Positions 1 through 64,000 of a stretch of DNA of 64,000 bases are shown here, piece after piece. Location: the NCBI GenBank assembly GCA_041666745.1, contig JBAYGI010000006.1, forward strand, positions 3,474 through 67,473. Direction: 5' to 3'. Origin of the DNA: Candidatus Magasanikiibacteriota bacterium (GTDB lineage: Bacteria > Patescibacteriota > Patescibacteriia > Magasanikbacterales > GWA2-37-8). The notes beneath the pieces were generated by a model. The model saw only the letters and a program-made list of their open reading frames with translations, was not told the DNA's origin and searched no databases. Positions within the stretch are counted from its first letter, which is position 1; each line of letters starts with the position of its first letter. The position numbers and the translations under genes are program-made.

Positions 1-715
1 TTGGATAAAAATATGCTGAAAAAAAGTAAAATAATCGTGATCCCCTCGCTGATTAACCAATAACCAAATAATAAAAGAAATTTTTGTTTTGTACTCAATA
101 ATTTTTTCTTTTGTTCAAGAGGTTGCTCGTTCATCTTTACTTCTTTTAAACCTCTGAGTGAATAGACAGAAAAAATAAGATAAAAAAACGCTGTGCTTAA
201 AAATACCAATGGATCATAATCATCTCCGGTGAATTTCTGAAAAATAATTACCAAAACCAAGGCGATAATTCCACCGACATAACCAAAACCCCACGCAAAC
301 CCACTGTATTCAAAAGATTCTTCTTTTGTTGCCAAATAAGGCAAAATCGAATCGGACAAAGACAGACTTAAAATAAAAACGGACTGAGTGGCAATAAACA
401 AATAATACACCCAACCCACAGTATAACCAACACTCAAAGCCACGGCCACCATACCAAAAAAAGAAAACAGGATTGACCACTTAAAAGCAGAAAATTTGCT
501 TTTGCTATCTGAATATTTTCCTATTACAACCGATAAAGCAACACCAATAACTGTAGCGATGGCGTTGGCCACACCCCATGCACCAAGTGAATACCCGTTT
601 TTGATTAAAATTGTGGAAAAAAATACCGGCAACAAAAAAGACGCATAGGTCAAAATATACCCAGAGTTCGCAAAGTCATAAAACGCCCATCGCCAAATTG
701 ACTTAGGAAAACTCA
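1..715 (-). CDS. MFS transporter, Atg22/UMF1-like (3' end cut by window edge)
   Basis: Reverse-strand reading frame from ATG at 715 to the window edge, not in the ORF track because it is open-ended. Translation MSFPKSIWRWAFYDFANSGY... has the AFYDFANSGY motif and multiple TM segments. Confidence 0.55.
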
Positions 716-751
716 TAAAAAATATTATTGTCAAAGGAAGTATAGCAAAAC

Positions 752-781
752 CATGTCATATTGACAAAAAGCCGATTTTAT
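752..781 (+). promoter_or_regulatory. sigma70-like promoter TTGACA-17-TATTAT upstream of the peptidase gene
   Basis: Consensus -35 and -10 hexamers with a 17-bp spacer seen directly. Confidence 0.4.
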
Positions 782-802
782 GCTATTATCCACAGTTAAT
801 TT

Positions 803-2623
803 GTGATTATTTTGATTATGCGTTTTATTGCTATTTTATCCTCAATTCTGCTTAGTTTGGCTATAGTTTCGCCTGTGGTGGCAAAAATCAGCCCACCGGA
901 GGCGCCGACTAGCTTTACATACCAAAAAGTGTCAAAAGGCACATTGCTTCAATGGAAAAACCCCAAGCCCTCAAATGGCTATTCTTGCTATATATACCGA
1001 TCAAACTCACCAAAACTCAAGGGCACAATGATTAAAAAATTGCCATGCAAAACCGGCAATATGCTTGATATTAGCGCAAAAAAGGCAAAGACTTATTATT
1101 ACTCAGTACAAGCACAGAGCGGTAAACTATTGTCTAAATTAGTGAAGGCAAATAAATTAACTCTGGAAAAGACGACTGTTGTAAAACAAGAAACAGTCGT
1201 AATTAATGCTCAAAAGGTGACGCCACCGATAGTTGAACCGGTCAAAATTGCTGTGACTCAACCTGTTGCGTCCGTAGTTTCACCCCAACCGTCATATGGC
1301 GGAGGTGGCGGAGGTGGCGGATCAAGTCCTCAACCAGCACCGGCCCAAGTCGCCCAACCAGTAGTCGTCGCGCCTGTTGTATTGGTGGTGCCTATTCAAA
1401 ATATTGAACCGACATCTACAATACCGACTACTACACCTGAAACAAACACCCCGCCGGTCGTAGTAATACCTCCAGTTATAATCACTGAAAAAACAATTTG
1501 CTCTTCTTCGTCTCAGAGCATAGTTTTGATTGTCGATCCTGATTTCAGCAATACAATACAAACAAAACTCACTCAATACGAAAATGATTTGTGCAAAGAA
1601 TATAACGTAATAGAAAAAACTGAAAAATTTAATAGCCCGCTGGCACTACGTTCATATTTGCAAGATCTTTATGGCAAAACACAACTTGTCGGAGCGGTTT
1701 TTATTGGTGATTACCCACATGCTTATCAGTGGATTACGTTGAATTCTGCCAACCCAAATATAGCTTCAATGTCTGAGGAAGCTTTGAGCCTCCAATATTA
1801 TGAAGATTTGGATGGTTCGTTTAAAAAATCTGAAAATTACAAATCTCTCGGAAACTATGAGTATTCTTTTGATATTCATGACGGTGAAGTTGATTGGGAA
1901 ATATGGGTCGGAGTTTTACCTTATTACAAAGGTGATGTTACAGCTACCGCCGAAGCCCTTAATCGTTTCTTTGACAAAGATCATGTTTACAAAACAAGTG
2001 GATCCGGCATCCCGCGAGCTTTCGCTCAGATCAATGAGCACATGACTTTCGATCCAACAGATGATTCTAGTTTTACTCAACTTCTTCAAACATATCGCAC
2101 AAATATTTATTCATGGACTCCATTTAGTGATTCATTTGCATCGCGTTTTTATGTAAATGGAAACGTGCCGGAAGATAATTCGATTGATACCGGCTATAAA
2201 GATCTAACAATTGGAGTTGCAGATTTTACCAGTATAGCTGCTCACGGATTTTATGGAGGCAGTGGCAAAACAGATATTAGTTGGGTAGAGAAAAATTCAA
2301 TACAAACAATTTTTTATTGGAATGACGCTTGTGCGATCGGAAATCTTGATGTTAAAGATAATTTTTTGACTTCAGTATTATATAAAACAAACAGTGAAGT
2401 TTTGGTTGCAAAAGGCGCGACAAATAATTCAGGAGGTATGGGAAGTAATACAAACGGATTTTACGCACACAACATTGCCACCTCGCTAACAGCTGGAAAA
2501 AGTATCGGGCAAGCCGTGCTTGACCATGTCAATGTACCGCTGGCATATCCTTATGACCAAGATAGAGAATTTTTATTCACCACTTTCATACTGCTTGGTG
2601 ATCCGACATTGAAATTGAGATAA
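803..2623 (+). CDS. secreted clan-CD cysteine peptidase-like protein (gingipain/C25-like), with a Pro-rich linker and a Gly8 tract
   Basis: N-terminal signal peptide (LLSLAIVSPVVA). Low-complexity GGGGGGGGSSPQP linker. C-terminal domain has the His (IAAHGFYGG) and Cys (WNDACAIGN) dyad in the order typical of caspase-like clan CD peptidases. Confidence 0.45.
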   Translation: MIILIMRFIAILSSILLSLAIVSPVVAKISPPEAPTSFTYQKVSKGTLLQWKNPKPSNGYSCYIYRSNSPKLKGTMIKKLPCKTGNMLDISAKKAKTYYYSVQAQSGKLLSKLVKANKLTLEKTTVVKQETVVINAQKVTPPIVEPVKIAVTQPVASVVSPQPSYGGGGGGGGSSPQPAPAQVAQPVVVAPVVLVVPIQNIEPTSTIPTTTPETNTPPVVVIPPVIITEKTICSSSSQSIVLIVDPDFSNTIQTKLTQYENDLCKEYNVIEKTEKFNSPLALRSYLQDLYGKTQLVGAVFIGDYPHAYQWITLNSANPNIASMSEEALSLQYYEDLDGSFKKSENYKSLGNYEYSFDIHDGEVDWEIWVGVLPYYKGDVTATAEALNRFFDKDHVYKTSGSGIPRAFAQINEHMTFDPTDDSSFTQLLQTYRTNIYSWTPFSDSFASRFYVNGNVPEDNSIDTGYKDLTIGVADFTSIAAHGFYGGSGKTDISWVEKNSIQTIFYWNDACAIGNLDVKDNFLTSVLYKTNSEVLVAKGATNNSGGMGSNTNGFYAHNIATSLTAGKSIGQAVLDHVNVPLAYPYDQDREFLFTTFILLGDPTLKLR

Positions 2624-2639
2624 AAAAATTCTCGACCAA

Positions 2640-3248
2640 CTAAACTTTCCTAGCAATAAAATTCAAATAATTTTTTGTACTCGGTTTGAAAATCTCAAAG
2701 TAAATAATTTCAAATTTGTTTTGCTTCAACAGTTCTTCGATTTCTTCTTTTTTGTAAAAACTAAACCAACGAGGTGTGGAAATTTTGGTATTTTCTCGAT
2801 ACTCTTCTGTTTCACCTTCAATCATACCTAACCCAAATATCCCGTTGGGTTTCAATACTCTATAAATTTCCTGTATCGGTTTTATAATTTCAGCTTTTTT
2901 GACATGTAACAAAGACGTGTATGCCCAAACACCGTCAAACATATTTTCTGAAAAAGGCAAATTATTAAAATCACCAAGTACAGATTCAAAACCTTTTTCT
3001 AAACAAAATTTAATCATCGACTCTGAAGCGTCTAGACAAGTTACCGAGAGTCCTTTTTCTCGAAGAATGACCGCGTCCCTTCCCGGACCACTTCCTATGT
3101 CTAAAATATTTTTACCAACTAATCCAATAAACTTATCAAGGAATGTACGCGGAAATTTATCCCAAAAATCTACGGTTTGGTCATCGTAATTTTTCGCTGA
3201 CAAATTGTAAGCATCTATAGTTTGCTGATCCATAAATATATTTAGCAT
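2640..3248 (-). CDS. class I SAM-dependent methyltransferase
   Basis: Motif I LDIGSGPGRD and overall fold-family pattern. Confidence 0.8.
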   Translation of the reverse strand: MLNIFMDQQTIDAYNLSAKNYDDQTVDFWDKFPRTFLDKFIGLVGKNILDIGSGPGRDAVILREKGLSVTCLDASESMIKFCLEKGFESVLGDFNNLPFSENMFDGVWAYTSLLHVKKAEIIKPIQEIYRVLKPNGIFGLGMIEGETEEYRENTKISTPRWFSFYKKEEIEELLKQNKFEIIYFEIFKPSTKNYLNFIARKV

Positions 3249-3314
3249 GTATTGTATAAATACACTATCACTAATCTTAAGTTTTCACAAACAAAACTAC
3301 CGCGTTGGATAATT

Positions 3315-3343
3315 GACAGAGACATTCCTTGTGATATACTATT
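3315..3343 (+). promoter_or_regulatory. sigma70-like promoter TTGACA-17-TATACT
   Basis: Hexamers seen directly upstream of the ORF at 3382. Confidence 0.4.
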
Positions 3344-3381
3344 ATTAGTGATCATAATAACTTGTTGATGAATTATTAAAA

Positions 3382-3636
3382 ATGTATATGTCTGAAGACA
3401 AAATTATAACAAAATTATTAGAACATGATGAAAAACTTTCTAACATGGTTACTGGTAGTGAATTTCAAAAATTTAAAAGCGAATTATTACAAGGACAAGA
3501 TACAATGATTGGGATTTTAAAAAGACTTGATGAAGAAAGAATATTTACACATAAATGGGTAAAAGAAATAGAATATAAGGTTGAAGAAAACACAAAAGAA
3601 CTTCAAAAATTAAAACTACAACTAAATATTGCCTAA
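3382..3636 (+). CDS. hypothetical small coiled-coil protein
   Basis: 84-aa ORF with host-like composition, followed by a terminator. Confidence 0.4.
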   Translation: MYMSEDKIITKLLEHDEKLSNMVTGSEFQKFKSELLQGQDTMIGILKRLDEERIFTHKWVKEIEYKVEENTKELQKLKLQLNIA

Positions 3637-3658
3637 CAAATAAACTTCTCTGAAATTT

Positions 3659-3700
3659 TAAAGAGGACAAAAAAACACTCTTTTTACAAGAGTGTTTTTT
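3659..3700 (+). terminator. rho-independent terminator hairpin
   Basis: aaaaacactcttt / aagagtgttttt stem-loop followed by a T-run. Confidence 0.5.
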
Positions 3701-3830
3701 GTATCAAAACTACTCTCGTCATGACTTTAAAACAATTAAAGTGATAACGAGATGGAGTAGCCTTGATTAGCACAACCCCAGAGCTCGCCGGCCGAGGCCG
3801 GAGGGGTTGGGGGTTGAGTGATAGGAGGGG

Positions 3831-4412
3831 TTACTCGAACAGGTCGAGGTCTGCCAGCTCGCGCACCTTGACCTGCGCGGGCTTCTCAGAGACCAGATAC
3901 GCGTCATAGTTGCGGACGCGATTCTTGTCCTTCGAGAACAGCGTGACGAGCCACCACGCCTCGTCGCCGACCTGGATCGAACCGTTTGGGTTTATGGCGA
4001 TCACCACGCCCTGCTTCTTGGCGTTGGTGAGCGAGAGCCTGGGGCCATCCTTGCAGATGATCCCAGAGATCTTCTCGGTTGGCACGACCGTCTCACCCTT
4101 CACGTTGGTGTAGGTGAGGTTGGTGGGCGGATCGAACGCCAGATCCGGTTCCGGCGTGAGAATCGGTTCTCCGTACTTCCCCGGAGAGGCCATGTAGTAC
4201 TGGCGCTCCCCGTTCGGTCCGAGATTCATGATCATATACTGGCCGGGTTTCTTTCCGACCTCGACCGTCCACTGACATGTAGGGTTGGTGGAGCAAAGAT
4301 CCCGCAAAAACTTCTTCAGCGCCGGCCGATTGTCTGAATCGACCAACGCGAATTGCTCATCAGGGCTAAGCTCGCGCCACGCCGCGATCATCGCGTCGAA
4401 TGTTGGCTTCAT
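3831..4412 (-). CDS. hypothetical protein on GC-rich island A
   Basis: GC about 58% against a ~35% background. Probable start at MKPTFDAM, preceded by an AAAGGA RBS. TTGACT-17-TATTTT promoter near 4550-4583 (minus orientation). GC hairpin ccggcctcggccgg after the stop. No recognisable family. Confidence 0.55.
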   Translation of the reverse strand: MKPTFDAMIAAWRELSPDEQFALVDSDNRPALKKFLRDLCSTNPTCQWTVEVGKKPGQYMIMNLGPNGERQYYMASPGKYGEPILTPEPDLAFDPPTNLTYTNVKGETVVPTEKISGIICKDGPRLSLTNAKKQGVVIAINPNGSIQVGDEAWWLVTLFSKDKNRVRNYDAYLVSEKPAQVKVRELADLDLFE

Positions 4413-4615
4413 GTACTTTTCCTTTTTCCACCCTTTTACGGGCAGTACTTCCAACCACATGGCCAGAAGGAAGAACGCGGGTACCCCGGTCTTCTTTTGA
4501 GCCTGCCAAACAGGACCAAAAGAAAACCGCGAGTATCACAAAAACAATAATATAAAATAACACAAATTAGACAATTAGTCAATATTTGGGGGGGGTGCCG
4601 CCTATTTAAAAGATT

Positions 4616-5575
4616 TTACTTGATTAAAAAATTAAATAAATACCCAGTGAATATAATTCCCAACCCGACAACAGAAGAAAAAATAATAATAAGTTTTGTT
4701 TTCATTATCTTTTTCAAAATCATAAACTCCGGCAAAGACAAAGCGGTTACCGCCATCATGAAAGATAGAACTGTGCCTATAGCCACACCTTTTTCTGTCA
4801 AAGCACTCACCAAAGGAATCACTCCGGCGGCGTTGGAATAAAGCGGTATGCCAATTAAAGTAGCCAGTGGCACCGCATACCATTTATCTGCCCCCGCATA
4901 TTGTGCCAAAAAGTCCGCTGGAACGAAACCGTGTATCCAAGCACCCAAACCCACCCCAATAATAATATACAACCAAACTTTTTTAATTATACTTTGGGTG
5001 TAATTTTTGGCGTATCGCATTCTTTGTTGCCAACTAATTTTAGATGTAGTGTCGCCCAGCTTTTTTGTGTTTTGAGATAAATCCACCAGCAAATGTTCGA
5101 CTGGCAAGCGACCGATCACCAATCCGGATATTACAGATATGACCAAACCACTGGTGACATACAACAACGCTATTTTCCAACCAAAAGCTCCGAGAAGTAA
5201 TACTAGCGCGACTTCGTTAATCATCGGAGAGGCAACCAAAAAAGAAAAGGTCACCCCCAAAGGCACGCCCGCTTCAATAAAACCCAAAAACAGGGGGACG
5301 GCACTACAAGAACAAAACGGAGTGATAATCCCAAGTAAGGCGGCCAAAATATTACCAACGAATTTATGCTTGCGAGACAAAATTTGTTTAACTTTTTCTC
5401 TAGGCAAAAATGAACGCAAAACAGAAACTGCAAAAATAATAACCGCCAACAAAATAAAAATTTTGATGACATCAAAAATGAAAAAATTTATCGCCTCGCC
5501 GGCCAATGATTGCGAAGACAGATGAAAGACCGAAAAGGTGAGCCAGTCGGCTAATATTTTGATGGGGTAAAACAT
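4616..5575 (-). CDS. UPF0718/YraQ-family permease (COG0701)
   Basis: Polytopic membrane protein with the PFCSCSAVP CxC motif. Confidence 0.7.
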   Translation of the reverse strand: MFYPIKILADWLTFSVFHLSSQSLAGEAINFFIFDVIKIFILLAVIIFAVSVLRSFLPREKVKQILSRKHKFVGNILAALLGIITPFCSCSAVPLFLGFIEAGVPLGVTFSFLVASPMINEVALVLLLGAFGWKIALLYVTSGLVISVISGLVIGRLPVEHLLVDLSQNTKKLGDTTSKISWQQRMRYAKNYTQSIIKKVWLYIIIGVGLGAWIHGFVPADFLAQYAGADKWYAVPLATLIGIPLYSNAAGVIPLVSALTEKGVAIGTVLSFMMAVTALSLPEFMILKKIMKTKLIIIFSSVVGLGIIFTGYLFNFLIK

Positions 5576-5677
5576 GACTGATATTTTATCACAACCTATG
5601 CAAGTTTACCATCAACCTATGCAAAAATATCTATATTTTAACAAAAACTTCCCTTTTACAAGAGAAGCTTCAGTTTG

Positions 5678-5750
5678 TCGGGGTGACAGGGCTTGAACCT
5701 GCGGCCTTCTGGTCCCAAACCAGACGCTCTACCAACTGAGCTACGCCCCG
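5678..5750 (-). tRNA. tRNA-Pro (TGG)
   Basis: Cloverleaf folded by eye. Anticodon loop tttggga, G37, 7-bp acceptor stem with one mismatch. Confidence 0.8.
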
Positions 5751-5771
5751 AATTAAATTGTTTCCAGCCTA

Positions 5772-5843
5772 GTGCCGGGAGTGAGGATCGGACTCACGAC
5801 GCAAGGCTCTTCAGGCCTTCGCTCTACCACTGAGCTACCCCGG
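5772..5843 (-). tRNA. tRNA-Phe (GAA)
   Basis: gccggggtagctcagtggtagagc... with anticodon loop ctGAAga and T-arm gttcgatcc. Confidence 0.85.
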
Positions 5844-5862
5844 CAATTTTCCTTGTAGCTTA

Positions 5863-5935
5863 GTGGACCGACAGGGATTCGAACCCTGGACCCCCGCGTT
5901 GCAAACGCGGTGCTCTACCAGCTGAGCTACCGGCC
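5863..5935 (-). tRNA. tRNA-Ala (TGC)
   Basis: G3:U70 wobble in the acceptor stem (Ala identity element). Anticodon loop ttTGCaa. T-arm ggttcgaatcc. Confidence 0.85.
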
Positions 5936-5943
5936 CAAAAAAC

Positions 5944-6000
5944 ATTTGGAACAGAAATAATATACCAATTATTCACAAAAAAGTCAATGAGTGGTATAAT
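5944..6000. promoter_or_regulatory. back-to-back divergent promoters
   Basis: TTCACA-17-TATAAT with an extended TG reads into mgtC. TTGACT-17-TATATT on the minus strand reads into the tRNA-Ala/Phe/Pro operon. Confidence 0.45.
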
Positions 6001-6024
6001 TCTCTCATAAATTAACTTTATTTT

Positions 6025-6447
6025 ATGTTTTATAAATATATTTCTCAACAAGAACTGATGTTTGTCATGCAGATACTTTTGGCTATAATCCTTGGGTCAA
6101 TTCTGGGTATTCAGCGTGAACGCTGGGGAAAATGGGCCGGACCACGCACCTATGCTTTGGTCTGCGCGGGATCAGCTCTGTTTACATTGCTGTCTGTGAA
6201 TTTTTTTCCATCTAGTCCGGCAATTATTGCCAGCGCGATAGTTAGTGGTATTGGTTTTTTGGGCGCAGGTACTATTTTACACAAAGAAAATCGAGTGGAG
6301 GGGCTCACGACCGCAGCGGGACTGTGGATGTCGGCGGCCATCGGCATGACGGTCGGTTTGGAAAGATATATTTTATCCATAATCACCACTCTGATTATAT
6401 TATTACTTCTGATGATCAATGACAAATCTATAAAAGGAGAAATATAA
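6025..6447 (+). CDS. mgtC: MgtC/SapB family membrane protein
   Basis: ILGSILGIQRE ... GLWMSAAIGM signature. The start may be the internal ATG at 6058. Confidence 0.7.
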   Translation: MFYKYISQQELMFVMQILLAIILGSILGIQRERWGKWAGPRTYALVCAGSALFTLLSVNFFPSSPAIIASAIVSGIGFLGAGTILHKENRVEGLTTAAGLWMSAAIGMTVGLERYILSIITTLIILLLLMINDKSIKGEI

Positions 6448-6460
6448 AATTACCAACAAA

Positions 6461-6491
6461 AAAATCCAGATTAATTCTGGATTTTTTATTT
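6461..6491. terminator. bidirectional terminator hairpin
   Basis: aaaaatccagattaattctggattttt. Confidence 0.5.
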
Positions 6492-6498
6492 TGTAAAA

Positions 6499-7005
6499 TT
6501 ATTGTTTTAAATAAAAATGTCCCAACCAAAATAACAAAAATACATACAACCAATCTATGTGTAAACGTTTCAAAAGATAAAAAATATATAATAATAAAAT
6601 AAACGGATAACCGATTATCACCAATGGATTTTTCCAAAAACGACGATTGGCCAACACCAGCAAAGAGTGATCGTCACCATCGGACGGAATCGCGTGCAAA
6701 CCGACAGCCACCCCGAAATACAACCAAACCCACGAATGCCAATCGGTGAGTACAAAATTAAATTTGGCAAAAGCAAACAAAGCAAACAATGAATTTATTA
6801 TCAAAGGCCCAACGCTGATCAAAAAACCTTGAAAAAAATTATTTGGTTCCTCGTGCTCAACGAATCCGGCGGTACGCCCAAATTGAAACAGCCTAATGCG
6901 ATACACTCTCACTCCGGCGGACAAACAAAACACCGCATGACCGAGTTCGTGCATCATCACTCCGGGTGCGGTTAGTAATTCATACAAATAATAAAGTAGT
7001 CGCAT
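6499..7005 (-). CDS. membrane HExxH (HELGH) putative zinc metallopeptidase
   Basis: HELGH motif embedded in a polytopic membrane protein. Confidence 0.4.
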   Translation of the reverse strand: MRLLYYLYELLTAPGVMMHELGHAVFCLSAGVRVYRIRLFQFGRTAGFVEHEEPNNFFQGFLISVGPLIINSLFALFAFAKFNFVLTDWHSWVWLYFGVAVGLHAIPSDGDDHSLLVLANRRFWKNPLVIIGYPFILLLYIFYLLKRLHIDWLYVFLLFWLGHFYLKQ

Positions 7006-7006
7006 A

Positions 7007-8224
7007 CTAAATACAAATTATTGCCAAAATAATCCACCATAACATTGCCAAATCATTTTTAAAATAAGGCACATCCACCAATCCGTGTGCAAAAAATATC
7101 AGCAGGCACATCAAAAGCGCCACACTCAAATATTTTTCTTGTCGATATTTTTTCAAAGATACTTTTATTGCCCATCCGTAAATTGCCATAAAAAATACCA
7201 TGCCAAACAGCCCAATTTCCGACCAAAAATTTAATACAATATTGTGAGGAAAAAGTTGTGATTCAATTTTTTTAAAATCATTAACTGGTCGTTGTATTTT
7301 TTTAAAAAATTGGCTTATGCCGGCGCCAAAAACAAAGTTAGTCGGATTTTTGTTGAGATAGTTCCAAGTGTAACCCCACAGAGTTATGCGGTTTTGACCT
7401 GACTTATTTTGAAACAACAAGCTTTGCTGAACCGGCGTTACCAACCACGCCACCAAAATCCCGAGCAACACCAACAGACCGACGATTTTCTTATAGTCCA
7501 ATAAAAACAGAGCCACCGCAACTGCAATTCCAACTGCAATCAACGCCCCCTCAGAAAAAGACAATACCAAAGCAATCAAAGCCAGCGCCAAAATAACAAA
7601 ATAATATTTTTTTAATTTTAAATTTTTTAATCCATAAATAACCAATGGAATAATTGGCCCCAAATACAAACCAATGGCATTTGGTGAAGTGAAAAACGAA
7701 GTTACTCGGCCTTGCAAGTCGGATTTTATCAAGGGAGATAAAATTTGTTGACCGGTAATTTGTTGCAGTATTGCCACCACCGAAATACTGATTGTAGACA
7801 ACGACAAAAACCAAATCAGATCATCTTTTTGTATTTCTTTACGACGACCGACCAACAATACAAAAAATAAAACGGGCTCCAAAAAATACGCCCGCCAAAT
7901 ACCGAGAGATTTTACAACCTCAGAAGAAATAAAAATTCCCAAAGTAGAAAAAGATAAAAACAAACACACCAGCCAAACTAAAATTTTATGCTCACCATAA
8001 AATTCTTTAATCTCATGTAAATCCTGCCTAAAATATTTTAAAATCCAAACCAAAAACAAAGCACCAAAGCTACATTCGAGCAATGTGCTTGGTAACAGGC
8101 CAATATTAAAACGAATAAAATAAAACGGCAAGAAAATTATCAACAATCCCGTTGCCGTTTTAAAATTCTTATGCGCTAACAGACAAAATAATATGACATA
8201 CAATACCACTACCAACAACATCAT
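7007..8224 (-). CDS. O-antigen ligase/Wzy-like polytopic membrane protein
   Basis: About 11 TM segments with a periplasmic loop motif typical of the O-antigen ligase domain. Confidence 0.55.
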   Translation of the reverse strand: MMLLVVVLYVILFCLLAHKNFKTATGLLIIFLPFYFIRFNIGLLPSTLLECSFGALFLVWILKYFRQDLHEIKEFYGEHKILVWLVCLFLSFSTLGIFISSEVVKSLGIWRAYFLEPVLFFVLLVGRRKEIQKDDLIWFLSLSTISISVVAILQQITGQQILSPLIKSDLQGRVTSFFTSPNAIGLYLGPIIPLVIYGLKNLKLKKYYFVILALALIALVLSFSEGALIAVGIAVAVALFLLDYKKIVGLLVLLGILVAWLVTPVQQSLLFQNKSGQNRITLWGYTWNYLNKNPTNFVFGAGISQFFKKIQRPVNDFKKIESQLFPHNIVLNFWSEIGLFGMVFFMAIYGWAIKVSLKKYRQEKYLSVALLMCLLIFFAHGLVDVPYFKNDLAMLWWIILAIICI

Positions 8225-8256
8225 AAATTTTAAATAAATTTAATTTGAATGAGGGT

Positions 8257-10651
<2,395 letters not shown>

Positions 10652-10709
10652 ATATTTTACATTAAAAATACAAAGCCATTTTAACAGATAAGTTGGCTTT
10701 TGTCTAACT

Positions 10710-11471
10710 TTAATACAGCTCCGGTCGACGATCTAAAAACAGATCATTATACTCGTTCCATTTTTTATTTTTGGTATTTTCAGGATCTATGGTGATGGTT
10801 TTTATCACTTCGTTTTTTCCGGCTTTATATAAAACATTTCCACGGTTGTCCACCGCCTCACTATCGCCAAAAAATTTATTTCCACGCTCAACGCCGGTAC
10901 GATTTACACAAAAAACAAATACACCGTTTTCTATCGCCCGCGCCCTCATCATAAAAAAACCATAATTAAATACGAAATTAGCCGGATTGATAAAAATTTG
11001 TGCTCCTTTCAAGGCCAAATTGCGCCAATATTCAGGAAACATATAATCATAACAAATACCCAAACCAATTTTTACCCCTTGCCACTCAAATAAAACCGGC
11101 GCGTTTTCTCCCGGCGCAAATTTTAATTTTTCCTCCAAAAAAAGATGCGTTTTTTGGTGTTTTGCAATCAAACCAGTTGGCCCAACCACTATTGCGGTAT
11201 TAAAAATTTTATCTCCGCACTTTTCCGGCATCCCAACTACCAATACACTGCTATATTTTTGAGCTATTATTTTTAATTCCCCTACCGTTTCGCCAATTAT
11301 CGGTTCAGCTAATTTTTCCAACTCATTCATATCCAACATATATCCGGTAGTCATCATTTCCGGAAAAATAATCATGTCGGACGTTGCCCCACTGACAACG
11401 TCCTCAATTTTATTCAGGTTATATTTTTTATCGCCCAATTTTGGAGCCAACTGTGCTATTGTAATTTTCAT
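10710..11471 (-). CDS. carbon-nitrogen hydrolase (nitrilase superfamily)
   Basis: Catalytic Cys context GLGICYD plus E-K-C triad spacing. Confidence 0.75.
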   Translation of the reverse strand: MKITIAQLAPKLGDKKYNLNKIEDVVSGATSDMIIFPEMMTTGYMLDMNELEKLAEPIIGETVGELKIIAQKYSSVLVVGMPEKCGDKIFNTAIVVGPTGLIAKHQKTHLFLEEKLKFAPGENAPVLFEWQGVKIGLGICYDYMFPEYWRNLALKGAQIFINPANFVFNYGFFMMRARAIENGVFVFCVNRTGVERGNKFFGDSEAVDNRGNVLYKAGKNEVIKTITIDPENTKNKKWNEYNDLFLDRRPELY

Positions 11472-11475
11472 GTTT

Positions 11476-13020
11476 TTATTTTAATTCACCAACTACCTGT
11501 TCTACGTTTGAAATAATAGAATAATCACGCACTATCGCCACTACCTTATCTATATCGCGATAATATTCACGATCGTCAACTATTTTTGGACTGACTAATC
11601 GAATTGTACCATAAGCCACTTCACCTGCATCCGAAAATTTGAGTGGTTTGCGCCATTCATAGGCTTGTGCCGCCACCAAAAATTCCACAGCCAAAACAAT
11701 TTGCGCATTTTTAATTATATCCATACATTTGCGCGCCGCCAACGTCCCCATACTCACGTGGTCTTCTTGATTGGCAGAAACCGGAATACTATCCACACTA
11801 GCCGGTGATGCCAAAATTTTATTTTCCGACACCAAGGCCGCTTGCGAATATTGCGCTATCATCAAACCGGAATTCAAACCTTTTCCTTCCACCAAAAAAG
11901 CCGGCAGACCACCACTCAAAGCCGGATCCAATAAATTATTTGTTCGACGTTCAGAAATATTGGCGATTTCACTCATAGCAATCCCCAAAAAATCCATTGC
12001 AAAAGCAATCGGCTCACCGTGGAAATTACCACCAGTCAAACACGCCTTATCCGCGGTTACATATAGTGGGTTATCCACGCAAGCATTAATTTCAATCATA
12101 ATTTGTCGGCGTGTGTAATCCAAAACGTCACGACATGCTCCAACTACTTGTGGGGTACAACGCAAACTATACGCGCTCTGAACATTTATTTTCTTTTGTT
12201 TTAATATTTCACTGCCGGCCAGCAAGGTTCGTAAATTAGCCGCCGAATCATTTTGCCCTCTATACGGACGCAAAGCATGATAGCGCGCATCATAAGCCAA
12301 CTCCACACAGTTCAGAGCATCGATCGACATGGATGCGGAAATTTCCGAATTACGAACCAACCGATCAGCCTCATAAATTGCAAAACAACCATAAGAGCTC
12401 ATAAATTGTGTGCCGTTAATTAACGCCAACCCTTCGCGATACATCAATTTTACCGGCTCGATACCTGCTCTTTTCATAGCCTCACCACCTGACAACCGTT
12501 CACCCTTATACCACGCCTCACCTTCACCAAAAACCACCAGTCCCATTTGAGAAAGTGGAGCCAAATCTCCACTGGTACCCACCGATCCTTTTTCATAAAT
12601 AACCGGCGTTACTTCTTTGTTGAGCATCGCAATCATAGTTTCCAAAATAATCGGCCTCACCCCGGAATACCCCTTGGCCAATACATTCGTCCGTAAAAGT
12701 ATGGTGGCGCGACAAATTTCCAACGGCGCCGGATCACCGACAGCTGAAGCATGCGCGCGCACCATACGATAAGATAGCTCCACTGTTTGCTCCGGCGGTA
12801 AAACCACATTACCAAACGCACCAATGCCGGTATTAGTGCCATACATTATTTGTCCTTCGGCCATCATCTGATTTAAAGCATCCCAATTTTCCTGAACTTT
12901 TTTGACAACCGCAGAAGAAATTAAAACCTTGGCGCCATAACGAGCGACCGCGACCACTTTTTCCGGTGTTAAACCCTCTCCAGTTATTTCTACCGACTGA
13001 ATTGTTTTTGCGTCTAACAT
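11476..13020 (-). CDS. hutH: histidine/aromatic amino acid ammonia-lyase (MIO enzyme)
   Basis: GTNTGIGAFG and SVGTSGDLAPLS. The MIO triad here is TSG rather than the canonical ASG. Confidence 0.75.
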   Translation of the reverse strand: MLDAKTIQSVEITGEGLTPEKVVAVARYGAKVLISSAVVKKVQENWDALNQMMAEGQIMYGTNTGIGAFGNVVLPPEQTVELSYRMVRAHASAVGDPAPLEICRATILLRTNVLAKGYSGVRPIILETMIAMLNKEVTPVIYEKGSVGTSGDLAPLSQMGLVVFGEGEAWYKGERLSGGEAMKRAGIEPVKLMYREGLALINGTQFMSSYGCFAIYEADRLVRNSEISASMSIDALNCVELAYDARYHALRPYRGQNDSAANLRTLLAGSEILKQKKINVQSAYSLRCTPQVVGACRDVLDYTRRQIMIEINACVDNPLYVTADKACLTGGNFHGEPIAFAMDFLGIAMSEIANISERRTNNLLDPALSGGLPAFLVEGKGLNSGLMIAQYSQAALVSENKILASPASVDSIPVSANQEDHVSMGTLAARKCMDIIKNAQIVLAVEFLVAAQAYEWRKPLKFSDAGEVAYGTIRLVSPKIVDDREYYRDIDKVVAIVRDYSIISNVEQVVGELK

Positions 13021-13113
13021 AAATTTAAGTTAATGGATTAATAAAATTATTTAAAAATTAGTTTGGTGGGGGCGCTGTTTGTATAGCGGCGCGCCCCCGT
13101 CTCCGCTTTGATG

Positions 13114-13356
13114 TCAGTGACCTTGAATGCCACCGGCACAACCACAGCTCCTAAGGCCATCGCCGTCTATGGCGATTTCAACCTCACAGCGAAAACAACG
13201 ACCCTGTTCCGACAAACGTTTCTCACGCTTATCGGAGCAAGACCTACATGTTGAGTCGCCATGTTCAATCTTGCCCGTGTTTGACCATGTGTTCGGAACC
13301 ATTTGCTCACGAGGAAATTCCCCGTCACATTTACGACACCGGTAAAGATCTGCCAT
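13114..13356 (-). CDS. small Cys-rich zinc-ribbon-like protein on GC-rich island B
   Basis: Start MADLYRCRKCDGEF behind an AAGGAGGAG RBS. CxxC pairs CRKC, CRSC, CFRC and CGC. GC-rich. Terminator hairpin gggggcgcgccgc...gcgccccc downstream. Confidence 0.5.
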   Translation of the reverse strand: MADLYRCRKCDGEFPREQMVPNTWSNTGKIEHGDSTCRSCSDKREKRLSEQGRCFRCEVEIAIDGDGLRSCGCAGGIQGH

Positions 13357-13568
13357 TCCCCTCTCCTCCTTGCTAATAAACAAAAAATCGCCATGTTAAG
13401 CGATTTTGCCTCGAACAACAAACCTGACCTAGGTGTGCTACCCAAGGCTTTGTTTATGGTTGGTAAATTTTGAGAAAGTTTTCTTTTTCATACTGTATCA
13501 ATGTATTAACACATTAACACACTACCGATAATCTGTCAAACCAACCCTGTGGACAAAATAAACCCACT

Positions 13569-13865
13569 TTATTTAGTGGGCTTTTTTTTACCTTTCTTTA
13601 GCGCTATTTTGTATCCTCCCTCACCATACTCCAACCAGTGCGCCACACGAGTGATAGTGGTAGTACTGACGCCGGTTTTTTCAGCAATATCTCGATAGGA
13701 AACACCTTTGTTCAACATCTCGGCCACTTCCCAACGACCGGACAACTCTTCCAATTCCTCCAGCGTACACAAATCACGCAAAAAATTCTCTACATCTTTT
13801 TCAGATTTCAAACATAAAAATGCTTTGGCCAGTTTTTTTAATTTTGCGTTTCTCCAATTTGACAT
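13569..13865 (-). CDS. TrpR-like YerC/YecD family DNA-binding protein
   Basis: About 100 aa with the HTH ISYRDIAEKTGVSTTTITRV. Confidence 0.65.
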   Translation of the reverse strand: MSNWRNAKLKKLAKAFLCLKSEKDVENFLRDLCTLEELEELSGRWEVAEMLNKGVSYRDIAEKTGVSTTTITRVAHWLEYGEGGYKIALKKGKKKPTK

Positions 13866-13955
13866 ATTGCAATTATTTTAACAAATAAACCGGCTCTTGT
13901 CTATCGTCGCCCTTGCCAGAAACAGCATAAACATATATACTAAACCGACAATATT

Positions 13956-14327
13956 ATGAAAAACAAAAAACAAATCATTCGCAGTCAAGTCTTACCCGGG
14001 CAAAGTCTAGGTCGCCAAACTGGCTTCCGCACTGCCAATTTAAACCCAATTTTGGCTAAAAATTTAACCAAGGGGTTGTATACCTGTACTGTTGGGTGGC
14101 AAAACAAAACATATTCCGGTCTGTTGTTTTACGGCCACAACTCGCTAAGCCAAGAAGATTGCCTGGAGGTTCATATTTTGAATTTTTCTCAAGATCTTTA
14201 TGGGCAAGAAATAGAGGTAACCACAAAACAATTCCTACGTCCTGAAATGAAATTCCAAAATCTAGAAGAGTTAAAAAAACAACTCGAACGGGATTTAGAT
14301 CAGAATAAGCTGGATTTACAAACCTAG
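13956..14327 (+). CDS. monofunctional riboflavin kinase
   Basis: GRQTGFRTANL ... EVHILNFSQDLYGQEIEV motif pattern of the RibF C-terminal domain. Confidence 0.65.
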   Translation: MKNKKQIIRSQVLPGQSLGRQTGFRTANLNPILAKNLTKGLYTCTVGWQNKTYSGLLFYGHNSLSQEDCLEVHILNFSQDLYGQEIEVTTKQFLRPEMKFQNLEELKKQLERDLDQNKLDLQT

Positions 14328-14330
14328 CAT

Positions 14331-14360
14331 TGACAAAAACCAAAAAAAATGTTAACATAG
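14331..14360 (+). promoter_or_regulatory. promoter TTGACA-17-TAACAT for rpsT
   Basis: Seen directly. Confidence 0.45.
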
Positions 14361-14397
14361 CCACGCTCTCAATTTAATAGATACTTTTAAATACACT

Positions 14398-14658
14398 ATG
14401 CCAAATAAACAAAATGCAAAAAAGGCTTTGCGTCAAGCAATAAAACGCGCGGTTTTGAATAAAAATCGTAAAGAAGCTTTCAAAAAAGCTATCAAAATTA
14501 CTACCAAATCCACTTCTTTGGAAGAAGCCAAAAAATTGGCTATCAACGCCCAACAAGCTCTGGACAAGGCAGTAAAACACGGCACTATCAAAAAGAATAC
14601 TGCCGCTCGCAAACTTTCTCGCTTGATGAAAAAAGTAAACAAGCTTGGAAAAAAATAA
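14398..14658 (+). CDS. rpsT: 30S ribosomal protein S20
   Basis: MPNKQNAKKALRQAIKR... basic 86-aa protein. Terminator at 14668-14702. Confidence 0.85.
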   Translation: MPNKQNAKKALRQAIKRAVLNKNRKEAFKKAIKITTKSTSLEEAKKLAINAQQALDKAVKHGTIKKNTAARKLSRLMKKVNKLGKK

Positions 14659-14715
14659 TCAAAACACTTCAACAAAAAACTCTCGCTAAAACGAGAGTTT
14701 TTTAATAATTATTTT

Positions 14716-15678
14716 TTAATTTTTACCGATAAACAAATCCAGCATTAACCCCAGATCAGCCTGCCCGGTTTTTGCTTTAAAATCCATATTCAACAACTGA
14801 TCATATATTTTGACCATCTGTTGTTTGTTATATTTCTTAACCAATGACAAGTTTTTCTTCACCACAAATGGATGCAGGCCAAGTTCTTTGGCAATAATAT
14901 CGCTGGTGATATTATCCTGTTGTTCAAAAAGACTGCGCATCTGCAACAAAATCCGAAACTGCCAAACAATCAGACCAAATAATTTGAAATCATCTTCGCC
15001 CAAACGGCGCTGTTCAGTCAACAATTTATAGGCTTGTTTTTTGTTGCCTGACACAATCGCCTCCACCATATTAAAAACATTGTCGTCCACTTTTTCTTCC
15101 AAAAATAAATTTATTTCCGGCACTCCAATTTCTTTTTCACCGCCAAAAGCACAAAGTTGATCCAACAAGGAATTTAAAAACCAACCATCTTTGCCAGCAT
15201 TTTGCGCCAAATAATTTATCGCCGTAGTGGAAATTTTTGCGCCACGTTTTTTAATTTCACTGGCGATAAAACCGGTGAGTTGCACCCCAACCAACAGAGA
15301 AAACTCTTGAGCATATTTTTCTTTTTTTAACATTCCTTCCAGCTCTTTTATTTCTTTCACTTTACCCAACCCTTCGCCCTGCCAAAAAATTATGATATTG
15401 CTTTCAGGAATTTTATTATCTTTGATACGTCGAATTAATTCAACCAAAAGTTCTTTGTCTGAAGTAGATAAAATATTTTCTATTACTACTAGGCGTTTTT
15501 CAGATAAAAACGGTGTCGAGATGACTTCACTCAAAACCTTGCCTGGTTCAGATTTCTTCCCATCAACAAAAACCACGTTGTACCCTTGTGGATCACGTGT
15601 TTGTTTGAATCGTTCAACCTGCTCTTTGAGATATTGCCGACTACGGAAAGTGTCCGCGCCGTGGATGTAGATTATCAT
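14716..15678 (-). CDS. holA: DNA polymerase III delta subunit
   Basis: Length and N-terminal MIIYIHGADTF...LVVIEN pattern. Confidence 0.7.
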   Translation of the reverse strand: MIIYIHGADTFRSRQYLKEQVERFKQTRDPQGYNVVFVDGKKSEPGKVLSEVISTPFLSEKRLVVIENILSTSDKELLVELIRRIKDNKIPESNIIIFWQGEGLGKVKEIKELEGMLKKEKYAQEFSLLVGVQLTGFIASEIKKRGAKISTTAINYLAQNAGKDGWFLNSLLDQLCAFGGEKEIGVPEINLFLEEKVDDNVFNMVEAIVSGNKKQAYKLLTEQRRLGEDDFKLFGLIVWQFRILLQMRSLFEQQDNITSDIIAKELGLHPFVVKKNLSLVKKYNKQQMVKIYDQLLNMDFKAKTGQADLGLMLDLFIGKN

Positions 15679-15803
15679 AGCGGGGATATTGTAATACTTT
15701 TCTGGATGATTGACAAATATAGAAAAATATGATACAAAGCAGTGTCATGCTGAGAAGTTTTCTACAGCCTCTGACACCGTTCGTTGACTCAAAGGAGACT
15801 ATT

Positions 15804-16391
15804 TTGAAGAGGTTCATTGTCGCAACACTGGCGATGATTGTGGGGTTCTCCACCACAACAGCCGGTGCAGACACATTTTCCGCCAGTCGAGTCAGGATGC
15901 TCATCCATGGCTCCAACCAGTTCAGCGAGCAGTTGGGCGCGTCTGTTCACTTCATTCCGGCTGGAAATCTGCTGGGAGAGGTAGCACCGTTGATCTACGG
16001 CTCGTTCGACTGGACACCGATTCCGGAACTGACAATCAGCCCTACCGTGGGCTGGACGTTCAAGCCGGATGAGATGGTTGTGTCGCTCCGCCTCGCCCCG
16101 AAAATCGGCAAGTTCTGGGGGTGGGTGGATCTTGAAGAACGACCGACGTCCCGTGCATTCTACTGGTTCGTGCAGGCTCAATACCAGGTAACGAGCTTCC
16201 TGCACATCGGTGCCGAGCAAGAGTCATGGGGCGATTTCCACGACTTCAGCACGGCTTCGCACGGTGGCGGCCCGAACGTCCTCCTCCGCTTCGGAAGAAA
16301 CTTCGGCACAGACCTTGCACTACACGCCCGTTCCCTCGGCGGCAGTGCGGTCAATCTGGAGTTCTTTTCCCGGATCCATTTGTTCCTCTAA
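15804..16391 (+). CDS. GC-rich secreted protein, paralog 1 (island C)
   Basis: TTG start after an AAGGAG RBS. Signal peptide MKRFIVATLAMIVGFSTTTAGA. Beta-rich alternating pattern ending NLEFFSRIHLFL. TTGACA promoter at 15709. The ORF-track ATG at 15729 is probably too far upstream. Confidence 0.5.
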   Translation: MKRFIVATLAMIVGFSTTTAGADTFSASRVRMLIHGSNQFSEQLGASVHFIPAGNLLGEVAPLIYGSFDWTPIPELTISPTVGWTFKPDEMVVSLRLAPKIGKFWGWVDLEERPTSRAFYWFVQAQYQVTSFLHIGAEQESWGDFHDFSTASHGGGPNVLLRFGRNFGTDLALHARSLGGSAVNLEFFSRIHLFL

Positions 16392-16470
16392 CCGGTTGCG
16401 CGCTACCGTCCAACAAAGCGCGCAAAATCTTTTTCAACTTAATATATTTAGGTTTAAGAAGATAATAAAA
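16392..16470 (+). repeat. conserved 3' element copy 1 (hairpin ttgcgcgc...gcgcgcaa)
   Basis: About 90% identical over ~80 bp to 19343-19425. Followed by a terminator at 16471-16506. Confidence 0.7.
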
Positions 16471-16511
16471 AAAACCGACTGCCATCTGCGATCGGTTTTT
16501 TTATAAAAATC

Positions 16512-16709
16512 TTATTTCTTTTTCACAATTATTTTATCCACAAAAGTCATCGCATCTTTGGGTTTTTTAAAAATCAATTGCTTGCCAGTTTTTCTTTCAT
16601 CTTGCGCCTCTTTTAAAACTGACAACAACAAATCTGACGATTCACTAAATTTAGTTTTTGTGTTTAAAATAGTGCTCATATAATATACGCCGCATTGACA
16701 ACTACCCAA
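16512..16709 (-). CDS. hypothetical small protein
   Basis: 65-aa ORF upstream of the DUF3800 gene. Weak. Confidence 0.25.
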   Translation of the reverse strand: MGSCQCGVYYMSTILNTKTKFSESSDLLLSVLKEAQDERKTGKQLIFKKPKDAMTFVDKIIVKKK

Positions 16710-16779
16710 TTTTCTGATACAGTATATTCAGGTAACAAGAAACTCGGGACAAATCCGCCGAAAGGGGAAAGCCGTAAGG

Positions 16780-17349
16780 CTACCGAGTCATCTGACCGTC
16801 CACAAGCTGGACGGTTATTTTTTTCTCAAATAATTTAGTTAATTTAATAGTTTGCTCTGTGGAATTATCTGCGTGAGAACGAAATAATCCTGCGATTGCG
16901 TCCGCTAATCTCAAGCCCGCCGACGCTTCGTCCCTTAACAATCTAATTTTCTTTACAGAAATATTTTTATCACGCAAAACCTTTTTTAGTTTTTGTTCAT
17001 ATCGTTTTGACTTTTTACCATCTATAATTATTTTTTTAATATTGTGTTCTATTATTAAATGCTGAAAAATATTTTCAAAAGCAATATTATAATTTATTGG
17101 ATTATTTACAATGGCTAGTTTAAAAGAAAAATCCAAATTACTCACTACAGTAAGAAAACTTGCTCGTTTTTTCCATCCATTTGTTGAACCATAATCCGAC
17201 CAATGAAACGGTTTTATGCATAATAATTTTTCTACTTCAACAACCGCTTCTTCCATTTCTTTGATACTTTTTGCTTGTAAATAAACAAAAGAAATAGTTG
17301 AATGCCCTACTTTTTTATGAATACCTGATTCGTCTATAAAAATTATCAT
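16780..17349 (-). CDS. DUF3800 family protein
   Basis: N-terminal MIIFIDESG signature. Confidence 0.55.
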   Translation of the reverse strand: MIIFIDESGIHKKVGHSTISFVYLQAKSIKEMEEAVVEVEKLLCIKPFHWSDYGSTNGWKKRASFLTVVSNLDFSFKLAIVNNPINYNIAFENIFQHLIIEHNIKKIIIDGKKSKRYEQKLKKVLRDKNISVKKIRLLRDEASAGLRLADAIAGLFRSHADNSTEQTIKLTKLFEKKITVQLVDGQMTR

Positions 17350-17394
17350 ACCCCCTCCTTTTTAAAACTCATTTTCTACTAAATTAAATACCTA

Positions 17395-18543
17395 TTAAAT
17401 TTTTTTCCCCCACAGCTGATCAAAATACGATTTAAAACCAGCATATATTTCGGGCTGTGCAAAATGAATCACGGTAGGATTTTCGCCATACAAAATAATA
17501 AAAGCCTTGTTGTGAAACAAATTTATTTGCATCGGAATTTTTGGAGCCGACGCGTAAAGTTTCAGATGACTAATTTTTTCCATACCGTCACCAGACTGCA
17601 CAAATCTTTTTTTAATTCGATCAAAAGATTCACTATATACCAACATGTTGGCTACAACTCCTTTTTTAATTCTATCCGTATGAAATTCATCATACAATTT
17701 TTGGACAACACCATTTTCATCTCCGGCTGAAGCGCCCAACACAAAATATTCTTCACCTGTTTTTAATTCATCCAACATTTTATAAATAGTTTTTTTCAAA
17801 GAACCAATCCCGGTCTCTACCACCACCTGTTGACTCCAAAAATATTCAAAATATTTTTTCATCGCATCCACTACCGTACGACTGCGAATATGAAAAACCA
17901 GTGGATCTTCGTCGATTACCATGATAGATAATTTGTCATAGCAAAAATTAAACCAAAGGGGCATTTTGGCATCAAACGGCAGATACCTCGCTTCTGTAAG
18001 ATCTTTTTTGTTGCGATCATCTAAAATTTCTTGTTCGACGGTGTGGTCAAAGAGAATTTTAAAGTTAACATTTTTCTTAATCCTTCTTTTGTGAAAATCT
18101 TTCCAATCAAACGAACCACCTTCGGTTGATTCTCTAGTTGCACCAAGCACATACATTGTTTCGCCCGGTGGCGCGTCAGCACTTCTTTCGGTAGTATTTT
18201 TTATTGCCTCCACTCCTTCAAACACACCGACCTCACGCATTCCAACCTTGTGTCTTTTTTGTAGTTCGGAGACTAGGTTTTCTGCGGTCTTTCTTTTATT
18301 CTCCAAATCTTCAATTATATGTTCTGGGCCATTCGCCGAAAACTCAAAAACACCTTTACGTTCGGCCTTGGATACCATGTCTCTTTTGACCAGTTCCTCT
18401 AAGGCAGTATAGACGAGGTTGCGATGAAGGCCTGTTTTGCTGATTATCTGACCGGCTTTGGCTTTTTGCAAATCTATTAAGGCCAAGTACACAATAGCCT
18501 CATTTTTACCAAAGCCTAATTTTGCTAGTTCATTTTCTAACAT
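17395..18543 (-). CDS. TrmB-family transcriptional regulator (N-terminal wHTH plus C-terminal domain)
   Basis: N-terminus LAKLGFGKNEAIVYLALIDLQKAKAGQIISKTGLHRNLVYTALEELVKRDMV. Confidence 0.55.
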   Translation of the reverse strand: MLENELAKLGFGKNEAIVYLALIDLQKAKAGQIISKTGLHRNLVYTALEELVKRDMVSKAERKGVFEFSANGPEHIIEDLENKRKTAENLVSELQKRHKVGMREVGVFEGVEAIKNTTERSADAPPGETMYVLGATRESTEGGSFDWKDFHKRRIKKNVNFKILFDHTVEQEILDDRNKKDLTEARYLPFDAKMPLWFNFCYDKLSIMVIDEDPLVFHIRSRTVVDAMKKYFEYFWSQQVVVETGIGSLKKTIYKMLDELKTGEEYFVLGASAGDENGVVQKLYDEFHTDRIKKGVVANMLVYSESFDRIKKRFVQSGDGMEKISHLKLYASAPKIPMQINLFHNKAFIILYGENPTVIHFAQPEIYAGFKSYFDQLWGKKI

Positions 18544-18661
18544 ATTGTCATATTATTTATGATAACATCATTATAATATGCTTAGCCAAAATTGTCAACT
18601 TGCTAGGATTGTTGTCAAGTGGAATGTGACTGTTTTGGGCTAAAGTTAGCCAAAATACCCT

Positions 18662-18690
18662 TGACAAGATTATGAATATGTGATATACTT
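18662..18690 (+). promoter_or_regulatory. consensus promoter TTGACA-17-TATACT for paralog 2
   Basis: Perfect hexamers seen directly. Preceded by ttagccaaaat direct repeats at 18580-18655. Confidence 0.55.
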
Positions 18691-18856
18691 TGCTGTTACG
18701 ATGAATAACCGTAATGAAGTTCTTTACAACTGCCAGACGGAGTAGTGAACGGCAAAACTGCTTTTTACTACCTCGTCTGGCACAAGCAATATGGGTTCAC
18801 AAATGTGACTCGATTGACCAGTGCAGGTGGGCGGACTTATGTCCGGGGAGAATACC

Positions 18857-19342
18857 ATGAAGTCGACCCTCATCGTTCTCGTGCTCGCGTTCGTCTCTCT
18901 CACGGCCGCCACGGCCATCGGGCTCACCCCCGGCCTCAGTTTCCGGGAGGGATACGTCGTCCTGCTCAAGGACGGAGGTACCCCCGGACCGGTGGGTACC
19001 CGGATCGACTTCACTGTTTCTGAGAAGATCTCAGAGACGGTGTCCCTCATCGGAGGGGTAGGGGTGGGTACCCCGAACGATGTCTTCAAACCATCCCTGC
19101 GGATAGCCGTGGGTGGTGCGATGGCATTGGTGGGCAGGTGGTCTGTCCACGCCAGCGGACTGTTCCAGCGCAACATTGGTTACGGCGGGAAACCGTCGAC
19201 AACAGCGCTGGCTGTCGGAGGAGGTCCGACTTACAAAGTTGCAGATGGCGTTGCCTTGTCCTTGTCTTTCGGACCAGGCAAAATGCTTGACGGTGACTGG
19301 TCGTTTCTCATCCAGCCGTCGATTAGCATCTCCTTTCTGTAA
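18857..19342 (+). CDS. GC-rich secreted protein, paralog 2 (island D)
   Basis: GGGGAGAA RBS then ATG. Signal peptide MKSTLIVLVLAFVSLTAATA. Beta-rich. Ends ISISFL. About 62% GC. Confidence 0.5.
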   Translation: MKSTLIVLVLAFVSLTAATAIGLTPGLSFREGYVVLLKDGGTPGPVGTRIDFTVSEKISETVSLIGGVGVGTPNDVFKPSLRIAVGGAMALVGRWSVHASGLFQRNIGYGGKPSTTALAVGGGPTYKVADGVALSLSFGPGKMLDGDWSFLIQPSISISFL

Positions 19343-19425
19343 CCCATAACCGGTCGCGCGCTACCATCCAACAAAGCGCGCAAAATCTTTTTCAACTTAA
19401 TACCTTTAGGTTTAAGAAGACAACA
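19343..19425 (+). repeat. conserved 3' element copy 2
   Basis: Aligns with 16392-16470. Terminator at 19424-19457. Confidence 0.7.
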
Positions 19426-19466
19426 AAAAACCACCCGAGAGAAGGGTGGTTTTTTGTTTATAAATT

Positions 19467-22142
19467 TTATTTCATTTCCCCCCAGCTATGCCCAATATTC
19501 ACCTCCACCTTCACCGGCACTCTCAGTTTCACTACATTTTCCATGGTTTCTTTTACCATTTGACTCACTTTTTCCTCTTGTCCTTTTTTTATTTCAAATA
19601 CCAACTCGTCGTGCACTTGAAGAATCATTTTTATTTCTTCGTTGCCGGCAATCGCATCTTGCACGTCGATCATCGCCAGCTTGATCAAATCCGCCGCCGT
19701 ACCCTGAATCGGATGATTGATCGCCATACGCTCGGCCGCGCTTCGCAACTGAAAATTCTGCGACTTTAATTCTGGAATATATCGTCGGCGCCCAAACAGA
19801 GTCTCACAATATCCTTCTTTTTTGGTGAACTCCAAAGTCTGATCGATGTATTTTTTCACTCCACTAAATTGTTCAAAATATTTTTTAATAAAATCTTTCG
19901 CCTGTTCATGTGAAATTTCCGCGCGCCAACTCAGACCATAGGTACCCATACCATACAGCACGCCAAAATTTATCTCTTTGGCGCTACGACGCATTTCTTT
20001 GGTTACCTGTTCCAAGGGCACATTATTTATCGCCGCCGCTGTAGCTTTGTGAATATCCAAATCTTTTTCAAAAATTTCCATCATTTTTTTATCTTGTGCC
20101 AATGATGCTACAATACGCAATTCGATTTGACTATAATCCGCACTCACCAATATGTTTCCTTTTTCCGCCACAAATGTTTTGCGCACCTCACGCCCAATCT
20201 CGGTCCGAATCGGAATATTTTGTAAATTTGGATCAGAGCTGGACAGTCTGCCGGTGGCTGTGACCGCCTGATTAAAAGTCGTATGAATGCGTCCGGTTTT
20301 TTTGTTGATTAGGGTCGGCAAAACATCTACATAAGTATTTTGCAATTTGGACAACTCGCGATAAATTTCAATCTCATCAATAATCGGATGCAACCCCCGC
20401 ATTTTTTCAAGCTGTTCCGCCGAAGTGGACAGGCCGGTCTTGCCTTTTTTAATTCCCTCTACCGATATTCCCAATTTGTCGAATAGCACTTCACGCAATT
20501 GCAGTGGCGAAGAAATATTAAATTCCATGCCCGCTAAATCAAAAATCTTTTTAGAAACTTTTTTAATATTTTCATTTACTTCCAAAGATAATTTTTTCAA
20601 CATTTCCAAATCCACCGACACGCCATTTAATTCCATTTGCGACAGGGCAAAAATCAGAGGCATTTCTATTTTTTGCATCAAACCTAGGTTGTCTGTTTTT
20701 TCCAATTCGTTTTTTAATTTATCGACAGTTTGATTTAACAAAAATAATTCTTGAGCGATAGCTTTGGCATCCACTCCAAACAAACTTTCTTGACCACTCC
20801 CTACTTTCAATTCTTTTCCCAAAACTTTCAATACCACGCTGGCGCTATCATGAGCGCGACTGCCCGGATTAAGCAAATATGATCCCACCATTACATCAAA
20901 CAAAGAATTGTTTATCTCTTGTTTTTGTAACAATAAAACCTTGATCAGTTGTTTCAAATCATGACCAACCAATTCGATTTTTTCATCCGCGAAAATCGGC
21001 AAAAATTCCTCTACCAAATTATTTTTTATATAGCAACCTTCATTTTCTACTATCACCACCAGGCCCAACAGACTGCTGGTCAAAACATCCTTTCCATTCA
21101 ACACCGCTTTGCAGGCAAACTGTTTTTGTTTTTTAATTTTTTCAACCAACTCTTTTATCTCATTTTTATTTTCTACTTCTTTAAATTTTAAATCCGCTAT
21201 TTTTTTACTTTTGGTTGTTTTGTTTTTTTCCGGTTCACCTTCTATTATATGTTCGAATCCGGGGATGCGTTTAAGCAGAGAAACAAATTCAAATTTTTGA
21301 AATAGTTTGATTATTTTTTCACGATCAAATTCACTGATCGCGCAATCGTCTAGTGTAAAACGCAAGTCCGGTACCGCACAATCTATGGCTGCCAATTCAT
21401 AACTCATCTGGGCGCTTTTTTCTCCATCAACTAATTTTTGCAAAACCGAAGCGCTAAACAATTCGCTTTTCTTTTTTTCTTTTTCCTTATACACCACTTT
21501 ATATATTTCTTTTAAATCACCAAATTTCAAAATTAGTTCCGTAGCGGTTTTTTCACCAATCCCCGGTACACCGGGGATATTGTCCGAGGCATCACCACGC
21601 AATGCTTTGTAATCTATTACCAACTCCGGCCCAAAACCAAAACGTTTTTTTACTTCGTCCGGATTATACACCACCACATCGTTCATGCCTTTGCGCAAAG
21701 TAAATACTTTTATTTTTTCATCTACCAACTGCAAGGTGTCCATATCCCCCGTCACTATAAACACTTCGTCGACTTCAGATTTTACTTTTTTTACCACCGT
21801 ACCGATAACATCGTCCGCCTCAAAACCCCTTTTTTCATAAATCGGAATACTAAAGGCCTCCACCACTTCATGAACCATCGGCATTTGATCATATAGTTCT
21901 TGGTCGGCTTTTACTCTCGTGCCTTTATATTTTTCATATTTTTCATGACGAAAAGTCCCGCCAGCGACATCAAAACTCACACACAAATGAGTGGGTTTTA
22001 AATCTTTCCAAACCTTGAGTAACATGGAAGTAAATCCATACACCGCATTGACCATCACTCCGTCTTTGGTGTGCATTGGAGGAATAGCATGATAGGCGCG
22101 ATGCACAATAGCATTGCCGTCTATTATTACAAATTTTTTCAT
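19467..22142 (-). CDS. polA: DNA polymerase I
   Basis: 891 aa with a 5'-3' exonuclease N-terminus and a PolA family polymerase domain. Confidence 0.9.
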   Translation of the reverse strand: MKKFVIIDGNAIVHRAYHAIPPMHTKDGVMVNAVYGFTSMLLKVWKDLKPTHLCVSFDVAGGTFRHEKYEKYKGTRVKADQELYDQMPMVHEVVEAFSIPIYEKRGFEADDVIGTVVKKVKSEVDEVFIVTGDMDTLQLVDEKIKVFTLRKGMNDVVVYNPDEVKKRFGFGPELVIDYKALRGDASDNIPGVPGIGEKTATELILKFGDLKEIYKVVYKEKEKKKSELFSASVLQKLVDGEKSAQMSYELAAIDCAVPDLRFTLDDCAISEFDREKIIKLFQKFEFVSLLKRIPGFEHIIEGEPEKNKTTKSKKIADLKFKEVENKNEIKELVEKIKKQKQFACKAVLNGKDVLTSSLLGLVVIVENEGCYIKNNLVEEFLPIFADEKIELVGHDLKQLIKVLLLQKQEINNSLFDVMVGSYLLNPGSRAHDSASVVLKVLGKELKVGSGQESLFGVDAKAIAQELFLLNQTVDKLKNELEKTDNLGLMQKIEMPLIFALSQMELNGVSVDLEMLKKLSLEVNENIKKVSKKIFDLAGMEFNISSPLQLREVLFDKLGISVEGIKKGKTGLSTSAEQLEKMRGLHPIIDEIEIYRELSKLQNTYVDVLPTLINKKTGRIHTTFNQAVTATGRLSSSDPNLQNIPIRTEIGREVRKTFVAEKGNILVSADYSQIELRIVASLAQDKKMMEIFEKDLDIHKATAAAINNVPLEQVTKEMRRSAKEINFGVLYGMGTYGLSWRAEISHEQAKDFIKKYFEQFSGVKKYIDQTLEFTKKEGYCETLFGRRRYIPELKSQNFQLRSAAERMAINHPIQGTAADLIKLAMIDVQDAIAGNEEIKMILQVHDELVFEIKKGQEEKVSQMVKETMENVVKLRVPVKVEVNIGHSWGEMK

Positions 22143-22148
22143 AAAAAA

Positions 22149-22176
22149 TTGTCATTCCCGCAAAAGCGGGAATCTA
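22149..22176 (+). repeat. hairpin repeat family 1, copy b (left terminal inverted repeat of the mini-cassette)
   Basis: ttgtcattcccgcaaaagcgggaatc. Confidence 0.6.
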
Positions 22177-22340
22177 ACCAATATTTTACTATTCTTTCCC
22201 TTTTTTAGCAAACCCGCCTTCGCTAAAGCTACGGCGGGTAAAACAAAAAAATCACCTGGCGGTGAAATAGTAGGGCGTCGGGCAGGGGTGTCATGTCCCC
22301 CTGCCCGACGGAAGTCCCGACAGCTCGCTCGATCACGGAG

Positions 22341-22478
22341 CTACGGGAAACGGTTGCGGTTTCGGGCCTCGGCGTTCATCTCGTACTCATCGTAGCTGCT
22401 GCGGGCGTGGCTGCAGTTGTTGACGAGCTTCTCGCACTGCGCGTCGGTCATGATGTACTCGGTCTCGTTGCGAAACAT
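22341..22478 (-). CDS. 45-aa Cys-containing peptide inside the GC-rich mini-cassette
   Basis: AAGGAG RBS 8 nt before the ATG. Translation MFRNETEYIMTDAQCEKLVNNCSHARSSYDEYEMNAEARNRNRFP. GC about 60%. Confidence 0.35.
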   Translation of the reverse strand: MFRNETEYIMTDAQCEKLVNNCSHARSSYDEYEMNAEARNRNRFP

Positions 22479-22587
22479 GAGAATGCTCCTTGCTCGGGTT
22501 GCTTCCTCCGACCTGCTTCCGCCCCAACGAGCGAATATGACAGGTACAGATAAGAATCATTTTATATGAGAGAGAGATAATAGTCAA

Positions 22588-22612
22588 GATTCCCGTTTCC
22601 ACGGGAATGACA
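22588..22612 (-). repeat. hairpin repeat family 1, copy c (right terminal inverted repeat, inverted orientation)
   Basis: Reverse complement is tgtcattcccgtggaaacgggaatc. Confidence 0.6.
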
Positions 22613-22630
22613 ATAAACAACAAAAAAACA

Positions 22631-22732
22631 AAACCGCCACAGAAAATTACTTTTGAGCGGGTTATGCGCCGAGGCGCATCCTTTTGCCCTCGCGGGCAAA
22701 AAAAGCGAAAAAGTCATTTTCTGTGGCGGTTT
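22631..22732. repeat. R3 structured element copy 1, inside an 18-bp inverted-repeat terminator stem
   Basis: Core 22653-22710 is ttgagcgggttatgcgccgaggcgcatccttttgccctcgcgggcaaaaaaagcgaaa. Flanks aaaaccgccacagaaaat / attttctgtggcggtttt followed by a T-run. Confidence 0.6.
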
Positions 22733-22769
22733 TGTTTTTTACCCATCTTACCTAAAACGCCATATTAGA

Positions 22770-22841
22770 GGTACCGGTGGGAATTGCACCCACGCATAAG
22801 GGTTTTGCAGACCCTTGTCTTACTGCTTGACGACGGTACCA
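22770..22841 (-). tRNA. tRNA-Cys (GCA), atypical T-loop
   Basis: Perfect 7-bp acceptor stem ggtaccg/cggtacc. U73 discriminator (Cys identity). Anticodon loop ctGCAaa. T-loop TGCAATT carries G at position 55 instead of U. Confidence 0.55.
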
Positions 22842-22886
22842 GTTTTTCTATCCAAATAATACCTGTTTTTGTAAAAAAAGTCAAAA

Positions 22887-24224
22887 CTACCTCACATACC
22901 CCAACGGATTCACCCGCACACCATTTACTATCACTTCAAAATGCAAATGGATACCAGTACGCCCACGCACGTTACCAGTATTTCCCATCAAACCAATCAC
23001 TTGTCCGGCTTCCACATATTCACCCGGCGACACCAACAAACGAGAGTGGTGGCCATACAAAGTCTTCACGCCATTGCCGTGATCAATCTGCACATAACAA
23101 CCATACCCACGATTCCAGCCACACTGCGCAAATTCTACCGTACCGGCTTTGGCCGCATAGTTTGGTGTTTCAAATGGTCCGGCAACATCTAACCCGCTAT
23201 GCTTCCAACCATAATACTGTGTAATGGTACGCGCACCAGATGGCCACACAAAACCAGACGCACTTGGCGCTCGCGAAGATGAAGGCGGACGAATTATTTC
23301 ATTATAGCTTGATTGTGTGGTTTTTATTACCCTTCCCGATGTTGCAGCCACTTTTACTTGTGGTTTAACACCACCCGGTATCATAATCTTTTCACCAATA
23401 CGCAAATCTTTTCCATTTTCATCCAAATTGTTAAAAAGAACAATGTCGCCAACTTTGGCGCCATATAATTTTGCAATCTTCAACAGACTGTCGCCTTTTT
23501 TCACAACATGCATCACACCACTAGCTGGCGGAATAAGTATTTTTTGATTCAGTTTCAATTTTGATTTTGAAGTCAGTCCATTTTCCCATAAAATTGTCGT
23601 CACATCCACGCCAAAACGACTGGCAATACCGCTGAGCGAATCCCCGGACACTACTATATATTCCACCGTCTGCTTACGACCGGAGCCACCCGTGCTCACA
23701 CTACCGGTCATTATATGTGGTTTGTTGATAGTCATTCCTCCGGCAAATGTACCTGCCAAATCTTGATCGAGAATAACTGCCCCAACTTGATTGGAAGTAC
23801 TTTCTGCGCTTATTATTCCAGCGCGCCAGTTGTAGGCTGGAACAACATTGGTTTGTGCCGGCTCGGCAGTTACTTCTTCAAAACTATAATCTTCTACTTC
23901 ACCAAACAAATTGAAGGCTAATGTTTTTTGACCTGGTAAAAAAGTGCTTTTTTGACTAAATAGCTTAGTTTGTGGAATAGCCACCACAAACAATAATATA
24001 AAAACAATCGGCTGAAGAATGTCACGCGCGATCACTCCGGCACCACTACCAATTCCAAGTTTTTTTAAATAAAAATTTATTTTGAACCCAATATATGCAA
24101 AAAAACGATAGATTTTACCAAAAATTCCAGCAAACACCAAAAAGACTCTGGAACCTATCCACCAGAAGAATCGCTTTATATACACTAAAAAGCGCAAAAA
24201 TTTTAACAAAAGGTTATATTTCAT
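22887..24224 (-). CDS. LysM-domain M23 metallopeptidase
   Basis: Two LysM-like repeats and a C-terminal M23 core HSGLDVAG...GHHSRL...LHFEV. Confidence 0.8.
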   Translation of the reverse strand: MKYNLLLKFLRFLVYIKRFFWWIGSRVFLVFAGIFGKIYRFFAYIGFKINFYLKKLGIGSGAGVIARDILQPIVFILLFVVAIPQTKLFSQKSTFLPGQKTLAFNLFGEVEDYSFEEVTAEPAQTNVVPAYNWRAGIISAESTSNQVGAVILDQDLAGTFAGGMTINKPHIMTGSVSTGGSGRKQTVEYIVVSGDSLSGIASRFGVDVTTILWENGLTSKSKLKLNQKILIPPASGVMHVVKKGDSLLKIAKLYGAKVGDIVLFNNLDENGKDLRIGEKIMIPGGVKPQVKVAATSGRVIKTTQSSYNEIIRPPSSSRAPSASGFVWPSGARTITQYYGWKHSGLDVAGPFETPNYAAKAGTVEFAQCGWNRGYGCYVQIDHGNGVKTLYGHHSRLLVSPGEYVEAGQVIGLMGNTGNVRGRTGIHLHFEVIVNGVRVNPLGYVR

Positions 24225-24227
24225 ACC

Positions 24228-24310
24228 TTGACGATTGGGCTATTTTATCATAAAATGTACCCATTGGCAATCTCGCGTTGACTTTTGAATTTATTTAGTT
24301 TAAAATTATT
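24228..24310 (+). promoter_or_regulatory. tandem promoters TTGACG-17-TAAAAT and TTGACT-17-TTAAAA
   Basis: Seen directly upstream of hppA. Confidence 0.4.
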
Positions 24311-24342
24311 AAAATAACTTTATTAATTAATAACAAAAACTT

Positions 24343-26373
24343 ATGTTAACTATACCAGTTATCATTTCGTTTATTGCCTTGGCCTTCGCGGTCTATCTGG
24401 TCACCTGGATAAACAAGCAAGACATGGGCACTGCAAAAATGCAGGAAATCTACGAGGCAATCAAAAAAGGAGCAAACGCCTTTTTGAACAGACAATACAG
24501 AACTATCGGAATAATGTCAGTTGTTTTGGCCATAGTTCTCTTTAGTGTTTACGCTTTAAATGGAAAATGGGTATCGGGTTTGCAAATTTCTTTAGCATTT
24601 CTTTTGGGTGCTTTTTGTTCTTGTCTTTCCGGGCTTATCGGCATGTGGATTTCTGTGCGATCAAACATCCGCACCGCCTCGGCCGCACAAACAAGTTTTA
24701 GCAAGGCATTATCTATCGCTTTTAGAGCCGGTGCTGTTTCCGGTATTACCATTGTGGCCATGAGTTTGCTCGGCATCAGTGGTCTTTATTATATTTATAC
24801 TCTTTTGGGCTATACCGGCATCCAGATCCCTGCTCTATTGGTAGGTTTTGGTTTTGGCGCCAGTTTAGTCGCCTTGTTTGCTCAATTAGGTGGTGGTATT
24901 TTTACCAAAGCCGCCGATGTTGGAGCCGACTTGGTAGGTAAAGTAGAAAAAGGAATCCCGGAAGATGATCCACGCAACCCAGCGGTTATTGCCGATTTGG
25001 TTGGGGATAATGTTGGTGATTGTGCTGGTAGAGGAGCCGATTTGTTTGAATCCACCGCAGCCGAAAATATCGGCGCGATGATCTTGGGTGTTGCTCTTTA
25101 TCCACATTTTGGAATCAACGGTATTCTTTTTCCATTGGTTATCCGCGGTTTTGGTTTAATCTGCGCGATGGTTGGTATCTTGTGTGCCAAAGCAAAAGAA
25201 ACCGACGAACCACTAAAGGCATTGAATAAAGGATATTTTATTACCTGTGCATTGGCAGCTGTTGCTTTTTACTTCGTGACAATGAACATGTTGAATAGCA
25301 TTTTGATGTTCTACGCCGGTTTGGTTGGTTTGGCAGCAAGTATCGTTTTCGTTTTCGTAACTCAATATTACACAGAACACAGATTCCGCCCGGTACAAGA
25401 TATCGCCAAGGCCTCTTTGACCGGCCATGCGACCAATATTATTGCCGGACTTTCTGTTGGTTTTGAATGTACTGCCGCCACTGTTGTTACAATTTCCGCC
25501 GCTTTATTGGCCTCATACAAATTAGGAGAAATGACCGGTTTTGCTTCCGGTGGAATTTACGGTACAGCTGTGGCTACTATGGGTATGTTGTCCACCGCCG
25601 CATATATTTTGGCCATGGACACTTTTGGACCTATCACAGATAATGCCGGTGGTATAGTAGAAATGTCTGGTGCTTCAGAAGAAATCCGCCAGAGAACAGA
25701 TAAATTGGACGCCGCTGGAAACACTACCAAGGCCTTGACCAAAGGTTATGCTATGGGTAGTGCCGCCTTAGCTGCATTTTTACTTTTTTCCGCATTTTTG
25801 CAAGAAGCAAATATTCAAACTGTTGACTTGGCAAAGGTGGAGGTTTTCGTTGCCGCCCTTGTTGGTGCGATGTTAATTTTCTTCTTCTCTGCTTTAACAA
25901 TGAGAGCAGTCGGAAAAGCCGCTGGAAAAGTGGTTGAGGAAGTCCGACGCCAATTCAAAGCCGACCCGGGTTTGATGGCAGGCACAAGCAAACCGGATTA
26001 TGCCGCTTGTGTGGATATCACCACCAAAGAAGCCTTGAAACAAATGGTAATGCCAGGATTGTTGGCTGTAATCGTGCCAATAGCTATCGGTGTTACAATG
26101 AAAGCTGAAGCCGAAGCAGGTTTGATAATGGTCGGCACAATCGCCGGCATCCTCTTGGCCACTGTTATGAACAATGCCGGAGGCGCTTGGGACAATGCTA
26201 AAAAATATATTGAAATGGGAAATCTCGGTGGCAAAGGCAGTGATGCCCACAAAGCAGCCGTCACCGGCGACACCGTCGGCGACCCATTCAAAGACACAGC
26301 AGGACCTTCACTGCATGTGTTGGTGAAATTGCTAGGCACTTTGTCTTTGGCATTGGTGGCGTTGTTTATATAA
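24343..26373 (+). CDS. hppA: membrane-bound H+/Na+-translocating pyrophosphatase
   Basis: GGGIFTKAADVGADLVGK, DNVGDCAGRGADLFES and GDTVGDPFKDTAGPS motifs. Confidence 0.9.
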   Translation: MLTIPVIISFIALAFAVYLVTWINKQDMGTAKMQEIYEAIKKGANAFLNRQYRTIGIMSVVLAIVLFSVYALNGKWVSGLQISLAFLLGAFCSCLSGLIGMWISVRSNIRTASAAQTSFSKALSIAFRAGAVSGITIVAMSLLGISGLYYIYTLLGYTGIQIPALLVGFGFGASLVALFAQLGGGIFTKAADVGADLVGKVEKGIPEDDPRNPAVIADLVGDNVGDCAGRGADLFESTAAENIGAMILGVALYPHFGINGILFPLVIRGFGLICAMVGILCAKAKETDEPLKALNKGYFITCALAAVAFYFVTMNMLNSILMFYAGLVGLAASIVFVFVTQYYTEHRFRPVQDIAKASLTGHATNIIAGLSVGFECTAATVVTISAALLASYKLGEMTGFASGGIYGTAVATMGMLSTAAYILAMDTFGPITDNAGGIVEMSGASEEIRQRTDKLDAAGNTTKALTKGYAMGSAALAAFLLFSAFLQEANIQTVDLAKVEVFVAALVGAMLIFFFSALTMRAVGKAAGKVVEEVRRQFKADPGLMAGTSKPDYAACVDITTKEALKQMVMPGLLAVIVPIAIGVTMKAEAEAGLIMVGTIAGILLATVMNNAGGAWDNAKKYIEMGNLGGKGSDAHKAAVTGDTVGDPFKDTAGPSLHVLVKLLGTLSLALVALFI

Positions 26374-26409
26374 TTTCTTTAATTTTATTCAACCGTCCGT
26401 TCCACTTTT

Positions 26410-26472
26410 GTCATTCCCGCGAAGGCGGGAATCCAGTCGCTCGTTACTGTCATCCTGAGTATAGCGAAGGAT
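26410..26472 (+). repeat. hairpin repeat family 1, tandem copies d1 and d2
   Basis: tgtcattcccgcgaaggcgggaatcc plus the diverged tgtcatcctgagtatagcgaaggatcc. Terminator at 26487-26534. Confidence 0.55.
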
Positions 26473-26641
26473 CCCTTAAATCCATTTTCACAACAGAACA
26501 AAAACCACCGACCAATCACCGGTGGTTTTTTATTTGAAAAGGCACTATCCCCATTGACTTCTTTCTTTTTTTTAATTAGTATGAAACCTAATGTTCGTGG
26601 CTAAACTCTAACCACGAAACCCAACCACCAGGAGAACTGAC

Positions 26642-27013
26642 ATGACCCTGAAATCCGAGCTCGTGGCAATACGCCAAGACAAGCAGGAAAGTCGCGACAG
26701 AGAGGACCAGAGGATAGTTCAGGAGAGTCACGACCACATGACTGCTCTGATCGACAACCTCCCTGACATGCTGAGGGCACAAGCCCGACTCAACGGCGGT
26801 ACGTTGTGGGTCAGCACATGCTACACCACCCATGTGAAGTGCGTGGTTCGTGACGAGGAAGGGGAAGACACTGTGTGGCACAGTGAGAAGACTTATTTCA
26901 CAGGGGCAGACTGGAGACGACTGGAAGTGTGGGTCCGGGAAAACGGCCTCCAGATGAATCGTCATCCAGATCAGGCCGCTGGGGGTGCGCCCTTGTACGG
27001 GATTGAGCCCTAA
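26642..27013 (+). CDS. hypothetical protein on GC-rich island E
   Basis: AGGAGA RBS. TTGACT-17-TAGTAT promoter at 26544. 123 aa with no recognised family. 11-bp-stem hairpin at 27027-27056. Confidence 0.5.
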   Translation: MTLKSELVAIRQDKQESRDREDQRIVQESHDHMTALIDNLPDMLRAQARLNGGTLWVSTCYTTHVKCVVRDEEGEDTVWHSEKTYFTGADWRRLEVWVRENGLQMNRHPDQAAGGAPLYGIEP

Positions 27014-27127
27014 CTCCAACCAACATGTCCCACTCGCACAGGCGAGCGAGTGGGACAGAGGCAATAGTATCTACATTGATCACTCGCCACGTAATTTGAA
27101 AATATTTTAAAATATGTTTTCAGATTA

Positions 27128-27192
27128 CGCGAGTGATCTAAACGCTTTAAATTAAAAAACATCGAAATTAAATTCGGTGTTTTTTTATTCCC
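27128..27192 (+). repeat. R4 direct repeat copy 1 (includes a terminator hairpin)
   Basis: gagtgatctaaacgctttaaattaaaaaacatcgaaattaaattcggtgttttttt. Near-identical to 28951-29010. Confidence 0.7.
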
Positions 27193-27245
27193 TAAATAAA
27201 TTCGTCAAAAAACAAATTTTGTGGTATCATATATAAAATTTCAAT

Positions 27246-28094
27246 ATGCATACTGTTAAAATTCTACAACCTACAAGCACGACACTGGTGGCTCAACTCT
27301 CTTCACTTTATCAAACATTTAAAGGTGTAAAACAAAAAGACGCTATTGAATTTGATTTTTCCAATCTTAATTTTATCTCTCCTCTGTTAATCTTGCCGTT
27401 ATGCGCGTATCTCAACGAAAGCAAAAGCTCCATAATAGGGACAACTCAGCACACCTCATACTTATCAGCGATTAAATTTCCAAAAGGAATAGACACCATA
27501 AATTCATTTCAGCAACAATTACAGTTTGCTAAAAATTTTGTGCCAATAAGTGTTTTAAAGAAAGATTATGGCGCTGACCGAGAACGACTGGAAACTCAAT
27601 TTGCCACTATGGTAAATAAAATTATCGGCTCAATCAAAGGATCCCAAAGCGCTATTTATCACCCTATTACCGAATTAGTCACCAATATTTTTGATCATAG
27701 TAAAAAAGACAGGGGTTACATATTTGGACAATATTATCCAAATAAAAAATTTCTTGACATTTGTATAGTTGATTGTGGCCGTGGTTTAAGTTGTGTGTAC
27801 AAAGAAGAAGAAGGACTGGAACTAAACGACGAAGAAGCAATAATTGAAGTAATGAAAGGTAATTCCACCAAACCGGGAAAAGAAAGAGGTTTTGGTGTAA
27901 GAACCTCAAAAAAAGTGATTTGCGAAGCTTTGGGAGGAGAATTTATTTTAATTTCCGGCAATACCGCATTAATTTCGGATAAAGGCAGAGAAAGAATAGT
28001 GTCATTGCCCGAGTTTTATTGGCAAGGAGTAATAATTTCATACCGCATACCTCAGCCCCATGGTGTTATTGACATTTACCCATATTTGGAATAG
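27246..28094 (+). CDS. STAS-like (DUF4325-like) N-terminus fused to a GHKL/HATPase_c serine-kinase-like domain
   Basis: N-box ITELVTNIFDHS, G1 IVDCGRGL and G2 GFGV. N-terminal EFDFSNLNFISPL resembles STAS/DUF4325. Confidence 0.5.
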   Translation: MHTVKILQPTSTTLVAQLSSLYQTFKGVKQKDAIEFDFSNLNFISPLLILPLCAYLNESKSSIIGTTQHTSYLSAIKFPKGIDTINSFQQQLQFAKNFVPISVLKKDYGADRERLETQFATMVNKIIGSIKGSQSAIYHPITELVTNIFDHSKKDRGYIFGQYYPNKKFLDICIVDCGRGLSCVYKEEEGLELNDEEAIIEVMKGNSTKPGKERGFGVRTSKKVICEALGGEFILISGNTALISDKGRERIVSLPEFYWQGVIISYRIPQPHGVIDIYPYLE

Positions 28095-28122
28095 TTTAAA
28101 GTGTAGGGTATAATATAGTTGT

Positions 28123-28494
28123 ATGGTAAAAGAAACTAAATCCACAATTAATGTATCAGAAATTTTAGCGAAAATCGTTGGCTCCAGGGATCTGTCCGAC
28201 ACGCTAAAAGACGCTATTTTAAAAACCAACACCAATGTGGTTGATTTGGATTTTTCTGAAGTTGAATTTATTTCTCGCTCGGCAGCGCACGAACTTTTGT
28301 CAATGAAGGAAGATCTTAAAAGGAAATTATTGAATAAGAAAGAAATCAATTTTGTTAATACTAATGAAGATGCCACAAAAATGTTTAGGGTGGTAGCTGC
28401 TAATAAAGCCATACCTGATCTTAAACCGACTTTTACCGCTGAACGGGTGGATATAGAATCACTGACGAAAAAAACGCATACTTGCGCTTGCTAA
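28123..28494 (+). CDS. standalone STAS-like (DUF4325-like) protein
   Basis: VVDLDFSEVEFISRSAAHELL motif. Sits 28 bp after the GHKL gene. Confidence 0.4.
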   Translation: MVKETKSTINVSEILAKIVGSRDLSDTLKDAILKTNTNVVDLDFSEVEFISRSAAHELLSMKEDLKRKLLNKKEINFVNTNEDATKMFRVVAANKAIPDLKPTFTAERVDIESLTKKTHTCAC

Positions 28495-28598
28495 AATAGC
28501 GAATAGGATGATGGTGCTTGTGAGGGTTTTGGCCCTCTCGCGGTCAACAAATGTTAAACCGCAGACGGGCAACATCATTTTGTTCGCTATTGTTTTTC
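28495..28598 (+). terminator. complex multi-stem terminator
   Basis: Outer stem aatagcgaa/ttcgctatt encloses two inner hairpins and is followed by gttttt. Confidence 0.4.
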
Positions 28599-28950
28599 CA
28601 AATCACCCTCGCACAGCACTCTTTCGATTTGATTGCTGATGGGGTGATTTTTGTTTAAATTGATTAACATAATAGTAACAAAAATACCCCGACAAAAGTT
28701 GAGGTATTTTTTCATGCTTGCCTTCGGCTTTACATTTAGCCGAATAGGGCTGACGCCCCACAAGCACGGTGTTATGATAGCACGAGAATTAGTAAAAGTC
28801 AATTAGTTATACACAAGATGCAGGTAATATGGACGTTTTTGACACGTTTTATCCATACTTAAAACTTATAATGATTTAGTAATACATTTTAAGTATACTT
28901 AAAATTGGTTTTGATTAATGCATCAAGTCCTCCTGCAAATGTTTAAATTT

Positions 28951-29010
28951 TGTGAGTGATCTAAACGCTTAAATTAAAAAACATCGAAATTAAATTCGGT
29001 GTTTTTTTGT
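28951..29010 (+). repeat. R4 direct repeat copy 2
   Basis: See copy 1. Confidence 0.7.
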
Positions 29011-29175
29011 TTCCAATTCACCTTTACACAAAACTCGGGCGGTTTTTTCTGCCTCTAGGCAGAAAGAGGCGCATGTACAGTATGTTGCCATAAAACTAGC
29101 AACATGATATATTATGTTTAGCTACAAAAATTAAATTTTTGAGCACAAATGTGCTATATTAACTAAAATTAAAAT

Positions 29176-30078
29176 ATGACGGAAAAACCCTTTCCCCAAA
29201 CTATGGCGAAACCAACACAAGAAACGGAGCCACAACCAGCCGATGTGGACAGACGAGAAGCCGAGATGACCACACTAAGAGAAGCAGTGACCACACTAAG
29301 AGAAGCAGTGGCCACACTACAAGCCAAGATGGCCGCACAACAAGCCAAGATGGCCGCACTAAAAGAAGCAATGGCCACACTGCAAGCCACTGTGGCATCT
29401 TATAGCGAGACCAGGCGCACATCAGAAGTTGTTTCCAAAGCCGAGTTTAACGAGGCAGCCAGAACAATAGAAAAAACATTACTAAAAATAAAAGAAATAA
29501 CCGAGGCATTCAGTACTTGGGCCGACGAATGTGCCGAAATTGCCAAAGAGATATCACATACTACTAACGATGGCTATCTGAAGCTGGTCGATGCATCTGA
29601 TGTGCCCAATGTGGCAAGAGATATTATTACCTGTGCAGAAGAACATTTAAAACGCCTGCATGCAACAATACAAGATGTCTTACAAGACCCGGGCACACCT
29701 TTGAGTTTGGGGTTAATAAACAAATTTCACCCGGATAATTGGTCACCAGAATTATGGCAAAACTTACAGAGTTCTCTTATTCGTTTATTCCTTCACAAAG
29801 TAATGACCGTTAAAAAAGAGGTGTTGATGGCACAAGCTAACAAACTTGGCCTTATTCAAAAAAGCGTACACTTGAACGGTTTAGAAAAGTGGTTTGGATG
29901 CCTAGACAAGTTGAGAGCTAGTGAAGTAAACAAAAAAGACTTTATACCTATATGGCGAGAACGTTTTGCTGGAATGGGAGTGTCGGACGGCCTATATGCC
30001 ACCGGCTTTGACGTTGAAATAGCAACTGGAGACACAGTTGCTTACCGATCACCTCCAACGATAAAAATCAGTGGATAG
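29176..30078 (+). CDS. hypothetical protein with a GC-rich tandem-repeat coiled-coil N-terminus (island F)
   Basis: 21-nt and 18-nt DNA tandem repeats encode TTLREAV x2 and AKMAA x2. GC falls from about 57% to about 40% along the gene. Confidence 0.45.
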   Translation: MTEKPFPQTMAKPTQETEPQPADVDRREAEMTTLREAVTTLREAVATLQAKMAAQQAKMAALKEAMATLQATVASYSETRRTSEVVSKAEFNEAARTIEKTLLKIKEITEAFSTWADECAEIAKEISHTTNDGYLKLVDASDVPNVARDIITCAEEHLKRLHATIQDVLQDPGTPLSLGLINKFHPDNWSPELWQNLQSSLIRLFLHKVMTVKKEVLMAQANKLGLIQKSVHLNGLEKWFGCLDKLRASEVNKKDFIPIWRERFAGMGVSDGLYATGFDVEIATGDTVAYRSPPTIKISG

Positions 30079-30107
30079 TAAATCAAAATTTACTTCCTGC
30101 CAATTCA

Positions 30108-30183
30108 ACGCCCGTTTTTTTGCCACATCACGCAATCACGGGCGTTTTTTATTGACATTTTTTCTTATTTACGCTACACTTTA
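30108..30183 (+). promoter_or_regulatory. terminator hairpin then TTGACA-17-TACACT promoter for tig
   Basis: aacgcccgt...acgggcgtttttt followed by a consensus -35. Confidence 0.45.
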
Positions 30184-30207
30184 CCCATTATTTACTATAT
30201 TTCATCT

Positions 30208-31488
30208 ATGCAACACACCCTCAAACAACTCCCGAAATCCCAAGTGGAGTTGATCATCACCGTAACTTTGGAGGACTACAAAAAGGATATGGAAACCGCC
30301 GCCCTGCGCATTTCCCAGCGCGCCGCTATCCATGGTTTTCGTCCAGGCAAAGCTCCGTATGATATTGTCAAACAAAATGTTGGTGAAATAAAAATTTTGG
30401 AAGAAGCGATGCAGACCATTGTTGAAAAAAATTATCACTCTGCTGTGGTAGCGGAAAAATTGGAAACCATCGGCATGCCGGAAATTACCATTGAAAAAAT
30501 GGCTCCGGGAAATGATTTTGTTTTCAAGGCCGTGGCTGCGCTTTTGCCAACTGTAAAACTCGGCGACACAGAAAAAATTAAAGTAGAAAAAAAAGAAATC
30601 AAAGTGGAAGATAAACAAATTGATGAAGTAATAGAAAATTTAAAAAAGATGCAAGGCAAAGAGGTGGTAAAAGAAGGCGTCGCCACCAAAGAAGATAAAG
30701 TAGAAGTGGCGATGAATATGTCTATCAACAAAGTTCCGGTGGAAGGCGGACAAGCTCCAAAACACCAGGTGTATTTAAGCGAGCCACATTACATTCCGGG
30801 CTTTGCCGAACAATTGGTCGGCTTGAAAAAAGACGACACCAAAGAATTTTCTTTACGTTTTCCTGACGAACATTACCAAAAACATTTGGCCGGTAAAGAT
30901 GTAGATATTTCCATCAAAGTGAATGATGTATATTCCATTGAGTATCCGGAAATAAGCGACGAGCTCGCTCAAAAACTTGGTCAAAAAAGCGTAGAGGGTT
31001 TGAAAGAAATTTTGATGACCAATTTAAAACAAGAAGCACAAAACAAAGAGGACCAGCGTATTGAGGCTGAATTGTTAGAAAAAGTGATTTTGGCTAGTGA
31101 GTTTAGTGAGGTGCCTGATGTTTTGATCAAATCAGAAAAACAAAAAATGTTTTATGAATTAAAAAACAGTTTACAGGATCAAGGTATTGAGTTTGAGAAA
31201 TATCTAAAGGATCTCAAAAAAACCGAGGAGGAAATTGCCGAAGATTTTGCGGAGCGTGCGCTCACTCGAGTTAAAGCCGCCTTAATATCTAGACAAATCG
31301 CCAAAGAAAATGATATTAAAGTGGAAAAGGAAGAATTGGACAAAGAAATTGAGGTAATAAAAATTACCTACAAAAATGATCCAAAGGTGGATGAAGCACT
31401 AAAGCGCCAAGAGGTGCTGGACACCTTGGCCGCCACTATTCAAAACAAAAAAGTGGTGCAGTGGTTGAAAGAAAAGATTTTGAAATAA
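30208..31488 (+). CDS. tig: trigger factor
   Basis: MQHTLKQLPKSQVELIITV... with a PPIase domain GFRPGKAP. Confidence 0.9.
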   Translation: MQHTLKQLPKSQVELIITVTLEDYKKDMETAALRISQRAAIHGFRPGKAPYDIVKQNVGEIKILEEAMQTIVEKNYHSAVVAEKLETIGMPEITIEKMAPGNDFVFKAVAALLPTVKLGDTEKIKVEKKEIKVEDKQIDEVIENLKKMQGKEVVKEGVATKEDKVEVAMNMSINKVPVEGGQAPKHQVYLSEPHYIPGFAEQLVGLKKDDTKEFSLRFPDEHYQKHLAGKDVDISIKVNDVYSIEYPEISDELAQKLGQKSVEGLKEILMTNLKQEAQNKEDQRIEAELLEKVILASEFSEVPDVLIKSEKQKMFYELKNSLQDQGIEFEKYLKDLKKTEEEIAEDFAERALTRVKAALISRQIAKENDIKVEKEELDKEIEVIKITYKNDPKVDEALKRQEVLDTLAATIQNKKVVQWLKEKILK

Positions 31489-31490
31489 AT

Positions 31491-32588
31491 TTATATTAAT
31501 TCGTTTTCAAGGACAATCTCACCATGCATATCTTCAATCATTTTTTGTTTTATATCCTCGTATTTGATTTTCTGCGCCAACAACCATGCTAATTTCACAG
31601 TCATGGATTCAATGCTCATATCATAAGCTGGAATCGCCAAATCGTGTTCTCTTAAATATTGTCCCGTTTCATTTACTTGAAAATTCGAAACACCACTTGG
31701 TGCTTGAGTAGTAACGACTATTGGAATTTTCTTTTTCTTTAAATATTCAAAAGCCGAAAACAAATGACTGCTAGGATCTCCAGCGCCAAAAGCTCTAAAA
31801 ATAAATGCTTTAATATTATTATTTTCCACCAATGTTTTAAAGATATCAGCTGACATGCCTGGAAACTCAGTTAGTGAAGCTATACTTTTTGTATTAAAAT
31901 ATTTCTTAATACTTAATACCCTTGATTGAATCGCCAGTGGTTTATGCTTGGATAAATATGCGATATGTTTTTTCATTGACGCCTCATCTATTCTCATAAA
32001 CCTTCCGATATTACCCAAAGCGCCGGTTTGAAAAGCCTTAAAAGGATCGTAATCAAAATCTGTGCCTTTTTTCACTCTTGACCCAGTGATAATCTTACTG
32101 CCAAAAACAGCCATCACCCCTTTGATTTCATGATAGCCCCAAACGGCCATTCTTAGGGAATTAACCAGGTTGGTTACGGAATCGGTACCAAGATATCCTA
32201 AGGGTACTTGGGCACCGGTAAGTATGACCGGCTTGTTGATATTTTCTAATGCAAAGGTTAGCGCCGCGGCGGTATATCCCATTGTGTTGGTCCCGTGCAG
32301 AATAATAAACGCATCAAAGTCATCATATTTAGTTTGGATTTCTTCGACTATCTGCGTCCAATTTTCTGGCTGCATGTTTGAGCTATCAATATTAAGCAAT
32401 TCAGAAATAGACGGATCAATTTCAATATGCCAATTTTTTTTAACAATATCTACTGAATTTTCCAATATAGCCATAAAGCTATTTGGATCAGACTTTATGT
32501 TCTGTGAAATTTTACTCTTAGCAACATTGCCAGCTACAGTGCCGCCGGTAAAAATAACTAGTATTCTTTTTTTAGTATATGTGGCCAT
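31491..32588 (-). CDS. L-asparaginase type I / GatD-like amidohydrolase
   Basis: VIFTGGTVAG and HGTNTMGYTA motifs. Confidence 0.7.
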   Translation of the reverse strand: MATYTKKRILVIFTGGTVAGNVAKSKISQNIKSDPNSFMAILENSVDIVKKNWHIEIDPSISELLNIDSSNMQPENWTQIVEEIQTKYDDFDAFIILHGTNTMGYTAAALTFALENINKPVILTGAQVPLGYLGTDSVTNLVNSLRMAVWGYHEIKGVMAVFGSKIITGSRVKKGTDFDYDPFKAFQTGALGNIGRFMRIDEASMKKHIAYLSKHKPLAIQSRVLSIKKYFNTKSIASLTEFPGMSADIFKTLVENNNIKAFIFRAFGAGDPSSHLFSAFEYLKKKKIPIVVTTQAPSGVSNFQVNETGQYLREHDLAIPAYDMSIESMTVKLAWLLAQKIKYEDIKQKMIEDMHGEIVLENELI

Positions 32589-32621
32589 ATTTATGTTTAG
32601 AATATTAAATTAAAGATTAAA

Positions 32622-33050
32622 TTATCTATTTAAATATGTAATAGTCAATTGCAAAACCGTAGCAAAAGAAACCCAAAGCAAATATGGAATTTGCATGTAC
32701 GCCACCCAGCGCGCATGCGGATAAATCGCCACAATCGCCCAAACCAAAGTCCCCAAAACCAGCAGAATATCCACCCCCGCCAACAAATTATTTTTTAAAG
32801 TAAACTGAATTGGGGTAAACGCAAAATTAAAAATAAGATTCAAAATAAAAGGCAACAGAATTATAAACGGAATTTCTTTTTTTAAAAACATTACTAAAAC
32901 CTTGCCAAAAGACACGGCGATCAAAACATACAATACCGACCACACTGGGCCAAATAACCAAGACGGTGGCGACCAAGTGGGTTTAATAAGAGTCGAATAC
33001 CAATTATATGCTTTGGACATAATTATCGGGGTTAAATTAAAAATTAACAA
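32622..33050 (-). CDS. tspO: TspO/MBR tryptophan-rich sensory protein
   Basis: WYSTLIKPTWSPPSWLFGPVW. Confidence 0.8.
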   Translation of the reverse strand: MLIFNLTPIIMSKAYNWYSTLIKPTWSPPSWLFGPVWSVLYVLIAVSFGKVLVMFLKKEIPFIILLPFILNLIFNFAFTPIQFTLKNNLLAGVDILLVLGTLVWAIVAIYPHARWVAYMQIPYLLWVSFATVLQLTITYLNR

Positions 33051-33066
33051 CTATTAAATATACAAT

Positions 33067-33297
33067 TTATTTTATATGAGTACCTACCAACAACAATTCA
33101 CCATCTTCATTACGAGGGGAATTTTTTATTAATGTTTCAAACTCTTTGTCGGTCAAACAACCCAAAAATTCGATATGTCTCCTACCTTCTTCACCCCACC
33201 CAGGCAGGTCTTCCTCTGGGACATATTCGCTGTACATAGTGTGCCAATAACGATTCTTTGGTTTTTCACTTTCCGGTATTGATATTACTTCAGGCAT
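33067..33297 (-). CDS. hypothetical protein
   Basis: 76-aa ORF in an operon-like array. Confidence 0.3.
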   Translation of the reverse strand: MPEVISIPESEKPKNRYWHTMYSEYVPEEDLPGWGEEGRRHIEFLGCLTDKEFETLIKNSPRNEDGELLLVGTHIK

Positions 33298-33331
33298 ATT
33301 ATTTAATTAAAAATAAATTTATATTTAACAA

Positions 33332-33589
33332 TTAATCTTTTTTATAAACCCACCTTTGTATAAATAACACCAACCACAAAGTACTCGTAACCATTCCAAT
33401 TACCGCCGACAAATACAAACCCAATGTAAAATAAGCAAAACAAATCACATACAAACCAAGAAAGGTAGGAACAGAAGTCATAAAAGCAATCGGCCCTTTC
33501 TTTTCTTTAAAACCATAATAAACCTGTGGAACAAGCGCGAGAGATAATACTACACTGACTATCATTATTACAATATCTTGCCACAACAT
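33332..33589 (-). CDS. small membrane protein
   Basis: Two TM helices. Confidence 0.3.
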   Translation of the reverse strand: MLWQDIVIMIVSVVLSLALVPQVYYGFKEKKGPIAFMTSVPTFLGLYVICFAYFTLGLYLSAVIGMVTSTLWLVLFIQRWVYKKD

Positions 33590-33598
33590 AATATATTT

Positions 33599-34027
33599 TT
33601 ATTTTATTTTATGACCAAAAAAATAACAATCTTCTCCATGCCATTGTTGTTTTAATAAAAAGATTTCTTCAAAACCCATTTTCTTGTAAAACCCCTTGGC
33701 TTTATATCTTATCAAACTCCAGCACCAAAGTTTGAACATTTTATCTTGTTTACATTTCTTTTTTGCAAATTCAATCAATACTTTGCCCCCACCTTTCACT
33801 GTAGATCTAATTAAATAAATCTCATAACCCCTATCCTCCTCCCTTAAAATAATAGCCCCTACTATTTTTCCTGATTGCACCGCCACAAAACATTGTTTCT
33901 TTTTAATATACCCTATCATATCTGTCAATTTAGAAAAACAGGCATGCTCCGTGTCTATTACTTTAAATAATTCAGATACTTTCTTACTATCACATTTTTG
34001 TGCCAATTGAATTTCAATAGTAGCCAT
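33599..34027 (-). CDS. GNAT-family N-acetyltransferase (tentative)
   Basis: Size and an acetyl-CoA-binding-like KGGGKVLIEFAKK region. Confidence 0.4.
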   Translation of the reverse strand: MATIEIQLAQKCDSKKVSELFKVIDTEHACFSKLTDMIGYIKKKQCFVAVQSGKIVGAIILREEDRGYEIYLIRSTVKGGGKVLIEFAKKKCKQDKMFKLWCWSLIRYKAKGFYKKMGFEEIFLLKQQWHGEDCYFFGHKIK

Positions 34028-34047
34028 ACTTTAAGTTTTATTATTTT

Positions 34048-34545
34048 TTATAAACCCACCCTATTATCTTCCAACCAATTATTAAATGCCTTATAAAAAT
34101 CTCCATTAATTCTAATATCTTCTAAAACAGCTTGATCGCTTTCACAATGTGATAAATTTATATCTTTTACATATGGATAAATCTCAATTGGTTTCACAGC
34201 TATTTCTGTATTAGATTTTCCATCCCAATGATTTATTTTAAAAATATTTTTTAATCCAATATCCCAAGTGGCATCAAGCACCAACCACTGACTATCCAAA
34301 TAAATTTCTAAAAATAAATGCTCACATTCATCTTGGTGTGGAATATCCAAAATTTCTTTTGGTATATTTTGTTCACTCCATAAAAAAGAACATTTTCGTA
34401 ATCGCACCTGATCCCCTGCTTTGGCCAAATCCTCCAAAAGCTTTCTGTGCTTACCCAAACAATCTATGGCTGCATCATTTAATGTCAGCGGTATTTTGTA
34501 CGGAATATCTCTGATTGTATTAAATATTTCAACTATACCCATCAT
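34048..34545 (-). CDS. hypothetical protein, possible transglutaminase-like Cys/His/Asp fold
   Basis: Weak match: CLGKH ... H ... LDATWD. Confidence 0.3.
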   Translation of the reverse strand: MMGIVEIFNTIRDIPYKIPLTLNDAAIDCLGKHRKLLEDLAKAGDQVRLRKCSFLWSEQNIPKEILDIPHQDECEHLFLEIYLDSQWLVLDATWDIGLKNIFKINHWDGKSNTEIAVKPIEIYPYVKDINLSHCESDQAVLEDIRINGDFYKAFNNWLEDNRVGL

Positions 34546-34549
34546 AATT

Positions 34550-35392
34550 TTATCCTATTATTTTCTTCTTTTTATCTTTCCCCGCCAACAAAAAATTTTG
34601 CCCCGTCACCACGCTTTTTCCTGTTTTTTGTTCCAGCGCAACTCTGGCGTCTTTTGCAATTTTCCCGCCTTTCTTCGCCGGAATTTTATTTTCCTCCAGC
34701 CCTTTTGTTTCCATCGTCTCGGCGATTTGCCGAGTAGAAAGTTCGGCCAAAGCCGTAAAAACCAATTCCGCGTCTGTCATGTGGTCGCGCAAATTCTGCG
34801 TTTTGAGATTTTTCAAACTTTTATGTTCCTTGACCGACAAGTCGCTCCATTCCGCGTGAATAATATTTGTCAAAATCGCAAATTCATCCTGCTCTTTTAC
34901 CTCATTATTTTTCCAATAATCCGTCAATTTATTCCGAATTTCCTGCCCCATCATTCTTTGCTGAATCCACTTATCGCTTCTGCCCATCTTCTGCCAATAC
35001 TCTCTGGAACGATTCAACGCCTTTTCCGGGTCAGTCATTTCTTGCATTCTTTCATAGCCAACTTTCGCGAGCCAGAGTTTGATTGGTTCGGCTTTTTTGG
35101 ATGGAACGGATTGAATAATTCTTAATAAGTGTTCTGGTGTGCCGGCTAAAATTTTCCTATTTTTGCCGGTTTCAGTAGGCATTTCTACCTGGGGACAATT
35201 TGTCCCTATGTAGATAGCAAGACCAGCATCTCTTTTTCTTAATTTTTTCAAATAATCAGTTGGACTAATACTTTCAGTAAGTGCAAAAATAATATCCACC
35301 ACTGAAAAATACCACACCTCTTTATCTTCATCATAAACCCGACGAATTTTAAACCCCTCAAAAATTGCTAACGCCCCCCGTTTGTTTTGCAT
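34550..35392 (-). CDS. Bro-N domain protein (phage antirepressor/DinD-like)
   Basis: FEGFKIRRVYDEDKEVWYFSVVDIIFAL matches the Bro-N pattern. Confidence 0.5.
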   Translation of the reverse strand: MQNKRGALAIFEGFKIRRVYDEDKEVWYFSVVDIIFALTESISPTDYLKKLRKRDAGLAIYIGTNCPQVEMPTETGKNRKILAGTPEHLLRIIQSVPSKKAEPIKLWLAKVGYERMQEMTDPEKALNRSREYWQKMGRSDKWIQQRMMGQEIRNKLTDYWKNNEVKEQDEFAILTNIIHAEWSDLSVKEHKSLKNLKTQNLRDHMTDAELVFTALAELSTRQIAETMETKGLEENKIPAKKGGKIAKDARVALEQKTGKSVVTGQNFLLAGKDKKKKIIG

Positions 35393-35412
35393 ATTTTTTA
35401 TCTTAATATTTA

Positions 35413-36378
35413 TTATAATTTAATAATCGCAATCTTCACGCGATCTATATATTCCTGAATTGCGCTTGGCCTTTTGTCTATCGCCCAGCGAAGTGTATCT
35501 ATTTCGTTTAAAAGATCTAAAATTTTCAAATCTAAATCCATCTGTTCAAATTGTTCCTGTGAAATTCCATACCCATCCAAAAATGCTTTTAATGTTTCTT
35601 CGTTTGGTTTACTTGCCCGTAAAATTTCATTGAGTTCATAATGCGGAACAATTTCTGCACGAGCAGATCCCCAATCCAATAAATATACTTCTCCATCTTT
35701 ACCGATCATTGAATTTCTAAGCGCCATATCTGAATGACACAGCCCAAAAATAAACTTTTTATCACACAAGGACTGAAAAAGTTGTTTTATTTTTTTTGAC
35801 AACTGCTTGTCCAACACTTCCATTTGAAGTAATATGTCATCTTCATTTAAGCTTTTTATATTATACTGGATATGTTTTTCCCATGAGCCATCAAAAACCC
35901 CATCGCCCACCAAATTTTCTCCCCAACCAACAACTGGCACAGAATTTATTCTTTTCGTATATTTACCAAGTTTATTCCAAACCTTCAACTTTTCTTCTTC
36001 AGAAAATGTTGAAGAATCATCCAAAAGAGCAACGGGCGAACCGTCTATGTATGATTCAATCAAAAAAGCTCTGCCATTATGTTGCCCAAGTTTTAATACT
36101 TTTGGCGATGGAATATCTAATTCGTGTGCTTTTGTGAGACACCAGCTTTCTTTTTTGTAATCCGAAAAGGCCTTATACTCAAAATCCGGTTTACTAAGTT
36201 TTATTACAATTTTAGATTCACCATCAACCAAATAATTAACATTATTACTTCCTTCGCCGAGTGGCTTTATTGTAAAGGTGCTTTTTTTACCGAAAAAAAT
36301 ACGGGCTATTTGGTCAACTGCTTCAAAATCATTGTTTGTATTTGTCATAATCGAGTTATTATTTTCAACCGGCCACAC
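35413..36378 (-). CDS. APH/choline-kinase-like phosphotransferase
   Basis: Brenner motif HSDMALRNSMI and DWGSA. Confidence 0.6.
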   Translation of the reverse strand: MWPVENNNSIMTNTNNDFEAVDQIARIFFGKKSTFTIKPLGEGSNNVNYLVDGESKIVIKLSKPDFEYKAFSDYKKESWCLTKAHELDIPSPKVLKLGQHNGRAFLIESYIDGSPVALLDDSSTFSEEEKLKVWNKLGKYTKRINSVPVVGWGENLVGDGVFDGSWEKHIQYNIKSLNEDDILLQMEVLDKQLSKKIKQLFQSLCDKKFIFGLCHSDMALRNSMIGKDGEVYLLDWGSARAEIVPHYELNEILRASKPNEETLKAFLDGYGISQEQFEQMDLDLKILDLLNEIDTLRWAIDKRPSAIQEYIDRVKIAIIKL

Positions 36379-36528
36379 TTTGTGACCAGTTCATTTTCTA
36401 ATGAATTTTCAGTTGTCCGATTTTTTCGGATAACTCACCCGCCTTTTTGTTTTTTCCCCAAAACCGTGATAAAATAACATTGTAAAGGTATTTTATCCTT
36501 TTTTCCTCATCTTGTAAACCATAAATAT

Positions 36529-37365
36529 ATGCTTTTTGGCGCTCATGTTTCTATCGCCGGCGGGGTGGTCAACGCCCCAAAAAACGCCTCGAACATTGGT
36601 TGTGAATGTTTCCAAATGTTCACCCGTTCACCACAAGGCGGTAGCGTACCACCACTTAATGAAAAAATTGCCACGGAATTCAAGGCGCAATGTAAAAAAT
36701 ACAACCAAAAACAATGGGTGGTACACACACCATATTTTATAAACTTCGCCTCGGCCAACAACCGTATTTATTACGGCTCCATCTCCACCGTCCGCACCGA
36801 GCTGGAACGCGCCTCTCTACTTGGAGCAACATATTTGATGACCCACTTGGGTAGCTACAAAGACCTAGGGCACGACAAAGGACTCGCGCAGGTAGCAGAA
36901 GGGCTTGGTGAAATGTTAAAGGGCTACAAAGGCACCACACAGTTTCTAATAGAAATATCCGCCGGCAGTGGAGAAATAATTGGCGACACTTTTGAAGAAA
37001 TCGCTGAAATTATCCACCACAAAAAACTAAAAAAATACAACATCGGCGTTTGCTACGACACCCAACACGGTTTTGCCAGTGGCTATGATATCCGCACCAA
37101 AGAATCCATAGATAATGTATTAAAACAATTTGACAATACCATCGGCCTAGAAAAACTAAAAATATCCCATTGTAACGACAGTCAAACCGATCTCGGTTCC
37201 CACAAAGACCGCCATGAACACATCGGCGAAGGAAAAATCGGCTTAGCGGGGTTTCGATCACTATTGACCAATAAAAAACTAAAAGACATCAATTTTTATC
37301 TAGAAACCGACCACGACAAAGTCCGCGAAGATCTAAAAATACTGAAAAGTATATGTCAAAAATAA
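36529..37365 (+). CDS. nfo: endonuclease IV (AP endonuclease family 2)
   Basis: MLFGAHVSIAGG... and metal-binding His/Glu/Asp pattern. Confidence 0.85.
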   Translation: MLFGAHVSIAGGVVNAPKNASNIGCECFQMFTRSPQGGSVPPLNEKIATEFKAQCKKYNQKQWVVHTPYFINFASANNRIYYGSISTVRTELERASLLGATYLMTHLGSYKDLGHDKGLAQVAEGLGEMLKGYKGTTQFLIEISAGSGEIIGDTFEEIAEIIHHKKLKKYNIGVCYDTQHGFASGYDIRTKESIDNVLKQFDNTIGLEKLKISHCNDSQTDLGSHKDRHEHIGEGKIGLAGFRSLLTNKKLKDINFYLETDHDKVREDLKILKSICQK

Positions 37366-37580
37366 AACTCCGCGTCCTCCCAAGATCCTCCAAAAACGAA
37401 GTCACCGGTAAAATGTCCGACGGCACCCTAAAAGTAAAACTAACCACCGCCCCAGTCGACGGCAAAGCCAACGAAGCATTAATAAAATTGCTATCGAATT
37501 ATTTTGATAAACCAAAAAGCAAAATAAAAATCGTCACCGGCATGACGAGTAAAAACAAAACAATAGAAATTTTAGATTAA
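37353..37580 (+). CDS. DUF167/YggU family protein
   Basis: LKVKLTTAPVDGKANEALIKLLS. Confidence 0.65.
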   Translation: MSKIKLRVLPRSSKNEVTGKMSDGTLKVKLTTAPVDGKANEALIKLLSNYFDKPKSKIKIVTGMTSKNKTIEILD

Positions 37581-37852
37581 GGCAAATCCACACCACCTTC
37601 ACTCCACGGGTTACACCTCACCACTCTCCACACCGCTTTCAAAACACCGATCACCACTCCGTGTTTTTTGATACTCTGTTTTCCGTACTCACTACAACTC
37701 GGATAAAATCGACAATATCCAAAAGGAAAAAATTTTTTCACCACCCCATGATCCGGAGAAACAGTCTTTTGATAAACCCAAATCAAAAAAACAATCGGCC
37801 ATCCCAAAAAAATAGTTATCTTTTTAATGTAAAGAAGAAGGTTCCTACGCAT
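37577..37852 (-). CDS. yidD: membrane protein insertion efficiency factor
   Basis: CRFYPSCSEY motif. Confidence 0.8.
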   Translation of the reverse strand: MRRNLLLYIKKITIFLGWPIVFLIWVYQKTVSPDHGVVKKFFPFGYCRFYPSCSEYGKQSIKKHGVVIGVLKAVWRVVRCNPWSEGGVDLP

Positions 37853-37854
37853 AA

Positions 37855-37949
37855 TTTAAAAAAATATTATTTCAATTGAGCGGGTTATGAGCCCGAGGCT
37901 CATCCTTTTGCCCCCGCGGGCAAAAAAAGCGAAATGAAATAATATTTTT
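37855..37949. repeat. R3 structured element copy 2, inside a 16-bp inverted-repeat terminator stem
   Basis: Core 37877-37932. Flanks aaaaaatattatttca / tgaaataatatttttt. Compensatory C-G to A-T change in the inner hairpin relative to copy 1. Confidence 0.6.
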
Positions 37950-37954
37950 TTAAA

Positions 37955-38350
37955 TTACCTTGTTAGCACTTTTGCGTTTTTCAATAATACTTTCACTTCA
38001 CCGCTAATCTCAGCAAATGTTTTCCCGACAATATTCGGCTTCGCCACAAAAAACAAATAATATCCTTCACGAATCGCCTCCCCCTTCATAATTTCCCGCA
38101 AAACCTCCACAATCTGTCTTTTTGCCCTATTACGCACAACCGCCTTTTTTGACACCTTCAATCCCACACTTACCGCCAACTTAAGCTGTTTTTTAAACTT
38201 ATCCACATCTTCTTTTGGCGGAAAATAAGCCTCGTTTTTGGCTAATTCCAATACTTTCAAACTCAAAAACTGGTTATTTACCCAATAACCGTGGTTTAAC
38301 ACCAAATTAAAGTCCCTCACCTTAGTTAAATGATTTTCTTTTTTATACAT
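37955..38350 (-). CDS. rnpA: RNase P protein component
   Basis: KRAVVRNRAKRQIVE basic motif. Lies in the rpmH-rnpA-yidD synteny. Confidence 0.75.
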   Translation of the reverse strand: MYKKENHLTKVRDFNLVLNHGYWVNNQFLSLKVLELAKNEAYFPPKEDVDKFKKQLKLAVSVGLKVSKKAVVRNRAKRQIVEVLREIMKGEAIREGYYLFFVAKPNIVGKTFAEISGEVKVLLKNAKVLTR

Positions 38351-38400
38351 ACTCTCATTATAGCAAAGAAAAACCCTCGTTTCAATCGAGGGTTTTGGTT

Positions 38401-38580
38401 TTAGTGTGCTTTTCTCAATAGTTTTCCTGATTTCTCATCAGAAACCGTTAATTTTTTGCGCCCCTTTGCGCGACGTCTGGAAAGTACTGTACGACCATTC
38501 TTGGTTGACATTCTTTCTAGAAAACCATGCGCCTTGGCACGATGTTTTTTACTTGGTTGATAAGTTCGTTTAGTTGCCAT
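38401..38580 (-). CDS. rpmH: 50S ribosomal protein L34
   Basis: Translated by hand: [30 protein letters not shown]... Absent from the ORF track because it is under 60 aa. Confidence 0.85.
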
Positions 38581-38752
38581 ACCTTTTAATTTAATGTATT
38601 ATGCTGAATATATTACCACATTATTAGCTTTTAGTCAATAATCCACACAATCCACAACTTATCCACATACTTTGCACAGTTTTGTTGTTTACAACATTTG
38701 TGTTGATACATATCTGTGCTAAAATAACATAAAAGATTTAAAAAATCAACTT
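38581..38752. other. oriC, left part (DnaA boxes)
   Basis: TTATCCACA at 38661 plus aatccacac and aatccacaa variants between rpmH and dnaA. Confidence 0.6.
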
Positions 38753-40147
38753 ATGACCAACAATGAAATATGGCAGGCGGTTCTATCCGAATTAGAGCTG
38801 GTTATTTCCAAAGCAAACTTTAACACCTGGTTTAAAAACACTGGGATCGTTTCTTTTCAAGACGGACACGTTATTTTGTGCGTTCCAAACACCTTTAATC
38901 AGGCCTGGATTGAGAAAAAACACCACCACCAAATCATCCAGTCATTGGAAAGAATTACCGCCCTTCCTATCCGAAAGTTGGAATACAAAATTGAAAATAT
39001 CAAAAATATAGTAGAAAAAATCATCAACACATCCTCTACTCCTCAAGTTAGCGCGGAATCAGAAAAACCGCCGTCTTACGCTCAACAAATTAACCACGCT
39101 CCGGTGCCGGCTCATGGATTCAACATCAATCCAAAATATAATTTTGACAGTTTCGTGGTTGGCAAGGGGTCGGAGTTGGCTTTTACTGCCGCCAAGGCGG
39201 TCGCTGATCGCCCAGGAGAGGCCTACAACCCACTATTCATCTATGGTGGCGTCGGTCTAGGAAAAACCCATCTTTTACAAGCAGTTGGCAATGAGTTGCT
39301 TAAAAAAAATCCACAAACCAACATCTTATACGTTAGCGCTGAAAAATTTACCAATGATTTCATTACCTCTTTGCGCAGTGGTGGAGCAAGAGACTTCCAA
39401 AACCGCTACCGCACCATCGACGCCTTGTTGATCGATGATATCCAGTTTATTGCCGGTAAAGATGCCAGCCAAGAATCATTTTTTCATACTTTCAACGAAC
39501 TCCACCAAGCCAACAAACAGGTAATCCTCACCTCTGATCGCCCACCCAAAGCCATTCCCGCCCTTGAAGATCGTCTAAAATCCCGTTTTGAGTGGGGTAT
39601 GATTGTGGATGTTTCCGCTCCTGATTTTGAAACCAGAGTAGCAATTTTGGGTAAAAAATGCCAAGAAAAGAATTTCATTTTGGACGACAAAACACTCAAT
39701 ACCGTCGCCACTATTGTTCAAAGCAACATCCGCGAGCTCGAGGGAGCGTTAAATAAAATCATTGCTTTCCACCAACTAAAAAATATGGCTCCGACCGCCG
39801 AATCGGTAAAATCAATCCTTTCAAGTTTTGATTCGGCCTCGGCGAGGCGATCCGTCACTTCCCAACAAACCATCGAAACGGTTTGTACGTTTTTTAATGT
39901 TTCCATTGAAAATGTTTGTGGAAAAAGCCGAGAAAAGAAACTGTCTTATCCTCGTCAGATAATTATGTATATTTTACGAAATGACCTAAAAATGTCTTTC
40001 CCTTCCATTGGTGATGAACTGGGTGGACGCGACCATACTACCGCCATGCATGCCAACGAAAAAATCACCAAAGAAATTGACAATGATTTAAAACTAAAAC
40101 AAGAGTTGGAATTAATAAGACAGCGTTTGTATATTAATAATATATAA
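38753..40147 (+). CDS. dnaA: chromosomal replication initiator DnaA
   Basis: Walker A GGVGLGKTHLLQA, sensor motifs, and a C-terminal DNA-binding domain. Confidence 0.95.
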   Translation: MTNNEIWQAVLSELELVISKANFNTWFKNTGIVSFQDGHVILCVPNTFNQAWIEKKHHHQIIQSLERITALPIRKLEYKIENIKNIVEKIINTSSTPQVSAESEKPPSYAQQINHAPVPAHGFNINPKYNFDSFVVGKGSELAFTAAKAVADRPGEAYNPLFIYGGVGLGKTHLLQAVGNELLKKNPQTNILYVSAEKFTNDFITSLRSGGARDFQNRYRTIDALLIDDIQFIAGKDASQESFFHTFNELHQANKQVILTSDRPPKAIPALEDRLKSRFEWGMIVDVSAPDFETRVAILGKKCQEKNFILDDKTLNTVATIVQSNIRELEGALNKIIAFHQLKNMAPTAESVKSILSSFDSASARRSVTSQQTIETVCTFFNVSIENVCGKSREKKLSYPRQIIMYILRNDLKMSFPSIGDELGGRDHTTAMHANEKITKEIDNDLKLKQELELIRQRLYINNI

Positions 40148-40421
40148 AAAATAGTTTTGTTTCTTCGCTTAGTGGTGTGCAAAAGATGTTAACAAGTTGT
40201 GAATAATAAGCTAACAAAAACACCACTTATCAACAGTAAAAAATAAAATTAAAAAAAACACTTTTATCCCCACAGTTTTCCACCGAACTATTAAAAAATT
40301 ATCAACACTGTTTTTGGCTAATTTAAAAACAAAAAACGACTTATTAACTCTTTCCACAGCCTTATTACTATTATTATTTATATATATACTTAATTAAACA
40401 ACATAACCACACCTCTCAATT
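40148..40421. other. oriC, right part (DnaA-box variants plus AT-rich DUE)
   Basis: ttatccccaca, ttatcaaca x2, tgtgaataa, and an AT run ttattactattattatttatatatatac. Confidence 0.55.
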
Positions 40422-41546
40422 ATGAAAATAACCTGCACAAAAGAAAATTTATCAAAAGCCCTTTCGATTGTAGGAGGTATCGCCAACAAGAATACCACCC
40501 TCCCAATACTTGGTAATGTGTTGATTAAAGCCGACGATCAAAACACTGAAATAATCACCACCAACTTAGAGTTGGCTATAATTGCGCACATAAGATCAAA
40601 AGTAGACGAACCGGGGTCGTTTACTGTGCCGTCTAGAACAATAACCGATTTTGTTAGTTTGTTGTCTGACGAAAAAATAGAAATGGAGGTAAAAGAAAAC
40701 GAACTGGTAATAACCTGTGGAAAATCTTCCACAAAAATAAAAGGAACACCAGCCGACGAGTTTCCGGTTATTCCATCAGTAAATACCGGAAACGGATTTT
40801 TGTTTAATGCCGAACAATTAAAAAACGGACTTGGACAAACAGTTTCATCTTTGGCAAAATCAGAAATTAGACCGGAATTGTCCGGAATGTATTTTGGTTT
40901 TAATACCTCTTATTATGCCGGCCTTATAATGGCCGCCACAGATAGTTATCGACTGGCTGAGAAAAAAATAAAAATACTACAAGGTGAGGGCGAGTTTAAA
41001 ATTATTGTTCCAGGAAGAACAACACAGGAAATAATTCACATCTTGTCTTTGGCAGACAACGACGAACAAGAAAAAAACGTCAGAGTTTTGGTTGGAGAAA
41101 ACCAAATTGCGATGCATTATGGAAACATTCAATTAGTCTCTCGTTTGGTTGAAGGCAACTATCCTGATTATGCTCAAATAATACCAAAAGAATTTAAAAC
41201 CTCCGCGGTGTTTGACACCAACAAAATGAGCAAAGAGATAAAGATGGCCAGTTTGTTTACTACCATTGGTGTAAACGCCATATCTTGTCAAATAAACAGT
41301 CGAGAGGGTGTGATGAAGCTTGCCTCTACGTCTTCTCAGACGGGAGAATACAGTTCTGAAATAAGCGCGGAAATAAACGGCGACGATAATTCGATAATGT
41401 TAAACCACCGTTATGTTTTGGATGGCTTAAATAACATAAAATCAGAAATGAGCACAATTAAAATAATAAACGCCGATAGTCCGTGTTTGTTTGTGCCAAG
41501 CAACGACGATAGTTTTGTTTATATAGTAATGCCAATAAGACAATAG
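40422..41546 (+). CDS. dnaN: DNA polymerase III beta sliding clamp
   Basis: MKITCTKENLSKAL... with three-domain length. Confidence 0.9.
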   Translation: MKITCTKENLSKALSIVGGIANKNTTLPILGNVLIKADDQNTEIITTNLELAIIAHIRSKVDEPGSFTVPSRTITDFVSLLSDEKIEMEVKENELVITCGKSSTKIKGTPADEFPVIPSVNTGNGFLFNAEQLKNGLGQTVSSLAKSEIRPELSGMYFGFNTSYYAGLIMAATDSYRLAEKKIKILQGEGEFKIIVPGRTTQEIIHILSLADNDEQEKNVRVLVGENQIAMHYGNIQLVSRLVEGNYPDYAQIIPKEFKTSAVFDTNKMSKEIKMASLFTTIGVNAISCQINSREGVMKLASTSSQTGEYSSEISAEINGDDNSIMLNHRYVLDGLNNIKSEMSTIKIINADSPCLFVPSNDDSFVYIVMPIRQ

Positions 41547-41562
41547 ACTGTTTTTTTGTTTT

Positions 41563-42144
41563 ATGTTTACTGGAATTATAGAAAATTTAGGAAAATTAGA
41601 AAAAAAAGATAACGCAAATTTTGTTTTTTCGTCTGATTTGGTTTTTTGTAATAAAATTAAAAAGGGCACCAGCGTATCGATCAACGGTGTGTGTCTGACA
41701 GTTGTAAGAAAACCAACCAAGACCAGTTTTTCTGTGGACGTAATGCCGGAAACACAAAACAAAACCATGTTGGGGAGGTTAAAAAATAAAGATGCGGTAA
41801 ACTTGGAGCTTCCAGCGACAATAAATACTTTTTTATCCGGACATATTGTTCAAGGACATGTGGATGGAACCGGAATTTTAAAATCTATAAAAATAGTTGG
41901 AAATAGTAGTGTTTTAAAAATTCAAACAAACAAAGAGATTCTTGAATATGTAGTAAAAAAAGGATCAGTAGCCATAAACGGAATTTCTCTCACCGTAGTA
42001 TCGGTTGGAAAAAATTATTTTACAACAGCGATAATTCCGTTTACTTTGGAAAATACCATGTTGTCAGATATTAAAATCGGTGACTGGTTAAACATCGAAA
42101 CCGATATTTTAGGAAAATATTTAAAAAAGTTTTTAAATAAATAA
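41563..42144 (+). CDS. ribE: riboflavin synthase
   Basis: MFTGIIENLG and duplicated lumazine-binding halves. Confidence 0.85.
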   Translation: MFTGIIENLGKLEKKDNANFVFSSDLVFCNKIKKGTSVSINGVCLTVVRKPTKTSFSVDVMPETQNKTMLGRLKNKDAVNLELPATINTFLSGHIVQGHVDGTGILKSIKIVGNSSVLKIQTNKEILEYVVKKGSVAINGISLTVVSVGKNYFTTAIIPFTLENTMLSDIKIGDWLNIETDILGKYLKKFLNK

Positions 42145-42154
42145 ACTAAATTTT

Positions 42155-42598
42155 ATGAAAACAACAAAAGAACTCAAAATTGCAATAGTGAGTGGTGCTT
42201 TTTGGGAAGAAATTGTTGAAAATTTAGAAAAGCACTGTCTAGAAACATTGGTTCGAAAAGGTCTAGACGAATCGCAGGTAGAAATTTTTAGAGTACCAGG
42301 GTCATTTGAAATACCCTTGGCGGTAAAAAAACTAGCCCAAAAAAATATTTATGACGCGATAATTACTTTTGGCGCTATTCACAAAGGCAAAACATATCAT
42401 TTTGAGTTGATTGCCAACGAGTGTGCCCGAGCGTGTATGAATGTCTCCTTAGAGTGTGGTGTGCCGGTAATTTTTGAAGTATTGGCGGTCTATGATATCC
42501 AAGACGCGATCGATCGATCCACTCAAATAAAAGAAAACCGTGGAGTGGAGGCGGCCAACGCGGCCCTGTCCATGATTTCCGTTTTAGGCGGAATGTAG
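42155..42598 (+). CDS. ribH: 6,7-dimethyl-8-ribityllumazine synthase
   Basis: Conserved core. Confidence 0.85.
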   Translation: MKTTKELKIAIVSGAFWEEIVENLEKHCLETLVRKGLDESQVEIFRVPGSFEIPLAVKKLAQKNIYDAIITFGAIHKGKTYHFELIANECARACMNVSLECGVPVIFEVLAVYDIQDAIDRSTQIKENRGVEAANAALSMISVLGGM

Positions 42599-42609
42599 GG
42601 AAGAAAACA

Positions 42610-45357
42610 TTATTTTATTTCAACGGTCAGACTTTTTTCTTCAGTCTGTCCGTTTTTGTTTACGAGAGTTCCTTTTAGTGTATATTGTCCGGCGCCCGGA
42701 AAATTTTTCCAGATAAATTCCAACAAACCAGCATCGGTGAGGGTGTCTTCTTTGTGATTAAAGTCAAAAATATTTTTAGCAACACCTTTGGAGTTGATGA
42801 GTTGAATTTTTATATTTTTTATTTCATCCCAAAGGATCGGTTTTAGTTGAACGGCCTTTGGAAAATCTTCTTTGGATATTTTTATGTTTGTGCCGTCCAC
42901 CCAACTAAACGTAGCTGGATCAAACGGTGTGTTGACTGAGAAAACAATTTGTGTTTGACCGGCATTTCCCTGGTCATCTATAGCAGAAACTTTTAACACA
43001 TGTTGTATTGAATAAAGTTTGCTAAAAGTGTAAGAAAAACCAAACGGAAACACCTCACTAGAACCAACCTGTTCATTATCTATGAAATAAAAAACCTGTT
43101 TTATTCCGCGCGGAGCCGTGGCTTTTACTTCGATGTTTATTTGTCTGCCATTGATTGTTTCGTTGTGCATTGGTGATATTATCTGGACATGTGGAATTAA
43201 TTCCGGATTGTAGTTGGAATCGTCATATTCTGTTGGTGGTTCTTCGAATGAAATTTCACGACCGTTGTTACTTTCTCTTTGTGCCCATTCGCGTAGAGAG
43301 TTTTCCCAATTTTCATATTGTGGGTCTACAGCAGGGTCAACAGGCATTGGTCCACGTGGATCATTTTTGTCCACATAATACAAAATATCATGTGGTGGTA
43401 AGTATGTTTTTTCAACAACCACTGCCGGCGGTGTAGAAGAAGTGGCGATACGCCCATTTACGCTATTTATTTTTAATTTTATTCCGCCATCTGATCCACG
43501 CAAAACCGGTTTGGTGGCATCGTTTTCTGGTGGAGTTGGAAAGGTTTCCGGCGGGGTGTTTTTTGTTGCTTCGCGCATAAACTGATTCCAAATCAAACCA
43601 GCCAAAGTGTTGCCCCCACCTTTCATCGGTGAAGGTTTGGTGTTGCCTACCCACACACCCGTTGCTATCGAAGGGGTATACCCCATTGTCCAAGCATCTT
43701 TGTAATCGTTGGTGGTACCGGTTTTTGCCGCGACCGCTCTGTCGGGCAAAGTAAGCGATCCATTTCTGCCAAACATATAAGCGCGAGCAATATCATCAGT
43801 TAGTACGCCGGTAATAGTTGCAGCTATTTCTGGTTTTACCGCCTCAATTCCCACGGTTTCTTTCCACTGTAAAATTACACTTTCTTTTGGGTCGGTAACT
43901 TTTAGAATACTAACTGGGGTGTGGTAGCTTCCATTATCAGCTAAAGTAGCATAAGCATTTGTATGTTCAAGTAAATTTACTTCAGCACCACCCAATACCA
44001 AAGTTAATCCAGGATCACCGGTAAAAGTGGTATATCCAAATCGTTTGGCAAATTCGATGGTTTCTTTTGTTCCAACCAAATACAGAGCCTTTACCGCTGG
44101 AATATTTAAGGATCCTTGCAGGGATTTGCGAAGTGTTACCAACCCATGTTCTTTGCCATCATAATTTTTTGGAGTGTAGTTTCCGTTGGTGCGCTGATCA
44201 AAGTTTGTTATGGTGTCATATACAACAGTGTCCGGTGTAAAACCCTTTTCAAAAGCGGCGGTATAAACAAATGGTTTAAACGAAGATCCAGGTTGGCGTT
44301 TTCCAAGTGTCGCCACATTAAATTGACCGTCGATTTCTTCATTCTCAAAATCACGCGAACCAACCATGGCCAATATTTGTCCGGTTTTAGGATCAATAGC
44401 CACCAAAGCGGCATTGTTGGCGTTGGATTGTTTGGCAAATTTATCTCCATTTTCCTTGACTATTTTTTCAGCCGCCTTTTGTTTGTCATAATCTATCGTG
44501 GTGATTACTTTCAAACCACCGTCGTCAACTAGTTTTTCTCCAAACTGATCGGCCAACAATTGTTTTACATACAAAACAAAATGTGGGGCATCCATAATAC
44601 TGTTGCCTTTGTAAATTCTCAACGCTTCATTTTGGGATTGAGTTTTTTCTTCCAGTGTAATGTATCCCTGTTCGCTCATCAAACGTAAAACTGTATCGCG
44701 ACGATTGCGCAAAGTATTGATATCGTTTAAATATCTACTAGGAGCCTGAATTAGGGCGGCCAGAGTAGCCGATTCTGACAAGCTGATATCTTTTGCGCTC
44801 TTATGAAAATAACTTTGACTGGCGGCCTCTACACCATAATTGGTGGATCCAAAAGGCACCTCGTTTAAATACATTTTTATAATCTCGTCTTTTGAATATT
44901 TCTTTTCCAAACGCAATGCCAATATCGCCTCTTTGATTTTTCTAAAAATAGAACGCTCATCCCCCACCACCGTATTTTTGATCAGCTGTTGAGTTATGGT
45001 AGATGCTCCACCGGACCCTGCTTTTCTTCCAATTAAATTATTAAAACCCGCCCGCATTATACTTAATACTGCCACCCCACTATGTTCGTAGAATTTTTTG
45101 TCCTCAATGGAGATTATGGCTTTTGGTAAAAGTGGCAACATCTGATCTAACCCAACCAATGTCCTTTTTTGGTTTTGATAAACCTCGTACAACAAATGCT
45201 CACCGGTGCGGTCGTATATTTTGGTACTTTGAGATATTTGGCGGTCACTTAGACGGTTTGGGTCTGGTAGATCTTTACTTATCCAAACCACCAATATTGT
45301 GCTCAATACAAACCCGGCCAAAATTACTGCGCCGGCAATTATAAAAATTTTTTTCAT
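42610..45357 (-). CDS. penicillin-binding protein 1A (GT51 plus transpeptidase) with a C-terminal extension
   Basis: GT51 motifs and SSFKP, SLN, KTGTTND. Confidence 0.9.
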   Translation of the reverse strand: MKKIFIIAGAVILAGFVLSTILVVWISKDLPDPNRLSDRQISQSTKIYDRTGEHLLYEVYQNQKRTLVGLDQMLPLLPKAIISIEDKKFYEHSGVAVLSIMRAGFNNLIGRKAGSGGASTITQQLIKNTVVGDERSIFRKIKEAILALRLEKKYSKDEIIKMYLNEVPFGSTNYGVEAASQSYFHKSAKDISLSESATLAALIQAPSRYLNDINTLRNRRDTVLRLMSEQGYITLEEKTQSQNEALRIYKGNSIMDAPHFVLYVKQLLADQFGEKLVDDGGLKVITTIDYDKQKAAEKIVKENGDKFAKQSNANNAALVAIDPKTGQILAMVGSRDFENEEIDGQFNVATLGKRQPGSSFKPFVYTAAFEKGFTPDTVVYDTITNFDQRTNGNYTPKNYDGKEHGLVTLRKSLQGSLNIPAVKALYLVGTKETIEFAKRFGYTTFTGDPGLTLVLGGAEVNLLEHTNAYATLADNGSYHTPVSILKVTDPKESVILQWKETVGIEAVKPEIAATITGVLTDDIARAYMFGRNGSLTLPDRAVAAKTGTTNDYKDAWTMGYTPSIATGVWVGNTKPSPMKGGGNTLAGLIWNQFMREATKNTPPETFPTPPENDATKPVLRGSDGGIKLKINSVNGRIATSSTPPAVVVEKTYLPPHDILYYVDKNDPRGPMPVDPAVDPQYENWENSLREWAQRESNNGREISFEEPPTEYDDSNYNPELIPHVQIISPMHNETINGRQINIEVKATAPRGIKQVFYFIDNEQVGSSEVFPFGFSYTFSKLYSIQHVLKVSAIDDQGNAGQTQIVFSVNTPFDPATFSWVDGTNIKISKEDFPKAVQLKPILWDEIKNIKIQLINSKGVAKNIFDFNHKEDTLTDAGLLEFIWKNFPGAGQYTLKGTLVNKNGQTEEKSLTVEIK

Positions 45358-45403
45358 GAAGTTTTGGTTAAAATCCTTTTAATTATACTACGCCCCCTTG
45401 CTA

Positions 45404-45433
45404 TTGACAAATTTGCCTTTTTGAGCTATACTA
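45404..45433 (+). promoter_or_regulatory. promoter TTGACA-17-TATACT
   Basis: Consensus hexamers, followed by an AGAGGAGG RBS and a 6-codon uORF MDIFFN at 45464-45484. Confidence 0.45.
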
Positions 45434-45515
45434 AGGCGTTATGAAAGAGGAGGTATCTTATATGGATATCTTTTTTAATTAACAGAAAGTGGCTAGTGTT
45501 AGCCAAAAAAACAAA

Positions 45516-46043
45516 ATGAACAAGCTAAAAACAATCAATTTTTCTCTTATTATAGCCATTTTAGTGGTAGAAGCTTTGCTTCCTGTCATGGTAATGGCCA
45601 AAGGAACTGATATTTTGGCTAACTTTACAAAGAAAGAGCTAACGATTTCTGAAAGCTATGAAGGTAAGCTATTCCACTTGACAAAGGATGTCAAGGCTCC
45701 AAACAAGACAGTAATGACTGTTTTGACCTCATATACTAGTACTCCGGACCAAACTGACGATTCTCCGTTTATTGCGGCTTCTGGGAAACATGTTTATGAT
45801 GGTATGGTAGCCGCCAACTGGTTACCGATGGGCACTAAAATCAAAATCCCTTCTCTTTATGGTGAAAAAGTTTTTACCGTAGATGATCGTATGAATTCCC
45901 GCTATGGCTACGGCCGTATGGATATTTGGTTGGATACTTCACGCGCGGAAGCCAGAAAATTTGGTGTTAAGCGCGCAATCGTTGAAGTGTATTTTGCCGA
46001 GGCTCCTATCAAAATCAAAGTCGCCAAGATTGATCGTACTTAA
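45516..46043 (+). CDS. 3D-domain (MltA/YuiC-like) cell-wall protein
   Basis: Signal/TM then the 3D domain IAASGKHVYDGMVAANWLPMGTKIKIP...DDRMNSRYGYGRMDIWLD. Start taken at ATG 45516 rather than the ORF-track GTG at 45489. Confidence 0.55.
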   Translation: MNKLKTINFSLIIAILVVEALLPVMVMAKGTDILANFTKKELTISESYEGKLFHLTKDVKAPNKTVMTVLTSYTSTPDQTDDSPFIAASGKHVYDGMVAANWLPMGTKIKIPSLYGEKVFTVDDRMNSRYGYGRMDIWLDTSRAEARKFGVKRAIVEVYFAEAPIKIKVAKIDRT

Positions 46044-46049
46044 AAAAAC

Positions 46050-46081
46050 TTCAAAAAGCATCCCACAAAGGATGCTTTTTT
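46050..46081. terminator. bidirectional terminator aaaaagcatcc...ggatgcttttt
   Basis: Seen directly. Confidence 0.5.
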
Positions 46082-47591
46082 AGTTGTTGTGTTTTACTCG
46101 AAACTGCAGAGCCTCCGCTAGATGGTTTAAAGAAATGTTTTTTTCATTGGCCAAATCGGCAATCGTACGGGATATTTTTAAAATTCGATTATAGGCGCGA
46201 GCGGATAAATGCATTTTGTCTACCGCCTCGCCAAGTAAATTTAAGGAGTCGGAATTTAATTGACAGTATTTTTTTATTTCATTATTTCCCATTTCAGCAT
46301 TGGTGGTTATGTTTGTGTCAAAAAAACGCGCCCGTTGAATTTTTCTGGCACACTCTACACGTTTGCGAATATCAGCGGACGGCTCACCGTTTTCAGTTGA
46401 CGAGAGTTTTTCAAATCTTAGTCTTGGAACTTCCACGTGTAAATCGATGCGATCCAAAATTGGACCACTAATTTTCTTTTGGTATTTTAATAAAGTTGAT
46501 GCTGAACAATTACAATATTGTTCGGGGTCACTGGCATAACCGCACGGACAAGGATTTTGGCTGGCAACCAAAATAAATAATGCCGGAAATTGGATACTAC
46601 CGCGAGCGCGTGAAATAGATATCGTGCCATCCTCGAGTGGTTGTCGAAGTGCTTCCAAAACACCCCGATTAAATTCTGGAAATTCATCCAAAAACAAAAC
46701 ACCACGATGTGCCAAAGATATTTCTCCGGGACGTGGGTGTGATCCGCCGCCTACCAAAGCCACGTTTGAAATAGAATGATGTGGTGAACGAAATGGACGC
46801 TTTCGAATTAAACCTCCGCGCAACAATCCAGCGATAGAATAAATTTTTGTAATTTCCAAAGTTTCTTTTTCGGTGAGTGAAGGTAGTATGGTTGGCAGTG
46901 TACGCGCCAACAAAGTTTTTCCGGAACCGGGTGGACCGGAAAGTAAAATATTGTGTCCACCACTAGCCGCAATTTCAAGTGCGCGCTTGGTAAATTCCTG
47001 ACCTTTTATTTGCGACATATCCAGACTAAATATTTCTTCGTCCGGTAAGTTATTTTTTTTAATAAACAATTCGATTGTTTTCTCTCCAATGATATGTTCG
47101 ACAACCTCTTTCAAAGTTTTGGCTGGCAAAACATTTATTCCGTCTATCAGCGAAGCCTCATCTGCGTTTTCTTGTGGAACTATTATATTTTTTATATCTT
47201 TTTCTTTGGCAAACAAAGCAATCGGTAGGACGCCGTTTACCGCGCGCAACGAACCGTCGAGTGCTAGTTCGCCGATCATCAAAGTATCCTCGGTGTTTTG
47301 TTCTTTTCCAAGACTAGCCAAAACAATGCCAACCGCCATTGGTAAATCATAAGCCGGACCCTCTTTGTGCAGATTGGCCGGGGCCAAATTTATTAGAATT
47401 CTAAAATTAAAAGGATATTTGTATCCTGAATTTTTTATAGCTGAATGTATTCTGTCCTTTGCCTCTTGGATTGAAGTGTCGGTAAGACCGATGATGCCAA
47501 AATTAGTTTGGCCTTTGTTGATGTCAACCTCCACCTCCACCGGCAAACAGCTCAACCCGACAGGAGCCGCCGACCGAAGTTTGACAAACAT
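46080..47591 (-). CDS. comM: YifB/ComM Mg-chelatase-like AAA+ ATPase
   Basis: Lon-like N-terminus, Walker A GPPGSGKT, ChlI-type AAA core. Confidence 0.85.
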   Translation of the reverse strand: MFVKLRSAAPVGLSCLPVEVEVDINKGQTNFGIIGLTDTSIQEAKDRIHSAIKNSGYKYPFNFRILINLAPANLHKEGPAYDLPMAVGIVLASLGKEQNTEDTLMIGELALDGSLRAVNGVLPIALFAKEKDIKNIIVPQENADEASLIDGINVLPAKTLKEVVEHIIGEKTIELFIKKNNLPDEEIFSLDMSQIKGQEFTKRALEIAASGGHNILLSGPPGSGKTLLARTLPTILPSLTEKETLEITKIYSIAGLLRGGLIRKRPFRSPHHSISNVALVGGGSHPRPGEISLAHRGVLFLDEFPEFNRGVLEALRQPLEDGTISISRARGSIQFPALFILVASQNPCPCGYASDPEQYCNCSASTLLKYQKKISGPILDRIDLHVEVPRLRFEKLSSTENGEPSADIRKRVECARKIQRARFFDTNITTNAEMGNNEIKKYCQLNSDSLNLLGEAVDKMHLSARAYNRILKISRTIADLANEKNISLNHLAEALQFRVKHNN

Positions 47592-47593
47592 AA

Positions 47594-48040
47594 TTACGAT
47601 TTAAAAAATTTATGCGGTAATAGATAAAAGATAAAACCGGCCACAATTAAAACATCGGCGAGGTTGATCACGCCGGTGCCAATTAAAAAATAATCAATAG
47701 TAGTTTTGTAAATTACTCGATCAATCAAATTCGACATCGCCCCCCAAAAAATAAAAGACAATCCAATAAAAAAATTCAGATGAGTTGGGCGAAAAAAGTA
47801 TTTTATCAAAAGCCAAGCGATAATTAGTATTATCGGTATCGTAAAAAGTATTGTTGCAATATTTGGTAAAGGCAAACTAAACGCCACGCCATGATTTTGA
47901 AACGGATTCCAACCAAAAAATTTTAAAACAATGAATTTGTTTGTAAAAACACGCAAAGATAAAAATTTTATTATTTGATCAAGGCAAAATAAAAAAAAGC
48001 CCACAATAAAAACAATTAATTGTAGGCTTTTGGTTTGCAT
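47594..48040 (-). CDS. lspA: lipoprotein signal peptidase II
   Basis: NHGVAFS, GAMSNLIDR and INLADV boxes. Confidence 0.75.
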   Translation of the reverse strand: MQTKSLQLIVFIVGFFLFCLDQIIKFLSLRVFTNKFIVLKFFGWNPFQNHGVAFSLPLPNIATILFTIPIILIIAWLLIKYFFRPTHLNFFIGLSFIFWGAMSNLIDRVIYKTTIDYFLIGTGVINLADVLIVAGFIFYLLPHKFFKS

Positions 48041-48046
48041 GTTGAA

Positions 48047-48433
48047 TTAAATTTCCTGAGTGATGGCCTTTTTGCAGGAAACACAAGCGTTGGAAGTCGG
48101 ACGGGCGGTCAGTCGTTTTTCGTCGATTGGTTTTTTGCAATATTTGCAAATTCCGTATGTGCCATCCTCCAAACGTTTGAGTGATTGGTTGATATCGCGT
48201 AAAGTTTTTTCAAAACTTTCTTCCAATGGAACTTCGGCAGCGTACTCTGCCACTTCGGCGGCATTTTCGTCGTCTTTGTCGCCGTATTCCGGGTAGTTGC
48301 TGTTGTAATCACCGGAAACACGAGTATTTTTTTTGGTAAATTTGCTCAACTCTTTTTCAACAGTCTCTTTTTCCTGTTGGAGTAATATTTTTATTTTAGC
48401 AACAAAATCTTTGTTAAAAGTCGTTTTAGCCAT
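48047..48433 (-). CDS. DksA/TraR-family C4 zinc-finger protein
   Basis: CKYC...CVSC and an acidic coiled-coil. Confidence 0.65.
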   Translation of the reverse strand: MAKTTFNKDFVAKIKILLQQEKETVEKELSKFTKKNTRVSGDYNSNYPEYGDKDDENAAEVAEYAAEVPLEESFEKTLRDINQSLKRLEDGTYGICKYCKKPIDEKRLTARPTSNACVSCKKAITQEI

Positions 48434-49095
48434 ATGGGTTAGTTATTTTCTATGGAAGTAATTATAGCAGATTATTAAACATAGTCAAGCAAAATTTTTT
48501 GAAAAAAAATAAGGGCGTAGTATCCCGATAAACATTGTTTTAAGGATCTCGCCCTTAAGGCGCTGTACATGGTGAGATAAGTCGTCGTATAGACGAAGCT
48601 ATCATCAGCCAAGACAGTAATACCTTCCGACCGCTTGATGGTATTACCTCAGGCATGAGTCTGACACAAAAGGTCAAACAAATGCAGAAAATTTGAGGTT
48701 ACCGGACAAGAAGTACAGATTCGCCACTACTACTTCAATGTATTTGTATAGCAGTTGTAAATCCACTTCTTTGAACTAAGCAGTTCGTAGGGTTATGTCC
48801 ACTGATAAGTGGACGTTTGAGTTGTAGTAAAGAACTACATAATTAGTATAACACGAGAAATGGGTTTTGTCAATAGGTTTGTATAGACTAGTGTATACAA
48901 ACAAGGTTTGTTTTGTAGTTAGCCAAAAAAATAGAGAGGGTGGCGGTATAAAAAAATTGTTATCCACATCTGGGTGTGGATATACACATAGTTATCCACA
49001 GTTTGTATAGAGTAGTGTATACAAAAACAAGATTGAAAGGTGTGGACAAGGGCGGTAAGGTTGACTTTTTGGGTGAAATATGGTAGTGTGCAGGC

Positions 49096-49278
49096 ATGCC
49101 TCTGCTATTACACGCGACAATCGCGTCTTCGGGCGGGGCGAAAGGCAGTATGTCGGTGTCATTGATCATTTTGATCACAGTTGCGCTCGGTTTCGGCTTT
49201 GGCGTGCTCATTTTTGGAGTGGTAAGGGCAGTACACGCCCAAGCGGTGAAAAACACCAAAGGAAGTGAGAGGGAATGA
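49096..49278 (+). CDS. 60-aa single-TM peptide on GC-rich island G
   Basis: TTGACT-17-TAGTGT promoter ends about 6 nt before the ATG (leaderless-like). Overlaps by ATGA a second 30-codon ORF at 49275-49367 that has a GAGAGGG RBS. Large hairpin terminator at 49337-49395. Confidence 0.3.
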   Translation: MPLLLHATIASSGGAKGSMSVSLIILITVALGFGFGVLIFGVVRAVHAQAVKNTKGSERE

Positions 49279-49433
49279 GTTGTCCTGCACACCCCCGTCG
49301 AGCGACTGCTCACGGGGTACACCTACGGCGAGGTAACAAAAAACCACCCGCACTACGCGAGTAGAAAAAGTATTTTCTATTCACGCGACGGGTGGTTTTT
49401 GTTTTGCCCGCCAAAGCCTTGGCGGAGGCGGGT

Positions 49434-51509
49434 TTATTTCTGTTTTCCAGTAATTATATTCTGGGCCACATTGTTTGGCACATCAGCGTAATGGCCGAAT
49501 TCCATTGAAGAACTGGCACGACCTTGACTCATAGAGCGCAAGGAAGTGACATATCCAAACATACTGGCGAGAGGCACGATTGCTTTTACTACCTTCATTT
49601 GACCACGGTCAAACATTTCTTGAATTTGTCCACGTTTTGAATTCAAATCTCCGATACAATCACCCATAAATGGTTCCGGGGTTACCACTTCTATTTTCAT
49701 TATTGGTTCCATGATTACTGGGTTGGCTTTTTTGCAAGCGGCTTGAAAGGCCATAGATCCCGCCATCTTGAAAGCCATTTCGGAAGAGTCGACTTCGTGG
49801 TATGAGCCATCAAAGACAGTTACTTTGATATCCACTACCGGATAACCGGCTTGAATACCGCGGGTCAAAGATTCTTTGACACCTTTTTCAATAGCTGGGA
49901 TAAATTCACGAGGAATCACACCGCCCTTAACATCGTCCACAAATTCAAAGCCTTTGCCAGCTTCTTGAGGCTCAACTTTGAGATAACAATGACCATATTG
50001 ACCACGGCCACCGGATTGTTTGATATACTTACCTTCAGCCTCAGCAGAAGTGCGAATAGTTTCCTTATAGGCAACTTGTGGAGCACCCACATTGGCTTCC
50101 ACTTTGAATTCGCGACGCATACGATCCACGATGATATCCAGATGTAGCTCTCCCATACCTTCGATGATGGTCTGTAAAGTTTCTTCATCAGTATGTACAC
50201 GGAAAGTAGGATCTTCTTCAGTGAGTTTTTGTAGAGCCATGCCGATTCTTTCTTGGTCAGCCTTAGTTTTTGGTTCAATGGCCACGGAAATAACCGGTTC
50301 CGGGAAGATGATTTTTTCTAAAACGATTGGTTTTTTTTCATCACAAAGAGTGTCTCCGGTAGTAATATCTTTTAAGCCAATTGCCGCGGCGATTTCACCT
50401 GAAAATACTTCAGTTAAATCTTCGCGATGGTTTGCATGCATACGAACGATACGTCCAAGACGGCTACGTTCACCACTGGTAGAGTTAAACAAATAACTGC
50501 CAGCAGAAACTTTACCGGAATATACACGGAAGAAAACCAATTTTCCGACGAATGGGTCGGTGGCAATTTTAAAAGCTAGCGCAGAAAAAGGTTCATCATC
50601 GGAAGGGTTGCGAATTTCTTCAGCTTCAGTTTCCGGATTAATTCCTTTGACTGGAGGTAAATCGGTTGGAGCCGGTAAATAACGGATTACCGCATCAAGC
50701 ATCATTTGTACGCCGATATTGGCTAGAGCTGAGCCACAAATTACCGGATACATTTCATTTTTTAAAGTGAGAATGCGAATGCCGGTGTGAATTTCATCAA
50801 TAGTAAGTGCTTCAGCGTTCAAAAACTTTCCCATTAGTTCATCGTTGGCTTCAGCGGCCTTTTCTACCATTTTGGCCCGGTATTCTTTTACTTTTTCTAC
50901 CATATCGGCTGGAATTGGAATTTCCACGATGTTTTCACCGTGTGCGCCTTCAAAATGATAGGCTTTTTCTTCTATCAAATCAATCAGCCCCTCAAAAGTA
51001 CTATCTGCACCGATTGGAAGTTGGATAGCAGTCGCTTTTCTAGACAAACGTTCTTGGATAGAGTCTAAACTCATGTAGAAATCTGCGCCAAGTTTGTCCA
51101 TTTTGTTTATAAATGGTACGCGTGGCACATTGTATTTGTCGGCTTGGTGCCAAACAGTTTCGGACTGTGGTTCTACACCCTGAGAGCCATCGAACACAGC
51201 TACAGCGCCATCAAGCACACGCAAAGAACGCTCTACTTCTACAGTAAAGTCCACGTGTCCAGGAGTATCAATAATATTGATGCGGTGGTCTTTCCAAAAA
51301 CAGGTAGTCGCGGCAGAAGTAATAGTGATACCGCGTTCTTTTTCCTGTTCCATCCAATCCATTTCGGCAGCACCTTCGTGCACCTCGCCGATTTTGTGTT
51401 TTTTACCGGTATAAAAAAGCACACGTTCTGTTGTTGTGGTTTTGCCGGCATCAATATGAGCGGCAATACCGATATTACGTGTTTTGTCTAGTGAATATTC
51501 ACGAGGCAT
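49434..51509 (-). CDS. fusA: elongation factor G
   Basis: GTPase G1-G5 motifs ([17 protein letters not shown]). Confidence 0.95.
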
Positions 51510-51540
51510 AGAGTTTGAAGTTTAATTTAATTGTTGTTTT

Positions 51541-52017
51541 TTATTTTGCAAATCTAGCAAAATGGGCAAAAGCTTTGTTGGCTTCAGCCATACGATGTAC
51601 GTCGTCGCGTTTTTTGATAGCATCACCAACACCTTGTTGGGCGTCAGCAATAACTGTGGCCAATTTTATATACATTGGCTGGCCTTTTTTGTTGCGAGCG
51701 GCATCAATGATCCAGCGAAAAGCCAAAGCATTTTGACGTTCACCACGAACTGGTAGTGGTACTTGATAGTTTGCACCACCAACACGGCGGGAGCGGACTT
51801 CTACCTGAGGGCGGATTGTGTTGATAGCCTCTTCAAAAATTTTAATTGGGTCTTTTTTGGTATCAGCGGCAATTTTATCCATTGCAGAATAAAAAATAGT
51901 TTGAGCCACTGATTTTTTGCCACGTTCCATCAAGAAGTTGGTGAATTTAGCCACCAATACGCTTCCATATTTTGGATCCGGAGCAATAACTCGTTGTTTT
52001 GATTGCTTTCCTCTCAT
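51541..52017 (-). CDS. rpsG: 30S ribosomal protein S7
   Basis: Conserved S7 sequence in str operon order. Confidence 0.95.
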   Translation of the reverse strand: MRGKQSKQRVIAPDPKYGSVLVAKFTNFLMERGKKSVAQTIFYSAMDKIAADTKKDPIKIFEEAINTIRPQVEVRSRRVGGANYQVPLPVRGERQNALAFRWIIDAARNKKGQPMYIKLATVIADAQQGVGDAIKKRDDVHRMAEANKAFAHFARFAK

Positions 52018-52050
52018 ATTTTATTAAATTCAAATTAGTAGGTGACTAAA

Positions 52051-52479
52051 TTATTTCTTGGCAGCTTTTGGACGTTTGGTGCCATACAAACTGCGACTGC
52101 GGCGACGTTTGTCGATACCTTGGGTATCATAAACACCGCGTACGATATGATATCGAACACCCGGTAAGTCTTTTACACGACCACCGCGCAAAAGCACGAT
52201 AGAGTGTTCCTGCAAAGAATGACCTTCACCTGGGATATAAGCGATAACTTCCATACCATTACTCATGCGAACCTTGGCTACTTTACGCAAAGCGGAGTTT
52301 GGTTTTTTTGGAGTAGTGGTGTAAACCTTGGTGCAGACACCTCTTTTGAAGGCACAGCCCTTGGCAAAAACGGTTTTACGGCGATGCAAGTTATCAATAG
52401 TAAACTGCAATGCCGGTACTTTTGTTTTTCGTACTTTACTAGTACGCCCCTTTTTTATCAGTTGATTTACTGTAGGCAT
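52051..52479 (-). CDS. rpsL: 30S ribosomal protein S12
   Basis: Start [12 protein letters not shown]. The ORF-track 5' extension was discarded. Confidence 0.95.
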
Positions 52480-52601
52480 AGTTGAATTAATTTGGCTAAT
52501 CTTAGATGATTTAGCGATATTTTTAATTAAAAAAACTGACCATATATAATCAGCCACGATTCTTCTGGTCTCTTTCGAGATAAAGCGTTAGATTTGCGCC
52601 C

Positions 52602-52637
52602 TGTCTCTAAGATCGTTCTAGGACAAATAGTATAACA
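52602..52637 (-). promoter_or_regulatory. str operon promoter TTGACA-17-TACTAT
   Basis: Seen directly on the minus strand upstream of rpsL. Confidence 0.5.
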
Positions 52638-52638
52638 G

Positions 52639-53889
52639 TTAAGCGGTTTTGTCAAGCGCACTTGTCCCGTTTTTCTTCTTAGTTGTTGGTTTGAATGGGA
52701 AAGATACAAAAAACTTGGTTCCGGCGTTTTCTTTTGATTCAAACCAGATCTTTCCACCAAGTTGTTCGGTAATAGACTTTACCATATACAGACCAAGTCC
52801 GGTACCGGTAATTTCTTTTGCCATCACGTTTTCTGCGCGGAAAAGCTTGGTAAATATTTTGTCTTTGGCCGAGGTTGGAATGCCATATCCGGTATCGGCC
52901 ACGGTTAACAAATACTCTTTTTTGTTTTGAGGTTCGATGTTTATTGTGGCACTGCCTTTGGCTGGCGTATATTTGATGGCGTTGGTGATCAGGTTTTGCA
53001 ACAACATGCGCATCATTTTTATATCCGAATTTATTTCCGGTAATTTAGCAGGGATATTTTTTTTAATATTTAATTTTTTATCTTCGATAGCGCTCGCGTT
53101 TTCTTTTTCTACTTCACCGATTAAATCAACAATATTGATTGGAACCAACTGAACGGACAGGGTGCCCAAATCCAAACGAGAAACATTGAGTAAATCATTT
53201 ACCATTTCTACCATGCGCTGGTTGCCATCATAAACTTCTTGAAGGTAATTTTTTTGTTCATCGTTGATTTGTCCGGCATCGCCTGATAATAACATTTCCA
53301 CATACCAATTGATAGTAGACAGCGGAGTGCGTAGTTGGTGTGAGGCCAAAAATACAAACTCACTTTTTATTTTGTCTATTTCCTTTTCTTGGGTGATATC
53401 GCGAAAAACCTCAATCGCGCCGATTATTTCGTTTTTTAATATTATCGGCATGGCGCTGATATATACAGCCAGATCCACATTATCTTTTCTGACAAAATGA
53501 TAATTTGAGGTGATTATTTTTTTTCTTTTGATTAAAGATGTATGCAATGGGTGTTTTTCTAGTGGGACATGTACTCCCTTTTCATCGGACAATAGGGAGA
53601 TGTCTCCTAATTTTTTCCCCATCATATCGTCTTTCCATGACAACATATCTCTCGCGGCCTGATTGAAGAAAATTATGATTCCGTTTTTGTCAGTAGCCAC
53701 TACACCATCACCGATACTGGCGAGCATCGCCTCTTCTTTCGCCTTGTCGTGTTCGCTTTTTATTTTTATTTTTTTAAATTCTTTTAGCAGTTGGCGAGAT
53801 TTGAAAGAAAGGTGTAAAAATAATACCAAAACCAACACCACAAAAGTGCCAGCGGAAAATAATATAAAATAAAAATAATTAAAAACCAT
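52639..53889 (-). CDS. PAS-domain sensor histidine kinase
   Basis: H-box FLASHQLRTPL plus N, G1 and G2 boxes. One N-terminal TM. Confidence 0.8.
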   Translation of the reverse strand: MVFNYFYFILFSAGTFVVLVLVLFLHLSFKSRQLLKEFKKIKIKSEHDKAKEEAMLASIGDGVVATDKNGIIIFFNQAARDMLSWKDDMMGKKLGDISLLSDEKGVHVPLEKHPLHTSLIKRKKIITSNYHFVRKDNVDLAVYISAMPIILKNEIIGAIEVFRDITQEKEIDKIKSEFVFLASHQLRTPLSTINWYVEMLLSGDAGQINDEQKNYLQEVYDGNQRMVEMVNDLLNVSRLDLGTLSVQLVPINIVDLIGEVEKENASAIEDKKLNIKKNIPAKLPEINSDIKMMRMLLQNLITNAIKYTPAKGSATINIEPQNKKEYLLTVADTGYGIPTSAKDKIFTKLFRAENVMAKEITGTGLGLYMVKSITEQLGGKIWFESKENAGTKFFVSFPFKPTTKKKNGTSALDKTA

Positions 53890-53890
53890 A

Positions 53891-55579
53891 TTAACGTGTT
53901 ACACTTATTGTTTCTCCATTTTCTGCTCCACAAGCCGTAATATTGATACGACTACCGGCAGTTTTACGCACAGCATAATAAGTTTTATTGGCTGATCCCA
54001 GTTTGGAATCAAACGGAATGGATGTAATGTAGTTGCTGACTAAGCTGGAAGTGAGATCAAGACAAGATGCTTCAGTGTTGGTGGGTGTAGAGGAAGAAAC
54101 GCTGCTTCCGCCGGCGGTGGTTTGGGTGCCTGAAATAGTTACACTTTTTAAATCCGGTGACACGCTACTGTTGGTTGTGTCAAAAAATGATTTATATTGA
54201 AAATATCTACCGGCTAGGTTGGATAAAGAAAAAGCTGGTGGTGGGTTTGGTGTGCTGTTATTAATGTCTGAAAAATAAGTGTTGGCAGTGCCGTCTGGTC
54301 CAACAAAAGTACCGTCGGAACAATCGGCAGTGGCACAGGCACGAACCTGGTGTTTTAAACTCAAAGCGCCGCGTTTGTACATATCAGAAATTTCGGTAGC
54401 GGATAAAACACGATTATAAATAGCGAAATCATCTAACCAACCATTAAAAAAAGAAGTTGTTCCTATATAACGAGCACCAAGATATACCGGCTGAGTTCCA
54501 AAATTATTGGTGCTGTTTGCATTATATCCCAAAGTGGAACCTGTAGTTTTTACTCCATTTATATACACTGAACATTCGTTGGTAGATAAACTTTTATCAT
54601 GAATAACCACCACATGATACCAAACATTAGCCTGTAAAACATTATCCGCTACCCAGTTAACATAAGAATTATTGCCTTTATGTCCAGCGTAAAACCCACC
54701 ACCATTTTGCAAACTAGCGATATAACTATCATTGCGATAATTATAATCAGATGACGCTTCATAAAGAATTTGCGTGGCTGGATTAGTTAAAGAATTTATT
54801 TTCATCCAAAAAACCACCGTTATCTTATTGGTATCAGAAACATTCACCGGACCGGTACTAGCATAATCATTCACACCGTCGAATCTCATTCCTTTGCCTA
54901 TCACTCCATCAGATTGATATGCCAACCCATTATAAGTAGTGGCGTTATTGTTATTGCCAGAAAAATCCTGCAATACTCCGCTTGTTTCATTCATGTGATA
55001 CAACAATTTATTCCCTGTCATATCTGCATTACCGGTTGAATAACCGGTTTCAATTTGAGCGTTACTAGGTAATTCTTTTCCAATTGGGCGATTAGGCACA
55101 AAAGCTAACGAAGCCCAAGTAGTAGCTAAACTAGCGTCTTTGATGCTAGACAAATATGTACCAGAAGTTCCGGAAGATAATTTTAATAAATTAGTATTTG
55201 TGTCATAAGTGGTATTATTGTTTGTGCCATTGAAGGTAGATTGATCGTTGTCAGTAAAAGCGACCGGGCCGGTTGTTCCGACAGTGCTTGTTCCACTGAC
55301 GCTTGTGGCACCACAAGCCACATTACATCCGGAGGTGTCAGTACCAAGCATGCGAAGATTTCCGTCTATACTAGTTGGGAACAATCCGTTGTTATCCAAA
55401 GAAAATTGATAAATTGCATTTAAAATAGAGCTAACATCCGATTGTCTGGCGGCATTTCTGGTCGCGCCCAGTTGTTTGCCCGGATTTATAGCAACAATAA
55501 CAATACCGGCTAATATAGCGATAGCGGCTACCACCAACAATATTTCTAGGAGGGTGAAACCGGAATTATTTTTGTCCAT
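53891..55579 (-). CDS. large type IV pilin-like protein with a LamG/ConA-like domain
   Basis: Prepilin N-terminus [21 protein letters not shown]. About 500-aa beta-rich C-terminus with a LamG-like core (VVFWMKINS...WYHVVV). Confidence 0.65.
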
Positions 55580-55588
55580 TTAAAAAAA

Positions 55589-56029
55589 TTATCTAGTAAC
55601 ACTAATAGTTTTTCCTTGTTCTGCAGAAGGTGCGGAAACGGTAATGCGACCATTGGCACTTTGCAGTATCTTGTATCCAGTACCATTCGTACTTACACCA
55701 GTTGGATCGGTTGGAATAGCGGTTATATATGTCTCGTTGTTTGTCAAAACTGACAAATCTACCAACCCCGCACAACTACCGCCAGTTTTGCAAATTTCAG
55801 TGGCCGATTGAGTGATGCCGGCTGGTAAAACACCTTTGCTATCAATAGAATATTGGTAAACAGCATTTAAAATTGTATTTACATTTACTTGTCTTTGAGC
55901 ATTGCGAGTGTCGGCCAATTGTTTGCCTGGATTAATGGCGACGATTACGATACCAGCCAAAATTGCGATAGCGGCTACCACCAATAATATTTCCAAAAGG
56001 GTAAAACCTTTTTTGTTTACATTTTGCAT
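55589..56029 (-). CDS. type IV major pilin candidate
   Basis: [23 protein letters not shown]-terminus, 146 aa. TTAACC-17-TATAAT promoter upstream. Confidence 0.7.
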
Positions 56030-56106
56030 ATTTTGTAAGTGAATAATAAATTAATTAAATTATATTCTTTATTATAACACGTTTTAATTGTTGGGTTAAG
56101 ATGGTA

Positions 56107-56520
56107 TTAGAAAGACACCACCTCTTGCCAAGAACCGATTGTGATTTTTGGATCAATTTGGTTTACAACCGTCTTTACTTTTCTGATAACCGCGCCCACT
56201 TGTGAGGATGATTGTATTATTCTAGACTGTTCACCGCTGTTAATAATTTCATAATTACAAGCCTGGTTTCCAATTTGGGCGCTACCTACTCCAATCGTCG
56301 AAGAACACGTTTGTATTTTATTTAACGCCACCTCAACACAAGCATTGGCAGTGGCTTTGGCAGTATTTGATTGTTCCAAAACAAAACTATTTTGATAAGA
56401 ATATAATCCGGACAACACTAAATACAAAACTACCGCTGTACCAAAAGCACCGACGATCAAGACGCCGATCAAGACGGCAAAACCATTTTTTTCAAGGTTG
56501 TCGCAATGTAGCTGTGCCAT
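56107..56520 (-). CDS. pilus-associated protein with a prepilin-like N-terminus lacking Glu5
   Basis: KNGFAVLIGVLIVGAF. Start is uncertain (56520 versus 56559). Confidence 0.35.
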   Translation of the reverse strand: MAQLHCDNLEKNGFAVLIGVLIVGAFGTAVVLYLVLSGLYSYQNSFVLEQSNTAKATANACVEVALNKIQTCSSTIGVGSAQIGNQACNYEIINSGEQSRIIQSSSQVGAVIRKVKTVVNQIDPKITIGSWQEVVSF

Positions 56521-57013
56521 AAAAAGTTTGACTATAATTATATTCTGTTCTGCCGGCAATATTATTGTAGCTTAGTGTAAAATTTATTTTAATGGAATTG
56601 TGTGTGTTGTCCGGAGTTAAATTTAAAAACTGGAGATCACTTACGAGCAGGCTGTTTGAGGAAAGAGTTACTGTTTGACCGAGTTTGGTTTCGCGTAGTG
56701 TATTGCTCGAGATGTCAAAGGTAATATTTTGTCCGGAAAAATCTTGTAATTGTAGGGTTGTGCCACCAGATTCATTTGTCGGTGAAATAACTACCACCGA
56801 GTTTCTAATTTCTTGACTCAGGAGTTGAAGTATTTGGGCTCCTTGTTGTTCTACCATGTTGATAGTTTGGTTTTTTACTCTAGACTGAGTGAGTAGTGCA
56901 ATCATAGCGGTAATGGCCAATAACAAACCGGCGGCTATTACGGTATATAGCAAAAGTTCGATCAAAGTAAATCCACGACGGTTGTTTTTTAAATTGGATA
57001 TATTATATTCCAC
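56492..57013 (-). CDS. minor pilin (prepilin-type N-terminal methylation domain)
   Basis: RRGFTLIELLLYTVIAAGLL. A GTG start at 57013 gives a 14-aa leader. The ORF-track start at 57127 would give an implausible 50-aa leader. Confidence 0.5.
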   Translation of the reverse strand: MEYNISNLKNNRRGFTLIELLLYTVIAAGLLLAITAMIALLTQSRVKNQTINMVEQQGAQILQLLSQEIRNSVVVISPTNESGGTTLQLQDFSGQNITFDISSNTLRETKLGQTVTLSSNSLLVSDLQFLNLTPDNTHNSIKINFTLSYNNIAGRTEYNYSQTFYGTATLRQP

Positions 57014-57467
57014 AAAATTGTGTGCTAGTACCAGCGCTTGTTGCCGTGCGCCAATCGGTGAATAGTGTCGAAAATGATACAGATACCTGATTGCCACCGG
57101 ATTGTTTCCAAGAAACTTGGGAAACAACCTGTTTGGTTTGAGAATTTATATCGGCAATAGTCAAGGTGCGAGTGAATTCGTTTATGATGTCCGGTTGGTT
57201 GGTGAAATTCCATTTGTTGTTTGCTATTAGGCCGTGTTCACCAACAGTAAGATTGGCAAAATTTTCATCTCGAATACTGCGAACTGCTTCGACTCCTTCT
57301 TCCGCCAAAAAAATAGCGCGACTTCGTTGCCCGGCACGCAGAGTGCTTTCTTGACTAAAACCCAGCACCCCCAAAAAAGCCAAAGCAAACATTCCTAGTA
57401 GACCACTGGATAAAATAATTTCTATCAAAGAAAACCCGTTTGGTTTTTTGTTTTTTGAGTTTAGCAT
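57003..57467 (-). CDS. minor pilin, PilV-like
   Basis: PNGFSLIEIILSSGLL. Confidence 0.6.
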   Translation of the reverse strand: MLNSKNKKPNGFSLIEIILSSGLLGMFALAFLGVLGFSQESTLRAGQRSRAIFLAEEGVEAVRSIRDENFANLTVGEHGLIANNKWNFTNQPDIINEFTRTLTIADINSQTKQVVSQVSWKQSGGNQVSVSFSTLFTDWRTATSAGTSTQFCGI

Positions 57468-57471
57468 AGCA

Positions 57472-57918
57472 TCACGGTGTATTTATTGTACCCACTTCGT
57501 TGATACTTAGTTGTGATTGGCGACCGTCTTGGTGTTCCAATTTTATTGTTCCAATCACGTTGGGTATTCCAGATAGTGGAGAGAAAACTATTTCTGACAA
57601 TCCGGAAATATTTATAGTATTTGGCAAAGAAAAGGTTTCGTCAAATGCCTGATCGCGATTGGCAAAATCTTGTCCTTTAAAAATGATTAATGATCCGCTT
57701 TTTATTTCTACTCCCCAAGCTGAGTCACTGTCGACTGCCTGTGATTTCAATTGCGCTCGGTGCAAAATGTCACCAACCGTGGTATTGGTAATATTCATTT
57801 CGTTTTCTGCCTGCAAAGATAAATACATTGGTGCGGCGACCGCTGCTAGCACACCCATCAGGGCAACCACTAAAAGTAGCTCCAAAAGCGTAAAGCCATT
57901 TTTATTTTTTTTATACAT
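57472..57918 (-). CDS. minor pilin, GspH/FimT-like
   Basis: Start MYKKNKNGFTLLELLLVVALMGVL at ATG 57918. Confidence 0.6.
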   Translation of the reverse strand: MYKKNKNGFTLLELLLVVALMGVLAAVAAPMYLSLQAENEMNITNTTVGDILHRAQLKSQAVDSDSAWGVEIKSGSLIIFKGQDFANRDQAFDETFSLPNTINISGLSEIVFSPLSGIPNVIGTIKLEHQDGRQSQLSINEVGTINTP

Positions 57919-57922
57919 AATT

Positions 57923-59497
57923 TTAGAATGTGGACGAAGCGGTCTGGATATATTGCGCACTGACCCAACCATATTGATCAGGTGACAAAACAATTTGATA
58001 CCAACCGTCTTGAATACTTATGTACTCAAATTTTTCTCCAATAGAAGCTTTTCTCACCAATTCAGATTTTGATGATGGTGCTGTGCGGATATTCAAAAAA
58101 CCAACTTTATTTTGTGATACTTCCAAAAATCCTGTTGTTGGTATGTTTGGGGTGGAAGTTGAAACAACCGTCCCTTGAGTTCCGATAATTATGACAGTGC
58201 TAGTATTTTGCACTACCGGCGTAGTGGTGACAAACAAAATTGTTGTAGTGGAAGTATTGGACAAAGTGGACGTAGAGGAAATAGTAGATGTTGTAAAAGC
58301 GGTAGAACTGGCGATAAACAAGTTTGGTTTTGGAGGAGAAATTTGCACTGAATTTGAAGTATTGTTGTCTTGAGGTTTTTGATTTAGTCCGCCCACCAAA
58401 CTGTAAATTGGTAAAATTACTGCCATCGCTACCGCCACTACCCCAAGCCAAACTATCACCAATAGTAGTGGTTCCAAAATTACGCTTAAATTTTTGGTGG
58501 TTAATTCGGTTTTGCTTTCATAATTTTCGCTGATATTCAAAAATATTTTTCCCAATCTGCCGGAGCGCTCACCAACCGCGATTAAACTCTGAATAGTAGT
58601 CGGAATAAGTTTTCGAATATGTTTATTGGCACGGAAACATTCTTCAAAAGATTTTCCTTCTTCCACCCCCTCTTTGAGTTGTACATATATTTTTCCATAC
58701 GCGCGCAAAGTGCCGGATTCTTTTAATGAGTTTAGGGCTTCGGTTACTGGCAACCCCGCTTCAAGCAAAGTACCCATGATATAGCCAAAACGCGCCAACT
58801 CCACTTCGCGAATGAGATTTTTGATTCCCGGAATAGAAAATAAAATCGCCTGACCGATAAATTTTGTTTTTTGATAGAAAAATAAAAAGTAGAAAAAAAT
58901 AATAACACCAACGATAAAAGATGGGACTACTACCGATCCATAGCGTGATAAAAATCCGCCAAAACTCATGAGCAATCTGGTAACTAGTGGAAGTTTTAAA
59001 TTTAGTTGGCTAAAAACCGTAGAAAGTTTTGGTAATATAAACCAAGCAATTCCGATACCCACAGTCATGGCCACGCCCATCACAAACACCGGATACATCA
59101 TGGCCGCTCGTATTTTGGATTTAAATGATCGGCTTTTGGATTGTTGAATGACCACAACCGCCAAACTTTCATGTAATCTGCCGCTGTCTTCGCCGATTTT
59201 AATCAAAGATATAATATGTGGAGGTAATAGTTTGGTTTTTTCCAAAGCTTGCCACAAACTAAAACCGGAATTGATATTTTCTACTAATTCGTCAATTATG
59301 TTTATAAGTTTTGTGGACTTTACTTCGGCTTTGATAGCTGTCAGCGCTTCGATAATATCCATGCCGGAAGCCAAAAGCATGGATAAGTTTTCTACAAAAT
59401 ACACGCTTTCTTCAGCAAAACCAAAAGTAAAAGACAAAGCACCACTTTTCTTTTTTGGAGGAGTTATCTTATTTTTTATTACTTTATCCGGTTTCAT
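57923..59497 (-). CDS. pilC: type IV pilus platform protein PilC/GspF with a C-terminal Ser/Thr-rich linker and an SH3b-like domain
   Basis: Two GspF repeats. C-terminal GFLNIRTAPSSKSELVRKASIGEKFEYISIQDGWYQI is SH3_3-like. Confidence 0.75.
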   Translation of the reverse strand: MKPDKVIKNKITPPKKKSGALSFTFGFAEESVYFVENLSMLLASGMDIIEALTAIKAEVKSTKLINIIDELVENINSGFSLWQALEKTKLLPPHIISLIKIGEDSGRLHESLAVVVIQQSKSRSFKSKIRAAMMYPVFVMGVAMTVGIGIAWFILPKLSTVFSQLNLKLPLVTRLLMSFGGFLSRYGSVVVPSFIVGVIIFFYFLFFYQKTKFIGQAILFSIPGIKNLIREVELARFGYIMGTLLEAGLPVTEALNSLKESGTLRAYGKIYVQLKEGVEEGKSFEECFRANKHIRKLIPTTIQSLIAVGERSGRLGKIFLNISENYESKTELTTKNLSVILEPLLLVIVWLGVVAVAMAVILPIYSLVGGLNQKPQDNNTSNSVQISPPKPNLFIASSTAFTTSTISSTSTLSNTSTTTILFVTTTPVVQNTSTVIIIGTQGTVVSTSTPNIPTTGFLEVSQNKVGFLNIRTAPSSKSELVRKASIGEKFEYISIQDGWYQIVLSPDQYGWVSAQYIQTASSTF

Positions 59498-59506
59498 TGG
59501 ATAAAA

Positions 59507-61159
59507 TTAAAATTTTGGTGGCTCGGCCATTCTTAATAATTCTTCTAAAGTGGTTATACCATTTTTAACTTTTTCTATACCATCTTCAAACAAAGTAACC
59601 GATCCTTGTTTTCTGGCAATTTTCCAAATTTGAGCAGTCGAAGGATGTTGTAAAATCAATTCTTGCAGTTCAGGAGTGACCTCGATGAATTCGTAGATAG
59701 CGGTGCGACCACGAAAACCGGTATTGCCACAACTGGCGCACCCTTTGCCTTTGTATAGTACGATATGTTTTCCGGAAAAATATTTTTGTGCATCTTGAGG
59801 AATAGTTTTTTTGACGTCTTCTTTGCTTAGTGTAGTGCTAAAACGACACTGGTCGCAGATTTTTCGAACCAAACGTTGAGCAATCAGAACAACTAAAGTA
59901 GACGACAATAAAAACGGCTCAATATCCATATCCAAAAGACGTGGCACTGCGGTGGCGGCGTCATTGGCGTGGAAAGTAGACAACAACAAATGCCCGGTAA
60001 GCGCGGCGTTTACTGCAGTTTCGGCGGTTTCTTGGTCACGAATTTCACCAACCAATATAATATCCGGATCTTGGCGGACAATAGAGCGCAAACCTTTGGC
60101 GAATGTGAGGTTGGTTTGTGAATTGACTTGAATCTGGTTGACACCCGGCATTTTGTATTCTACCGGATCCTCGATAGTTGTAATATTGACAGTCGGGTTG
60201 TTTAATAATTTTAATAAAGCATAAAGCGAAGTGGTTTTGCCGGAACCGGTTGGCCCAGTCACCAAAATCATCCCAAAAGGTTTGTTTATTGCTTTTAATA
60301 GCAATTCTTGATCGTGTTTGGATAATCCCAAATCACTGAAAGAAAAACTGCGAACATATTGAGACAAAAGACGAATTACTACTTTTTCGCCATTGAGAGT
60401 TGGTAAAATGGAAATACGCATATCTACCGTGTATTTTTCTCTCACCTGTCTAGCGGCGCCATCTTGAGCGGAAAAATGCTCATCGATTGGTAGTTGGGCT
60501 TGAACTTTGATGCGGTTTAAAATATTGCCATAATAATCTTTTGGAATACGACCCGCTTCCTGCATCACACCATCAATACGAAAACGCACGATTACTTCTT
60601 TTTCTTGTGGTTCCAAGTGAATATCTGAAGCGCGATAAGCTACAGCGTCATCGACAATTTCGTCGATAATTTCCGGAGCGATTCGTTTTTGTTGTTTTAT
60701 AATCTCATTGAAACGTGTTTCCAGTGTTTTTAAATAATGGATAAAAGACTCTTCAACATCCTCAGTAAAAGAAAAAGTCACAACTATTTTTTTGCCCTTA
60801 AAAATAGTTTTTAATTTTTTGGTTAATTCCGCTTGGGTTGGGTCGTCTGTCGCTATTGTCAGCTCTTTGTCTGTTTGGCGAAATATTACGGCGTGGAATT
60901 GTTTGGCTACTTCTTCCGGTAATAATCGCACTTGTTCCTGACTAGGTTTGTAAGTGTTCAAATCAGAATAACTAACTTTGTATGATTCGGCTATAGCCTG
61001 TCCGAGCAGGTCTTTGTTGATAATTTCAGATGATAAAAGCCACTCCACTACAGTACCTTGGGTGGTTTTGATGGCGGTTTCGGCTTTGGAAATATCTTCG
61101 GCGGTAACATAATTTCCATCCAATAATATTTGTTTTATTTTTTTATCATCGATGTTCAT
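59507..61159 (-). CDS. pilB: type IV pilus assembly ATPase PilB/GspE
   Basis: Walker A GPTGSGKTT. Asp and His boxes. Tetracysteine CDQC...CASC. Confidence 0.9.
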   Translation of the reverse strand: MNIDDKKIKQILLDGNYVTAEDISKAETAIKTTQGTVVEWLLSSEIINKDLLGQAIAESYKVSYSDLNTYKPSQEQVRLLPEEVAKQFHAVIFRQTDKELTIATDDPTQAELTKKLKTIFKGKKIVVTFSFTEDVEESFIHYLKTLETRFNEIIKQQKRIAPEIIDEIVDDAVAYRASDIHLEPQEKEVIVRFRIDGVMQEAGRIPKDYYGNILNRIKVQAQLPIDEHFSAQDGAARQVREKYTVDMRISILPTLNGEKVVIRLLSQYVRSFSFSDLGLSKHDQELLLKAINKPFGMILVTGPTGSGKTTSLYALLKLLNNPTVNITTIEDPVEYKMPGVNQIQVNSQTNLTFAKGLRSIVRQDPDIILVGEIRDQETAETAVNAALTGHLLLSTFHANDAATAVPRLLDMDIEPFLLSSTLVVLIAQRLVRKICDQCRFSTTLSKEDVKKTIPQDAQKYFSGKHIVLYKGKGCASCGNTGFRGRTAIYEFIEVTPELQELILQHPSTAQIWKIARKQGSVTLFEDGIEKVKNGITTLEELLRMAEPPKF

Positions 61160-61165
61160 ATTTGT

Positions 61166-61552
61166 TTAAGACATTAAAGTGCCTACGATATAATCAACAA
61201 TTTTATTTATTGGAGTGTCAGATTTTACAAAATACCATTTTGCGCCCATTGATTTTGCTTTTTGTGCATCGTCTTCTTGTCCCAAATTGGAGGAAACTAT
61301 TACCGGGGTTTTGTCTTTGTTTTCTTTCATGGCTTTCATTACCCCAAAACCATCTAATTTTGGTATCATCAAATCCAACAACACCAAATCAAATTTTTGT
61401 TTTTTTAAATTTTCCAAGGCCGCTTCCCCATCGGAAGCAATCACAGTTTCAAAACCGGAATGGCTTAATTTTAATTCCAAAGCATGAGCCATCGGTTTTT
61501 CGTCCTCTACTATTAAAATCTTTTTTAATTTTTTATCAGAAGTTGTTGGCAT
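61166..61552 (-). CDS. single-domain CheY-like response regulator
   Basis: DD...D...K receiver residues (VEDE, DLVLLDLMIP, K near the C-terminus). Confidence 0.8.
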   Translation of the reverse strand: MPTTSDKKLKKILIVEDEKPMAHALELKLSHSGFETVIASDGEAALENLKKQKFDLVLLDLMIPKLDGFGVMKAMKENKDKTPVIVSSNLGQEDDAQKAKSMGAKWYFVKSDTPINKIVDYIVGTLMS

Positions 61553-61627
61553 AAAATATTTATTGTTAACATTATATCACAAAATTACGTTTCAAACAAA
61601 AAGTTTTAAACAAAATTAAATAAATTA

Positions 61628-61660
61628 AAAATACCGTTTGCCAGTTAGCAAACGGTATTT
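61628..61660 (-). terminator. terminator hairpin after uvrD
   Basis: aaaataccgtttgc...gcaaacggtatttt. Confidence 0.5.
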
Positions 61661-63750
61661 TATAAGTCATCAATATTTCGCAGGAAGCTACCCGGAGTGA
61701 TTTTAAAAGGCTGGTCTTCCGGAATATATTGAATCTCACCATCATCGTTGTCAAAAACCGTACTTTTGTAGGATAAAATAGAATGGTCGTCGATTAAATC
61801 TTGGCTAATTTCGGACAAAAACAGGCTCGGTCCGGCGGTGGAACCCCAGCTTTCGGTGGACATTGGATAGGTTAAAAAAAGATGTTTTTTGGCACGAGTG
61901 ATGGCCACATAAAACAATCGGCGTTCTTCTTCCAGTCCGTTTTGTTCGGACATAGCGCGACTGTTTGGAAAGGCATCATTGGCAATGTTGATAATAAATA
62001 CCACCTCCCATTCCAAACCCTTGGCCTGATGAATGGTGGACAAAACCAATCGTTTTTGTTGTTCATTTTGTTTTTGGTTGATGGTTGTTGATTTGGCAAA
62101 TGATTCTTGCAAGCTAGCCTCAGACAAAAAGTCCGAAAGATTTTTATGTTTGGCCGCAAAAGTCGCCATTTGTTCCAAATCTTTTTTTCTGTCTTCGCTG
62201 TCTAGATATTCAGAAGTGAGGTATTCGCTGTAACGAGAATTTATAATAGCCTCAACCAAATCACCGGGATTATTTTCCGGAACATACGATTCCAGTAGTA
62301 CATTAAAAATTTTCAGGAAATTATTGAAACCGGTTTGAGCTTTACCACCCAATATTTGTCCGAGATTTTTTAATTCATCAACGTTTTCCAGTTTTTGGAC
62401 AGCTTCGATAATTTTCTTAGCGGCCGATGAACCGACCCCTTCTTCGTGCAGTAACACTCTCAACCATGCGGTAGAATCAGACAGATTGTTTAAAATACGC
62501 AAATATCCCAGCACATCCTTGATATGGGCGCGATCAAAAAATCGCAAGCCACCACGATAATCGTACAATATTCCAGCTTTGGCCAGCTCCATTTCCAACA
62601 TTTGTGAGTGGTGGGCGGCGCGAAATAGCACGGCGATGTGGTGAGGGGACGTGCCTTGATCAATTAACTCATTTATTTTTTTAACTACAAAACTCGCTTC
62701 GTCGGACTGATCGTTTTTGGGATACAAGTTTGGTTTTATGCCTTCAGCTTTTATCGCCTTCAATTTTTTTGGATATTGGTGTCGATTGTTGGCGATCACT
62801 CCATTGGCCAGAGATAAAATTTCTTGGTGAGAACGATAATTTGTTTCCAGACGAAAAATTTTGGCATCCGGATATTTTTCTTCAAAGTTTAAAATGTTTT
62901 TTATATCGGCCGCGCGGAAAGAATAAATACTTTGTGCGTCATCGCCAACCACCAAAATATTGCGGTGGATTTTGGCTAACCTATCAATAATATTGGCTTG
63001 TAATTTGTTGGTATCTTGGTATTCATCCACCAAAATATATTGAAATTGATTGGAAAATTTTTCTTGAATTCCCGGGAGGTTCAACAACAAAGCCAAATTG
63101 ATGAGTAGGTCATCAAAATCCATGGCATTTGCTTCTTTTTTCTTTTGTTCATAGCGAGAAGAAATATCCCCGATAGTTTTGGACAAATGCCACCAAGCGG
63201 AAAATTTATCTTCAACTGTTTCCTCGATGCTTTTTTGTGAATTACGGGCAAAACTGATAATCGCGCCAACCACTTTGGCCGAAGGAAAACGCTCGGTAGT
63301 TTTAAATTCTTTAATACACATTTTTATCAAAGCCTGACTATCGTCGGCATCTAAAACCGTAAAATTATTTTTGTATCCCAAATGTGTGGCAAAGATTCGT
63401 AATATTTTATTGGCAATATGATGAAAAGTTCCTGACCATGGCAGAATGTTAGTGTCATTCCGACTGAGCGAAGCGAGTGGAGGAATCTCTTGGTTTAAGG
63501 GATTCCTTGGCTGTGCTCGGAATGACATCAATCTTTGGACGCGTTCAATCATTTCTTGAGCGGCACGATTGGTAAAAGTAACCAACAAAATATTTTCCGG
63601 TGCCACGCCTTTTTCCAATAAATAGGCAACTCGGTAAGTTATGGTGCGAGTTTTGCCCGAACCGGCTCCAGCCAAAACCAAACATGGGCCGTCACCGTTT
63701 AAAACGACGTCCTGTTGTTCTTTGTTCAGTTCTTGTTCAAAATTAATCAT
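61660..63750 (-). CDS. uvrD: UvrD/PcrA-family superfamily 1 DNA helicase
   Basis: Motif I AGAGSGKT, Ia TFTNRAAQEM, II VDEYQDT, and the rest of the helicase motif set. Confidence 0.9.
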   Translation of the reverse strand: MINFEQELNKEQQDVVLNGDGPCLVLAGAGSGKTRTITYRVAYLLEKGVAPENILLVTFTNRAAQEMIERVQRLMSFRAQPRNPLNQEIPPLASLSRNDTNILPWSGTFHHIANKILRIFATHLGYKNNFTVLDADDSQALIKMCIKEFKTTERFPSAKVVGAIISFARNSQKSIEETVEDKFSAWWHLSKTIGDISSRYEQKKKEANAMDFDDLLINLALLLNLPGIQEKFSNQFQYILVDEYQDTNKLQANIIDRLAKIHRNILVVGDDAQSIYSFRAADIKNILNFEEKYPDAKIFRLETNYRSHQEILSLANGVIANNRHQYPKKLKAIKAEGIKPNLYPKNDQSDEASFVVKKINELIDQGTSPHHIAVLFRAAHHSQMLEMELAKAGILYDYRGGLRFFDRAHIKDVLGYLRILNNLSDSTAWLRVLLHEEGVGSSAAKKIIEAVQKLENVDELKNLGQILGGKAQTGFNNFLKIFNVLLESYVPENNPGDLVEAIINSRYSEYLTSEYLDSEDRKKDLEQMATFAAKHKNLSDFLSEASLQESFAKSTTINQKQNEQQKRLVLSTIHQAKGLEWEVVFIINIANDAFPNSRAMSEQNGLEEERRLFYVAITRAKKHLFLTYPMSTESWGSTAGPSLFLSEISQDLIDDHSILSYKSTVFDNDDGEIQYIPEDQPFKITPGSFLRNIDDL
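63448..63532. repeat. family-1-related palindromic element inserted in frame inside uvrD
   Basis: 11-bp termini tgtcattccga / tcggaatgaca. Inner hairpin ggaatc/gattcc. Encodes the extra peptide FRAQPRNPLNQEIPPLASLSRND between helicase motifs Ia and Ib. Confidence 0.65.
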
Positions 63751-63768
63751 ATTGAATTTTCATTTTAA

Positions 63769-64000
<232 letters not shown>

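Follow-up and report, generated by a model that had tools for sequence, protein, structure and literature searches.

An effector-less kinase-STAS gene pair between direct repeats in a Magasanikbacteria genome: a probable mobile relative of the CapKS and VapKSC switches

CapK/CapS and VapK/VapS/VapC are ssDNA-activated kinase-substrate switches, which sense DNA damage and control anti-phage systems or act as such systems themselves (PMC13373217). VapKSC comprises the kinase VapK, the STAS antitoxin VapS and the PIN toxin VapC (Chambers et al., EMBO J 2026, PMC13373217), i.e. the toxin is a separate PIN protein and not the kinase, while VapS is a proven antitoxin (PMC13373217). The N-terminal domain of VapK is called STAS by its authors, activation needs F54 in VapK and W68 in CapK, and the phospho-acceptors are S48 in VapS and S54 in CapS (PMC13373217). 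Switches of the CapK/VapK-STAS type were first described in 2026, always tied to an effector or to a DNA-binding output, and the published list of VapKSC systems is without Patescibacteria (PMC13373217).

Here we describe a locus from a Magasanikbacteria (Patescibacteria) genome, where 1.82 kb between two copies of a direct repeat, termed R4, hold a kinase gene (K), a STAS gene (S) and a structured non-coding tail. The features of this locus within the window, i.e. the whole 64-kb stretch of DNA that was analysed, are the following:

27078-27138, no strand assigned: imperfect palindrome of 61 nt with 10-bp outer arms gatcactcgc/gcgagtgatc, a self-complementary blastn match
27131-27186, no strand assigned: R4 copy A, an A/U-rich hairpin and a T run, with weaker similarity over 27119-27192
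27202-27230, plus strand: promoter-like site of K, TCGTCA-17-TATCAT with a TG extension, 15 nt before the ATG
27246-28094, plus strand: kinase (K) gene, ORF of 282 aa
28086-28114, plus strand: promoter-like site of S, TTGGAA-17-TATAAT, 8 nt before the ATG and separate from the site of K
28123-28494, plus strand: STAS (S) gene, ORF of 123 aa
28495-28591, plus strand: hairpin of 97 nt immediately 3' of the S stop codon (-50.8 kcal/mol, z -9.3)
28676-28770, minus strand: small-RNA candidate with a closing stem, two hairpins and an intrinsic terminator, and a promoter-like site at 28802-28774
28954-29008, no strand assigned: R4 copy B, with weaker similarity over 28942-29014

Both ORFs have the coordinates given in the original prediction, which was made from the sequence alone. 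The GC content of the cassette is 0.36, compared with 0.565 in the upstream ORF, 0.44 in the downstream ORF and 0.396 in the window; a sequence look-up with the upstream ORF (123 aa) returned no record. The module occupies a variable spacer between hppA and tig. Separate promoter-like sites recur in the family: 33 of 46 loci have an extended -10 motif (TGnTAnnnT) in the 60 nt before the K gene, and the K-S spacer carries TATAAT or the extended -10 motif in 36 of 46.

Analysis of K reveals an N-terminal alpha/beta domain (approximately residues 1-105), a helical linker and a GHKL ATP-binding domain, for which structure comparison found SpoIIAB, UsfX/RsbW and RsbW to be the closest folds. Residues E143, N147, D176, G178, G180, G215 and G217 of the N, G1 and G2 boxes are invariant among 63 homologues, which together with the fold match bears out the predicted SpoIIAB/RsbW-type GHKL kinase with an extra N-terminal domain. 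The closest characterized full-length homolog is VapK from E. coli, aligned by BLASTP over 281 columns (residues 4-265 vs 13-285) with 24% identity and an E-value of 4e-8; comparison of the K family profile with VapK by hhalign gave 95% probability (E 2e-8). The BLASTP alignment places F43-I-S-P46 of K on F54-L-R-P57 of VapK, and among the 63 homologues position 43 is occupied by W 54 times and by F 9 times. Homology to VapK over the full length suggests, if only indirectly, that the N-terminus of K is STAS-like, while the hhalign comparison of the kinase N-domain with the S profile was not significant beyond a DFSxVxF motif. Of the predicted "DUF4325/STAS-like" N-terminus, the STAS part thus has this indirect support, whereas Pfam DUF4325 does not match K. 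Other searches connected K with phrog_3364 (E 1e-37) and, in PADLOC, weakly with a DrmA model, beyond which no PADLOC model fits; PADLOC and NCBIfam yielded no meaningful family. One relative of K is fused to an SF2 helicase. No relative was confirmed in IMG/VR viral contigs, single-sequence and profile searches of the PDB with both proteins yielded nothing useful, and Foldseek of the kinase model against the PDB returned generic GHKL matches only.

S is a single-domain protein with the STAS fold and a short basic C-terminal tail, as expected from its prediction as a standalone STAS-like protein; its structural matches include RsbV, RsbS, SpoIIAA and TM1442, and Pfam detects no HTH in it. The Pfam searches proposed as a check on the two proteins gave a mixed outcome: HATPase_c for K (E 1e-4) and STAS for S (E 5e-4) appear weakly, under their gathering scores, whereas HATPase_c_2 does not match K and DUF4325 (PF14213) matches neither protein of the window at E-values up to 1. 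The DUF4325 model does match ORFC of the prophage psiM100 (29.4 bits, above the cut-off), gp42 of a Bacteroides phage (17.3 bits) and VapS (E 3e-17). S is linked to DUF4325 and VapS only through these psiM100 and phage intermediates, as its profile aligned with VapS by hhalign without significance beyond the DFSxVxF motif. DUF4325 is therefore better regarded as a family of S homologues, with no demonstrated match on the N-terminus of K, which corrects its original placement. Residues S21-R22-D23, F49, S51-R52-S53, H56, R89 and N94 of S are invariant; the S51-R52-S53 triplet (motif FIS51-R-S) is so in 54 partners, with S51 and S53 flanking the start of helix 2. By motif spacing S51 corresponds to S48 of VapS, and we propose it as the putative phospho-acceptor, while HMMER sets the canonical phosphoserine of TM1442 opposite R52.

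The tail that follows S is 459 nt long (28495-28953), i.e. longer than the 350 nt first estimated, and the 97-nt hairpin at its start is probably the operon terminator. An 86% identical copy of the small-RNA candidate lies 3' of the STAS gene in one other locus (L031); its covariance model found no further copies across 68 sources, and there was no credible match in Rfam.

The K-S pair is widespread. It comprises 218 kinase clusters at 90% identity and 45 species-level genomes, nearly all of them Patescibacteria, and at 50% identity 250 clusters score E < 1e-30. At every locus where the contig continues, the S gene lies 30-130 nt 3' of the K gene, and across the 45 loci the pair has no conserved third gene as a neighbor. 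It forms a self-contained cassette of about 1.3 kb. In its minimal forms the cassette ends 0-70 nt after the S stop codon; in L008, L011 and L035 DNA homology between the cassettes begins some 50 nt before the K start and ends at the S stop. A circular permutation of the cassette ends was also considered, the upstream and downstream arms of the minimal cassettes summing to approximately 63-77 nt, and was rejected because these arms have no alignable sequence in common. Beyond Patescibacteria, homologous pairs exist in Bacteroides phage BF1-TP2 (gp43, annotated "ATP-binding protein", and gp42, "DUF4325 domain-containing protein") and in Methanothermobacter prophage psiM100, where ORFB and ORFC lie in the "inserted fragment IFa" and the record notes name the chromosomal MTH315/MTH316. 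K is 30.6% identical to gp43 over 89% of its length (E 2e-26) and 30% identical to ORFB over 49%; gp42 and ORFC match the S profile at 97% probability and retain the motif F(I/M)SRS(A/F)A(H/D)E. We found no paper in the literature on this cassette architecture in Patescibacteria or CPR bacteria.

The R4 copies are 98.2% identical over 56 columns, with one 1-nt indel (blastn, E 2e-20). A repeat search delimited them similarly, with 27147-27192 paired to 28969-29014 (46 nt, 96%) and 27119-27158 to 28942-28981 (40 nt, 80%). The predicted near-identical direct repeats are thus a genuine two-copy repeat bracketing the module. Even with up to 3 mismatches allowed, a 40-nt core of R4 matches the window at just two places (shuffled sequences are expected to give 0), and no copy is present in the other 90 loci compared. 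With just four significant direct-repeat pairs in all 64 kb, R4 does not qualify as a common terminator repeat, the possibility that would have spoken against the original prediction. Both copies fold as an A/U-rich hairpin of 13 bp with a U run behind it, where a terminator hairpin had been noted; this hairpin has too few G-C pairs to be found by a simple terminator scan and is absent from the list of that scan, so it is a putative terminator. The predicted inverted repeat is likewise real and forms the base of the 61-nt hairpin at 27078-27138 (z -9.95 for the 121-nt region 27072-27192), the right arm of which is also the left end of R4 copy A; this palindrome may be the terminator of the upstream ORF or a feature of a recombination site. 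Look-ups with K and with the downstream ORF matched unitigs of the same sequencing run only, among which independent Logan unitigs end inside both R4 copies.

Comparison of genomic sites points to insertion. At least 20 related contigs keep hppA adjoining tig, most of them with an M23 peptidase gene upstream, and their hppA-tig spacers range from 12 nt to 4.7 kb, with K or S in none; the closest K homologue with known context (75% identity) has a different gene neighborhood. An exact-pattern scan of metagenome contigs for an empty site or for other copies gave 0 matches to the R4 core, and no empty site with a single R4 copy was recovered from these or from the related hppA-tig contigs. Of 42 other genomes, 14 have the cassette between direct repeats, compared with 1 of 156 random control placements, which, together with the absence of the module at hppA-tig in all relatives found, upholds the suggested insertion by recombination. 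These flanking repeats are locus-specific, 31-133 nt long, and are copies of the local target sequence:

tRNA 3' end: L043 (tRNA-Lys) and L014 (tRNA-Met-like units)
rplL 3' end: L007 and L036
galE 3' end: L008
5' end of a flippase gene: L011
terminators: other loci

The repeats of L014 and L043 are degenerate tRNA 3' ends beside an intact tRNA gene. R4, too, is better described as a copied target sequence and not as an element-borne end; we read copy A as the left, attL-like, and copy B as the right, attR-like copy of a duplicated target. Repeat-bounded units often form arrays of unrelated cassettes, whose members near K-S include AbiEi/AbiEii, Fic, DUF3800 and Schlafen/AlbA_2, neighbours of a mobile and defence type; further units encode nucleotidases and methyltransferases. 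The repeat-bounded unit contains only K, S and, in the window, the small-RNA candidate, and no tyrosine or serine recombinase was found in the window or within about 6 kb of any cassette, a weak negative obtained with XerD and resolvase probe sequences. The IFa fragment of psiM100 was considered as a repeat-flanked analogue and rejected, as its three tandem 125-bp repeats lie on one side only.

We consider it fairly probable that the segment bounded by R4 is an inserted accessory module, that its K-S pair is an effector-less switch of the CapK/VapK type, and that R4 is the duplicated target; our verdict on the module is a variant of the CapKS/VapKSC switch that lacks an effector and is carried in the form of a mobile cassette. 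By this scheme K would be kept inactive until a stress signal, most likely ssDNA from phage infection or DNA damage, which would bind in the inter-domain groove of K and stack on the conserved W/F43. Activated K would then phosphorylate S at Ser51, at the start of STAS helix 2, and thereby alter the binding partners of S. Both ssDNA sensing and Ser51 phosphorylation are predicted here from homology at 24-28% identity. The cassette has no effector or DNA-binding domain, and therefore the target of S (or K) would be encoded elsewhere in the genome, or the two proteins would form a toxin/antitoxin-like couple. Upon integration the target, a terminator region, would have been duplicated at both junctions; as the module has no recombinase gene, integration would have proceeded in trans or by host recombination. 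Some observations run counter to this explanation: flanking repeats occur at only a third of the loci, the R4 pair could stem from a local duplication older than the cassette, and the canonical phosphoserine of anti-sigma antagonists aligns with R52, not with S51. The lack of significant alignment between S and VapS, the single weak PADLOC match, the IMG/VR negative, the failure to recover an empty site, and the absence of an effector or of a nearby recombinase count against it as well. The guess of a regulatory or defence-associated module agrees with the closest characterised relatives, CapK/CapS and VapK/VapS/VapC (PMC13373217).

Among the other explanations, an addiction or abortive infection module overlaps with the one given above and is unlikely. 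K would here be toxic, phosphorylating essential host proteins, and S would be its pseudo-substrate antitoxin, the whole constituting a selfish, TA-like module. A two-gene, self-promoted, mobile cassette of patchy distribution would fit such a role, as would the neighboring TA/Abi-type cassettes (AbiE, Fic) and the antitoxin function of VapS in the related VapKSC. In six loci (L029, L041-L044 and L046) the kinase is frameshifted or truncated and the STAS ORF intact, and the reverse pattern occurs in none; this asymmetry is not significant, however (a probability of about 0.12 by gene length alone), and some of the frameshifts may be assembly errors. The toxin of VapKSC, moreover, is the PIN protein and not the kinase.

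Classical partner switching, with K as the anti-sigma factor for a sigma factor encoded elsewhere and S as the anti-anti-sigma factor in housekeeping control of transcription, appears quite improbable. The structural matches of K to SpoIIAB, UsfX/RsbW and RsbW and of S to RsbV, RsbS, SpoIIAA and TM1442 agree with it, some sources label the relatives as anti-sigma and anti-anti-sigma factors, and 3 of the 45 loci have an rpoD-like gene no more than a few genes away from the pair. Nevertheless, neither a sigma factor nor a PP2C phosphatase gene is a conserved neighbor of the pair across these loci, nor is any other partner gene in the 45 genomes. K possesses an N-domain absent in SpoIIAB and RsbW and is nearer to VapK (pairwise E 4e-8) than to HATPase_c_2 (no match), the canonical phosphoserine position holds an invariant Arg, and the patchy, mobile distribution with pseudogenes and phage-borne copies is an ill fit for a core regulator.

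That R4 has nothing to do with mobility, being a member of a terminator or REP-like family or an assembly artefact around a gene pair native to the site, is highly improbable: the terminator-like hairpin inside R4, the REP-like hairpin repeats (around 26406-26433) that recur in the window and the failure to recover an empty site or excision junction would suit it, but R4 occurs just twice in 64 kb and is missing from the 90 other loci, the pair is absent from this site in all related genomes, the same flanking architecture with differing sequences recurs in 14 other MAGs from different studies (controls 1/156), and an assembly artefact is rejected in view of the imperfect repeats, their recurrence in independent MAGs and the separate unitigs that end inside both copies, as a true repeat predicts.

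The mobile, effector-less switch that we favour adds a large clade in which sensor kinase and substrate stand alone, and which the reduced genomes of Patescibacteria carry in a minimal, mobile cassette. Identifying the target of the phosphorylated STAS protein would reveal how the switch works without a linked effector, and could expose a stress- or phage-sensing pathway in organisms with very few regulators. Locus-specific flanking repeats and arrays of unrelated cassettes also point to an uncharacterised route of gene acquisition in these genomes. It is possible, though on balance doubtful, that Patescibacteria carry an undescribed cassette platform, in which one- or two-gene units at hot spots are bracketed by 30-130-nt copies of the target. 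Such a platform would be a functional analogue of integrons with K-S, AbiE, Fic, DUF3800, nucleotidases and methyltransferases as its units; as no integrase was found in or near the arrays, insertion would occur via trans-acting or host recombination that makes long, variable target duplications. Effector-less K-S would then be among the most widespread cargoes, common to phages and archaeal proviruses, and would represent a stand-alone ssDNA-sensing switch with a host protein as its target.

Compared with known mobile systems, the arrays resemble those of integrons and of tRNA-targeting islands such as tycheposons, in that one- or two-gene units at a hot spot are separated by copies of a single repeat, most of which point the same way. 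Unlike in integrons, the repeats are copies of the local target and not cassette-borne attC hairpins, and R4 has no GTTRRRY core on inspection; an attC reading was rejected because the repeats are target-derived, differing between loci. No integrase was found in the cassette or within about 6 kb. As in integrase-mediated islands (attL/attR), direct repeats of the end of the target flank the insert, which here lacks an integrase. The pairs of BF1-TP2 and psiM100 belong to the same two-gene family and are likewise on mobile DNA, in hosts from Bacteroidota and Archaea, although psiM100 has an extra ORFD of 492 aa.

With SpoIIAB/SpoIIAA and RsbW/RsbV, which are the best fold matches for K and S, and with SiaB/SiaC the pair shares the logic of a GHKL serine kinase and a STAS substrate, but it differs from the SpoIIAB/RsbW systems in the extra N-domain of K, the lack of a linked sigma factor or PP2C gene, the Arg at the canonical phosphoserine position of S, and the mobile genetic context. 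CapK/CapS belong to the same superfamily and share the order K then S, the separate promoter of S and, at the equivalent of CapK W68, the W conserved among K homologues. In contrast to them, K has no N-terminal HTH, no downstream immune operon is conserved beside the pair, and S has no C-terminal wHTH and therefore cannot be a DNA-binding repressor of the CapS type. From VapKSC the cassette in the window differs in having neither VapC nor another third gene, and in the invariant SRD...SRS..H...R..AN signature of S, which has no significant alignment with VapS. In both systems, however, the kinase consists of STAS and GHKL domains without HTH (282 aa in K, 302 aa in VapK), co-linear over the full length albeit at an identity of only 24-28%; K and VapK have in common the NxFEHSK N-box, the C-terminal motif FY(W/F)xG(V/T)I and the F54-equivalent aromatic residue, and directly 3' of the kinase gene lies a STAS gene, whose product of about 120 aa ends in a short C-terminal tail and has its conserved Ser two positions past a conserved Phe.

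The 1.82-kb module in question is bracketed by two copies of a direct repeat, R4, and carries the following features, including a kinase gene (K) and its STAS partner gene (S):

27131-27186: R4, copy A
27246-28094, plus strand: K, 282 aa
28123-28494, plus strand: S, 123 aa
28676-28770, minus strand: small-RNA candidate with a closing stem, two hairpins and an intrinsic terminator (MFE -43.2 kcal/mol, z -5.6)
28802-28774, minus strand: promoter-like site of the small-RNA candidate
28954-29008: R4, copy B

Comparison of the two R4 copies confirms that they form a genuine direct repeat, with 98% identity over 56 columns, one 1-nt indel, weaker additional similarity over ~12 nt leftward, and a 40-nt core that occurs exactly twice in the window against a chance expectation of 0. 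R4 is not a common terminator repeat, because the 64 kb contain only four significant direct-repeat pairs. Both copies fold into a 13-bp hairpin, rich in A/U and with a run of U after it, and the 10-bp inverted repeat reported before R4 was recovered as the outer arms of a 61-nt palindrome preceding copy A. Logan unitigs of the same sequencing run also break inside R4: two of them begin 30 nt short of where the exact repeat ends, in copy A and in copy B, as a k=31 graph would give at a true repeat. The small-RNA candidate belongs to no Rfam family; a Komeilibacteria locus (L031 7311-7403) has a copy with 86% identity and the same fold just after its STAS gene, and no other copy turned up when 68 sources were scanned with a covariance model.

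The K protein is 100% identical to WCT11_03475 (NCBI) from a Candidatus Magasanikbacteria MAG. Pfam yields only sub-threshold matches for the two window proteins (HATPase_c, E 1e-4; STAS, E 5e-4), and it is structure prediction that settles their folds: the model of K (282 aa, pLDDT 86.8) has a predicted N-terminal alpha/beta domain (~residues 1-105), a helical linker and a GHKL domain. Seven residues of K (E143, N147, D176, G178, G180, G215 and G217) do not vary in 63 homologues, and therefore K looks catalytically competent, judging from conservation. S has a C-terminal extension of ~30 residues, and its invariant positions are S21-R22-D23, F49, S51-R52-S53, H56, R89 and N94.

A homologue search with K returned 218 clusters (50-84% identity among the 120 listed), nearly all of ~284 aa, and those with a source-named organism come from Patescibacteria, apart from one from Omnitrophota. 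When 1.84 billion representatives were searched with a profile, 250 clusters scored E <=1e-30 and 3,781 scored E <=1e-3; of the 150 listed, most have 270-310 aa and match from end to end. The whole of K also matches phrog_3364 (E 1e-37), and K has a weak match to a PADLOC DrmA model. In two distant relatives, P0239 (1266 aa) and P0249 (527 aa), the STAS-GHKL module is the C-terminus of a larger protein, in the former preceded by a fused DEAD/ResIII SF2 helicase.

The pairing of the kinase gene with a standalone STAS gene holds in 45 species-level genomes, where the STAS gene follows 30-130 nt after the K gene wherever the contig continues, and clustering of all neighbours in these genomes revealed no other conserved neighbour gene. 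In three loci (L008, L011 and L035) homology at the DNA level extends from ~50 nt before the K start to the STAS stop (~1.32 kb), and most loci have promoter-like extended -10 motifs upstream of both genes. We also found six loci (L029, L041, L042, L043, L044 and L046) with a frameshifted or truncated K beside an intact STAS ORF, and none among the loci with an intact K beside a broken STAS ORF, an asymmetry that hints, weakly, at a toxin-like role of the kinase and an antitoxin-like role of the STAS protein. Tblastn revealed homologous pairs in two mobile contexts, namely Bacteroides phage BF1-TP2 (annotated as 'ATP-binding protein' and 'DUF4325 domain-containing protein') and the Methanothermobacter prophage psiM100, where they are ORFB/ORFC of the annotated 'inserted fragment IFa', linked in the record to chromosomal MTH315/MTH316. 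In psiM100 (2693-5810) three tandem 125-bp repeats precede ORFB/ORFC, which are followed by the 492-aa ORFD with a faint resolvase-like match (E 0.09). Taken together, this makes K-S a two-gene version of the Cap/Vap switch that has no effector and travels on mobile DNA across domains.

When metagenome contigs were scanned with Tig as the query, 39 loci came up, of which at least 20 have hppA just upstream of tig, in the same order as in the window, most with an M23 peptidase gene before hppA (identity to the window proteins up to 80% for the M23 peptidase and up to 85% for Tig). The hppA-tig spacer is between 12 nt and 4.7 kb long in these relatives, with varied cargo, compared with 3.8 kb in the window, and in none of these at least 20 relatives does it contain K, its STAS partner or either of the flanking ORFs; the nearest K homologue with context (75% identity) lies in a different neighbourhood. 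The original suggestion of an insertion is supported by this absence from the orthologous site, and the R4 copies would be attL/attR-like products of integration. The spacer (window 26374-30207; L051-L079) is a variable hot spot in related genomes, with a ParB-like protein, a hydrolase, a methyltransferase and others depending on the genome, and in L073 short direct spacer repeats again enclose inserted ORFs. The window hppA (24343-26373) is only 47-50% identical to its counterparts in the relatives despite the syntenic M23 peptidase and tig, and it is GC-rich (0.45), as is the 123-aa ORF after it (26642-27013, GC 0.565), which suggests that hppA was xenologously replaced together with acquisition of this ORF. 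The downstream 300-aa ORF (29176-30078, GC 0.44), missing from the relatives at this site, contains 21-nt tandem repeats encoding a coiled-coil segment (TLREAV.../AKMAA...) and has only weak coiled-coil-type matches.

To compare flanks elsewhere, 800 nt upstream of each cassette were aligned with 1,200 nt downstream, or 300 with 800 nt in a tighter test. The latter detected direct repeats of 31-133 nt (80-100% identity) at 14/42 loci, as against 1/156 controls placed at random with the same geometry. From repeat to repeat the distance is 1.35-1.8 kb, and the repeats are locus-specific, each a copy of local sequence:

L043: 3' end of tRNA-Lys
L014: degenerate tRNA-3'-end-like units downstream of tRNA-Met
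L007, L036: last codons and stop of rplL
L008: 3' end of galE
L011: ribosome-binding site and first ~30 codons of a Wzx-like flippase gene
L015, L016, L017, L020 and the window: terminator hairpins

Flanking repeats are far rarer around neighbouring single genes (19/324), and these cases are concentrated in the same loci, where unrelated cassettes are parted by copies of one repeat. In L014 (3066-12180), tRNA-Met is followed by six degenerate units with the core GGTGTAGATTCCGTCCnACTCCCGCA, parting a 453-aa ORF, Fic, K-S, a VWA protein, a methyltransferase and a metallophosphoesterase, with no integrase seen in the array. Four units in L017 part AbiEi/AbiEii, a nucleotidase with an HD protein, and K-S, and similar arrays in L004, L008, L011 and L035 contain AbiE, Fic, DUF3800 and Schlafen/AlbA_2 cassettes. 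In these arrays the pair has defence-type neighbours, and the array architecture may be novel.

As to the origin of the duplications, recombination within a shared core is favoured, at least at some sites, by the tRNA-derived arrays and by one hybrid L014 unit, whose left part is array-type while its right part is the native sequence downstream of the tRNA, as would be expected of an attR produced by a crossover in a common core. Candidate routes are a trans-acting site-specific recombinase (XerD and resolvase probes detected no recombinase gene in or near any cassette, a weak negative result), Campbell-type integration of circles carrying a copy of the target, and replication template switching at staggered breaks. 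A single sequence-specific integrase is disfavoured by the diversity of targets.

A second example within the window is provided by an 84-nt repeat (16389-16472 and 19347-19430, 93%), which begins at the ORF 15729-16391 stop codon and brackets a 2.9-kb module adjoining polA:

16732-16797: DUF3800-II RNA (Rfam RF02961)
16780-17349, minus strand: DUF3800
17395-18543, minus strand: TrmB-like regulator
within the same module, minus strand: 150-aa ORF

The copies of a 59-nt direct repeat (22653-22710 and 37876-37934, 93%) are separated by 15.2 kb; the first is found downstream of tRNA-Cys (22768-22840, minus strand), at a distance of ~60-115 nt. A short GTCATTCCCGCGAAGGCGGGAATCC-like hairpin repeat (26406-26433, 9666-9693, 22149-22174, and once in L051) looks like a REP-like element.

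In the systems of Chambers et al. (EMBO J 2026, PMC13373217), CapK is an HTH-STAS-GHKL kinase and CapS a STAS-wHTH repressor, while VapK is a STAS-GHKL kinase, VapS an antitoxin with STAS and a short C-terminal tail, and VapC a PIN toxin. The kinases are activated by ssDNA via a stacking aromatic residue (CapK W68, VapK F54), and phosphorylation of a conserved Ser (CapS S54, VapS S48) dissociates the substrate from DNA or the toxin (PMC13373217). Using the VapK and VapS sequences from the supplementary AlphaFold file of PMC13373217, we aligned K with VapK over the whole length (24% identity, residues 4-265 vs 13-285, pairwise E 4e-8), with the common motifs NxFEHSK (N-box) and FY(W/F)xG(V/T)I; the K family profile matches VapK with 95% probability. 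F43-I-S-P46 of K falls opposite F54-L-R-P57 of VapK, and position 43 is W in 54/63 homologues and F in 9/63. The profile of S gave no significant alignment with VapS itself and matches two DUF4325-type proteins, psiM100 ORFC and BF1-TP2 gp42, with 97% probability, the motif F(I/M)SRS(A/F)A(H/D)E being kept in both. By motif spacing, S51 (F-I-S51) is equivalent to VapS S48 (F-A-S48); it is only the probable phospho-acceptor, because HMMER places the canonical TM1442 phosphoserine opposite R52.

K-S belongs to the same kinase superfamily as CapKS and VapKSC and would work alike: ssDNA would trigger K, which would phosphorylate S on S51, and phosphorylated S would be freed from, or sent to, a target encoded elsewhere. 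Yet K-S fails the features that define either named system. In contrast to CapKS, K lacks the HTH domain, S lacks the wHTH domain and the cassette has no downstream operon; in contrast to VapKSC, it lacks VapC, and the published VapKSC gene list (Dataset EV3, PMC13373217) names no Patescibacteria. SpoIIAB/SpoIIAA are similar to K-S in fold, whereas K-S has neither a sigma factor nor a phosphatase, and the canonical phospho-Ser position is missing.

Follow-up and report, generated by a model that had tools for sequence, protein, structure and literature searches.

We describe a gene at positions 29176..30078 (+ strand) of a 64,000-nt stretch of DNA, referred to as a whole as the window, from a MAG of Candidatus Magasanikbacteria (Patescibacteria/CPR; NCBI record of WCT11_03485). 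It is probably a genuine, monocistronic and lineage-restricted gene that codes for a soluble, all-helical coiled-coil protein and has gained heptads by slippage. The part of this reading that concerns the gene, the coiled coil and the slippage is likely to hold; any role in conflict is doubtful. The protein is an orphan, and no family, structure or neighbour indicates its function. Its sole relative is P0002, a 282-residue protein encoded on the Logan contig L001 from SRR22388067, with an identity of 62% by BLASTP or 68% over the aligned residues, the two proteins being collinear end to end. The L001 locus is orthologous, with both flanks conserved and the trigger-factor promoter at the 3' end of the contig. 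The product is a new orphan protein of a familiar coiled-coil kind with ordinary heptad duplications as its repeats, and it adds a clear case of 21-nt slippage lengthening a coiled coil by whole heptads with the register kept, here in a Patescibacteria lineage that has not been cultivated.

A word-indexed search of 5.8 billion protein clusters returned two proteins, and a full HMMER scan of 1.84 billion representative proteins gave a full-length match to P0002 only. Matches to the N-terminal head in that scan were proteins with 7-residue repeats (NVTTLQG, LKEDVGT and KVGTLDG repeats) aligned to positions 29-79, and a closely related head was found on no other protein among the 1.84 billion representatives. 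No further relatives emerged when GTDB genomes, JGI metagenomes and IMG/VR were scanned with protein patterns, or when metagenomes and genomes were scanned with a degenerate DNA pattern for GLEKWFGCLDK, and tblastn found nothing in phages and only matches at E=0.3 in plasmids. In Pfam, NCBIfam, PHROGs and PADLOC, all matches were coiled-coil noise within residues 10-170 and the C-terminal 215 aa matched nothing, and phmmer with the C-terminus against the PDB gave no match at E<=10. Weak matches to SMC, JetC, LmuB, tape-measure proteins and P22 gp26 all fall within residues 10-170 and are coiled-coil noise.

Gene boundaries and protein architecture

The gene encodes 300 residues and is annotated at NCBI as hypothetical protein WCT11_03485. 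The NCBI annotation starts the protein at M10 and other pipelines start it at M1; a cluster look-up for alternative alleles returned this gene alone, in its M1 and its M10 versions. We consider M1 the better start, because the residues MTEKPF and their codons are kept in P0002, the M10 codon is removed there by a 21-nt deletion, and an in-frame stop lies only 6 nt 5' of M1. The same stop excludes a longer N-terminus. The preliminary description had placed the start at 29100, which picks out the right gene but includes 76 nt of 5' leader.

Upstream of the gene lies a sigma-70-like promoter (29085..29113, + strand), TTGCCA-17-TATATT with a TG extension, matching the consensus at 10/12 positions. 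The promoter region is 90% identical to L001, compared with 83% for the coding sequence. Its -35 box is overlapped by a 7-bp inverted repeat, ATGTTGC-N10-GCAACAT (29082-29105), which is conserved in the relative and could be an operator. A second small palindrome at 29043-29066, TTTTTTCTGCCTCTAGGCAGAAAGA, forms a hairpin that is kept in the relative with a compensating change in L001. The ATG of the gene has no Shine-Dalgarno motif before it, which is also the case for the trigger-factor gene and the HATPase-like gene described below. Rfam gave no match of note in or around the gene, and a hairpin in the 5' leader is neither conserved in the relative nor significant. The gene is followed by an intrinsic-terminator-like hairpin (30107..30150, + strand), AACGCCCGU...ACGGGCGUU and a U-run, with a folding energy of -19.7 kcal/mol (z=-4.7); the hairpin is conserved in L001 at -17.9, with 94% identity. 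A promoter scan places the trigger-factor promoter (30152-30180) 3' of this terminator. Housekeeping genes for DNA polymerase I, an M23/LysM peptidase and an H+-pyrophosphatase lie upstream, and the trigger-factor gene (tig) directly 3' of the gene is followed by genes for an asparaginase, TspO and a GNAT acetyltransferase.

The protein would consist of four parts: a short acidic disordered tail, a 56-residue heptad coiled coil, a second heptad helix that is amphipathic, and a C-terminal region of orphan sequence. The tail, residues 1-23 (29176..29244, + strand), is rich in Pro, Thr, Glu and Gln and is probably disordered, as the AF2 model gives residues 1-20 no secondary structure at a pLDDT of 33-37. 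It is followed by the coiled-coil head, residues 24-79 (29245..29412, + strand), delimited by heptad analysis, TRF and AF2, which is made up of the eight heptads VDRREAE, MTTLREA, VTTLREA, VATLQAK, MAAQQAK, MAALKEA, MATLQAT and VASYSET. Position a is Val or Met and position d is Leu, except for one Gln, one Tyr and, in the first heptad, one Arg. Core hydrophobic residues occupy 88% of the a and d positions and 0% of the others, a value as high as which was reached by none of 5000 shuffles, so that the coiled-coil prediction suggested in the preliminary description returns a canonical heptad pattern. The relative shows the heptad pattern as well. AF2 models a single helix over residues 21-82 (pLDDT 54-67). 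A second heptad-patterned helix (p=0.0016) spans residues 88-129 (29437..29562, + strand), an AF2 helix with the same limits, and carries F91, I98, I105, F112, C119 and I126 at a spacing of seven residues.

The C-terminal region, residues 130-300 (29563..30075, + strand), is predicted to be helical by low-confidence models and contains the conserved blocks DASDVPNV, LINKFHPDN, VHLNGLEKWFGCLDKLR and DGLYATGFDV. No heptad periodicity was detected over residues 140-300 (p=0.80). The pLDDT of the AF2 models is low, 49.5 for the full length and 42.4 for the C-terminal part, and a Foldseek search of the PDB returned nothing below E=0.06, the matches being generic helical bundles; neither the models nor these matches were of use. 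The maximum 19-residue hydropathy of the protein is 0.90, its N-terminus is acidic and Pro-rich, and no signal peptide, membrane segment or anchor was predicted from the sequence of the 300-aa protein. Therefore, given the lack of a hydrophobic segment and the character of the N-terminus, the protein is read as soluble and not Sec-exported.

The repeat array and the number of heptads

TRF detected a single array with a period of 21 nt (29255..29389, scores 91-99), which is the top-scoring tandem repeat of the window. The longest exact run at a lag of 21 is 23 nt, compared with a maximum of 11 in 200 shuffles. This run starts at 29267 and corresponds to a perfect duplication of one 21-nt unit, encoding MTTLREA and VTTLREA (29267..29310, + strand): the units at 29267 and 29288 are identical at 21/21 positions, and the relative has one corresponding unit. 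The 21-nt repeat reported earlier, accacactaagagaagcagtg, is present here as two tandem copies at 29269-29289 and 29290-29310. A second, near-perfect duplication, encoding QAKMAA twice (29320..29358, + strand), is formed by the units at 29309 and 29330, which are identical at 19/21 positions and again have one counterpart in the relative. It contains two copies of caagccaagatggccgca, at 29320-29337 and 29341-29358, which had been described as 18-nt repeats; both copies exist, but they lie 21 nt apart and the period is not 18 nt. The translations given for the two repeats, TTLREAV twice and (Q)AKMAA twice, are correct and fall in the heptad register.

Variation in repeat number among related strains had been proposed as a check, and it was found in the one relative: the window allele has eight heptads and P0002 has six, with an exact 14-residue gap in the alignment. 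In addition, P0002 lacks seven residues of the disordered tail. The extra units of the window are identical at 21/21 and 19/21 positions, whereas the orthologues differ at approximately 17% of sites, which argues for a recent gain of two units in the window lineage. From these identities we infer two recent single-unit duplications there, by slippage or unequal recombination, a deletion of two units in the relative being less likely. Since a heptad is coded by one 21-nt unit, slippage or unequal recombination would add or remove whole heptads in register, and because the unit keeps the reading frame, the outcome is length variation rather than phase variation. An independent Logan assembly from the source population (L008, SRR6484324; 2183 nt) runs unbroken through the array and is 100% identical to the window at 28979-31161; no variation of the array within the population was seen in it. 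Thus, of the slippage-prone head proposed in the preliminary description, the coiled coil and a two-heptad difference between alleles stand, but only two units are perfect copies and the array is identical in the second assembly. A self-BLAST of 28981-30200 against the window found no second copy of the coding parts, and a diversity-generating retroelement target was rejected.

Base composition, evolutionary rate and alternative readings

The first 86 codons of the gene have a GC content of 51.6%, with 54.5% in the best 200-nt stretch, and the rest of the gene has 41.1%. The local peak of 52.8% is reached by 3.6% of 250-nt segments. The preliminary description gave a drop from about 57% to about 40%; the rise is real, but its size was overstated. 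Using a host codon table built from 27 long ORFs of the window (GC3 0.28-0.46), we calculated, for the amino acids encoded by these first 86 codons, an expected GC of 0.513 ± 0.018 and an expected GC3 of 0.431 ± 0.049, and the observed values are 0.516 (z=0.2) and 0.430 (z=0.0), respectively. Codon positions 1 and 2 (0.62 and 0.50) account for the excess, which reflects the codons of Ala, Thr, Pro, Glu, Gln and Arg. The GC richness of the head follows from the GCN, ACN, CAR and GAR codons of Ala, Thr, Gln and Glu, and is therefore an effect of amino acid composition and not of foreign origin. An Ala/Thr/Gln/Glu-rich coiled coil can fully produce a local GC rise in an AT-rich genome, so that such a rise should be compared with the codon-usage expectation before horizontal transfer is called.

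A GC-rich coiled-coil module of foreign origin, joined near 29420 to a C-terminus of host composition, had been proposed from the drop in GC along the gene, and the gene also adjoins a variable segment of about 2.5 kb (26536-29045) for which the relative has no counterpart at its locus. We consider such a chimera very improbable. Besides the agreement of the head with the host expectation in both GC and GC3, the relative is collinear in both parts and has a matching GC gradient, and the suggested search for a recombination junction near 29420 showed a continuous alignment with no break: nucleotide identity to L001 is 80.5% before this position and 83.2% after it, and dS is 0.26 and 0.19, respectively. 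The variable segment stops 5' of the promoter of the gene, and no donor-like protein with a closely related head was seen among the 1.84 billion representatives. The preliminary description had counted a shared GC gradient together with a uniform repeat number as evidence against its own proposal; the gradient is indeed shared, but the repeat number is not uniform, being two heptads lower in the relative. A reading built on its second suggestion, a hypervariable or phase-variable surface protein whose array would be a contingency locus changing within populations, appears improbable. The heptad number does differ between the two known alleles, the protein evolves fast, and similar VxTLxxx heptads occur in the adhesin-like protein P0003. 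However, the 21-nt unit lies inside the coding sequence, so that neither frame nor promoter spacing is shifted and both alleles keep the frame; perfect copies are limited to two units; the L008 contig carries the identical array; and the protein has no signal peptide, TM segment or anchor, and no adhesin domain was found in it.

The rate of evolution raises another alternative. One pairwise estimate from two sequences, the gene and that of P0002, gave a dS of 0.21, a dN of 0.19 and a dN/dS of 0.92, with 1.0 over residues 86-300 and, as a figure that carries no significance test, 2.1 over residues 251-300 (5.3 synonymous and 31.7 nonsynonymous differences). The differences are spread evenly over the codon positions (55/44/44). 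By comparison, the neighbouring HATPase-like and STAS-like genes have dN/dS values of 0.07-0.13 against their closest relatives. These values, together with the orphan status of the protein and the lack of a Shine-Dalgarno motif, would also fit a decaying or non-functional ORF, or a young proto-gene drifting neutrally, in which the coiled-coil pattern is residual. We rate this as unlikely on several grounds. When 146 random substitutions were simulated, the frame stayed open in only 0.23% of runs. All indels relative to P0002, at least five of them outside the repeats, are multiples of 3, and both the promoter (90%) and the terminator (94%) exceed synonymous sites in conservation. The two alleles retain the heptad register, and identical blocks reach 17 residues, although replacements cluster with weak significance only (runs test, p=0.033). 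Such a near-neutral rate, with the frame preserved, fits an accessory protein under weak constraint or one taking part in an interaction that changes fast. With two sequences only, relaxed selection and a mixture of purifying and diversifying selection are inseparable. A further reading, a divergent J-domain-like co-chaperone of the adjacent trigger factor, arises from the LINKFHPDN block, as KFHPDN is present in both alleles, H185-P186-D187 lies between two predicted helices, and the gene adjoins tig. This is extremely unlikely: BLASTP with the J-domain of E. coli DnaJ aligns 9 residues only, neither allele matches Pfam DnaJ (PF00226) at E<=10, no PDB match was found at E<=10, the presumed helix II spans about 9 residues, follows Pro/Gly and lacks a basic face, and the rapid evolution is unlike that of a chaperone cofactor. 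A profile-level match to the J-fold (~65 residues) is absent and a J-domain protein was rejected.

Possible function and the surrounding DNA

Val or Met at a combined with Leu at d is the pattern of parallel leucine-zipper dimers, and by this analogy the head, with beta-branched residues or Met at a and Leu at d, probably forms a parallel dimer. It shares this a/d pattern with GCN4-like coiled coils over its eight heptads, but the protein has no basic DNA-binding region, its b, c and g positions are Ala/Thr-rich, and one d position is Gln. Trimeric autotransporter adhesin stalks provide another comparison, as the NVTTLQG-type repeats of P0003 match the head with a VxTL periodicity; a similar periodicity is found in the phage P22 tail needle gp26 (4lin_A, E=0.0038). 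These matches reflect periodicity and composition and not homology; they are confined to residues 21-79, and the protein has no YadA, anchor or needle domain. Members of the DivIVA, FilP and Ccrp class are soluble, helical, heptad-rich and self-associating, and belong to conserved families that profiles detect. The present protein is likewise soluble, helical and heptad-rich by prediction, whereas it matches none of these families and evolves near-neutrally. Streptococcal M proteins are size-variable heptad-repeat proteins. In Plasmodium vivax MSP3, the heptad number varies among haplotypes and the variation of the nucleotide repeats was attributed to slipped-strand mispairing (PMC7335089). 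The protein described here has in common with M proteins and MSP3 an Ala-rich heptad coiled coil whose length changes between alleles through repeat indels. However, M proteins and MSP3 are antigens, secreted or exposed at the surface, on which immune selection acts and for which many alleles are documented, whereas here there is no export signal and two alleles are known.

The analysis shows the gene, its repeats and their heptad register, the compositional origin of the GC rise, the difference in copy number and the evolutionary rate; we infer the oligomerisation, the stalk role, the direction of the copy-number change and the biological function proposed below. Most likely, the coiled coil would drive self-association and serve as a stalk for the C-terminal part. 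After the split from the relative, the window allele would have gained two units, or about 2 nm of stalk (14 residues at ~0.15 nm per residue, by textbook coiled-coil geometry). The stalk might then present the fast-changing C-terminal helical region to a variable partner. It is rather unlikely that the protein is a lineage-specific conflict or interaction factor of episymbiotic Patescibacteria, acting for example against phage or towards the host cell, with its C-terminus under diversifying selection. Such a factor could have its stalk length tuned in 1-nm steps by heptad slippage, and might be a cytoplasmic or unconventionally exported analogue of the size-variable coiled-coil antigens. What deserves following, given more alleles, is only the near-neutral rate in combination with the preserved frame; if these are recovered, the gene is a candidate for studies of orphan-gene turnover or arms races in CPR bacteria.

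The 5' flank of L001 aligns with window positions 26446-26535, which hold a REP-like hairpin motif and a terminator, and then jumps to 29046, so that about 2.5 kb of the window (26536-29045), between the terminator of the H+-pyrophosphatase gene and the promoter of the coiled-coil gene, is missing in L001 (positions 1-95). The junction lies at a GGTTTTTT motif. This segment resembles a small hot-spot of indels flanked by housekeeping genes; the coiled-coil gene lies at its edge and does not belong to the inserted material. REP-like hairpin motifs follow the pyrophosphatase gene at 26411-26436 (GTCATTCCCGCGAAGGCGGGAATCC) and 26449-26473 (GTCATCCTGAG..CGAAGGATC). The second motif also forms both ends of the relative's contig (L001 3-32 and 1166-1197), which suggests that several copies of it exist in that genome and interrupt assembly there.

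The variable segment contains a GC-rich singleton ORF of 123 aa (26642-27013) that has an AGGAG ribosome-binding site. With a GC3 of 0.667 it is truly atypical, and provides a contrast case about 2 kb upstream of the coiled-coil gene; no homologue of it was found among 5.8 billion protein clusters. The surrounding GC-rich island (26560-27142; 57%) has an equally long ORF opposite this one, RNA folding z-scores of about -5.5 on both strands, and perfect hairpins at ~27027-27056 and 27079-27140; it may be either coding or RNA. It is followed by the HATPase-like gene (27246-28094; phrog_3364, E=1e-37), for which more than 200 homologues were found, the named ones coming from Patescibacteria/CPR MAGs, and by the STAS-like gene (28123-28494). 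The two copies of a ~60-nt direct repeat (27131-27192 and 28954-29014), which differ by one 1-nt indel and contain a terminator-like hairpin and a T-run, bracket 1.82 kb with these two genes and 460 nt of non-coding DNA. Homologous two-gene HATPase/STAS cassettes (L002-L007) have unrelated flanks, and the pair thus behaves like a movable module. A functional link between the pair and the coiled-coil gene was rejected, as the pair is absent at the relative's locus and its homologues lie in other contexts. The ~460 nt at 28495-28953 hold no convincing ORF and carry a minus-strand promoter-like site (28802-28774; 10/12 matches, with TG); this part could be an sRNA or a gene remnant.

Other short GC-rich islands, with peak GC of 0.56-0.64 in a window of about 40% GC, are present at 3831-4460 (-), 15729-16391 (+), 18674-19433, 22128-22623 and 49022-49545. 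The first three contain ORFs with a GC3 of 0.68-0.79 and no Pfam match, and are atypical, unlike the coiled-coil gene. An Rfam DUF3800-II RNA motif (16732-16797, + strand; 57.6 bits against a gathering score of 43.2) lies just 3' of the GC-rich island at 15725-16504. About 4.5 kb downstream of the coiled-coil gene, a 280-aa ORF (34550-35392, - strand) has a weak Bro-N match (E=2.4e-4), which hints at phage-derived DNA.

Follow-up and report, generated by a model that had tools for sequence, protein, structure and literature searches.

A conserved structured RNA gene and an upstream module of DnaA boxes and palindromes between dksA-like and fusA genes in a Candidatus Magasanikiibacteriota bacterium

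The 1-kb gap between a dksA-like gene and fusA in Candidatus Magasanikiibacteriota contig JBAYGI010000006.1 is a composite of an RNA unit, a control module upstream of that unit and a GC-rich insertion that is private to this genome. All positions given here refer to the window, which is the whole 64-kb stretch of DNA that was analyzed. The sequence features named in an original prediction for this gap, made from the letters of the DNA, are all present, but the interpretation placed on them held only in part: a structured noncoding RNA and DnaA boxes outside oriC are supported, while a leaderless GC-rich “micro-operon” is not. As the best explanation we propose, with moderate confidence, that the gap combines the RNA unit with a module acted on by DnaA and a palindrome-binding regulator, next to the private insertion.

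Positions 48842 to 48501 on the minus strand are a real structured RNA gene of approximately 340 nt that was previously uncatalogued, and which we refer to as the “dksA-upstream RNA,” family A. The fold (z-score −6.98) has two hairpins at its 5′ end and a multi-branched core, which CUGCUU/AAGCGG closes, followed by a 3′ domain and the terminator. Compensatory changes, as expected of a conserved RNA structure, were found in 25 of the 82 predicted pairs in a structure-blind MAFFT alignment of 12 sequences. In a model-fitted alignment, double changes were found in 75 of the 82 pairs, and 91% of cells were paired compared to 37–48% in slid controls (0/500 shuffles). A candidate ncRNA had been suggested at 48500–48700, to be doubted if no covariation was seen; covariation is strong and a structured ncRNA does lie there, but its true span is 48501–48842 and it is encoded on the minus strand.

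The RNA gene has its own promoter and terminator. The promoter, TTGACA-17-TGnTATACT (48845–48873, minus strand), scored 11/12 with an extended −10 in a promoter scan, and across 12 orthologous sequences the −35 does not vary and the −10 hardly varies. The 3′ terminator domain (48501–48557, minus strand) is a long bipartite stem with covarying pairs, AAGGGCGAGAUCC...GGGAUACUACGCCCUU, with an A/U-rich loop and then U8. Conservation of both the sigma-70 promoter and the intrinsic terminator is what would be expected of an independent sRNA or ncRNA gene. Two hairpins had been noticed in this region. AAGGGCG...CGCCCTT (48510–48557) is real and is the terminator stem of the minus-strand RNA, with T8 after it, while gtaatacc/ggtattac exists in the sequence but is absent from both the minimum-free-energy fold and the consensus fold. 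The same region, 48500–48700, had been described as lacking any ORF; short ORFs of 28–45 aa do occur within 48475–48780. None of them keeps its position across 11 orthologous sequences, in whose alignment most gaps are 1–2 nt long.

The covariance model of the RNA, R1, finds it once in the window and in 28 related loci, while iterative nhmmer recovered 31 loci and a metagenome search 20 loci. In the relatives, wherever a locus shows both ends, the RNA is on the dksA strand and directly upstream of dksA, with 72–82% identity of this noncoding DNA in genomes whose DksA-like proteins are 73–84% identical. It belongs to a new family that always lies on the same strand as, and directly upstream of, the dksA/ylyA-like–lspA–comM gene string of Magasanikbacteria. 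A search of Rfam 15, which had been suggested as a check, gave no match to the RNA, whether in the window or in 21 related loci and whether at gathering or permissive thresholds, and no family even at E ≤ 10 for the window or E ≤ 5 for nine further orthologous loci; no tmRNA was found by ARAGORN. Like the large bacterial RNAs in Rfam (6S, SRP, RNase P, tmRNA, T-box, riboswitches, raiA, OLE, HEARO) it is sizeable, multi-helix and supported by covariation, and shares with them a promoter and terminator of its own. Unlike the 6S rod it is branched, and it does not contain the signature sequences of RNase P, tmRNA, SRP or T-box RNAs.

Outside the close relatives the evidence comes from the 3′ hairpin and from position. 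In a scan for hairpins, 62 loci had one with this architecture upstream of dksA, and model R2 gave position-correct matches outside family A. On one distant locus (L045) model R1 aligned only the terminator, and RNAalifold returned no structure for a MAFFT alignment of 47 3′ hairpins that was mis-registered. The common hairpin architecture and position tentatively suggest homology of the RNA in distant lineages (L043–L080). Folding the RNA in duplex with 54 translation-initiation regions to predict targets was uninformative, as it produced long gapped duplexes.

Upstream of the RNA promoter is a module (48877–49025) in which two copies of the palindrome TTTGTATA-N8-TATACAAA bracket predicted DnaA boxes phased 0/12/32 in one orientation. 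The promoter-proximal palindrome, GTTTGTATAGACTAGTGTATACAAAC (48877–48902), is 3 nt from the −35 and is kept in approximately 45 of 80 related loci. The distal palindrome, GTTTGTATAGAGTAGTGTATACAAA (49001–49025), was identified by palindrome scan and in alignments. None would be expected by chance (100 shuffles). Both had been recognized as a duplicated repeat, although the coordinates of the second were approximately 7 nt off. Abutting the distal palindrome is box 1, a perfect and conserved TTATCCACA (48992–49000, plus strand), whose position reads TGTGGATAA in nearly all loci that carry the module. It is followed at +12 by box 2, the weak but conserved ATATACACA (48980–48988, plus), and at +32 by box 3, a second perfect TTATCCACA (48960–48968, plus), which in orthologous positions is TGTG[GCT]A[TC]AAC. 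The perfect boxes can also be read as GTTATCCACA at 48959–48968 and 48991–49000. Overlapping box 2 is an inverted weak box with one mismatch, ATATCCACA (48975–48983, minus), that is specific to this genome, and a further one-mismatch box is found at 49041–49049 (minus). There are 42 boxes with at most one mismatch in the 64-kb window, and the clustering of two perfect and two one-mismatch boxes of the TTATNCACA consensus within 90 bp is beyond chance (Poisson P ∼ 5e-7 per 90-bp interval, ∼3e-4 position-corrected). The module also contains the motif TTTGGCTAA (48919–48927, minus), which is conserved in close relatives, occurs in oriC at 40313 and has 10 copies in the window against 1.5 expected.

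The module is conserved DNA. In alignments its order is palindrome, TGTGGATAA, n3, TGTGnAnAA, n11, TGTGnAnAAC, ..., palindrome, TTGACA. Across 80 related loci (812 kb), 86 of 106 TGTGNATAA boxes lie −900 to −500 from the dksA-like gene, at least one box is found in this interval in 56 of 75 loci, and the box orientation is identical in all loci but one. Conservation among relatives, on which a predicted DnaA site could have failed, thus holds for both position and orientation. The module accompanies the RNA and dksA even where a different gene lies upstream, and in several lineages the boxes are retained where the palindrome is absent or replaced by another. The proximal palindrome lies approximately 57–62 nt or 103–153 nt before the RNA start, and the variable distance between boxes and −35 argues against a rigid contact of an activator with RNA polymerase. 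The box segment is inverted in a single locus (L035), and relatives differ in the orientation of the asymmetric bases at the center of the palindrome.

The original prediction had overlooked that the palindromes are not private to the gap. The palindrome is a genome-wide operator-type motif, and its commonest place is immediately before the gene of a small HTH_17 protein, with an ECF sigma factor gene running divergently from it. Among metagenome palindromes from 80 loci, 24 are upstream of a gene for an HTH_17 protein of approximately 110 aa, 17 adjoin a divergent ECF sigma factor gene and six are upstream of rmuC; 21 are at the RNA module. The motif has the dyad symmetry of an operator and recurs both in promoter regions and at the gene of its putative regulator, and in one locus (L089) it overlaps the −10 and the start of the HTH_17 gene. 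DnaA boxes are 25–40 times enriched within 100 bp of palindromes at the module, at rmuC and at other loci, and there is no such enrichment at the HTH/ECF locus.

Copies of an operator at the promoter of the regulator's own gene classically mark a repressor or activator that regulates itself along with a regulon. As in autoregulated small HTH (HTH_17/MerR-Xis-like) systems, two to five copies of the palindrome are found at intervals of 70–125 bp, overlapping the promoter of the HTH_17 gene divergent from the ECF sigma gene. Since two to four palindromes are found in the promoter of its own gene, the HTH_17 protein, which is not encoded in the window, is the best candidate for the regulator that binds the palindrome, with TTTGTATACACTAGTCTATACAAA as its putative target. 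Unlike in those systems the regulon member described here joins operators with DnaA boxes, and the predicted pairing of protein and DNA is drawn from genomic association. An SOS-box (LexA) reading of the palindrome was rejected, as its neighbors are HTH_17, ECF sigma, rmuC and carboxypeptidase genes and not lexA or recA. parS, dif and NrdR-box readings were considered unlikely on sequence and copy pattern in comparison with their consensus sequences.

The arrangement of three head-to-tail DnaA boxes (0/12/32 bp) between two 24-bp palindromes suggests that it would function as the upstream control module of the RNA. DnaA would serve there as a read-out of replication-initiation status and, together with a dimeric regulator that recognizes the palindromes, would set transcription from the RNA promoter. 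The RNA itself may work in trans, or it may affect how far transcription reads through into the dksA-like gene. Because the module is approximately 8.6 kb from oriC it would also soak up some DnaA. There is precedent in Bacillus subtilis, where DnaA-box clusters outside oriC regulate neighboring genes and the timing of initiation (Okumura et al. 2012, PMC3245932). Those clusters resemble the module in being small groups of consensus TTATCCACA boxes that are intergenic, near but outside oriC and beside a promoter. They differ in that here a fixed 0/12/32 head-to-tail geometry is kept across Patescibacteria lineages, two operator-type palindromes surround the cluster, and a structured RNA gene follows rather than a protein gene.

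The main rival to control of the RNA promoter is titration of DnaA near oriC. The module could be chiefly a replication-control site that titrates DnaA or alters its nucleotide state, like the B. subtilis clusters or datA/DARS, and we consider this possible but rather unlikely. Its corollary, that linkage to the RNA gene reflects nothing more than a common origin-proximal position, is similarly tentative. The distance of 8.6 kb to oriC fits such a role, as does a metagenome locus (L117) in which dnaA–dnaN and the module lie within 9.6 kb. The conserved box geometry (0/12/32 and 0/20) suits head-to-tail DnaA oligomers, the distance to the promoter varies, composites of palindrome and boxes recur elsewhere, for example at rmuC, and deletion of a B. 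subtilis cluster causes early initiation (PMC3245932). However, two to four boxes give only a small titration capacity, and the position and orientation of the module relative to the RNA and dksA are strictly kept across lineages despite a changing upstream neighbor, as expected of a cis-regulatory element. Escherichia coli DARS1/DARS2 and datA are likewise non-origin DnaA-binding loci that have at least three boxes and accessory sites for IHF or Fis and modulate DnaA, whereas the accessory sites here are 24-bp palindromes. The three-box DARS core needs boxes I and II in opposite orientations (PMC6868365); the conserved boxes of the module are co-oriented, and the opposed box at 48975–48983 is private to this genome.

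Whether the RNA is a cis-acting leader of the dksA-like operon, similar to a riboswitch or attenuator with the terminator as an expression platform for read-through, also has to be considered. Its constant adjacency and shared orientation with dksA would be explained by this, as would the sequence of the terminator hairpin loop and internal loop, which is conserved beyond the needs of termination. A leader of this type would be expected to have no promoter between the terminator and the gene, and to form an antiterminator. In contrast, a conserved sigma-70 promoter for the dksA/ylyA-like gene, TTGACT-16-TATAAT, lies downstream of the RNA terminator (48461–48488, minus strand; scan score 11/12 with an extended −10, TGnTATAAT) and is kept in 10 of 12 close orthologous sequences. 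There is a U8 tract at the terminator, a non-exhaustive search found no alternative antiterminator pairing, and there were no matches to riboswitch, T-box or leader families. We regard a leader function as unlikely.

The GC-rich 400 bp beside fusA (49026–49433) is an insertion private to this genome, containing the fusA terminator and an orphan ORF. GC content over 49000–49400 is 0.47–0.535 compared to approximately 0.39 for the window, and no blastn or tblastn match to the segment was found in 80 relatives, where a short terminator and approximately 30 nt separate fusA from the palindrome. No relatives of the insertion were found in the window, the loci or the viral and plasmid collections. 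The segment includes the one-mismatch box at 49041–49049 and a weak promoter, whose TTGACT is at 49062–49067 as originally described but whose −10 (TAGTGT) falls short of the threshold of the promoter scan. Two small ORFs do exist on the plus strand, of 60 aa (49096–49278) and 29 aa (49275–49364), but without support from homologues or relatives. The sole match of the 60-aa product among 5.8 billion proteins is itself, the NCBI hypothetical protein WCT11_03605, and the ORF is missing from the gene calls on record. A 120-aa minus-strand ORF (48960–49322) was discarded as spurious since it has no Pfam match and its tblastn matches are to translated palindrome and box DNA only. The large hairpin at 49327–49412, previously assigned to the micro-operon, exists but has T-runs on both strands and is primarily the terminator of fusA, a bidirectional intrinsic terminator ending the rpsL–rpsG–fusA operon; a second small hairpin lies at 49408–49425.

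It is doubtful that 49060–49395 works as a small operon in which a DnaA-regulated promoter would drive a membrane peptide similar to a type I toxin. In favor of this, the product of the 60-aa ORF could plausibly form a transmembrane helix with a charged tail, and direct reading shows AAAGG ahead of an internal start at 49150. NCBI annotates it as a hypothetical protein, there is a weak LapA_dom match (E 4.7e-4, below cutoff), and the region folds well (z-score −4.6). A small membrane protein or type I toxin would be expected to be conserved or to have some homologue, however, and the region is missing from all 80 relatives, with no homologues in the protein, viral or plasmid collections, a promoter below the scan threshold and an adjoining TTGTCCACA box that is not conserved. 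The eye-catching micro-operon turns out to be a strain-specific orphan.

The box cluster is ectopic because the true oriC, with DnaA-trios and an AT-rich unwinding element, lies approximately 8.6 kb away between dnaA (38753–40147) and dnaN, which confirms the earlier placement of the two perfect boxes outside oriC. DnaA and DnaN were identified by Pfam, and the unwinding region (40198–40389, plus strand) by Pfam, sequence, boxes and GC skew. Its order is DnaA boxes, TTTCCACA (40351–40358), the GC cluster gcc, trios and an AT-rich stretch, the trios being TTA TTA CTA TTA TTA TTT at 40362–40379; a DnaA-trio is defined as 3′-[G/A]A[T/A]-5′ (PMC7561715). A basal unwinding system consists of a GC cluster, at least three trios by the boxes and an AT-rich unwinding element, all of which are present at 40359–40389 and not at 49001–49025. 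A DnaA-trio reading of the palindrome was ruled out by direct inspection, as no trios are found at 49001–49025 in any of the three frames. The cluster shares with the basal unwinding system tandem DnaA boxes in a 12-bp register but is without its GC cluster or trio array, the bona fide copy being at 40351–40389 of the same window. It does not coincide with dnaA or with the GC-skew switch, as the cumulative minimum is at approximately 40 kb and 43–49 kb already behaves like the right replichore. The tandem consensus boxes in a 12-bp register, the AT-rich DNA beyond the distal palindrome in relatives and the TTTGGCTAA motif common to the cluster and the dnaA–dnaN spacer could suggest a second oriC or one arm of a bipartite oriC, but with a complete origin already in place between dnaA and dnaN this is highly improbable.

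Candidate Phyla Radiation bacteria are uncultivated, and to our knowledge almost nothing has been established about their regulation of replication or the ncRNAs that they use. What is described here is a well-supported new structured RNA family in strict synteny with a DksA/YlyA-like RNA polymerase-binding factor. The DnaA-box cluster outside oriC, with its deep conservation and fixed geometry, would be evidence in these organisms either for a transcription-factor role of DnaA or for its titration close to the origin. The DnaA sites also intersect with a candidate regulon comprising the 24-bp palindrome, the small HTH_17 protein, the ECF sigma factor and rmuC. A wider reading, which we offer speculatively, is of a Patescibacteria-wide structured RNA under DnaA control that would couple replication-initiation status (DnaA-ATP) to the control of RNA polymerase or growth. 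The unit would then perhaps comprise phased boxes, a promoter, an RNA of approximately 300–350 nt with a bipartite 3′ hairpin and the dksA-like gene, and might, again tentatively, be ancestral to Magasanikbacteria, Uhrbacteria, Falkowbacteria and Parcubacteria. If this were true the lineage-specific palindromes would be boundary or co-regulator sites around a DnaA sensor, and the RNA would represent a new class of cell-cycle-linked regulatory RNA in reduced genomes.

The gap between the dksA-like gene and fusA (48434-49433) is flanked on both sides by minus-strand genes. On one side lies the DksA/TraR zinc-finger gene (48047-48433), with lspA and a ComM/Mg-chelatase-like gene after it; fusA (49434-51509), with which rpsL-rpsG-fusA ends, flanks the other side. 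The closest relatives of the DksA-like protein are all from Candidatus Magasanikbacteria MAGs (Patescibacteria/CPR), and for comparison we fetched 80 loci around DksA-like homologues and compared them by blastn. Every sequence feature listed for the gap in the original prediction is present, confirming the observation, while its interpretation is partly supported.

The gap's minus strand carries the gene for a new structured RNA. Its promoter, close to consensus (TTGACA-17-TGnTATACT, 48873-48845, minus), lies ~340 nt ahead of a minus-strand terminator made of the hairpin AAGGGCG...CGCCCTT and T8. The stretch 49025→48438 is 72-82% identical to the eleven closest genomes by blastn, a conservation matching that of the flanking protein, with the -35 invariant and the -10 conserved in the relatives' alignment. 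No conserved ORF was found within the RNA, where alignment indels are mainly of 1-2 nt. Both strands of 48495-48840, and both of 49085-49433, give folding z-scores of -4.6 to -7.0 against shuffles.

Applied to a structure-blind alignment, RNAalifold predicted 82 pairs with double substitutions in 25 of them, the compensatory changes including GTAGT/ACTAC to GTTGT/ACAAC and GTCCAC/GTGGAC to GTTCAC/GTGAAC. A covariance model of the whole RNA (R1), built from this alignment and structure, found a single copy in the window (48501-48842, minus strand) and one copy per locus in 28 loci, on the dksA strand every time. In the R1 alignment the share of paired cells is 91%, falling to 37-48% with partners slid, and 75 of the 82 pairs show double changes; none of 500 shuffles reached the observed values. 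The noncoding RNA that had been proposed at 48500-48700 is therefore upheld as a structured, covarying RNA, albeit a longer one on the opposite strand. One of the two hairpins cited for it is the terminator, and the other (gtaatacc/ggtattac) falls outside the conserved fold. The suggested Rfam search gave no match to the RNA in the window or its relatives in Rfam 15, permissive thresholds included, and ARAGORN reported no tmRNA. The sole non-tRNA Rfam match within the window is a DUF3800-II RNA at 16732-16797 (+), with 57.6 bits against a gathering score of 43.2.

The 5′ part of the RNA forms two hairpins. Its multi-branched core, closed by CUGCUU/AAGCGG, holds a long hairpin and a GGUA.CCUC/GAGG..UACC arm tipped by a conserved CCUUUUGUG loop, and the 3′ part consists of a helix and then the long bipartite terminator. 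Unlike 6S RNA this is not a rod, and the signatures of RNase P, SRP, tmRNA and T-box RNAs are absent. Iterative nhmmer searches recovered the family in 31 of the 80 loci and in 20 independent metagenome loci; with its covariation support, it counts as a new family of CPR RNAs.

The elements ahead of the RNA's -35 come in one order in all close relatives. Read in the RNA's direction, this comprises a palindrome, TTTGTATA-N8-TATACAAA, with TGTGGATAA abutting it, 3 bases, TGTGnAnAA, 11 bases, TGTGnAnAAC, ~55 bases including TTTGGCTAA, a second palindrome and then TTGACA; the layout occurs in ~45 of the 80 loci. In the gap there are two perfect DnaA boxes GTTATCCACA (48959-48968 and 48991-49000), two one-mismatch boxes (48975-48983 and 49041-49049) and two 25-bp palindromic repeats (48877-48901 and 49001-49025), of which zero are expected in shuffles. 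Conservation of the boxes in relatives, named at the outset as a check, is borne out: across the 80 loci (812 kb), 86 of 106 TGTGNATAA boxes lie at -900 to -500 from the dksA start. At least one box falls in this interval in 56 of 75 evaluable loci and at least two in 26, with recurrent start-to-start spacings of 12, 20 and 31-32 bp. Box orientation is uniform, the sole exception being one locus (L035:960-1070) in which the segment between the two palindromes is inverted. This comparison shows a conserved, oriented and phased cluster of predicted DnaA boxes upstream of the RNA gene. The order RNA, dksA, lspA, comM is kept among the loci and fusA is the upstream neighbour only in the closest genomes, so the module belongs with the RNA/dksA unit.

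The two asymmetric bases at the palindrome centres (CACTAGTC versus GACTAGTG) flip independently among close relatives (L001-L026); together with the inversion in L035, this suggests that hairpins or recombination mediate flipping at these inverted repeats. The 9-mer TTTGGCTAA has 10 copies in the window against 1.5 expected (14051, 18582, 18646, 38237, 40313, 45499, 45614, 48919, 52491 and 62971), one inside the oriC spacer and one within the DnaA-box module, and may be a site for another DNA-binding protein or a promoter element. At other loci GCTAA/TTAGC half-sites, at times as GCTAAT..ATTAGC palindromes, accompany the 24-bp palindrome.

Loci from Uhrbacteria, Falkowbacteria and Parcubacteria that lack this palindrome retain the boxes, unchanged in place and orientation, with a 300-350-nt promoter-to-terminator unit between boxes and dksA. 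The 3′ hairpin of such units shares the bipartite architecture of the window RNA, which our own scan found in 62 loci, and a model of that terminator hairpin (R2) gave position-correct matches outside the family found in the window. R1 recognised nothing in these distant RNAs beyond the 3′ hairpin, and a single Patescibacteria-wide RNA family is thus only plausible. In one lineage a different palindrome, AGTC[CT]AC-N6-8-GT[GA]GACT, brackets the boxes. Extended as (A)AGTC[CT]AC-N6-8-GT[GA]GACT(T), it occurs in the Parcubacteria-like loci L062, L066, L070, L073, L074 and L077, around boxes at ~-800 to -540 from dksA; it contains TGTCCAC, a DnaA-box-like core, and resembles the second 5′ hairpin of the window RNA (GTCCAC-TTATCA-GTGGAC, 48797-48814).

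The window also encodes rnpA-rpmH-dnaA-dnaN. The dnaA-dnaN spacer carries several DnaA boxes, then TTTCCACA, a GC cluster (gcc), six triplets in keeping with the DnaA-trio rule (PMC7561715), TTA TTA CTA TTA TTA TTT, and an AT-rich stretch, and the cumulative GC-skew minimum is at ~40 kb. From these features the predicted chromosomal origin is at about 40.2-40.4 kb, and the boxes in the gap, ~8.6 kb off, are ectopic as originally claimed. Three tandem boxes in the rpmH-dnaA spacer (38639-38667; TAATCCACA, CAATCCACA, TTATCCACA) would suit either autoregulation of dnaA or a bipartite origin of which they form the upstream arm, and four more isolated perfect TTATCCACA boxes lie at 786, 16534, 25098 and 38199. 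Boxes with at most one mismatch number 42 in the window against ~20 expected, so DnaA-box-like words are generally over-represented across this origin-proximal stretch. Between 42610 and 63750, right of the predicted oriC, the minus strand carries almost all genes, including rpsL-rpsG-fusA, which places them head-on to a fork leaving that origin; GC skew there is about 0, not clearly positive. Highly expressed genes seldom have this orientation; it could stem from a recent inversion or from a MAG mis-join.

Only 2 copies of the palindrome occur in the 64-kb window. An exact-pattern scan of metagenome contigs gave 80 palindrome loci, only about a quarter of them the RNA/dksA module; the others mostly carry 2-5 copies spaced 70-125 bp apart. 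In 24 loci the palindromes lie directly upstream of a gene for a ~110-aa HTH_17-domain protein, in 17 loci an ECF-type sigma factor gene diverges from this gene, and in 6 loci the palindromes precede rmuC. The conserved divergent pair (HTH_17, ~110 aa; ECF, ~185 aa; L089:2543-3864, L114:6139-7566, L116:3195-4483, L106:6343-7776 and L091:6635-8042) has 2-4 palindrome copies between the genes, abutting the HTH gene, and in L089 the third overlaps that gene's -10 and start. One locus (L150:3380-4200) has five palindromes, lying around tRNA genes and ahead of rmuC; four form a tandem array of ~78-bp units with spacers also alike. Judged from sequence, this layout is that expected of a DNA-binding protein controlling its own gene and a regulon, and shows the bracketing palindromes to be operator-type sites. 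The foremost candidate for binding them is therefore the small HTH_17 protein, which may regulate its own gene along with a Magasanikbacteria regulon including rmuC; its gene was not found in the window. A reading of the palindrome as an SOS box was rejected, as the adjoining genes argue against it. Palindromes at module, rmuC and 'other' loci show a 25-40-fold enrichment of DnaA boxes within 100 bp, whereas those at the HTH/ECF locus show none; several regulon members thus pair a palindrome with a box.

We infer that DnaA and a palindrome-binding regulator would jointly control the RNA's promoter, following the precedent of B. subtilis, where DnaA-box clusters outside oriC control nearby genes as well as influencing initiation (PMC3245932). 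In the main rival reading, the module would serve above all to titrate or modulate DnaA close to the origin, a role that the variable distance from box to promoter somewhat favours, whereas strict linkage and orientation with the RNA unit favour regulation. That the RNA is a cis-leader is less likely, being weakened by the conserved internal promoter, the dksA-like gene's own and a strong one, directly after the RNA terminator. A DARS-like role is also less likely and does not fit, since DARS are defined by an opposed box pair (PMC6868365) that is not conserved at the module. Nor does a replication origin fit, the module having neither trios nor a skew switch and the complete oriC being located elsewhere.

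Next to fusA, GC content rises to 0.47-0.535 (49.0-49.4 kb), and 49026-49433 has no nucleotide or peptide counterpart among the 80 relatives; in the closest of these fusA is followed by a short terminator, ~30 nt and the distal palindrome. The GC-rich micro-operon predicted here is unsupported. Its ORFs of 60 and 29 aa exist, the longer matching only itself, in a Candidatus Magasanikbacteria MAG, among 5.8 billion proteins, with no called-gene record elsewhere, no viral or plasmid relatives and only a sub-threshold LapA_dom match. The TTGACT promoter fails a promoter scan because of its -10, and the large hairpin, with T-runs on either strand, follows fusA directly and, read on the minus strand, is a strong terminator. 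The segment may be a recent insertion with a small hydrophobic ORF. Just past the fusA stop, a 38-nt hairpin-containing stretch (49396-49433; CCGCCAAAGCCTTGGCGG core) recurs inverted at 22212-22249 with 84% identity and may be a repeated terminator or REP-like element.

What makes this more than a routine intergenic region is a new CPR RNA family linked with a DnaA-box cluster of deep conservation and with a candidate HTH_17/ECF regulon.

Follow-up and report, generated by a model that had tools for sequence, protein, structure and literature searches.

The PcrA/UvrD-type helicase gene of a Candidatus Magasanikbacteria genome, which belongs to the Candidate Phyla Radiation (CPR), carries a palindromic element of 75 bp, or 25 codons (63453-63527, minus strand). 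Two TGTC-tagged REP units, joined head to head with their tags directed outward, make up the element. Its superfamily, the CGTC/TGTC-tagged REPs, occurs in many bacterial phyla; Rickettsia RPE-6 and RPE-4 and Neisseria dRS3 are among the members. Very probably, this TGTC-tagged REP dimer was inserted in frame into a permissive loop of the helicase. In-frame REP insertion is a phenomenon that has already been published; the CPR host and the use of the same loop as a recurrent insertion site are new here. All coordinates refer to the whole analysed stretch of 64,000 nucleotides, which we call the window.

The helicase gene occupies positions 61660-63750 of the minus strand and is intact (696 aa), as judged from its ORF and from Pfam and PDB matches. 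The ORF contains the UvrD-helicase and UvrD_C domains with the conserved motifs, and every family-invariant residue is retained. The protein matches PDB entry 1pjr with an E-value of 2.7e-114, and its AlphaFold2 (AF2) model aligns with 3pjr_A with TM of 0.80/0.86. A preliminary description of the window had placed the element inside this reading frame without disruption and had counted about 22 added residues. Both statements hold: the window helicase has 53 aa between motif Ia and TFH, 22 more than the modal 31. The insert spans helicase residues M75 to D99 (MSFRAQPRNPLNQEIPPLASLSRND), no Pfam domain matches these 25 aa, and a gap in the PcrA alignment coincides with the insert site. Only one of the three coding-strand reading frames through the 75 nt is open, and it is the frame used by the helicase gene. 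In the AF2 model, helix 61-76 is followed by coil, and pLDDT is below 50 at residues 79-83 and 90-99. By the structural mapping that had been proposed as a check, the insert thus lies in a coil of low confidence that connects the motif Ia helix with the TFH strand. The predicted tryptic peptide from the insert region of the helicase is NPLNQEIPPLASLSR.

The element had initially been described as about 85 bp long (63448-63532), with 11-nt terminal repeats and an inner hairpin. The repeats and the hairpin are retained in our analysis; the size and the edges are not, because the perfect terminal arms end at 63453 and 63527. The element begins at the second position of codon 75 and ends at the first position of codon 100. 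In the plus-strand reading its arms are TGTCATTCCGA (63453-63463) and TCGGAATGACA (63517-63527); they are 11 nt long and 100% complementary, and the latter reads TGTCATTCCGA on the mRNA strand, at the 5' end of the element. Unit A, the first in the mRNA (63501-63527, minus strand, 27 nt), has the structure TGTC-ATTCC-GAGCACAGCCAA-GGAAT-C and is a decayed version of the consensus TGTCATTCCGAGCGAAGCGAGGAATC. It is separated by a 13-nt spacer (63488-63500) from unit B (63453-63487, plus strand, 35 nt), which reads TGTC-ATTCC-GACTGAGCGAAGCGAGTGGA-GGAAT-C on the plus strand and in which the GCGAAGC core is still present. The outward-pointing TGTC tags lie at 63453-63456 and 63524-63527. The two facing unit bodies make the inner hairpin AGGAATCTCTT / AAGGGATTCCT (63481-63507), whose arms (63481-63491 and 63497-63507) are paired at 10 of 11 positions (91%) with 5 nt between them. 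Each unit by itself has 5 canonical pairs (ATTCC/GGAAT) and G-A mismatches, with 12 and 20 nt between the paired segments and a long or decayed interior. The consensus of this subtype reaches 9 pairs only when a tandem G-A mismatch is counted. The folding z-score of the element is -4.07 for RNA and -5.0 and -7.6 for the two strands of single-stranded DNA.

Deletion of the 75 nt in silico restores a seamless ...RVQRL/TNILPW... sequence. No target-site duplication was found at the element: the coding-strand flanks ...GATTGA and CTAACA... share no direct repeat. A search of Rfam gave nothing relevant, either for the whole window at the gathering threshold or for the element at E up to 10. Among 2000 dinucleotide-shuffled versions of the gene, 196 (~10%) contain an 11-nt inverted repeat, which is therefore not significant alone. 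The case for the element is that the palindrome coincides with the exact family motif and with a gap in the ortholog alignment.

The suggested kinship of the element to intergenic repeats of the window is confirmed. A search for copies revealed seven units within the 64 kb, five of them intergenic, i.e., a dispersed multicopy family. The exact motif TGTCATTCC occurs 5 times in the window versus 0.63 expected, and none of 100 shuffles reached 5. A search with one mismatch found no enrichment (16 versus 15.2 expected); therefore, only exact matches are informative. All window copies share the layout TGTC + ATTCC... + ...GGAATC, and TGTC marks the outer end of each helicase unit and of each of the five intergenic units. 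The unit TGTCATTCTCGCGAAAGCGGGAAT (9669-9692, plus strand) is flanked by a stop codon at 9704 and a probable start codon at 9663 (minus strand). The unit TGTCATTCCCGCAAAAGCGGGAAT (22150-22173, plus strand) is located just upstream of the start codon of DNA polymerase I. Another unit is TGTCATTCCCGTGGAAACGGGAAT (22589-22612, minus strand). The unit TGTCATTCCCGCGAAGGCGGGAAT (26409-26432, plus strand) lies 3' of the H+-pyrophosphatase gene. In these four units, the stem ATTCCCGC/GCGGGAAT is 8 bp long and encloses a loop of 4 nt. The fifth unit, TGTCATCCTGAGTATAGCGAAGGAT (26448-26472, plus strand), is of the G-A-mismatch type, a subtype shared with the helicase units. The tail is CCA for the unit at 26409 (26433-26435), CTA for the unit at 9669, CTA or CTT for the other intergenic units, CCC or CTC for the helicase units, and CCA or CTA in relatives.

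An alignment with helicase orthologs had been recommended to confirm the insertion. Ten relatives have 84-87% core identity to the window helicase, and orthologs without the segment are found at this level of identity. The seven closest full-length orthologs without an insert all have the 31-aa spacing and a conserved LT[NG]T..PLPW, and the DNA alignment with orthologs shows a clean gap at the element. The termini align with the intergenic units and with doublets in other genomes, and no close relative was found to carry the same segment without the palindrome. The possibility that the ancestor of the P0001-P0010 clade acquired one insertion, which some members later lost, was considered and rejected: the seven members without an insert show exactly the modal 31-aa loop. 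It is also contradicted by the three insert-bearing members, which differ in the unit and, slightly, in the codon.

Inserts in this loop are common. At least 5 extra residues, derived from several repeat families, are present in 29 of 119 orthologs, and Fitch parsimony requires at least 22 changes with "absent" at the root. The loop between motif Ia and TFH accounts for 29 of the 77 internal inserts of at least 8 aa in the helicase protein (38%); since the sample consists of full-length proteins, with disruptive insertions outside its view, this share reflects insertion rate and tolerance inseparably. The DNA at the site is palindromic in six insert-bearing orthologs, and the head-to-head arrangement of tags is also seen in L004-L006. 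The inserts agree with the repeats resident in each genome. Both units and inserts are found in L002, L003, L005, and L006, with many units in L005 and L006; L001 has neither. In L007 a different repeat family is present both in the helicase gene and in an intergenic region. The adjacent TGT gene has REP-derived inserts in five relatives, with the ...GMT frame among them. The inserts are not restricted to a fixed unit size, as there are single units of 25 nt and one doublet of 68 nt. Their in-frame survival therefore needed extra bases or later indels, and a clean cut-and-paste mechanism with a fixed unit does not account for the insertions.

CGTC/TGTC-tagged REPs were described by Di Nocera, De Gregorio & Rocco (2013, BMC Genomics 14:522; PMC3733652). 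In the published description, complementary A-T residues open a stem of 8-9 bp, the loop has 4-5 nt, the tag is CGTC (often TGTC or CCTC) and the tail consensus is CCA (PMC3733652). In-frame cases of these REPs are already known; most of them are dimers that code for 20-30 residues (PMC3733652). The window element resembles them in its TGTC tag, A-T/T-A stem start, short tail and head-to-head dimer form, which is their prevalent form. The window family likewise is mainly intergenic, sometimes in frame within genes, and showed no linked transposase within the 64 kb. The helicase units differ from them in the 5-bp canonical stems, the G-A mismatches and the long interiors. The 2013 survey covered five phyla, mostly Alphaproteobacteria, and no CPR genomes (PMC3733652). 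Its UvrD/REP helicase cases are single units at residues 278-288 in R. palustris and 914-923 in K. olearia (PMC3733652), whereas the window element is a dimer at another position. That survey does not report recurrent insertion into one loop across many lineages, except in Xanthomonas recB genes (PMC3733652). Our literature search found no paper on in-frame palindromic or REP elements in CPR/Patescibacteria.

The similarity to Rickettsia palindromic elements (Ogata et al. 2000, Science 290:347) noted in the preliminary description turns out to be closer than an analogy. R. conorii RPE-6 and RPE-4 are CGTC-1 and CGTC-4 REPs, respectively, and Neisseria dRS3 is equated with CGTC-1 (PMC3733652). 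The Rickettsia elements are likewise palindromes inserted in frame within housekeeping genes, and their bacterium also has a reduced genome and depends on a host; the phylum is different. The tabulated REP-encoded peptides SFPRKRES, VIPAKAGI, and DSRFRGND (PMC3733652), which are RPE-6 types, match those in the helicase loop of CPR relatives: DSRFRGND in P0002, DSRLHGND in P0009, and VIPATAGI...VGND in P0022. The window insert (SFRAQPRNP...SLSRND) represents a sister subtype of CGTC-1 rather than CGTC-1 proper. The classic in-frame RPE-1 is longer, ~105-150 bp (PMC3184786); this comparison with the window element is by size, not by sequence.

Three other groups of repeats are similar in part. 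REPINs (Bertels & Rainey 2011, PMC3116915) also consist of two inverted REP hairpins with a short spacer that form one long hairpin, and the REPIN is the presumed mobile unit (PMC3116915). However, REPINs have the GTAG tag, are described as extragenic, and are associated with a RAYT gene that is present in single copy and has REPs on both sides (PMC3116915), whereas the window tag is TGTC. In-frame MITE-type repeats (Delihas 2007 and others, reviewed in PMC3184786) are small, non-autonomous, and have open frames, fused to or inserted into genes. The terminal repeats of MITEs are IS-like and are accompanied by target-site duplications, while the window element is built as a REP dimer and has no duplication. 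The Neisseria dRS3 pattern (ATTCCC-N8-GGGAAT) is fitted by the short intergenic hairpins of the window, ATTCCCGC-GAAG-GCGGGAAT. The dRS3 repeats are components of intergenic mosaic elements and serve as targets for prophage and IS insertion; we know of no dRS3 in-frame coding inserts.

The family is widely distributed. Eight exact head-to-head doublets were found elsewhere, and doublets of the same architecture, 76-89 bp long, occur in Acidobacteriota, Gemmatimonadota, and Mucilaginibacter. The 26-nt core is near-identical across more than 10 phyla and also occurs in viral contigs. With six RAYT sequences (PMC3733652 supplement) as queries, tblastn detected no RAYT-like gene in the 64-kb window or in L001-L007. 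Among 186 unit-bearing stretches, tblastn gave RAYT-like matches in three, all distant and none flanked by units. Pfam revealed no transposase in the ORFs adjoining the intergenic repeats. To our knowledge, no mobilising enzyme has been described for the CGTC/TGTC-tagged class.

The comparisons suggest the following course of events. A copy of the genome's own repeat would have inserted into the codons of the loop that leads from the motif Ia helix to the W-x-G-T-F-H strand, probably after the split from the closest sequenced relatives. By analogy with REP/REPIN systems, the most plausible candidate for its mobilisation would be a putative hairpin-recognising enzyme acting in trans on single-stranded DNA. 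The survival of the element would be due to a length divisible by three and to landing in the sole stop-free frame of the strand. As far as can be judged from the intact ORF, it would be transcribed and translated together with the helicase. The product would gain a Pro/Ser/Asn-rich stretch of 25 residues, predicted to be disordered and placed so as not to disturb the helicase core. The loop appears to be a permissive site. Many gains from several families in CPR helicases therefore suggest frequent insertion filtered by selection for a working protein. Of the earlier proposal that a mobile repeat tolerates or is selected for coding insertion, tolerance in a permissive loop explains the data and selection does not find confirmation.

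Several other explanations were weighed. The loop DNA could be a landing pad favoured by the insertion machinery beyond the tolerance of the protein, either owing to a sequence such as TTGAC in the Leu-Thr codons, similar to the ...TGACA terminus of the element, or with an earlier REP as bait. The concentration of inserts in one loop is consistent with this, as are the start of the window, L004, and L005 elements at the same Leu codon, the reconstructed empty site TTGAC in the window, the nested or clustered units at the loop in P0036 and P0047, and the known role of REPs as targets for insertion sequences (PMC3184786). However, the insert junctions lie several codons apart between lineages, unrelated families with other termini have entered the same loop, other loops of the helicase and of TGT also receive inserts, and target-site duplication is absent; we consider such targeting unlikely. 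A similarly low probability applies to the wider proposition that the loop is actively targeted, that REPs remodel CPR housekeeping proteins genome-wide as in Rickettsia, and that an unrecognised enzyme moves a pan-bacterial repeat. An exapted function, in which the peptide or the mRNA/DNA hairpin tunes, e.g., partner binding of the helicase or expression of repair genes, is less probable still. The excess of REP inserts in DNA synthesis/repair genes, UvrD/REP helicases included (Di Nocera et al., PMC3733652), would agree with it, as would the perfect 11-nt termini as opposed to the decayed interior. The prevalence of the hydrophilic ...ND frame over ...GMT at the loop (11 versus 1) would also agree, but sole tolerance of this frame is weakened by the ...GMT-frame inserts in TGT, which also speak against exaptation. 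In addition, the presence of inserts is patchy even among relatives at 85-91% identity, their sequences and families vary by lineage, the model predicts the region with low confidence and suggests no conserved structure, and a terminator scan revealed no terminator-like feature.

It is highly improbable that the element is an artefact, i.e., a contig misjoin at a repeat or a chance palindrome in an old lineage-specific loop. Repeats are classic misassembly points, and the shuffling result shows how often an inverted repeat of this length arises. Nevertheless, both protein halves and both flanks have the same nearest relatives, gene order is conserved with relatives on either side, and the identical protein is found in NCBI, JGI, ENA, and Logan. 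The arms contain the exact family motif, and related elements occupy the same site in relatives. The strong RNA hairpin could also be viewed as a sign of intron- or intein-like removal, after which the mature helicase would lack the segment. This is the least credible explanation: Rfam gave no match, 75 nt is far below the size of group I/II introns and 25 aa below that of inteins, and the position of the element in the sole open frame is unexpected for a spliced-out segment.

In-frame insertion of a REP dimer into a permissive loop, the preferred explanation, has several consequences. Such insertion, so far known from Rickettsia and certain Proteobacteria, turns out to be common in CPR/Patescibacteria, which likewise are host-dependent and have reduced genomes. 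In annotation, segments of the types SFRA..., VIPA..., CHSE..., ...RND, and ...GMT in conserved proteins should be regarded as repeat inserts, not as new domains. The recurrent inserts in the helicase loop offer natural material with which a preference of insertion could be told apart from tolerance by the protein. Resident hairpin repeats account for some of the variation in length among CPR housekeeping proteins, as seen in the helicase and the adjacent TGT.

The open reading frame at 61660-63750 on the minus strand encodes a UvrD/PcrA-type helicase of 696 aa, which matches the Pfam families UvrD-helicase (3.3e-78) and UvrD_C (8.1e-60) as well as PcrA in the PDB (1pjr, 2.7e-114). The identical protein is present in NCBI, JGI, ENA, and Logan under the label Candidatus Magasanikbacteria, which makes the genome a MAG of the CPR/Patescibacteria. 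The preliminary description had placed a palindromic element of about 85 bp in this gene. The element is there, but it is 75 bp long, since its terminal repeats, two perfect 11-nt inverted-repeat arms (TGTCATTCCGA, 63453-63463, and TCGGAATGACA, 63517-63527), delimit it at 63453 and 63527. Within it, 63481-63491 and 63497-63507 form an inner hairpin. The element RNA folds far better than shuffled sequence (z = -4.07), and the same comparison for single-stranded DNA gives z = -5.0 and -7.6, one value per strand. An 11-nt inverted repeat by itself is not rare, being present in 196 of 2000 shuffles of the A+T-rich helicase gene. The case for the element rests on the coincidence of several lines of evidence.

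The proposed kinship of the element with intergenic hairpin repeats of the window is borne out by a common build, TGTC plus a hairpin. A search for this build found five intergenic REP units (starting at 9669, 22150, 22589, 26409, and 26448) and two units in the helicase gene; the exact sequence TGTCATTCC occurs in five copies in the window versus 0.63 expected. Four of the five intergenic units consist of TGTC, ATTCCCGC, a 4-nt loop, GCGGGAAT, and a tail CCA, CTA, or CTT. The unit at 26448 and both helicase units belong to a sister subtype with the consensus TGTCATYCYGAGCGAAGCGARGRATC, whose stem carries a tandem G-A mismatch around the core GCGAAGC. The element is built of two units of this subtype with tags facing outward: unit A (63501-63527, minus strand) has about five changes relative to the consensus, unit B (63453-63487, plus strand) is lengthened, and a 13-nt spacer separates them.

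The exact 26-nt unit TGTCATYCYGAGCGAAGCGARGRATC was found in at least 120 stretches in a scan of species-representative genomes and also in 66 IMG/VR contigs. The matches listed cover more than 10 bacterial phyla, among them Acidobacteriota, Nitrospirota, Chloroflexota, Bacteroidota, Firmicutes, Gemmatimonadota, Verrucomicrobiota, Planctomycetota, Armatimonadota, Proteobacteria, and CPR groups, and include eight exact head-to-head doublets of 76-89 bp built like the window element. The unit is thus nearly identical across phyla, and no transposase is known for it.

Short ORFs made of REP only (LSFPQKRES, DWIPAFAGMT, CHSRGNGN) are found at 22071-22208, 26385-26519, and 22562-22717; they are of the type of spurious “hypothetical proteins” that arise in annotations from such repeats. 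An inverted TGTC REP pair (22150-22173, plus; 22589-22612, minus) encloses about 415 bp with an islet at ~22200-22500 of 58-60% G+C versus 40% in the genome (0.40 in the window), which has the look of foreign DNA trapped by a REP on either side. The islet has a 45-aa ORF (22341-22478, minus, MFRNETEYIMTDAQCEKLV...); three other, overlapping ORFs at 22150-22612 have no Pfam match. An imperfect palindrome at 22623-22740 (45-nt arms, 84% complementary, 28-nt centre) separates the REP ending at 22612 from a tRNA gene (22769-22840). Another G+C-rich islet (26600-27100, 55-57%) lies immediately 3' of the REP pair 26409-26472 and an H+-pyrophosphatase gene; its 123-aa ORF (26642-27013, plus) has no convincing Pfam match, and Rfam gives nothing in this islet. 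Rfam matches a DUF3800-II RNA at 16732-16797 (57.6 bits), and three tRNA genes are clustered at 5678-5936.

The helicase segment is indeed extra relative to orthologs. The distance from motif Ia (TFTN) to TFH is 53 residues versus 31 in most of the best 120 homologs, and the gap in the PcrA alignment falls exactly between ERVQ.L and W.STFH. Ten relatives have 84-87% identity to the window helicase in conserved columns; seven of them, all full-length (P0003-P0008 and P0010), have a 31-residue loop LT[NG]T..PLPW and no insert. Two more of the ten, P0002 and P0009, carry one 25-nt hairpin each at the position of the window insert. A DNA alignment with three of the close relatives shows the clean gap directly, and in silico deletion of the 75 nt restores RVQRLTNILPW with the frame kept. 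Nothing in the contig points to misjoining at the repeat: both protein halves have the same nearest relatives, and the helicase gene is flanked upstream by the gene for tRNA-guanine transglycosylase (TGT) and downstream by a response regulator, as in the relatives' loci L001 and L003. A resident REP dimer lies in frame where close relatives carry none.

Such gains have happened many times at this loop. At least 5 extra residues are present there in 29 of 119 aligned orthologs, and Fitch parsimony on a neighbour-joining tree of helicase orthologs requires at least 22 changes with the root state “absent”. The loop holds 29 of the 77 internal helicase inserts of at least 8 aa, with minor clusters near core positions 435-470, 540, and 210. 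The inserts include TGTC REPs of both subtypes, a GGTCTWC-heptamer palindrome (STVYRPQ...RSPK), GEVSSP...GGTPPL types, and others; insert DNA is palindromic in all six insert-bearing orthologs examined. GGTCTWC-heptamer inverted arrays occupy the loop in P0064, P0067, P0075, and P0093. Among P0001-P0120, the recurrent insert sites outside the loop, the minor clusters included, are at P0001 residues ~227, 290, 455-465, 487, 558, 633, and 679; repeat-type peptides (CHSERSEES..., ...GRND, SAQGGPASGG, PLL.KEG) occur at many of the sites outside the loop, and three or four inserts can be found in one helicase (e.g., P0042, P0090, P0098, P0107).

Helicase inserts match the resident repeats of the respective genome. 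L001 has neither units nor insert, L002, L003, L005, and L006 have units both in spacers and in genes, and L007 has its own repeat family in the helicase and in one spacer. The L007 family is the GGTCTWC one, at 10217-10312 and 20378-20403. The adjoining TGT gene has in-frame REP-derived inserts in five relatives (L002, 6783-8060; L003, 7877-9091; L004, 8052-9284; L005, 7886-9259; L007, 8059-9321), spread over three loops among these relatives (e.g., VIPAKMGI...DSRLHEND, SFPQKRES...SGMT, VIPSEAKESL...GRDDN); the L002 gene also has an N-terminal extension with DSRFRGNN. REP insertion into genes is a genome-wide habit and no peculiarity of the helicase.

As had been claimed, the element does not disrupt the helicase frame: only one of three coding-strand frames through it is free of stops, and the gene reads that one. 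The ...GGAATGACA end always has TGA in one frame. At the motif Ia-TFH loop the ...ND frame is used 11 times versus once for ...GMT, several of these inserts being related by descent. This relatedness and the presence of GMT-frame inserts in TGT make the bias no more than a hint of peptide-level selection. An AlphaFold2 model of the helicase (mean pLDDT 83.4; TM 0.80/0.86 to the PcrA-DNA complex 3pjr_A) has a helix at residues 61-76 and then coil up to a strand at 106-107, and pLDDT drops under 50 over residues 79-83 and 90-99. The prediction for the insert, residues 75-99, is therefore a floppy loop, probably at the surface.

Readings of the element as a misassembly, a chance palindrome, or an intron or intein are each contradicted by the data. 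Targeted insertion at the loop is possible: the window, L004, and L005 share the Leu codon at which the element begins, and the window's empty site, as reconstructed, is TTGAC. However, junctions shift by codons, and unrelated repeat families land at this loop too. Neither the window nor L001-L007 yielded a RAYT-like gene (the REP-associated transposase type), and the 186 listed unit-bearing stretches gave three distant matches only; ORFs adjoining the repeats have no transposase domain, and the element has no target-site duplication. The lengths of single units (25 nt) and of one doublet (68 nt) are not divisible by three, therefore the survivors must have extra bases or later indels. An adaptive role of the insert is unlikely, as its presence is patchy and the insert sequences differ.

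The known family is that of “CGTC-tagged” REPs defined by Di Nocera, De Gregorio and Rocco in 2013 (PMC3733652), with a tag that is often TGTC, a stem of 8-9 bp opening with A-T pairs, a loop of 4-5 nt, and a CCA-like tail. They form dimers that are head-to-head for the most part and have no linked transposase; CGTC-1 corresponds to Rickettsia RPE-6 and Neisseria dRS3, and CGTC-4 to RPE-4 (PMC3733652). Of the in-frame CGTC REPs, more than half are dimers or groups, which code for 20-30 residues, and many sit in genes for DNA synthesis and repair, UvrD/REP helicases among them (PMC3733652). Those helicase cases are single units elsewhere in the protein. Peptide types encoded by R. conorii REPs, which are listed in a supplementary table of that study (SFPRKRES, VIPAKAGI, DSRFRGND, and WIPAFTGMT among them), recur in this loop of CPR helicases: P0002 has DSRFRGND, P0009 has DSRLHGND, and P0022 has VIPATAGI...VGND. 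The comparison with Rickettsia palindromic elements is therefore correct, and quite literally so.

Thus the in-frame palindromic element is confirmed, and the interpretation in the preliminary description is supported. In-frame REP insertion is already published for other phyla; our literature searches found no report of it in a CPR host, nor of repeated hits on the loop between motifs Ia and Ib. The CPR host and this strongly recurrent site are new. The element would be translated with the helicase and tolerated, and the pattern at the loop may reflect frequent insertion together with selection for an intact protein.
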